A DNA stretch of 26,107 nucleotides, taken from the NCBI GenBank assembly GCA_044356215.1, contig JBIKWQ010000050.1, forward strand, positions 1 through 26,107, read 5' to 3'. The notes below the pieces were generated by a model, which saw only the letters and a program-made list of their open reading frames with translations, made no database searches and was not told the DNA's origin. Every line of letters starts with the position of its first letter. Positions within the stretch are counted from its first letter, which is position 1. The stretch is from Bdellovibrionota bacterium. Lineage in GTDB: Bacteria > Bdellovibrionota_C > UBA2361 > OMII01. A program made the translations under genes and the position numbers. Of the stretch, positions 1 to 26,107 are shown in pieces.

Positions 1-51
1 AGAGGGGGGAATATAATTTAATCGTGGCCTGGCTGACTCTTTGGGTTATAA

Positions 52-131
52 CCTCTGTGATACTCTGTGTACCTCTGTGGTTTTATCCCTATCCGTAACA
101 TCTAGAATGGAACCGCAGAGGATCACAGAGG
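52..131. repeat. CACAGAG/CTCTGTG-type short periodic palindromic repeat arms (REP-like, family A)
   Basis: cctctgtgatactctgtgtacctctgtggtt (52-82) and opposite-sense aaccgcagaggatcacagagg (111-131). Same motif family as the perfect hairpin at 8078-8163. Confidence 0.7.
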
Positions 132-154
132 CTAGGATTAAAGGAGCATCTTTC

Positions 155-177
155 GGAGCGCGGCGCTCCCGCGCCGC
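155..177 (+). repeat. GGAG-initiated REP-like hairpin
   Basis: ggagc followed by the stem gcggcgc-tccc-gcgccgc (160-177): a 5' tetranucleotide plus GC stem, the general REP architecture. Confidence 0.45.
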
Positions 178-301
178 TTAGTGTGGGCTTGCCCTAGGCT
201 TGGTTATCGCTATTCCCCCGTAACAGCTATTCATCGCTCCGTGGCCCCCTTACCTAAAAATAGCTTATTTGATGCAAACTCTATTTAGGGACTGACCAGA
301 T

Positions 302-363
302 AGGTGCAGGATGGAGAGAAGGATTAGGAGAAAAACATGTAAAGCCTATTTAGGCATTGACCC
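302..363 (+). repeat. Partial copy (purine-rich right arm and tail) of intergenic repeat family B
   Basis: The 62 nt align gaplessly with 19069-19130 with 4 mismatches (hand alignment). Confidence 0.9.
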
Positions 364-453
364 CAGTCTCCTAGGTTAGCCCGATGAAATCTGTTATGCT
401 GCTGGTCCTGCCCATATACGAAGCAAAGAAGGCTGCTTTTAGGGCATTAAACG

Positions 454-1440
454 ATGAATTTTGGGACAGTTAAGGTTGTCGGAGTGTTAGAAGACAAGGG
501 TGGTGACAATCGCGAAATAGGCGGCTTAGGGCAACCTGAGTCCGACATAAAATTACCACCCGCTTGCTCTGAATCTGTTTCTGATTCCATGTGGCCGGCG
601 ATACCTGACAAGTCGCTATCGAAAAATAGTATCTCTCCCGAATCACACCTGAAAACATCACCCACCGGCGGCCGATTCGAGATATCCACGACTTCAGAGT
701 CCCACGCTCTCGAAGCACCTCCAACAAAAGCATTCTCTCCGGGTTACTTTTTACGAGATCTTACAGAGGCGATCGAGAGTGGTCTGAATCACTTAACTGC
801 GATCTATAAAAAGATCCCTTTGACGCAGCCCCTAAAGAACGTGATAGCGGCTGCTACAGGTTTATCGCTTGCGGCGGCAGCCATCGCCGATCCCATTTTC
901 GCTACAGGCGTCGCCGCTATATGTTTCTGGCAGGCCGCGCTCCGATTTGAGAAAAATAATCACGGCCGGGCGATAGCGCTAGTCGGAAGCACTTTTTATA
1001 CCTTGCACATGTCAGCTCTTGGTTTTCATGATCTCGTCGTGTGCAACTTGTCAGGCAACGCGAGATCGATCATTCAATCAATGATCGCGGACGACAAATC
1101 AAAGGCACGTGTCTTAACAGCGACTCTCGGATTCGCCGGAACTGTAGGTGTATACTCGGCTATTACCGATATCTTCCCGCTCTTTTCCTTAAACAATGTA
1201 CCACTTGTAAACCTAGGAATCGGCGCGCTCAGTGGAGCGTTTAGTCAGAAATACAGCTGGGCCAGCCGAGGTGTCGGTCTTACCGGTTGCCTATTATCTC
1301 TCTTTTATCACGCGCAAGTAACATGCTCTGCCACAGGATTTATCGCCACTGCCCTGTTCATCCCCGGCATCGCCTGGTCGATCTGGGCGTATGATATAGC
1401 AAAGAAAAAAGAGCTCCCGACTCAACAGTCAGCGACATAA
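454..1440 (+). CDS. YgjV-like inner membrane protein with a long disordered N-terminal extension
   Basis: 328-aa ORF. The C-terminal ~190 aa contain several hydrophobic helices with YgjV-like motifs (FYTLHMSALG..NLSGNARS; SRGVGLTGCLLSLFYH..SATGFI). The first ~95 aa are S/P/E-rich. Start codon uncertain. Confidence 0.6.
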   Translation: MNFGTVKVVGVLEDKGGDNREIGGLGQPESDIKLPPACSESVSDSMWPAIPDKSLSKNSISPESHLKTSPTGGRFEISTTSESHALEAPPTKAFSPGYFLRDLTEAIESGLNHLTAIYKKIPLTQPLKNVIAAATGLSLAAAAIADPIFATGVAAICFWQAALRFEKNNHGRAIALVGSTFYTLHMSALGFHDLVVCNLSGNARSIIQSMIADDKSKARVLTATLGFAGTVGVYSAITDIFPLFSLNNVPLVNLGIGALSGAFSQKYSWASRGVGLTGCLLSLFYHAQVTCSATGFIATALFIPGIAWSIWAYDIAKKKELPTQQSAT

Positions 1441-1477
1441 TGCGCAAAACCTAAAATATCCCACCTGCAAAGGATGA

Positions 1478-1554
1478 CCCGCCACAAACGAGCGAAGCAA
1501 GTAGCAGTAAGTCGAAGTACGGCCCGCCATGAGCGAGCAAAGCGAGTCGAATGG
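1478..1554 (+). repeat. REP-like palindrome pair (CCCGCCATGAGCGAGCAAAGCGAGTCGAATGG plus a degenerate upstream copy)
   Basis: cccgcca...cgagc(g/a)aagc...agtcgaa occurs twice (about 1478-1518 and 1523-1554) between convergent genes. The second copy is closed by ccat/atgg. Confidence 0.55.
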
Positions 1555-1587
1555 ACCCCCCGAACTCATCACTTCGAACGACGCGCT

Positions 1588-2256
1588 CTAAACCACCGCC
1601 CGATTCTTAATCCGCTCTTTAACAGAATCAAGCGCTATCGCCGCTAAGACAAGCACGCCAAATAATACACGTCTTAGATAAGGATCTACCGCCAACACAG
1701 TCAGGCCCGTACTGATAACAGATAACAAAAGAACACCGGGTATCAGATTTATAATCCTCCCCTTTCCTCCAGTCAGGCTTATCCCCGCTAAAACAGCGCC
1801 AGCAAAAGCCATAAAAACAGAATCGTCAGCGACCTCTGGAGAGTATGAAGCGCTGTATCCTGTAAACAGAAAACCTGCGAGTCCAGCGAACAAACCTGAG
1901 CCGATAAACGCGGCCGCCTGATAATTACGAGGTGTTACCCCCATAAGAAAAGCCGCCGCTGGATTGCTTCCCACCGCCCGAAAGCGCAGCCCCCATTTAG
2001 TGAGACTTATCGTTAAATGCGCTAACAAGAGACACGCCAAAAAGAATCCGATTGATAGCCAGCGGCTCTCACCTATCAACACATAAGCGGCTGGTAGGTC
2101 GATAACAACATCGTGATTTATGATTAGCTGCAGCCCATCAAAAACTAGAAACGTTCCTAGAGTGACTAGGAAAGCGTTCAGCCCAAGTCCACATACCAAG
2201 AACGCGTTTAGGCATCCGCACGCTGCGCCCACCAAAGCTGGAACGTCGCAACTCAC
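1588..2256 (-). pseudogene. 5'-truncated sugar ABC transporter permease (RbsC-like, BPD_transp_2 type)
   Basis: Motifs GxxNAFLV..LNAFLVTLGT, TKWGLRFRAVGSNPAAAFLMGV and AGAVLAGISLTGGKG. The ORF begins mid-protein, has an in-frame TAG about 11 codons upstream, and has no ATPase or binding-protein genes nearby. Confidence 0.7.
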
Positions 2257-2310
2257 GCACTTGGCCCCAATTCCAAATCTATTTCCCTAACGCTCACCGA
2301 CAAAATAGTT

Positions 2311-2316
2311 TATAAT
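2311..2316 (+). promoter_or_regulatory. Perfect -10 hexamer 6 nt before the MFS ATG (candidate leaderless promoter)
   Basis: TATAAT-ctcccg-ATG (ATG at 2323), with no SD present. Confidence 0.55.
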
Positions 2317-2322
2317 CTCCCG

Positions 2323-3519
2323 ATGCCACTCTCCCGAAACATCCCCATCGCCGCGTTAAGATCGTTTTTCGCGATGTTCATGCTGGCTATTCCGGTGCTT
2401 GTGCCGTATTGGCGCTCACTCGGATTAAGCATGCGCGAGACCCTTGAACTTCAGGCGCTGTTTGGCCTCTCTGTCGTACTCTTAGAGGTTCCCACCGGGT
2501 ATATCGCCGACATTTTCGGCAGGAAGGTCTCCGTAGTAATTGGCGGCTTCATCGCCGGCTGCGCGTTCTCCTACTTGCCGTTTGCTACCACTTATTTCAC
2601 CTTAGTGATCTTTGAAGTCACTATCGCGCTAGCCTTTACCCTAGTCTCAGGAGCCGAAGACGCTATCCTCTATGAATCGCTCCCTGTTGGGGGTGATAGG
2701 CGCAGGATTTTAGGCTCTTTTAAATTCTGGAGCTTGGCCGGCGAAACATGTTCAGCTCTGCTTGCGGGAGTTCTCGTTGTTTATTCGTTCGAGACGGTTT
2801 TATGGACTCAAGCGTTCACCGGATGGATTCCATTTATCTGCGCCCTATTTCTAGTTGAGCCGCCACGCCCAAAGATGAGGGAGAACACACACAGAGAGAG
2901 ACTACTAGCCGTTGTGCGCCAGGTCTTTATCAATGACCCATTAACACGGCTTGTTTTTATCAACTACGTTATCTGGGCTCTATCTAGCTTCTGTGTCGTG
3001 TGGCTACAGCAGGAGTACTGGTTACAGCTCGGAGTTCCCCTCTCATACTTTGGAGCGATATGGGCGGGACTGGTGATGACATCAGCTATCTTTAGCAGGT
3101 TAGCACACCTGGTTGAGCATCTACTCGGCGCGGCGTGCACCCTAGCATTCATCGCTTTAGCGCCGGTAATTGGATACATCTGTATGGGATACGGCTCGCC
3201 TTCTGTGGGTCTCGCGGCGGGCCTATTGTTCTACTTTACAAGGGCGATGACCTACGTGGTCTATCAGGACGCCTTTAACTGGAGGATCCCATCAACCTAT
3301 CGAGCGACCGCGAATTCTCTGCAGAGCCTCTGCTTTAGGCTAGTATTCGTGCCGATCGCGCCAATCATTGGACAGGTCACTGACGCCAAAGGTCTATCGA
3401 CGGTCTTTACTGGATTGGCTATCGCTTTTACTGTGTGCGGAGTTGTTTTTTTGATACCTCTTATAAAGAGGCTTGAGGAGCTGCATGTTGAGGAGATACC
3501 GGTGGTGGGGGTGGGATAG
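2323..3519 (+). CDS. Major facilitator superfamily transporter
   Basis: 398 aa, about 12 TM segments, motif A-like EVPTGYIADIFGRK, SGAEDAILYESL and RATANS. Confidence 0.9.
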   Translation: MPLSRNIPIAALRSFFAMFMLAIPVLVPYWRSLGLSMRETLELQALFGLSVVLLEVPTGYIADIFGRKVSVVIGGFIAGCAFSYLPFATTYFTLVIFEVTIALAFTLVSGAEDAILYESLPVGGDRRRILGSFKFWSLAGETCSALLAGVLVVYSFETVLWTQAFTGWIPFICALFLVEPPRPKMRENTHRERLLAVVRQVFINDPLTRLVFINYVIWALSSFCVVWLQQEYWLQLGVPLSYFGAIWAGLVMTSAIFSRLAHLVEHLLGAACTLAFIALAPVIGYICMGYGSPSVGLAAGLLFYFTRAMTYVVYQDAFNWRIPSTYRATANSLQSLCFRLVFVPIAPIIGQVTDAKGLSTVFTGLAIAFTVCGVVFLIPLIKRLEELHVEEIPVVGVG

Positions 3520-3552
3520 CTGGATCCACCTAAAGCACGGTAGCAAGAACCT

Positions 3553-3810
3553 TAGGGAAGGCCGGCAAAACCCCTCCCTACTGCGAAAGCGGATCTTGAG
3601 CCGCTCTGCGAGTTTTCGAGATGGAAAAAAATCCTCAATGTATCGCAGTGGATACATCTCCGGCCTTCGCTAAAGCTACGGCCGGCGAGGCTTTTGTCGG
3701 ACCAGACGTAGCCTTGGCGTAGTCTGGTGCGGTTTTTTCCCATCTCGAAAATCGAATATCAACTCAACCTCCACTTTCTCGCTACGGGTAGGTTTTGCCG
3801 GCCTTCCCTA
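3553..3810. mobile_element. MITE (258 bp including the flanking TA) with perfect 20-bp terminal inverted repeats
   Basis: tagggaaggccggcaaaacc (3553-3572) / ggttttgccggccttcccta (3791-3810). Inner IR ttttcgagatgg (3613-3624) / ccatctcgaaaa (3740-3751). TA at both ends. No transposase. Confidence 0.85.
3660..3727. repeat. Inverted REP-like doublet nested in the MITE
   Basis: ccggccttcgctaaagctacggccgg (3660-3685) and ccagacgtagccttggcgtagtctgg (3702-3727). Each is self-complementary at its ends, and the two cores are near reverse complements. Confidence 0.75.
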
Positions 3811-3849
3811 GCCCTACTCAAAGCATCCCCAACAAAACAGCCGCCAAAA

Positions 3850-4104
3850 CTAAAAGCGCCTTGAGTAGACACCATCTAGAACCGACAGATTCCGACAAAA
3901 CAACATAGCTACCACCCGCCAAATCCCCTGACCAAAAAACACAAATATACCGCCCCATACAAGACTCAGGCTCATTAGCTGCTGCGGGGTCGTAGATGCA
4001 CCAAAGTAAAAGACAGACGTCACCAGGGTAAGAGTTGGCGTGGCATACTGGATTAATCCGACCGCTTTCAGCGGAATAAGTCTCATCCCATGAGCTAAGA
4101 GAGC
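3850..4104 (-). pseudogene. rarD: C-terminal fragment of a RarD-like (EamA/DMT) permease
   Basis: ALLAHGMRLIPLKAVGLIQYATPTLTLVTSVFYFG...LSLVWGGI matches the RarD C-terminal pattern (RLPLSxxGxxQYxxPTL). Only about 85 of roughly 300 aa are present. Confidence 0.7.
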
Positions 4105-4223
4105 GCTTCGCGGGTTACATCCGCGACATCGATTACCTCATGGTCAAGCGCGACCTGTTTCACCGAACGCCGAGATGTCTCTATGAGGCACTTCTTGAGC
4201 GAGATGTGAAAGCGGCGGCGTAA
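4101..4223 (+). pseudogene. Probable 3' fragment of an unidentified gene
   Basis: Open frame with GC3-rich codons: ERFAGYIRDIDYLMVKRDLFHRTPRCLYEALLERDVKAAA*, ending TAA at 4221-4223. It has no upstream start and abuts the rarD break point. Confidence 0.4.
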
Positions 4224-4229
4224 CCACTC

Positions 4230-4613
4230 CTACATCATCCGACCAAATCCAGACTCTATGCCTTTCCTGCGATTCCTTTTAGCTTCCTCTTTGCGGAGCT
4301 TCTCCTCTTCGCGTTTCTTCTCTCTTTCCTCGATCTTTTTCTTGCGCTCCTCTTGAGCTTTTTCGCGCTTCTCAATCTGCTCCTGGCGCCGCTTCTCAGC
4401 CAACTGCTTCTTGTCGAGAACAGGAACAGGTGTCGGGGTCATAACCTGCTCTCTATAACGCGGCGGCACCTGATTGACGCTCTCAACAAAGTGGATATTC
4501 CCAGAGGAGTCCATATACCTAAATTGCTGCGCTTCAACTCCGGATGAACAGAGCGATGAGGCGACAGCTATGAAGAGAGCTATGACGACAGTGCTGAGAT
4601 TTAAATTGCGCAT
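4230..4613 (-). CDS. Secreted DUF4124-domain protein with a charged coiled-coil tail
   Basis: Signal peptide ending VEA-Q, then FRYMDSSGNIHFVES..VPPRYR (DUF4124-like), then an E/K/R-rich tail. Confidence 0.75.
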   Translation of the reverse strand: MRNLNLSTVVIALFIAVASSLCSSGVEAQQFRYMDSSGNIHFVESVNQVPPRYREQVMTPTPVPVLDKKQLAEKRRQEQIEKREKAQEERKKKIEEREKKREEEKLRKEEAKRNRRKGIESGFGRMM

Positions 4614-4630
4614 ATTTATCTGTGATAAAT

Positions 4631-6487
4631 CTAGGCTTTATTTAATGATACCACAATTTTCCGAGCCAATGTAACTGGCATCTTGCCTATCTTTGAGATC
4701 TCCTCAGGCGCGGCCTCGCCGATCTTATCTACAGTTTTAAAATGCCTGAGTAAGCGCCTCCGCATCTCAGGAGAAACCCCAGATACGGTATCAAGCCTAG
4801 TTTGAAAAACTCGTTTAGCCCTCTTTTCTCGGTGAAAAGTTATAACGAAACGGTGAACCTCATCCCTTATGCGGCTTAAGAATCTCGTTAGAGGAGCTCC
4901 TTCTTCAAGTAATAGTGACTCATCCCTTCCTGGAATAAACAGCCTTTCTGGTTTACGTGTTATATCCGCTGACATAACTTCGCTTTCAGTTCGCATCTTA
5001 GCTAATGCTACTATCTCTACCCCAAGCCCCAACTCATCACGCGCCTGGAGCGCCATCGAAAGCTGCCCCGCGCCACCATCGATCACAAGTAGGTCCGGCA
5101 GAGAATTCTCAGCGGCACCCCGCTTTAACCTCCTTGATACAACCTCGTAAATCGAGGAGAAATCGTTTGGCGCGTCGAAACGCTCAAGGTTGTATCTCCT
5201 GTACGAGCTTTTATCAGCCACACCATCAAAGAAAACGACTACCGCCCCTACTGTGTCCGAGCCTTGGAAATTCGATATATCAACACACTCAACGCGCCTT
5301 GGGCTCTGTCTTAATCCCAAAGTGTCGCGGAGCGCCGCGGCTACTACATCCCACTCAGATTCCTTCGTACGGGAGCCCGCGAAGGCGTGGCGTGCGTTAA
5401 GCGCGGCCATATCAAGCAGCCTAGCCTTTGAGCCACGCTGCGCGTATACCACATCTACCTTACCTCCGCGCCTCGCGGCTAATCCAGCCTCTATCAGAGA
5501 TGCGTTTGTCAACTCAAATGGCACGATTATTTCACACGGGATCTCACGCCCACCGTCGTAGAACTGCTGAACTACAGCTTCAATCAACTCCTCATCAGAA
5601 ACCGCAACATCGTGCAGAATAAAAGGTTTGCTCTCAGATATTCGTCCATGCCTCACTAGCAGAACGCAGACTGCAGCGCTGTCGCCCTCTCGCACAAGCC
5701 CAAAGACATCTCGGTTTTCGCCCCTAAAAGTGATTAATGAATGTCCGGCCTGGAAGTTCTCTAAGATATCTATCCTATCACGCCAAGCTGCCGCCTCTTC
5801 AAATCTGAGATCTTCCGCGGCATGTTCCATCTTTTGAGTGAGCTTCTTAACGGTGCTGGCTGTTTTTCCCTCAATAATTGAGATCGCTTGTTTTAGGAGG
5901 TCGCGATACTCATCCTGAGCTACCGCCAAACAACACGGCGCGCAACACCGCTTAATCTGATACTCCAAGCAGGGGCGCTGTCGGTTGTATAGCACCGCAT
6001 CGGAACACGTTCTAAGTGGAATCACCTTGCGAATCACCTCTAGTAGATTGCGTAGCTCTCCACTAAAGGCGAACGGCCCATAATAAGTCGCCCCATCATT
6101 CTCAGGGCGTCTAATCAGCTCAAGCCTCGGCCACTCCGCTCTCTCATCAACTCGTATCGAGAGGTAGCTCTTGTCGTCTTTCAATCGGATGTTGTAACGC
6201 GGCTTGTACTTAGTGATCAGATCGCGCTCTAGCAGAAAAGCCTGTTCCTCGCTCTGCGTAACGATAGTCTCAAATGACTCAACACGCCTTAGTAGAAACT
6301 CAATCTGATAACGACCATCACCACCTGTGAAGTACGTTTTAAGTCTAGCTTTGAGGCTCTTAGCTTTACCTACATATATCACTACCTGCGCGTTATCTCG
6401 CATCAGATACACTCCAGGCTCAACTGGGGCGTTAAGAGCCTGGAGACGTAGCAGCTCTATTCGATCATCGAAGGCTTGATCGTTCAT
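4631..6487 (-). CDS. uvrC: Excinuclease ABC subunit UvrC
   Basis: GIY-YIG PGVYLM..IYVGKAKSL, PRYNIRLKDDKSY, Cys cluster, UVR domain FEEAAAWRD, VECVDISN, PDLLVIDGGAGQL, RDEVHRF and a C-terminal HhH. Confidence 0.97.
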   Translation of the reverse strand: MNDQAFDDRIELLRLQALNAPVEPGVYLMRDNAQVVIYVGKAKSLKARLKTYFTGGDGRYQIEFLLRRVESFETIVTQSEEQAFLLERDLITKYKPRYNIRLKDDKSYLSIRVDERAEWPRLELIRRPENDGATYYGPFAFSGELRNLLEVIRKVIPLRTCSDAVLYNRQRPCLEYQIKRCCAPCCLAVAQDEYRDLLKQAISIIEGKTASTVKKLTQKMEHAAEDLRFEEAAAWRDRIDILENFQAGHSLITFRGENRDVFGLVREGDSAAVCVLLVRHGRISESKPFILHDVAVSDEELIEAVVQQFYDGGREIPCEIIVPFELTNASLIEAGLAARRGGKVDVVYAQRGSKARLLDMAALNARHAFAGSRTKESEWDVVAAALRDTLGLRQSPRRVECVDISNFQGSDTVGAVVVFFDGVADKSSYRRYNLERFDAPNDFSSIYEVVSRRLKRGAAENSLPDLLVIDGGAGQLSMALQARDELGLGVEIVALAKMRTESEVMSADITRKPERLFIPGRDESLLLEEGAPLTRFLSRIRDEVHRFVITFHREKRAKRVFQTRLDTVSGVSPEMRRRLLRHFKTVDKIGEAAPEEISKIGKMPVTLARKIVVSLNKA

Positions 6488-7536
6488 ATACGCGCGACCT
6501 TATCGACCCTAGCGTTTAAGCGATATCCTTGAATCGCCCGCTCTACAGAGACAAAAAAAGCATCGGCTGGATATACCTGAGCTTTAACAGACAAGACCGC
6601 GAAGCGTTGTCTTAATTCATGTGGCAGATCGCCTAACTTCACAGCGTCCTTAGCGGTGCATACAAAGAGAAGCTCTGGAAACCTCCCGAGGATCTCACGG
6701 ATCTCAGCTTCACCGAATACATGATGATCCGGAAACACAAAGCGCTCACGAATAACAAATCCCAAACTATCAAGGGAACTAAAGAACCCATCAGGATTGC
6801 CGATCGCCGCTAAAGCGCAGATCTGACTCGGCGCAACATCCCTATCCCCTTCTAAAGTTCTGACCCCGTCCAAGCTCAAACTCGAACGGAAGACTGCTGC
6901 TGATTCAGGTAGCAGCGCCGAAACATTTGAATCAATCTCTTTTGTCTTACCGGCAGCATCGAGTGACCTAGATGAAAGCACAATAACTTGAGCTCTTTTA
7001 AGCGCTCTATCTCTACTCTCTCTAAACATCCCCAAAGGCAGAAGAGCTCCGCCACGGAAATCCTCAATCGCGCGCTCTGAACCCACAAAGACCGAGACTA
7101 TATCGAGCACACGCGACAACGCTCTATGCTGGAAACCATCATCGAGGATCACTACGTTTATACTCTGGTCTTGCTCAATCAGTTTGATCCCCGCGACTCT
7201 CTTTCTAGCTATGAACACTGGAGTACCTGAGCGAGCCATTAATACAGGTTCATCTCCAACGTCTCGGTAAGCATCAGAAGCCTTAACCCTGTATGGGCCT
7301 TTGCGCGATCCTCCGTAGCCACGAGACAGGATTGCCGGAGTATATCCACGCTTACGAAGCTCATCAGCCAAGGCGAGACACAACGGTGTCTTGCCGTTTC
7401 CACCAGCCGTCACGTTTCCTACACTGATGACAGGAAGAGCACTCCGATAGCTTTTAAAGTATCCCTTATCGTAGAGAAAGCCACGAACAGTAACGATTAC
7501 GCCGTATAAAAATGAGAGAATTCTCTTAATCAGCAT
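6484..7536 (-). CDS. lpxK: Tetraacyldisaccharide 4'-kinase
   Basis: PVISVGNVTAGGNGKTP, LSRGYGG, GDEP, LDDGFQH, FPDHH and TAKDAVK. ATGA overlap with uvrC. Confidence 0.97.
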   Translation of the reverse strand: MLIKRILSFLYGVIVTVRGFLYDKGYFKSYRSALPVISVGNVTAGGNGKTPLCLALADELRKRGYTPAILSRGYGGSRKGPYRVKASDAYRDVGDEPVLMARSGTPVFIARKRVAGIKLIEQDQSINVVILDDGFQHRALSRVLDIVSVFVGSERAIEDFRGGALLPLGMFRESRDRALKRAQVIVLSSRSLDAAGKTKEIDSNVSALLPESAAVFRSSLSLDGVRTLEGDRDVAPSQICALAAIGNPDGFFSSLDSLGFVIRERFVFPDHHVFGEAEIREILGRFPELLFVCTAKDAVKLGDLPHELRQRFAVLSVKAQVYPADAFFVSVERAIQGYRLNARVDKVARI

Positions 7537-7574
7537 CAGTAACTACTCACCGGATTTTTTGGATCGTCCCAGTC

Positions 7575-7604
7575 ATTATATCGGCAAATGTCCTGTTTTC
7601 GCAC
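7575..7604 (-). promoter_or_regulatory. Outward-facing promoter candidate for lpxK-uvrC inside the element
   Basis: Minus-strand TATAAT (7575-7580) lies about 40 nt upstream of the lpxK ATG. Weak -35 GTGCGA at 18-nt spacing. SD-like GGTGAG overlaps the TIR. Confidence 0.5.
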
Positions 7605-7635
7605 TTCTTCTTTCTTGACACCCCCTGGTCGGTTC

Positions 7636-8011
7636 ACTATTACCCACAAGTAGTAGCTGAGGGGAAGATGTGTGGGTAATAATCTTGGATTTAGCTAAGT
7701 CCTGCCAGGCAGGACTCCACATCTTTTATAGTTAACCTCCCCCCTCGTTTCTCTCGCCGCTCTCTTTGCACAAAAAGGGTCCGCCGAGGTTTAAACAAAG
7801 AGGCCAGCGAGAAGGGACAGAGGGGGATACCGACGACGCGGCTTATACCTTCCCCTCACTGGCCTAGTTGCGAAAACGCTGCTTAGGAGTAACGAATTGC
7901 TCATTTTTTCACAAAGAGTAAAAGAGATCGGCGAGCCGGGAAAGGGTTTTACCTACTTGTTGTACCGGACACTCTCTGTGAAGACTTATCTCCCAGGATG
8001 TGGGTAATAGT
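7636..8011. repeat. Inner inverted-repeat-bounded, hairpin-rich segment (possible second nested element)
   Basis: actattacccaca (7636-7648) / tgtgggtaatagt (7999-8011), plus an extra tgtgggtaata at 7671-7681. Internal stems gtcctgcc-a-ggcaggac (7699-7715) and an imperfect ~30-bp IR at about 7740-7768 / 7796-7826. Confidence 0.6.
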
Positions 8012-8077
8012 CAGGCCCGGTCCAGGGCGTCGCAGTGTTTTTGGTAAGTTGCTGAGACAATTAGTAAAATATTTTTT

Positions 8078-8163
8078 ACCACAGAGGACGCAGAGGACAC
8101 AGAGAAAACCCCATAATTACCCATAAAATAGCCGTTCTCTGTGTCCTCTGCGTCCTCTGTGGT
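8078..8163. repeat. Perfect 29-bp inverted repeat with 9-nt periodic arms (family A)
   Basis: accacagaggacgcagaggacacagagaa (8078-8106) / ttctctgtgtcctctgcgtcctctgtggt (8135-8163), with a 28-nt spacer. Confidence 0.95.
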
Positions 8164-8255
8164 GATAAAGAACTGCTACTCCCTACCCCGGTCGAGCTGC
8201 CTTTTGATAGTGAGTGGTTATTGCGGCAGAATATGCTGAGTAGTTACCAGCATAA

Positions 8256-9575
8256 TTAGTCACAAGCCAACGCCTCGCCATGTCGGATCACCTCAAGTGC
8301 CCGGCCCGAAGCGCCTCGCTGACTCGCGAACACCGCGTACCCGGCCTGGCCAACTCTATGTAACTCAGGATCCCCCGCGCAAACTCGCTTTAAAAGAACC
8401 AGCAGCTCCGAGCTATCCTGAACCTCTATGATACCACCCCGTTCACGCATGAGCGAGACCGGCTCTCTAATCACCGACGAATACGGACCAACCACAACAG
8501 GTACTCGGTACATAGCGGGCTCGAACGGATTATGGCCACCTATATCCACCAATGTAGCCCCCACAAAGGCGAGGTCGCCTCCGGCATACGCCTCTTCAAG
8601 CACCCCAAAGGTATCTAACAGCAAGACATCATAATCACCTAACTCGGTGACAATCCCTGAGCTCCAACGCGCGGCTAAACGGCCAAGTGAAGCTATCTCA
8701 CCCCAGAAGTAATCAAATCTCTCGGCATGGCGCGGCGCGATAATCACTTTGAATTTCAATCCCGAATCCCAAGCGCTCTTTAATGCTGGGAACCACACCT
8801 GCTCCTCGCCGTTTCTAAGGCTACCTAGCACAATTATAGGAGTCTCATTTTTAATTACCGGGAAAAACTTCTCCCGAGCGCGAGACCTAAAATCCTCTCC
8901 ACTAAGTCGCGGCGATGAATCGTACTTTGTGTGACCGATAACGTGTAACGATTCCGGATCTATTCCAAGAGATAGAAACCTCTGACGCTGATCCTCGTCT
9001 GGTACAGAGATGCTGCAAAAATTATTTAGTAGCGGCGCAAACAAACCCTTAAAAGAACGGTAAGTCTTTAGAGTGTAATCAGAGATCCGACCATTAATTA
9101 TATGGCACGGGACTCCCTGACGTAGCACTCCAGTGATCAAAGCTGGCCACAGCTCGGTCTCGCTTAGAACGAAGCGGCTGGCGCGTACCTGAGCCAGAGA
9201 CCTCTTAGTTAACAGGGGTGTGTCGAGCGGCAACAACCGCGCCTGGTCGACAGCCCCACTTCCACGCTCTAACCCAGTTGGAGATGTAGCAGTCAGAAGA
9301 ACCTTATCTGAACCTCTGGCGCTTCTAATCTCTCGGATAAAAGGTAACAAACCCTGAACCTCTCCCACCGACGCTCCGTGAAGCCACCAATCGACCTCGC
9401 CAACTGGCTTCCATGAACCGAATCTTTCACCGAATCTTCTGCGCCCTCGGGCTGACGCAAGCAATCCCACAGTCACTAATGGGACAGCGCAAGTCGTCGC
9501 CGCGCAGTACGCCGCGTATATCAGATTATTCTTAGCTATCCGACCAGTAACGGTCTGCCTTATCGGTAAGTTCAT
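8256..9575 (-). CDS. waaA: 3-deoxy-D-manno-octulosonic acid (Kdo) transferase
   Basis: WLHGASVGEV, ETELWP, NGRISD, GHTKYD, IIAPRHAER, DTFGVL and GGHNPFEPA. Exact start uncertain. Confidence 0.95.
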   Translation of the reverse strand: MNLPIRQTVTGRIAKNNLIYAAYCAATTCAVPLVTVGLLASARGRRRFGERFGSWKPVGEVDWWLHGASVGEVQGLLPFIREIRSARGSDKVLLTATSPTGLERGSGAVDQARLLPLDTPLLTKRSLAQVRASRFVLSETELWPALITGVLRQGVPCHIINGRISDYTLKTYRSFKGLFAPLLNNFCSISVPDEDQRQRFLSLGIDPESLHVIGHTKYDSSPRLSGEDFRSRAREKFFPVIKNETPIIVLGSLRNGEEQVWFPALKSAWDSGLKFKVIIAPRHAERFDYFWGEIASLGRLAARWSSGIVTELGDYDVLLLDTFGVLEEAYAGGDLAFVGATLVDIGGHNPFEPAMYRVPVVVGPYSSVIREPVSLMRERGGIIEVQDSSELLVLLKRVCAGDPELHRVGQAGYAVFASQRGASGRALEVIRHGEALACD

Positions 9576-10200
9576 TCAAAGCACTCTGTATTCTAATACG
9601 AGCAGTCTCAAGCTCATCCCCCTCGGCAACGTAGATAGGCTCTCCAACAAGAAAGACCCCGCGCGAGAAGGGTTTCGGGATTATCATGCCATCCCAAGAC
9701 CTAAGCTGCCACCTGCGATTAGTAGAGTACGCGCACAGGAGTATCGGGCTCCCAGTTTTAACCGCTGCTGTTACTACGCCCTCCTTTAGCTCGTGTCTTG
9801 GTCCCCTTGGGCCATCGGGAGTAAAACCGATATCGTGTCCCGATTTCACTAATTTGATTAACTCCAGGAGCGCGCGCAAGCCCCCGCGTGACGAGGAGCC
9901 TGCTACGGAGTGAATTCCAAGCAACCTAGTCGCCAGAGCGATAATTCGGCCATCTCCGTGTTGGCTGATTAGCATAAATGGAGGCTTAGCTCTCCTCCCA
10001 CGCAGCATGAAATACACCTGCGGCATCATTAATAATCGTCCGTGCCAGAAAGTGATAATTGCTGGGTCAGAAACCTTAGCCGCATCGGGATGAATCTCCC
10101 GTGACCACCTAATTGAACGACCTATAAATGCCAGTAGCGCTGCGGCAAAGGAACCGATAAAAACGACTTTAATCTTTGACGCCGCGGATTTGAAGGACAT
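9532..10200 (-). CDS. DUF374 / lysophospholipid acyltransferase family protein (LpxJ-like lipid A acyltransferase candidate)
   Basis: FWHGRL, ISQHGDG, GSSSRGG, TPDGPRGP and SWDGMIIPKPFS. ATG at 10200 is preferred because it avoids overlap with the upstream gene. Lies in the lipid A cluster. Confidence 0.85.
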   Translation of the reverse strand: MSFKSAASKIKVVFIGSFAAALLAFIGRSIRWSREIHPDAAKVSDPAIITFWHGRLLMMPQVYFMLRGRRAKPPFMLISQHGDGRIIALATRLLGIHSVAGSSSRGGLRALLELIKLVKSGHDIGFTPDGPRGPRHELKEGVVTAAVKTGSPILLCAYSTNRRWQLRSWDGMIIPKPFSRGVFLVGEPIYVAEGDELETARIRIQSALNELTDKADRYWSDS

Positions 10201-10234
10201 ACCGGTAAAGAATAGCGCGGAAGATGTAGGCCCG

Positions 10235-10645
10235 TCAAAACCAACAATTAGCGCAACGCGCCACAACGCTCCAACCTCCGGGCCCTGCTACAACTCGGGA
10301 ATTAAGGAAATAGACAGCTCGTTCCCTGGCTTTGAGCTTCTTTGGTCCCCGCATAGCCACCATGATTCCGTTCTGTTGTTCGAGAAATACCTGCACAGCT
10401 GATGCCTCTATTGAGCCCACGTTTCGAACCTCGACATTAGCGTAGCGCACCTCGCGAGCCGATCTTGAGACTCGTTGTATAATGACCGGGGTCTTAGCTC
10501 GTAGCCGGGTTTTTTCAATCAGCGCGGGCCGCGGAGTCGCGGTCGCTTTAGCTAACCCCTTCCGCGGTGCGGCTATGGTGTTAGTGAGGTGGCCGAAAAG
10601 AGCTAAGGTAAATGAGAGGACTAGTATTGTGAATAGATAACGCAT
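10235..10645 (-). CDS. Hypothetical exported basic protein with a beta-rich domain and terminal CxxC
   Basis: 136 aa, N-terminal signal peptide, a CARDB/Ig-like VEVRNVG..A..VQV pattern, ending RCANCWF. Confidence 0.6.
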   Translation of the reverse strand: MRYLFTILVLSFTLALFGHLTNTIAAPRKGLAKATATPRPALIEKTRLRAKTPVIIQRVSRSAREVRYANVEVRNVGSIEASAVQVFLEQQNGIMVAMRGPKKLKARERAVYFLNSRVVAGPGGWSVVARCANCWF

Positions 10646-10687
10646 GTAGTGTTATCGGGAGAATGGGCGGTGGAGTTGCTGGGGAAA

Positions 10688-12415
10688 TTACTTATCCTGC
10701 ATCCCCCGAAGCCGTGAGTATTCTCCTCCCTTCCTCATCAGCTCATCGTGACTTCCCTGCTCGACTATCATTCCATCACTCATCACTACTATCGTGTCGG
10801 CATCTCTGATGGTCGATAGACGGTGCGCGATTACTAGAGTTGTTCTGCCCTTTACTAACTCCTCAATCGCCATCTGCACCTCGCGCTCAGCGCGAGTATC
10901 AAGTGACGCAGTCGCCTCATCAAGGATTAAGATCGGCGCGTTCTTAAGGATCGCCCTGGCAATGGCGAGACGTTGACGCTCTCCTCCTGAGAGGCTCATA
11001 CCGCCTTCTCCAACTTGAGTCTCAAAACCTTCTGGCATCCGCTCAATAAAATCGACCGCGTAAGCTGCCTTAGCGGCCCTAAGAACCTCTTCTCTCGAAG
11101 CTTCCGGATTACCGTAAGCGATATTGTTGTAAACAGTGTCGTTAAAGAGAAATGTATGTTGCCCAACCATGGCGATAGCCGAGCGCAGATCGCTTAATCT
11201 GAGATCTTTTAGGTTAACTCCTCCAATCGTGACACTGCCACCCGTTGGATCAATAAAACGGGGGAGAAGATCAACTAAAGTGCTCTTTCCAGAACCAGAG
11301 AAACCAACAAGCGCCACAGTTTTTCCCTCTGGAATTACTAGGGACACATCCTTTAACGCTGAGACACTTCGCTCACCTGTAGAAGTAGACGGGTACTCAA
11401 ATGAAACTCCTCGTAGCTCGATCGTTTTGCCAAGCCCTAGACCAACCGGTTTTTCTGGATCGAGGATAGTTGGCTTAGTATCAAGGATCTCAAAGATCCT
11501 CTGTGCCCCTGATAGCCCCTGCTGCACGGTCGCGTTTACGCGAGAGAGCTTTTTAAAAGGCTCGTACATCAGAAAAACCGAGACCAGAAACGCCATAAAG
11601 CCGCCGGCGGTTCTGGCTCCTGAGATTACTGAGTATCCTCCGTAAAGCAAGACTCCGGAGATAGCCAAGCTAGCCAAAATCTCATTGATCGGACCGGCGA
11701 ACGCTCTGACGCGCTCTGATTTGATAAATGTCTGAGTAAGATCGTGATTCCCGCGTTCGAATCGGCGCTGCTCGAACTCCTCGCGGCAGAAGATCTTTAC
11801 CACTCGGTGTCCCTGCATACTCTCCTGAAAGAGAGCTGAAAGTTGCCCGATGGCGTCTTGGCCACGCTTACTTAACTTGCGCATCTTTTTTCCTATCTTA
11901 GCGATTGGAAATCCTGCTAAGGGAAAGAACACGAAAGCGATCAGCGATAACGTTGGATCCAGATAGATACAAGAGCAGAGAAGCACGACCACCCGAATCG
12001 AATCGCGGATTACAGAAGCTGAGGAATCAGTGAGCAGTGTGCGGATCAAGAGCACATCAGAGGTAACTCGCGAAAGGATCTCCGCCGTTGAGTTCCTAAT
12101 AAAAAAATCCGGCGATAGACTTAAGACATGCCGATTTACATCGTTACGGATATCTTGAGTTACCCTGTGACCAACAGCAGCCATCAGGAACTGTTGACCA
12201 AAATCACTCAGGCCACGAACTAGGGCGAAACCAACGATCACACCGGGAAGAATCCACAACATCGTCGCGTCACGATTTGTAAATATGTCGTCTAAGATAC
12301 GCTTAACTAAAAACGGGACAACTCCATCGGTAGCGCCAAATACGATCATCATCGCTAGCGCCGCCCAAAAATACCTCTTATGAGGTTTCAGATATCCGAG
12401 AATTCTTCTGTACAT
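10688..12415 (-). CDS. msbA: Lipid A export ABC transporter (MsbA)
   Basis: TMD plus NBD, Walker A GFSGSGKST, LSGGERQR, ILDEATASLD and IAHRLST. Located between lpxB and waaA/lpxK. Confidence 0.9.
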   Translation of the reverse strand: MYRRILGYLKPHKRYFWAALAMMIVFGATDGVVPFLVKRILDDIFTNRDATMLWILPGVIVGFALVRGLSDFGQQFLMAAVGHRVTQDIRNDVNRHVLSLSPDFFIRNSTAEILSRVTSDVLLIRTLLTDSSASVIRDSIRVVVLLCSCIYLDPTLSLIAFVFFPLAGFPIAKIGKKMRKLSKRGQDAIGQLSALFQESMQGHRVVKIFCREEFEQRRFERGNHDLTQTFIKSERVRAFAGPINEILASLAISGVLLYGGYSVISGARTAGGFMAFLVSVFLMYEPFKKLSRVNATVQQGLSGAQRIFEILDTKPTILDPEKPVGLGLGKTIELRGVSFEYPSTSTGERSVSALKDVSLVIPEGKTVALVGFSGSGKSTLVDLLPRFIDPTGGSVTIGGVNLKDLRLSDLRSAIAMVGQHTFLFNDTVYNNIAYGNPEASREEVLRAAKAAYAVDFIERMPEGFETQVGEGGMSLSGGERQRLAIARAILKNAPILILDEATASLDTRAEREVQMAIEELVKGRTTLVIAHRLSTIRDADTIVVMSDGMIVEQGSHDELMRKGGEYSRLRGMQDK

Positions 12416-12474
12416 CGATCCTTTTTAACCGCTCCTCTCGAGCGAACTTATCTTCTCAGCGCGATCTATGATCG

Positions 12475-13638
12475 CTACTTAGCTACCATCTCAAAAACAC
12501 AACGCGCCACACGTTCAGAAACATCGAGCTCCCGCCATTCAGCCGGCGCTTCCGGGTCTGGCTCGCAGAGAGCCCTTTTAACTTCAGCGAGCCCCGCCAC
12601 CATCTCCGAACGGGCCTGCTGGTCAAGCAGCAACAGCGAAACCTCCCGCGCGACATCCTCAGGCGAAAGAACGGTCTGCATCAGCTCCTTAACCGTACCT
12701 TTACGTATGATATTAACCGGCGAGTACTCTTTCAGCTTTACAAAGAGAGAAACTATCACCTTAGCCAGCGGGGTGCCACTGTAGACAGACACAAATGGGA
12801 GCCCAGCCAAGGCACCCTCTAGGTTGCACGTACCAGACTTTAATACCCCAACTTGCGCACGGCACATCGCCAAAAGCGCGTCCTCATGACTCCATCTTAC
12901 CTCACCCAGCAGGTCTGCTGGTACTCGCTCTCCAATTATCTCCCTTACCCATGCTGCAGTGATATTAGGCGCTAGAACCACCACCGGTTTAAGCTCCGGG
13001 AATTTAGCTCTTATTAATCCGTAACCTTGAAGCATCGGAACAAGAAGACGCTCAACCTCGAATCGTCGACTTCCCGGAAGAAGAAGGAGATCTTGAGTCT
13101 GTGAACTGTAATTTCCCTCTACTTCCTGAGCTCGCTCGCCCAGTGGGTGACCTACATAAGTTACCCGTTCGTAACCGTGCTTGGCGTAGAAATCACTCTC
13201 AAAGGGAAAGATAGCGGCTACACGATCTACAAAACGAGCGATCTTTTTCACCCGACCCGATCGCCACGCCCAAACCTTAGGTGGAATAAAATAAAGCACC
13301 TTGACTCCGTGGCGCTTAGCTACCTTAGCAAGTCTTAGGTTGAAATCAGGATAATCAACCAGGATCAGGAGATCCGGACGCCACTCTTTAATAAGGTTTG
13401 AGAGGGTCTTAAATGATGAGAGGATCTTGCCGCCAGAGCGGAACAGCTCGAAGAAGCCCATTCCCGCGCCAGTTCGGTAACAATCTACATCGATTTTAAC
13501 ACCTGCATCCTCGCACAGCTTTCCCGCCATGCCACGGATCTCGGCGTTGGGCGCGCTAGCTTTAATTGCTCGGGCTACCCTAGCCAGATGCTGATCCCCA
13601 GAAACTTCACCCGCGCTTAATAATATCTTTATCGTCAC
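12475..13638 (-). CDS. lpxB: Lipid-A-disaccharide synthase
   Basis: AGEVSGD, VDYPDFN, PPKVWAWR, IFPFE, YVGHPL, LLPGSRRFE and KSGTCNLE. Confidence 0.97.
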   Translation of the reverse strand: MTIKILLSAGEVSGDQHLARVARAIKASAPNAEIRGMAGKLCEDAGVKIDVDCYRTGAGMGFFELFRSGGKILSSFKTLSNLIKEWRPDLLILVDYPDFNLRLAKVAKRHGVKVLYFIPPKVWAWRSGRVKKIARFVDRVAAIFPFESDFYAKHGYERVTYVGHPLGERAQEVEGNYSSQTQDLLLLPGSRRFEVERLLVPMLQGYGLIRAKFPELKPVVVLAPNITAAWVREIIGERVPADLLGEVRWSHEDALLAMCRAQVGVLKSGTCNLEGALAGLPFVSVYSGTPLAKVIVSLFVKLKEYSPVNIIRKGTVKELMQTVLSPEDVAREVSLLLLDQQARSEMVAGLAEVKRALCEPDPEAPAEWRELDVSERVARCVFEMVAK

Positions 13639-13680
13639 GGGGTATTTCTACCCTACAATTGTGGGTGGGTAAACCTAATG

Positions 13681-13922
13681 CTCATTCTCTTTCTCCTGCA
13701 CCCATCTCTTGATCCTCCCCCTACTCCTGTTCCCTCCTTATCCTTATCCCGCACTTGCACCTCTCTCCTCCTCTTCATCTACAGAGAGATAGGTGAACTA
13801 AGCAAATTAAAATCTCCGTGGCCCTCCGTGACCTCAATGTAGAGGATTAGGAGAAGGAAACCGGTGCAGGTGCAAGATGAGGATAAGGAGAAAGAGTAAG
13901 AGATGGGTGCGGGTGTAGGAGG
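13681..13922 (+). repeat. Intergenic repeat family B, copy 1 (pyrimidine hexamer arm, family-A-like core, purine hexamer arm)
   Basis: 13681-13828 aligns gaplessly with 18891-19038 (19 mismatches in 148 by hand count), and similarity continues to about 13893. Arms are built of ctcctg/atcctt/cacttg-type hexamers and their complements. Confidence 0.9.
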
Positions 13923-13974
13923 ACTCTTTTTTTCCGACGAGCAAAAGCACAACCAGTTGCACTTAGGGAAAAAG

Positions 13975-14066
13975 TCTACAGCGAGATCGCGGAGGCCACG
14001 GAGACATGAATGCGCATGAAACTGGCAAACTAGGACCTCCGTGGCTCTCCGTGACCTCGATGTAGA
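13975..14066. repeat. Imperfect ~30-bp inverted repeat (family-A-related) directly after the mscL stop
   Basis: tctacagcgagatcgcggaggccacggag (13975-14003) / ctccgtggctctccgtgacctcgatgtaga (14037-14066). The right arm nearly matches 13814-13843. Confidence 0.85.
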
Positions 14067-14069
14067 TGC

Positions 14070-14477
14070 CTACCTCTTAGCCAACAGATCTCGTATCTCT
14101 ATCAGAAGCTCCTGGTCCTTGCTCAAAGCGGGAGACGCTGCGGCCTCAACCTCCTTCTTCTTAATCAACAGACCCAGGAACTTGACGATCACAAAGAAGA
14201 GCGCCGCCGCGACGATGATGAAATTCACCACCTCGCCGATAAAGAGTCCGTATGGGATATCTTTACCATTCACGACTAGCTTCCACCCGAGATATCCCTG
14301 TTCGCCAGGAAGAATAGCTCCGATGATCGGCATGATTACGCTCTTAACGAGCGAATCAACTATCTTACCAAACGCACCGCCGATAATTACACCGACAGCC
14401 AGGTCTACTACGTTTCCTTTAAAGGCGAAGCCTTTGAACTCTTCTAAAAGGGAGACTGCCTTCTTTGATACATCCAT
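14070..14477 (-). CDS. mscL: Large-conductance mechanosensitive channel
   Basis: EEFKGFAFKGNVVDLAVGVIIGGAFGKIVDSLV, YGLFI..VVNFII and LLIEIRDLL. Confidence 0.97.
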   Translation of the reverse strand: MDVSKKAVSLLEEFKGFAFKGNVVDLAVGVIIGGAFGKIVDSLVKSVIMPIIGAILPGEQGYLGWKLVVNGKDIPYGLFIGEVVNFIIVAAALFFVIVKFLGLLIKKKEVEAAASPALSKDQELLIEIRDLLAKR

Positions 14478-14489
14478 TATATTCCCCTA

Positions 14490-15320
14490 CTAGAGATTAA
14501 CCTTTAGACCGGTGATCGTGTACACGTCATTGCGCTCACGACCCTCCGCAGGCTGATTTATGTAGTAATCACGAACTGAGAGAACCAAGTTAACCATCGA
14601 GCTAAGAGGAGCCTCGATTCCGATCTCAGCGTTCACGATGTAATCCGCTGAATCATCAAACGCTACTAGGTACTCTGCTGATTGATAGAACAACGCGGAT
14701 TCGCTGATATTCCAGACAAATCTGTCAGCGATACGAGCAGCGGCGAAGTTATCATCCTCTCCACCTAACTTCTCCCAAACATAAGATGGACCGGCCTCCA
14801 AGCTTAGAGTGGTTACATCATTCTTTAAAAGGTATGCTCCTAAGTTAGGGCTCAAGATAACTCGGTAATCTAAGTTAGCGATCTCATCCCAAGCATACGA
14901 AGCGTTCGCGCCAGCGAAGAAAATGCTATCTAGCGTGTGCTTATAATCCCCCATTGCGCGCGCGTTCTGCTTAGTTACCTCACGCGATGAATTAACATCA
15001 GCGGCCGCGTTGCCATAGTTGTAATCAGCCTCAAAGCGCCAAGCCTCACCCTCATAGTCTCTCATCACCTTACCGTTTAGGTTTAATGACGCTGTCTTAC
15101 TGTTACCATCTGTGTAGTTGTAGCCGGCGGTAATGAACTTATCCCAGATCGCTGGATCCTTAGGTGGAGCATCACATGATACTGGCGCTGCCTTCTTTGG
15201 CGCTCCCTCTAATCCCTTAGACGCAAAACCATTTGACTTATTAGCTGGCTGAGCAACAGCAGCCGTCGCGCTGATCAAAACAAGCGCTGTCCCTATAAAT
15301 ACAGAACGACCAAACTTCAT
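14490..15320 (-). CDS. DUF481 (YdiY-like) outer membrane beta-barrel protein
   Basis: Signal peptide, GYNYTDGNS, LEAGPSYVWE and a terminal barrel strand TGLKVNL. SD GGAGG upstream. Confidence 0.85.
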   Translation of the reverse strand: MKFGRSVFIGTALVLISATAAVAQPANKSNGFASKGLEGAPKKAAPVSCDAPPKDPAIWDKFITAGYNYTDGNSKTASLNLNGKVMRDYEGEAWRFEADYNYGNAAADVNSSREVTKQNARAMGDYKHTLDSIFFAGANASYAWDEIANLDYRVILSPNLGAYLLKNDVTTLSLEAGPSYVWEKLGGEDDNFAAARIADRFVWNISESALFYQSAEYLVAFDDSADYIVNAEIGIEAPLSSMVNLVLSVRDYYINQPAEGRERNDVYTITGLKVNL

Positions 15321-15483
15321 TTACATCCTCCCTAACTAATTAAAATATCTCTGGCGTAAGCCTAAACAGTCGGGAGGCTTGTACCACATACATATATCAT
15401 CGGGAAGCGCCATGACCGCTGACATGGTTAATAGTGGCTAACTACATGTTAGTAAGACCATATTCTTGCGAGATGGCGTTTTA

Positions 15484-17181
15484 TCACGGTCGCCCTCGTA
15501 GCCGAGGATAGTTCTCGTAGCGGTCAGACCTTAATCGGCTAAGCTGCGCGAAGATCTCCTGCTCCTCTATCTTAAGAGCAAGAAGTGCCTGACGCACCAT
15601 CTCTAACCCAACCTCCATCTGAGGTTGAACTATTTCCTCAACCTTTAGGCTGGCTAAGGTGTGAAGATCCTCGACCTCCTGTACGCGCACGATAACCGGA
15701 AGATCTGGCCGCATCTGCCTGACCTCATAGATCACTGAAGGAAGGATCTGATCATTGGTTGATGTAATAACTACGAGAGCGGACTGAGATACTGCCGCTG
15801 CCTCCAAGATGGCTTGTCTTGTAGCGTCCCCAAAAATGACCGGGACCTCCTCGTCTCTCAACTGCAAAGCTATCTTATAGTCAGACTCGATAACCACAAA
15901 CGGGCGCTTTAGCGATGAGAGGACCTGAGCGACATAGCGTCCGACCACACCAGCTCCAATAATAACAACGTGTTCCTGGCGCGGCTCATTACTAGAATCC
16001 CACAAAACTACTGGGATTGATGACCCCTGAGATCCGAGAAGTTTTGAAACAAACGCACTTAAGCTAAAAAACATCGGGGTCGCTATCATCGACACGACAG
16101 TAACGGCGATCATCAATGAATAGCCACTACTGGATATGCCGCCTAGATCACGCCCGACATTTATAATTACGAAGGCAAACTCTCCGACCTGCGAGAGCCC
16201 CAGACCTATCAAAAGAGCGGATCTCGCGCCGTACCCAAAGAGCGTGGCGATTCCACCGATTAGCACCGCCTTAGCTAATACCAATGCTCCGAACAAAGCG
16301 AATATAAGTCCTAAATTGTCGAGAAAAAATCGCGGGTCGAACAACATACCGACTGACACGAAAAAGATCACCGCGAATAGATCTCGTAGATGCGAAACGT
16401 CACTGAGTGCCTGATGATTAAAATCGGTCTCACTAAGCAACATTCCAGCGACGAACGCTCCCAAAGCGAACGACAACTCCATCTCGTGAGAGATAAAGCC
16501 AGCTCCAAAAGCGAAGCCCAGGGTGGCCAGAAAGAACAACTCTCGAGAACCCTGATTAGCTATTACGGTAAAAAGCTTCGGTAGAACTCTCGTTCCTGCG
16601 AAATACATGCCAGCTAAAAACACAATTGATTTTCCGATTGCCCACGCGATCGACTGATAATCGATCTCTGCTTTGGCAAGTTGCGGGATGAGCAACATTA
16701 ACGGAACAACAGCTAGATCTTGAGCTATCAGGATCGCCAGCATCGCTTTCCCCTCGCGGGAATCAAGCCCGTCGCGGGCAGCCAAGGTCTTGATTACAAC
16801 CATCGTACTTGAAAGCGAGATAGCCCCACCTATCCACAAAGCATCGCTATCACTTAGCCCCGCAAAAATGGCGATCCAGTATCCAGCAATGGAGCAGAGC
16901 AATATCTGTAGGGGAGTAGCTATAAGGGTCAACCGAGCCAAGCGGCGCAATTCACCGAATGAGAATTCGAGACCGAGAGTAAAGAGAAGTAGCGCGACTC
17001 CAATCTCAGCAAGCATCTCGATCTCGTGAATGTTCTGAACAGTAAAACCGCCGGTATGGGGGCCAACTATCAACCCGGCTAATATATATCCACACGCTAG
17101 GGGCTGTCGTAAAACATGCGCCAACGCCCCTCCTATTAGAGCAGCGAGAACGATATAGATCAGATCGGTGGCGATTCCCAT
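15484..17181 (-). CDS. CPA2-family cation:proton antiporter with a C-terminal TrkA-N (RCK) domain (KefB/YbaL-like)
   Basis: LAEIGVALLLFTLGLEFS, LSSTMVV, QDLAVVP, LGAFVAG, FFVSVGM, LSQVGEFAF, IIGAGVVG and FGDAT. Confidence 0.92.
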   Translation of the reverse strand: MGIATDLIYIVLAALIGGALAHVLRQPLACGYILAGLIVGPHTGGFTVQNIHEIEMLAEIGVALLLFTLGLEFSFGELRRLARLTLIATPLQILLCSIAGYWIAIFAGLSDSDALWIGGAISLSSTMVVIKTLAARDGLDSREGKAMLAILIAQDLAVVPLMLLIPQLAKAEIDYQSIAWAIGKSIVFLAGMYFAGTRVLPKLFTVIANQGSRELFFLATLGFAFGAGFISHEMELSFALGAFVAGMLLSETDFNHQALSDVSHLRDLFAVIFFVSVGMLFDPRFFLDNLGLIFALFGALVLAKAVLIGGIATLFGYGARSALLIGLGLSQVGEFAFVIINVGRDLGGISSSGYSLMIAVTVVSMIATPMFFSLSAFVSKLLGSQGSSIPVVLWDSSNEPRQEHVVIIGAGVVGRYVAQVLSSLKRPFVVIESDYKIALQLRDEEVPVIFGDATRQAILEAAAVSQSALVVITSTNDQILPSVIYEVRQMRPDLPVIVRVQEVEDLHTLASLKVEEIVQPQMEVGLEMVRQALLALKIEEQEIFAQLSRLRSDRYENYPRLRGRP

Positions 17182-17190
17182 GATTTAAAA

Positions 17191-18780
17191 CTAGGAGCTT
17201 GGTTTTATCTCCCATCCTCCACCAAGCGCCTTATAAAGCTGAACGATGGCCGAGAGGTAGCGTTGCTGAGTATTTGAACGCGCTAACTCCGCGCTAAATA
17301 ATGACTCCTGTGTACTTAAAACCTCTAGGTATGAGGTTACTCCATCTGTATAACGACGCCTAGAAAGGTCATTCGCGCTACGCGCGGCAGTTACCTGAAC
17401 CTCACGCACCTGATGCTCTTGATTAAATGTACGCACCGCTACCATAGCGTCCTCAACCTCACGAACAGCCTGCAGCACCGCGCCCTCATAGGTCTTAAGC
17501 GCTTGATCAGCCGCTGCTTCAGCCGCGTCAGTTCGTGACCAGCTCTTTCCCAGATCGATAATCGGACCAAGAAGATTTCCACCGAGGCTCCATGTTCTGC
17601 CGTCAGAGGTAAAAAGCTCTGTTGACTCTCGTGAATTAAGCCCGATTACACCTAAGAGATTAATCGATGGGAATTGTGTCGAACGAGCAACCCCGATCCG
17701 CATTACTGCCGCCCTGGCCTGCTCCTCGGCTGCTCTTACATCGGGGCGACGCTCAAGAAGCTCCGCTGGCGCTCCCGCTGGTATAACCTCTAGCGCCAAT
17801 GGATTCGTGTCGGGAGCAGACCTACTTATACCATGAGGCACATGACCCAAAAGAACGCTAAGAGAGTTCTCTGTAAGCCTCTGCCCGCGACGTAGAACCA
17901 CCAGCGCTGCCGCGGCCTCCTGCTCCTGGATCTGCGCCTGATTGAGATCTATCTTAGCTGTGTATCCCTGCTTAAAGCGCTCGTTAATCAGATTAGTGTT
18001 CGCCCGTCTACTCTTTAACGTGCGCTCAGCGATAATTATCTGTCGATCGAAATCCAAAAGCTGCAGGTAACTCGTGGCTACCTGAGAAACCAAAGATAGC
18101 GTGACAGCTTTATAGAATTCCTCGCTTGCTAAGAGCTCAGCTCGCGCCGCCTCAGTCGCGCTGGCGTATCGACCCCAGATATCGAGTTCAAAGCTTAGTC
18201 GTCCAAGGAGGCTGAATTCATTTCTTGGTGATAGACCTGGAAGCGATCCAAGCATCGAATCACTGATCCCAGTTCGAGATGCCCCACCAGCTAAATCTAA
18301 TCTTGGAAATTGATCAGGCCTGGCAACACCAAGCAGAGCGCGCGACTCATCGATCCGTGCCATCGCTACCTGCAGATCGCGATTCTCTCTCAAAGAGGTC
18401 TCGATTAAAGCTTTTAATTTAGGATCTCTAAATAGCTCCCACCACTTCATGTTAGCCGCCGATGTAGAAGTCGCGGTATCTCGATATCCCGAAGCATCCA
18501 AAACCGCCGGGCGATTAAATCCAGGCTTTAAAAGACAACCACTACTGATAAGAGCTAGTGAAATAGAAGCTACGGTTCTTGTGAAGTGATTAAACCTAGA
18601 TTCGGCAGTTGCGGGTCTGAAAATGGCGCATCTACGCAAAATCACTTCGGCTTTTGAATTTGCGGTGCTCACCCTGACGGTGCCAGGGTTGCGCCTCCGC
18701 AAATGCCAAAATCCTTTGTGCTTTTGCGCATCTGCACCATTTTCATCCACCTTAACTGCCGAATCTAGGTTAAAATACAT
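17191..18780 (-). CDS. RND efflux outer membrane lipoprotein (NodT/OprM family)
   Basis: Lipobox ISSG-C, WWELFRDPKL, FELDIWGR, ELLERRPDVRAAE and LYKALGGGW. The true start may lie downstream of 18780. Confidence 0.92.
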   Translation of the reverse strand: MYFNLDSAVKVDENGADAQKHKGFWHLRRRNPGTVRVSTANSKAEVILRRCAIFRPATAESRFNHFTRTVASISLALISSGCLLKPGFNRPAVLDASGYRDTATSTSAANMKWWELFRDPKLKALIETSLRENRDLQVAMARIDESRALLGVARPDQFPRLDLAGGASRTGISDSMLGSLPGLSPRNEFSLLGRLSFELDIWGRYASATEAARAELLASEEFYKAVTLSLVSQVATSYLQLLDFDRQIIIAERTLKSRRANTNLINERFKQGYTAKIDLNQAQIQEQEAAAALVVLRRGQRLTENSLSVLLGHVPHGISRSAPDTNPLALEVIPAGAPAELLERRPDVRAAEEQARAAVMRIGVARSTQFPSINLLGVIGLNSRESTELFTSDGRTWSLGGNLLGPIIDLGKSWSRTDAAEAAADQALKTYEGAVLQAVREVEDAMVAVRTFNQEHQVREVQVTAARSANDLSRRRYTDGVTSYLEVLSTQESLFSAELARSNTQQRYLSAIVQLYKALGGGWEIKPSS

Positions 18781-18890
18781 ATGGCTAAGATCTACTCAAC
18801 AAACTTGGGCCAGAAAATATTGGAGTAGTATAGAATAGGACGAAGGGTTAGCCCATTGGGATTGTGGGGGAGAAAGGGCGAGACATCCAG

Positions 18891-19130
18891 CTCGTCCTCT
18901 TTCTCCTGCACCTATCTCCTGCTCCTCCCCCTCCTCTGGCTCCCTCCTTATCCAAATCCTGCACTTGCACCTATCTCCTCCTCTTCATCTGCAGAGCGAT
19001 AGGTCAAATAAGCAAACTTAAATCTCCGTGGCCCTCCGCGTAGAGGATTAGGAGAAGGAAACCGGTGCAGGTGCAGGATGAAGAGAAGGATAAGGAGAAA
19101 AACATGTAAAGCCTATTTAGGGATTAACCC
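18891..19130 (+). repeat. Intergenic repeat family B, copy 2
   Basis: Direct-orientation homolog of 13681-13893 with a 9-nt deletion in the core. Its tail matches 302-363. Confidence 0.9.
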
Positions 19131-19159
19131 TTATTAAGTGATTGACTTATCCATCCTAT

Positions 19160-22100
19160 TCAGCTTTCCCCTTCCCTCCTTCTACCAAACAACCTCTCTA
19201 CCAACACAAACAACATAGGGACCAGAATCACACCCAATATCGTTGCCATTAACATCCCGCTAAAAACGGCCATTCCCATCACTTTTCGGCCCTCAGCTCC
19301 AGCTCCTTTGGCGATCACCAGAGGAACAACGCCTAATATAAACGCGAACGCGGTCATCAAGATCGGTCGAAATCTTAGCCTAGCCGCCTCAAGTGCCGCG
19401 TCTAAAACAGGTATACCTTCGTGCGCTTTCATACGCGCGAACTCAACGATTAAGATGGCATTCTTGGCCGACAAGCCAACTAACGTCAGGATCCCTATCT
19501 GCGCGAAGATATTATTTAGATACGAGGGACTGAACTGCCTACAGACCCAGATCCCAAGCAACGCCCCGAAAACGGCGCACGGAGTTCCAAGCAAGACACT
19601 TAGAGGAAGGGACCAACTTTCATACTGCGCGGCCAAAATTAAGAACACAAATAGCATTCCTAAAATAAACACAGCCGCCCCAGTTCCAGCCGCGCGCTCC
19701 TCTTGATACGACATCGCGTTCCAATCGTATCCGATATCAGATGGCAGAACCTCACGCGCCACTTCCTTAAGCGCCTGCAAAGTTTGCTGAGAGCTATATC
19801 CTGGCGCTGAACCTCCAATGAGTTCAGCGCTGCGGTAGAGATTAAACCTGTTGGTAAACTCTGGGCCATTAGTTGGTGATGTATCGACCAGAGTACCTAA
19901 CGATACCATCTCGCCGTTTTTATTCCTTACGTAATAGCTTCTGATATCATCCGCGTTATCTCGGTACTGAGCGTCTGCTTGTAAGTAGACCTTGTACAAA
20001 CGGCCGAAGCGATTAAAGTCATTTACATAACTGCCACCAAGGAAGGCCCCTAATGTGGCGTTAATATCACCAACCGAAACGCCAGCCGCTTGCGCCTTAT
20101 CTTCATCAACCGCGGCGAAAAGCTGTGGAACCGACGCGCGGTAAAGAGTCGTTATTCCGCGTATCTCCGGGCGCTTCTGCGCCGCCTGGATAAAGGCGCG
20201 CGCGTTCTGCTCTAGGTATTCCGGTTTATTCCCGCCCCGGTCCTGCAACATCATGCTAAAACCACTTCCATTTCCAAGCCCTGGTATAGCTGGTGGTCCA
20301 AACGCCATCGCCATCCCCTCCTGGAATTCACTCATTAAACGTTTGTTTAACCGCTGTATGATACCAAACGAAGAGAGCGCCATACCTGGCCGCTCTGCCC
20401 AAGGTTTTAGCCAAACAAAGAAGAATGTAGTGTTTGATGACGAAGAAGATGTCAACAAACTAAAACCATCGATCGTTGTAACGCTCTCGACTCCAGGAGT
20501 ATCCAGGATTATCTGCTCTACAGAACGTGACGCCTTTCCTGTTCGCTCTAACGATGCTGCATCGGGAAGTTGCATATTAGCTAACAGGTACCCCTGGTCT
20601 TCCTCGGGTATGAAACCACTAGGTAGTGATTTACCGCAGAGGTAAGTTCCAAATATTATCGCGGCGAAGAGAACAAGCCCGCGCAATAACTTTCGCGCCA
20701 CAAACCCAGATATCCCAACATAAGCCCCGGTAGCTCTGTCAAAAGCCCGATTAAAACCACCGAAGAAACGCCCGAGCAATCCAGAACTTGGCTCGCTCTT
20801 CTTAAGTAACATCGCGCAGAGAGCTGGGGTTAGGGTCAAAGCCCCCAATGCTGAGAAAAGCACCGATACGGCGATCGTCACAGCGAACTGCTGATAGAAA
20901 AGACCCGATATTCCTCCCATGAACACAACCGGCACAAACACAGCGCAAAGAATAAGGGCGATCGCCGCCACGGGCCCTGCCACTTCCCGCATAGCTAAAT
21001 TGGTCGCCTCGCGTGGCGTAGCGCCATGCTCCATATGATGCATGACCGCCTCAACCACTACGATCGCGTCATCAACAACGATACCGATCGCCAGCACCAA
21101 TCCTAAAAGAGAGAGCACATTAACTGAAAACCCTAAGAGCGGAAAAACCGCGAAGGTAGCTATAAGCGACACCGGAACAACCAAGATAGGAATTAAGGTC
21201 GCGCGCCAGCTTTGTAAAAATAAAAATACAACGAGCACCACTAAGATTACGGCGTCCCTTAGCGTATGAACGATCTCATCGATACCCTCTGTCACCGCCT
21301 TGGTCGTGTCGAGCGAAACTACATACTCAACATCATCGGGGAAACGTGACTTTAGGTCATCAAGGGTAGCCCTCACTTTTTTGGCTACATCAAGAGCGTT
21401 AGAGCCTGGCACCTGATACAGCGCTAGCACCGCGGCGTCCGCGCCATTAAACCGAGCTGATGAATTGTAATACTGAGTACCCAGCTCGATGCGCGCGACA
21501 TCTTTTAACCGGACGAGCGACCCTACGGTGGGATCGGCCTTAACAACTATCTCACCAAACTGTTCGCCTGATTCAAAACGATCCTTTGTGCGGAGAACGT
21601 ACGAGAACTCAGTCCCCTGAGGCGCCGGCGCTCCTCCGATCTGTCCGGCAGGAGCCAGAACATTCTGTTGCTGAATAGCTTGCGAGACCTCATTAACCGT
21701 AACTCCAAGCTTCGCTAGTTGGTCTGGCTTTAGCCAGACACGCATGGCGTACTCGCTTCCGCCAAACTGCGTAACCTGACCGACACCACTAATTCGCGCC
21801 AAGCTATCTACAACGTTAATCGTCGCGTAGTTATTCAAAAAAGCGTTGTTGTAGGTTCCGTTAGGAGACCGCAGAGTGATAAGAAGTAGCGGGAATGAAA
21901 GCGACTTCTTAACGTTTACTCCAAGCCGTTTCACTGCGTCCGGCAGACTCGCCTGAGCCTGCGCTACTCGGTTCTGCACCAACACGTTCGCCATATCAAG
22001 GTCTGTTCCGACCTCAAAATCGATCCGGATCTGTGAAGTGCCGTCGTTAGCGTTAACACTTCGCATGTACAGCATGTTCTCAACGCCGTTAAGTTGCTGC

Positions 22101-22324
22101 TCTAGCGGCGTCGCTACTGATTGCTCTACCGCTAACGCATTAGCTCCCGGATAAGTGGCGTTAATTTGCACACCCGGAGGCACAACATTCGGATACTGCG
22201 AGATCGGCAATCCACGAAGGGTAACAAGCCCAAAGATCACCAAAACGATCGCCAAAACGATCGCCACCGTCGGACGACGTACAAAAAAGAACTCCTTTAC
22301 ACCAGTGTCGTGACTCGTTGACAT
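19160..22324 (-). CDS. RND efflux permease, HAE1 family (AcrB/BepE-like)
   Basis: About 1054 aa; LPISQYP, GIVVDDAIVVVE, KNAILIVEFA and RFRPILMT. SD AGGAG upstream (TTG at 22327 or ATG at 22324). Confidence 0.96.
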   Translation of the reverse strand: MSTSHDTGVKEFFFVRRPTVAIVLAIVLVIFGLVTLRGLPISQYPNVVPPGVQINATYPGANALAVEQSVATPLEQQLNGVENMLYMRSVNANDGTSQIRIDFEVGTDLDMANVLVQNRVAQAQASLPDAVKRLGVNVKKSLSFPLLLITLRSPNGTYNNAFLNNYATINVVDSLARISGVGQVTQFGGSEYAMRVWLKPDQLAKLGVTVNEVSQAIQQQNVLAPAGQIGGAPAPQGTEFSYVLRTKDRFESGEQFGEIVVKADPTVGSLVRLKDVARIELGTQYYNSSARFNGADAAVLALYQVPGSNALDVAKKVRATLDDLKSRFPDDVEYVVSLDTTKAVTEGIDEIVHTLRDAVILVVLVVFLFLQSWRATLIPILVVPVSLIATFAVFPLLGFSVNVLSLLGLVLAIGIVVDDAIVVVEAVMHHMEHGATPREATNLAMREVAGPVAAIALILCAVFVPVVFMGGISGLFYQQFAVTIAVSVLFSALGALTLTPALCAMLLKKSEPSSGLLGRFFGGFNRAFDRATGAYVGISGFVARKLLRGLVLFAAIIFGTYLCGKSLPSGFIPEEDQGYLLANMQLPDAASLERTGKASRSVEQIILDTPGVESVTTIDGFSLLTSSSSSNTTFFFVWLKPWAERPGMALSSFGIIQRLNKRLMSEFQEGMAMAFGPPAIPGLGNGSGFSMMLQDRGGNKPEYLEQNARAFIQAAQKRPEIRGITTLYRASVPQLFAAVDEDKAQAAGVSVGDINATLGAFLGGSYVNDFNRFGRLYKVYLQADAQYRDNADDIRSYYVRNKNGEMVSLGTLVDTSPTNGPEFTNRFNLYRSAELIGGSAPGYSSQQTLQALKEVAREVLPSDIGYDWNAMSYQEERAAGTGAAVFILGMLFVFLILAAQYESWSLPLSVLLGTPCAVFGALLGIWVCRQFSPSYLNNIFAQIGILTLVGLSAKNAILIVEFARMKAHEGIPVLDAALEAARLRFRPILMTAFAFILGVVPLVIAKGAGAEGRKVMGMAVFSGMLMATILGVILVPMLFVLVERLFGRRREGES

Positions 22325-22344
22325 CAAAGCTCTCCTTTTATCTA

Positions 22345-23493
22345 TTAATTAGCGGCTACCTGCGGCGTAACCTTCATTCCGGAACGGAGCTTCTGAATAC
22401 CCTCTGTTGCGATCTTTTCTCCATCGCTTAAACCATTCTCGATAACTTGAAACTCACCAGATGTGGGTCCAACTTGAACTAATCTCTGAGCGACGAACCC
22501 TTCACCATCAACAACAAAAACCTGATAGGTCCCCTGAACTTCCTTAACCGCCCGCTTCGGGATCAGAATTACATCGTGGCGCGTCTCAGCGATCGTCGTA
22601 ATCTTAGCGAAGAGTCCCGGCCGCAGAAATTTACCCGGATTTGGGAACGCGGCTTCGACGGTGATCGACCCCGAAGCCACATCAACCCCGCGATCCACCT
22701 TAACCACCTCACCCTTCTCTGGGTGAACTGAACCATCAGCGAGGATCAAAGTAAGCTGCCTCTTCTTTTGCTCCTCCCCCTCCAGCCGCGCCAGATTGGC
22801 GAAATATAAGTACTCCTTCTCACTTAACGAGAACTGCGCGTGAATCGGCTCAAGCTTTGAGACGGTATTTAACACAATAGAATTAGGGATCGAACCAACG
22901 ACCTCCCCTACTTTAACTTTTGAGATCCCGATCGTTCCACTTACCGGAGCTGTCACCTTGGTATATCCCAGCTCGATCTCCGCCGCTTCGACCTGTGCCT
23001 GTGCCGCCTGTACAGCACCATCAGCGACCCCTTTAGTCGCGTTCGCCATATCGAGCTCACGCTTACTGACAGCGTCGATCGCCGCTAGCGGCTTAATGCG
23101 CGCCAGATCCGCCTCGGCTTGAACTAATTTAGTTTTCGCCTCAGAGAGCTTACCCTTTGCTTGAGCGAGCTTCGCTAAAAACGGAGCCTGATCGATCGAG
23201 TAAAGAAGCTGTCCCTCCGTTACCTCTGTACCGTCGTCGAAATGCTGCTCTAACAAGGTCCCCTGGACCCGCGCTCTAACATCAGCATCGACAGATCCGA
23301 CAGTGCGTCCAACGAACTCGCGCGAAAGCGGAAGATCTCGCCGTTTCACCTCAACTACCGGGATCACCGGCACCGCCGCCTGCTGCGTCGGTTTCTCCTT
23401 AGAGCAGGCAACTGCTGAAATAAACAAGAGCGCGATAAGCTGTGTGCGCACGATGCAATTCGCAGCACGATGAGAAATTTCCGAAAACTTCAT
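22345..23493 (-). CDS. RND periplasmic adaptor (membrane fusion protein)
   Basis: Lipobox AVA-C, VRARVQG, LGYTKVTAPVSG, FPNP..LRPG, GLSDGEK and GIQKLRSG. Confidence 0.95.
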   Translation of the reverse strand: MKFSEISHRAANCIVRTQLIALLFISAVACSKEKPTQQAAVPVIPVVEVKRRDLPLSREFVGRTVGSVDADVRARVQGTLLEQHFDDGTEVTEGQLLYSIDQAPFLAKLAQAKGKLSEAKTKLVQAEADLARIKPLAAIDAVSKRELDMANATKGVADGAVQAAQAQVEAAEIELGYTKVTAPVSGTIGISKVKVGEVVGSIPNSIVLNTVSKLEPIHAQFSLSEKEYLYFANLARLEGEEQKKRQLTLILADGSVHPEKGEVVKVDRGVDVASGSITVEAAFPNPGKFLRPGLFAKITTIAETRHDVILIPKRAVKEVQGTYQVFVVDGEGFVAQRLVQVGPTSGEFQVIENGLSDGEKIATEGIQKLRSGMKVTPQVAAN

Positions 23494-23678
23494 AATATTG
23501 CCCCCATTATAGCGCTTAGTCTTTAGCTTTGTATCACAGAGGCTTGGTTCGGGGGAGGTTGTGTTTTTAAGGACAGGAATGAATATAATGAACTGCTTCT
23601 TCTAGGATAAAAGTATGAGCGGAAATCTTTAGCTCACGAAAAATAACACATACCGCCCTCTGGGCCTTACAATTCTCT

Positions 23679-25067
23679 TTATTCAGGCCTTAGCCAGGAC
23701 AAAAGCTTTATGGAGCTGATTCGTAATCCCTTAAGCCATCCCACCGGTTCGACATCATTGCTCGGCGCCTGAATCGTCTCGTGCGGGAGCCGTGCCGGCA
23801 CTTGACCGTCTGTTTCGACTGATTGCGCCTTTGTCACACGAATCGGCTCGGGCATTTCTCGCGCATAGGCCTCGGTTTGCTGTTCAAGTGGGGCTTGTGA
23901 AATGACATCAAGCGGACTCATGACCCTGCGCGCGCTCTCCTCGGCTACATGGGTGTAAATCATCGTTGTCTTAACATCATGGTGCCCCAAGAGCTCCTGC
24001 ACCGTTCGAATATCTACTCCTCTGTTCAGCCAATGAGTCGCGGCGCTATGCCTGAAGGTGTGGCAGGTTACCTTTTTGGCGATTCCGGTTTTTTTTACCG
24101 CTTGCGACAGCGCACTTTGCATTATGTCGTTGTAGAGATGGTGGCGTCCGATACGCTTTGAACGCGGGTCTACTGACCTCTTGTGGGATGGAAAGACGTA
24201 CTGCCAGCACCACTGTTTATTCGCATTCGGATACTTACGCTCCAGGGCATGTGGCAGGTATACCGCACCTAAGCCTTCTGCAAGGTCGAGCTCGTGCAGC
24301 TTCTTTGCGTATAGCAACTGCGCTTGTAAGGCATCTCGCAGACGTTTAGGAAGCGGAACGCTTCGATCCTTATGGCCCTTTCCATCCCGAATAATGATTA
24401 TTCCAGTCGCGAAATCGATATCTTTTACTCGTAACTTCAGGGCCTCCGCGAGTCTCATTCCGGTTCCGTACATTAAGCTCGCAATTACTCGTTTTACTCC
24501 CTTTAGTTCGGTCAGTATAGAGGTCACTTCTTCTATGCTAAGCACCGCCGGAAGCGAAACTGGTCGTTTAGCCCACCGAATTCCTTCCAGCTTTCCCAGG
24601 TCAATCTGCAGCACCTCGCGGTACAGAAACACCAAGGAATTTAGCGCCTGGTTCTGCGTAGCTGCGGCTACATTTTCGGAATCGGCGAGATAAGAGAGGA
24701 ACGCTGAAACGCACTGAGAGCTTAAGCTTGCAGGATGCCGTCCTCCATGAAAGTCGATGAATCTGAGAATCCAACCTATATACCCCTTTTCCGTGAAGTG
24801 ACTCATGTGTCTCACTCGGATCACTTGACGGACGCGATCAACGAGGGAATTAACATCTTCAGTAATCTTAGTTGAGCTCAGATTCGCAACGACTGGCGAT
24901 TTGTACGGTCCGTATTCCGATTGCTGTCGCCATCTGGCAAAAGCGGTAAGATCGCGGTCTCCGGGGACGAACCAGCGCTTTACCGCCTGATCCCAACGGG
25001 CTCCAAGCCTTTTAGCATCCTCCTTTTCAGCGAATGGTACCCGTAGGTATACCCGTTCCCGTGTCAT
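23679..25067 (-). CDS. intI: Integron integrase with an N-terminal DUF5710 domain and a 75-aa C-terminal extension
   Basis: SAM-like N-domain (TEKGY..W..RF..FH..RHP; TQNQALNSL.FLY). Catalytic R-K-H-R-H-Y (GMR, RDGKG, HTFRHS, LLGH, TMIY). Integron-specific insertion VYLPHALERKYP..W.WQYVFPS..DPRS..RHHL. SD GAGG before ATG 25067. Confidence 0.95.
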   Translation of the reverse strand: MTRERVYLRVPFAEKEDAKRLGARWDQAVKRWFVPGDRDLTAFARWRQQSEYGPYKSPVVANLSSTKITEDVNSLVDRVRQVIRVRHMSHFTEKGYIGWILRFIDFHGGRHPASLSSQCVSAFLSYLADSENVAAATQNQALNSLVFLYREVLQIDLGKLEGIRWAKRPVSLPAVLSIEEVTSILTELKGVKRVIASLMYGTGMRLAEALKLRVKDIDFATGIIIIRDGKGHKDRSVPLPKRLRDALQAQLLYAKKLHELDLAEGLGAVYLPHALERKYPNANKQWCWQYVFPSHKRSVDPRSKRIGRHHLYNDIMQSALSQAVKKTGIAKKVTCHTFRHSAATHWLNRGVDIRTVQELLGHHDVKTTMIYTHVAEESARRVMSPLDVISQAPLEQQTEAYAREMPEPIRVTKAQSVETDGQVPARLPHETIQAPSNDVEPVGWLKGLRISSIKLLSWLRPE

Positions 25068-25334
25068 ATAATCCTCTCGATAACCCTAATGCTTCATTGT
25101 TTTCGCTCGTTCTCTGCTTGATGTCTCGATCTCACAGACCCGGCAAGAGATCATCGATGAATTTGGTAGAGAGTTGCGCCCTGGAACAGCAGAACTGCAG
25201 ATCTACCCACGGATTCTAAGGGTAGATCTCCAGGTTCGCGATTAAAGCGTACCGGTAGATATCCAAGTCAACAAAGCCTAACAAGCTGAAAAGAGGCCAC
25301 AACGCCTGCCTGCACAGCCACGAGATATGATGCG

Positions 25335-25364
25335 TTGTTTAAGATCTCCAGGTCGGGGTATACT
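25335..25364 (+). promoter_or_regulatory. Candidate cassette promoter Pc
   Basis: TTGTTT (25335-25340)-N18-TATACT (25359-25364), pointing into attI. Confidence 0.5.
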
Positions 25365-25378
25365 ACTGTGAGGAACTG

Positions 25379-25397
25379 GTGATTAATACTGTTCTGC
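25379..25397 (+). other. attI: attI core site (crossover G|TT at 25391/25392)
   Basis: GTTCTGCA at 25391-25398 is the exact reverse complement of TGCAGAAC (25935-25942), which opens the downstream attC. It lies upstream of, and divergent from, intI. Confidence 0.85.
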
Positions 25398-25983
25398 ATT
25401 TAGGTCACATTTTATGTCTGTAAGGCATAACTATATTCATATTAAAGTTTGGTAGGAATTCCTATGAACGATTTGACCCAAAGGGGTTCACGACCCCGGT
25501 TGACTCAGGAACAGATAGCAGAACGACTTGCGGCGGCTAGAGCGCGTGATCAAAGTCGCCAAGAAATTGAACCTGAAGTTAGAGCAGCGGAAGCCAGCTT
25601 TGCTGCTGACTTTATTGTTGGAGCTGTGCAAGCCTTGAAAAGGGGTGGCTTCCAACCCATTTTTCAAGCTCAAGGAATGGATCCTCGTCTGGAATATACG
25701 CACTTCAAGCTAGAGTCCTCTTTTCGAGGTCGGTTGGAAACTATTTGTAAACTTTTTGTCGGACCTGGATATGATCTGGATAGTCCTCCCCCAAACGCAG
25801 ATCAAGTGTATGATTTGGTTGATCCGGTTTTTCGTCAACTCCGAGCTGAACGGAGAGAGCATTGCTCCAGTGTGTGCTTTAGCTGGGGACCAACAGATCG
25901 TTCATTCGAATTACGTGCACAAAGTTGACGATTGTGCAGAACAAACAAATGGAGCCGACGCTAAAGCGCGGCTCATTCGGACG
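25392..25983 (+). mobile_element. Integron gene cassette 1 (592 bp)
   Basis: Bounded by the G|TT crossover points at 25391 and 25983. Contains a single ORF followed by attC. Confidence 0.88.
25464..25928 (+). CDS. Cassette-encoded hypothetical protein (154 aa)
   Basis: SD AGGA (25454-25457) precedes ATG 25464. The stop lies 7 nt before attC. No recognisable family. Confidence 0.8.
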   Translation: MNDLTQRGSRPRLTQEQIAERLAAARARDQSRQEIEPEVRAAEASFAADFIVGAVQALKRGGFQPIFQAQGMDPRLEYTHFKLESSFRGRLETICKLFVGPGYDLDSPPPNADQVYDLVDPVFRQLRAERREHCSSVCFSWGPTDRSFELRAQS

Positions 25984-25989
25984 TTGAAC
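25936..25989 (+). other. attC: attC site, 54 bp
   Basis: R'' gcagAAC, 5 nt, L'' aatggagc, cgacgc-taaa-gcgcg, L' gctcatt, 5 nt, R' GTTgaac. There are two unpaired extra bases in the left arm. Confidence 0.92.
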
Positions 25990-26010
25990 TAACCCGCTTG
26001 CGCGGAGGTT

Positions 26011-26107
26011 ATGTTGAGAGAATTTGCAATCCTGCTGGTGACGGCGGGATTTTTTTATTCTGAAATCAACAGGTGTCGCAGTCCCAGCCCGTCCCCGACC
26101 ACCCGAG
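26011..26107 (+). CDS. Start of the cassette 2 ORF (truncated by the window end)
   Basis: After R' GTTGAAC: GGAGG (26004-26008), then ATG/TTG. The frame MLREFAILLVTAGFFYSEINRCRSPSPSPTTR stays open to the window end and has a hydrophobic N-terminus. Confidence 0.55.
   Translation, partial: MLREFAILLVTAGFFYSEINRCRSPSPSPTTR

Follow-up and report, generated by a model that had tools for sequence, protein, structure and literature searches.

Here we report an integron integrase (IntI) that carries a DUF5710 domain as an N-terminal head, encoded in one frame with a complete integrase core within a complete, recently active chromosomal integron of an uncultured freshwater bacterium. The protein is an integron integrase, for which all four defining features were found, and its combination with DUF5710 is narrow and new. 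The fusion is real and conserved, and has a single origin among the sampled IntIs. The role of the head, by contrast, we infer: the domains that accompany DUF5710 in other proteins make it a reasonable reading that the head may target the enzyme to single-stranded DNA (ssDNA) or to replication forks.

The intI gene and its product

The window analysed here is the whole of a 26,107-base contig, which belongs to a genome bin of 3.24 Mb that consists of 131 contigs and is 96% complete. The intI gene lies on the minus strand of this contig, and its features are as follows.

23679..25067, minus strand: intI, a single frame of 462 codons plus stop that encodes DUF5710, a linker, the integron integrase core and a C-terminal tail
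25072..25078, minus strand: Shine-Dalgarno-like GAGAGGA, 5 nt upstream of ATG1
24930..25055, minus strand: DUF5710 domain, aa 5-46 (Pfam PF18974), at the same coordinates in a profile scan of the genome itself
24846..24929, minus strand: linker, aa 47-74, free of start codons; aa 49-60 predicted disordered
24594..24845, minus strand: SAM-like core-binding domain, aa 75-158 (PF13495, Phage_int_SAM_4, 87.3 bits)
23940..24542, minus strand: catalytic domain, aa 176-376 (PF00589, Phage_integrase, 130 bits)
23682..23897, minus strand: C-terminal tail, aa 391-462, largely disordered, with a conserved amphipathic motif of the W-L-[KR]-x-L-[WR] type at its end

The earlier note on this DNA had read positions 24927-25067 (aa 1-47) as a DUF5710 module with its own Shine-Dalgarno site, joined in frame to a complete IntI through a linker without methionine, and had stated that characterised IntIs lack such a module. 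This description was borne out in each of its parts. In a Pfam search with the 462-aa protein, PF18974 matched over profile positions 1-42 of 44 with an E-value of 2.8e-18 and 65.8 bits against a cut-off of 26.5, and the domain scored 70.1 bits in the genome scan. The NCBIfam model TIGR02249, named 'integron integrase', matched aa 76-388 with 435.1 bits against a cut-off of 265, covering model positions 2-314 of 315. The model NF011946 (337 positions) aligned with aa 75-390 alone, and the alignment with VchIntIA (PDB 2a3v, 320 aa; E 9e-80) was likewise restricted to aa 78-387, so the reference IntIs possess neither the head nor the tail. In an alignment of 121 IntIs, the residues R205, K230, H336, R339, H362 and Y371, which we take to be those of the catalytic site, are invariant or at least 90% conserved. 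The IntI-specific insertion of the catalytic domain (the ALERKYPNA...WxWQYVFPS region, aa 274-294) is present, nearly invariant and contained within the 2a3v alignment. The intI product is a complete IntI with 74 extra N-terminal and 72 extra C-terminal residues.

Downstream of codon 1, the first in-frame ATG, GTG or TTG is a GTG at codon 82, already within the integrase N-terminus. One public gene call on the same sequence, from a contig as long as the window, is a protein of 375 aa, identical to aa 88-462, which starts at M88 and omits DUF5710; a start at M88 would cost aa 75-87, which are part of the IntI model (TIGR02249 matches from aa 76, and 2a3v aligns from aa 78). Translation from the ATG at 25067 as one 462-aa polypeptide is the best explanation of these observations. 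Gene callers can hide such fusions, as the recording of this same gene as a 375-aa protein illustrates.

The integron and its cassettes

The region between intI and the end of the contig holds an attI site and gene cassettes, with the following features.

25144..25395, no strand assigned: intI-attI intergenic block of about 250 bp, conserved in four fused loci; the conservation stops at the crossover
25194..25352: four copies (0-3 mismatches) of the 14-bp motif GGTAGATCTCCAGG, starting at 25194 (minus strand), 25221 (plus strand), 25254 (plus strand) and 25339 (plus strand)
25391..25393, plus strand: attI crossover GTT (in GTTCTGC); foreign contigs diverge immediately after it
25392..25983, plus strand: first gene cassette, with an ORF at 25449-25928 (159 aa)
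25936..25989, plus strand: attC of cassette 1, with R'' GCAGAAC (25936) and R' GTTGAAC (25983)
25984..26107, plus strand: beginning of a second cassette, truncated where the contig ends

The window contains an attI site and adjacent attC-bounded cassettes transcribed away from intI. In the four fused loci, the conserved attI block terminates at GTT(A/C)T on the cassette strand. The R'' sequence GCAGAAC of cassette 1 is the exact reverse complement of the 5' boundary of this cassette, GTTCTGC, and the bottom strand of its attC is predicted to fold with two bulged bases at -12.1 kcal/mol (z -3.1), a stability that 1 of 200 shuffles reached. A mini-hairpin at 25975-26012 did not stand out from shuffled sequences (z -1.07), 35 of 200 of which folded as well, and no Pfam family was matched by the 159-aa cassette ORF. 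An attC hairpin was also found at L022, a fused locus 78% identical to that of the window (z -5.3, none of 200 shuffles as good); two other attC candidates there gave no significant simple fold (z -1.17 and -0.79), and the cassette ORFs of L022 lie on the minus strand, opposite to intI.

The flanking genes are chromosomal and encode an RND efflux system, LpxB, an ABC exporter and a Kdo transferase. The 96%-complete genome yielded no further IntI, its three other matches scoring at most 27.6 bits. Contigs from four of four other sequencing runs match the window up to position 25393 or 25395 and then continue into four different sequences, and the first cassette of the window is also present in run X6 behind different sequence. 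As these continuations past 25393 differ among the four runs, cassettes turn over at the attI of the window, and they have been exchanged at this site among populations with approximately 99% identical intI genes. Such turnover demonstrates activity of the integron; the contribution of the head does not follow from it.

Conservation, origin and distribution of the fusion

An assembly artefact, which the earlier note had named as something that would refute the fusion, is ruled out by independent contigs. Two other runs have contigs, 1966 and 6955 nt long, that cover positions 24500-25393 with 2 differences each, and the stretch was found in 20 DNA runs from 15 studies, all of them lake or freshwater metagenomes where labelled. 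No RNA run is among these 20, and 3 of them may be the source of the window. In one low-depth contig (X13), an extra G behind position 24906, within the linker, would split the frame.

Selection on the parts of the protein was estimated by the Nei-Gojobori method for the pairs formed by the window, L003 and L022 (dS 0.6-0.9). The dN/dS values were 0.15, 0.16 and 0.08 for the DUF5710 codons, about 0.05 for the integrase core, 0.23-0.33 for the linker and 0.34-0.55 for the C-terminal tail, and the DUF5710 head is under purifying selection. In the alignment of homologues, the DUF5710 block is more conserved than the linker or the tail, and in all fused members the frame is open and a Shine-Dalgarno site is present.

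The homologue search returned 7949 of 8000 scored candidates at E<=0.001, and the domain architecture was scored on the best 120 listed. Among these, 12 further clusters (90% identity) combine PF18974, PF13495 and PF00589 in proteins of 454-527 aa that are 65-98% identical to the protein of the window, whereas the next IntIs among the matches listed, at 63% identity or below, lack DUF5710. In a maximum-likelihood tree based on the core only (121 rows, 316 core columns, quick LG+G4), the 13 fused rows and 5 short-called or fragment rows form one branch with an SH-aLRT value of 99, whose sister is P0024, a sequence of unknown N-terminus. The monophyly for which the earlier note had proposed a tree is thereby obtained. 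Its further suggestion of a distinct integron integrase class holds insofar as the DUF5710 head defines one clade; the word 'class' overstates the case for a clade that is shallow (65-98% identity) and confined to one genus in 124 genomes of the phylum.

The distribution of the fusion was searched with aa 1-110 in the species genomes of the order (91) and of the phylum (124). Among the 124 phylum genomes, contiguous matches were found only in the genus of the window, in G000, G006 and G009, with fragments in G004. The copy in G009 is decayed, having a stop at codon 200 and no similarity after residue 218, and that in G004 is represented by aa 55-319 and aa 35-99 on two contigs, so that the species genomes of the phylum hold two intact and two decayed fused copies. 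Other genomes of the genus encode unfused IntIs with 53-64% identity. The fusion has not spread, and its clade is small, narrow and environmental. No link of the fused-IntI clade to resistance integrons was observed. In the literature on DUF5710 and on IntI extensions or architecture, subscription journals being outside the scope, no description of a fusion between DUF5710 and an integron integrase was found.

In 15 of the 124 phylum genomes, all of them outside the genus of the window, DUF5710 stands alone in ORFs of 62-201 aa whose products share 42-55% identity with the head. These genes sit amid ordinary chromosomal genes and have no conserved neighbours, and their synteny therefore gives no functional hint. 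The head plausibly derives from the stand-alone DUF5710 genes of 60-100 aa that are common elsewhere in the phylum.

The DUF5710 head and its possible role

An exhaustive search with aa 1-72 identified 4026 representative DUF5710 proteins at E<=0.001, among which proteins with 2-8 tandem copies of the domain rank first; in a separate word-indexed region search with the same residues, 24 candidates were scored. Neither search amounts to a census of single-copy fusions between DUF5710 and recombinases beyond the clade described here. Partner domains were surveyed by running Pfam on 60 of the 150 best representatives, with the following counts.

DUF5710 only: 28 of 60
ArdC-N and/or MPTase polyvalent proteins with DUF5710: 18 of 60, 11 of them also with Toprim_3
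Toprim_3 without ArdC: 3 of 60
MobA relaxases: 3 of 60
RNase_T: 2 of 60
DnaJ: 2 of 60
UvrD-like helicase: 1 of 60
PADR1: 1 of 60
U-box: 1 of 60
RNase H1 N-terminal domain: 1 of 60

None of the 60 scanned proteins carries a recombinase domain, and the pairing seen in the window is thus without precedent among them. The word-indexed search added five fusions of XseA with DUF5710 and one Toprim fusion. Rep_3-DUF5710 plasmid initiators of Acinetobacter have been reported, and DUF5710 is given no function in the available part of that account (PMC11233732). ArdC-N/Toprim proteins of the TraC1 type are transferred together with single-stranded DNA, according to the accessible text of PMC5512222. The earlier note had listed primases, topoisomerases, helicases and nucleases as the usual partners. 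Primases, helicases and nucleases were indeed seen, as were relaxases, and the topoisomerases have to be struck from the list for the 60 proteins scanned, in which Toprim_3 is of the primase type, as far as that source (PMC5512222) extends. Taken as a whole, the partner domains favour a tethered module that targets DNA or the replisome.

In the AlphaFold2 model, the head has the order strand-helix-strand-strand-helix, with pLDDT values of 77-86 when folded alone and of 86-94 (aa 11-40) in the full-length protein, and disorder is predicted for aa 49-60 and 411-462. The head is thus modelled as an independently folding domain of 45 residues on a flexible linker of about 25 residues. A complex prediction for residues 100-161 of the SSB of the genome and aa 1-52 of the intI product returned a score of 0.00 and a mark of 0.32, which speaks neither for nor against an interaction. 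Foldseek found no solved structure in the PDB that resembles the DUF5710 model at E<=0.001 (best E 1.4), and VIA-align against 48,161 chains gave 13 at Z>=2 (best Z 2.5), among which no DNA-binding fold stood out; as no solved structure resembles it, the fold gives no functional hint. The ESM Atlas returned no usable match to aa 1-60. The best match of aa 1-72 among the sequences of PDB chains, a plexin (E 0.037), was dismissed as noise. The pattern of the domain had also reminded the earlier note of HARP-type fork-binding domains, a resemblance that was not upheld: Pfam HARP (PF07443) has no match in the intI product at E<=1 and is absent from the 25 families listed of the 57 that 41 DUF5710 proteins matched at E<=10, and neither HARP nor SMARCAL1 chains appear in the Foldseek or VIA-align lists, searches that are weak for small domains.

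Folded single-stranded attC is the substrate on which IntI acts, and the junction formed there is resolved by replication. Since IntI uses single-stranded attC and DUF5710 accompanies enzymes of ssDNA and replication, the likeliest role of the head is to bind such DNA, or a protein bound to it, and so to concentrate the integrase there. Our preferred reading, held tentatively, is that the head is a nucleic-acid-binding module that targets the integrase to DNA. DUF5710 would then be a small accessory module, with ssDNA or structured DNA as its likeliest ligand. The head would hold the integrase near folded single-stranded attC, which would arise during replication or after conjugative entry of DNA, and this nearness would raise recombination at such sites. 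Several observations weigh against this reading: the head has no match among solved folds, the 60 DUF5710 proteins scanned include no other recombinase, the clade is small and two of its four genomic copies are decayed, motifs akin to the attI repeats also stand upstream of certain unfused loci, one public gene call starts at M88, and the low-depth contig X13 has its extra G in the linker. More doubtful, if still conceivable, is the specific proposal that a resident small DUF5710 protein was captured as a tethered ssDNA- or fork-targeting head, so coupling the capture of cassettes to replication or to the single strands that enter by conjugation.

We consider it rather unlikely that DUF5710 is a protein-protein adaptor, which would dock the integrase not on DNA but on a host protein associated with the replisome or with ssDNA (SSB, the sliding clamp or the replicative helicase). 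SSB recruits enzymes like those partnered with DUF5710, and this resemblance extends over the primase, the DnaQ-like exonuclease, XseA, the UvrD-like helicase, the RNase H1-type domain and the Rep_3 initiator. Tandem arrays of 2-8 DUF5710 copies would suit avidity for a multimeric target, and the canonical SSB of the genome ends in DDDIPF. The U-box and DnaJ partners are protein-handling domains, which suit a protein ligand equally well and so count against the DNA reading. However, the protein interaction of the head is putative, and DUF5710 also occurs as a lone protein of 60-100 aa in chromosomal contexts and joined to nucleic-acid modules of the PADR1 or RNase H1 type. The head is positively charged overall and its aromatic residues are conserved, features that suit nucleic-acid binding equally.

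Less probable again is an arm-binding-like head, specific for the GGTAGATCTCCAGG repeats upstream of the attI crossover, that would serve to build or regulate the attI synapse or to repress the intI promoter. Its layout is that of arm-binding recombinases, with a small N-terminal domain tethered ahead of the core-binding domain, as described in the available part of PMC8138268. Three to four copies of the motif stand at conserved spacing in all four fused loci, and the rest of the 26-kb window has 1 further match at <=3 mismatches. Yet related motifs also stand upstream of unfused relatives (two in L010 and one each in L012 and L013, with none in L005 and L008), and DUF5710 is found on many enzymes without a common target sequence, in arrays of up to 8 copies. 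Moreover, class 1 IntI binds accessory attI repeats without an additional domain. The arm-binding fold consists of three strands plus a helix, to which the predicted strand order of the head is unlike, and no chain of this fold appears in the Foldseek or VIA-align lists.

That the head stands outside the working enzyme, through a start at codon 82-88 or as a domain carried along neutrally by a local gene fusion, is very improbable: the 375-aa call identical to aa 88-462 falls in the same cluster, the fusion is limited to one genus among the 124 phylum genomes and two of its four genomic copies are decayed, but with M88 as the first residue aa 75-87 of the IntI model would be lost, and the dN/dS of 0.08-0.16 for DUF5710 at dS 0.6-0.9, the open frame with a Shine-Dalgarno site in all members and the conservation of DUF5710 above that of linker and tail speak against it.

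Integron integrases are simple, Xer-like recombinases. They are regarded as minimal two-domain enzymes, whose use of single-stranded attC and dependence on replication are explained without an accessory module. A selectively maintained IntI with a head provides a natural comparison, with and without the head, that bears on how such an enzyme locates its single-stranded substrates. It also opens a tractable way into the function of DUF5710, a domain that is abundant on plasmid DNA-processing enzymes and unstudied. If the preferred reading is true in its form of a captured targeting head, no integron integrase before it would have had an accessory targeting domain, and DUF5710, which occurs in about 4000 representative proteins, among them primases, relaxases, nucleases and initiators, would gain its first function.

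The fused IntI can be compared with several known systems. Arm-binding tyrosine recombinases (lambda Int and the 'complex YRs' of PMC8138268, in the part of that source available) similarly have an N-terminal accessory domain tethered to core-binding and catalytic domains, but DUF5710 has no detected link to arm-binding domains in sequence or fold. The Rep_3-DUF5710 initiators of Acinetobacter, as far as the accessible account describes them (PMC11233732), likewise join a site-specific DNA-binding enzyme to one DUF5710 domain, that enzyme being a plasmid replication initiator and not a recombinase. The TraC1-type ArdC-N/MPTase/Toprim proteins and MobA relaxases bear the same Pfam domain, with 40-57% identity between the head and their single repeats, and these conjugative primases and relaxases resemble the IntI of the window in acting on DNA that passes through a single-stranded state. 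They contain 2-8 tandem DUF5710 copies in a middle or C-terminal position, whereas the IntI has one copy, at the N-terminus of a recombinase. The protein also resembles IntI1 and VchIntIA (IntI4, 2a3v): the core at aa 76-388 matches TIGR02249 end to end, the catalytic residues are kept, and intI is divergent from attI and the attC-bounded cassettes. The difference lies at the two ends of the protein, where 74 N-terminal residues that include DUF5710 and the 72-residue tail extend beyond what is found in these reference proteins of 320-337 aa.

Start calls and N-terminal extensions of the integrase

One public gene call places the start of the window's intI at M88 (start region 24804-25067, minus strand), giving a protein of 375 aa, and protein P0280 is identical to residues 88-462 of the window's IntI. 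In the alignment, the called starts of two further proteins, P0014 (378 aa) and P0015 (375 aa), coincide with M88. Fused integrases are therefore under-counted in protein databases. Among the 121 IntIs of alignment A4, five others (P0043, P0053, P0058, P0059, and P0120) are annotated with 65-159 additional N-terminal residues that lack DUF5710; these putative extensions may be real domains or mis-called starts.

One contig (depth 7.8) from X13, another metagenome run with contigs matching the window, contains an additional G behind position 24906, within the linker codons. This insertion would split the head from the integrase; either genuine variation or a mistake in assembly could account for it.

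Decayed fused copies and stand-alone DUF5710 genes

We identified decayed fused intI genes in two species genomes, one with a stop at codon 200 and truncated after residue 218 (L075, G009:C72), the other in two fragments (G004, L004/L076). Of the 124 genomes of the phylum, 15 carry genes for stand-alone DUF5710 proteins of ~60-100 aa (loci L077-L082 and nine further genomes), and these are surrounded by housekeeping genes; comparison of their neighbours revealed none that is conserved. Across the same 124 genomes, no stand-alone DUF5710 gene was found in the window's genus.

The C-terminal tail of IntI

23682-23897, minus strand: IntI C-terminal tail, aa 391-462

A tail of at least 30 residues past the SPLD motif is present in 56 of the 121 environmental IntIs of A4. 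The tail is disordered and variable, ending in a short amphipathic motif of W/L/F plus R/K (WLKGLRISSIKLLSWL in the window), which is also present in unfused relatives and could form a membrane- or partner-binding helix.

First cassette and repeats upstream of intI

In X6, another matching metagenome run, the sequence that opens the first cassette of the window (25391-25450) is preceded by a different sequence; this cassette thus occupies a different place in the array of another population. Its ORF (25449-25928, 159 aa) matched no Pfam family at E<=0.001.

25194-25352: 14-bp motif GGTAGATCTCCAGG, four copies, three direct and one inverted

The copies at 25194 and 25221 form a palindrome-like operator pair upstream of intI. 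These repeats could serve as IntI accessory sites or as a repressor operator. Their spacing is kept in all four fused loci. Some unfused relatives also have copies upstream, though weaker ones.
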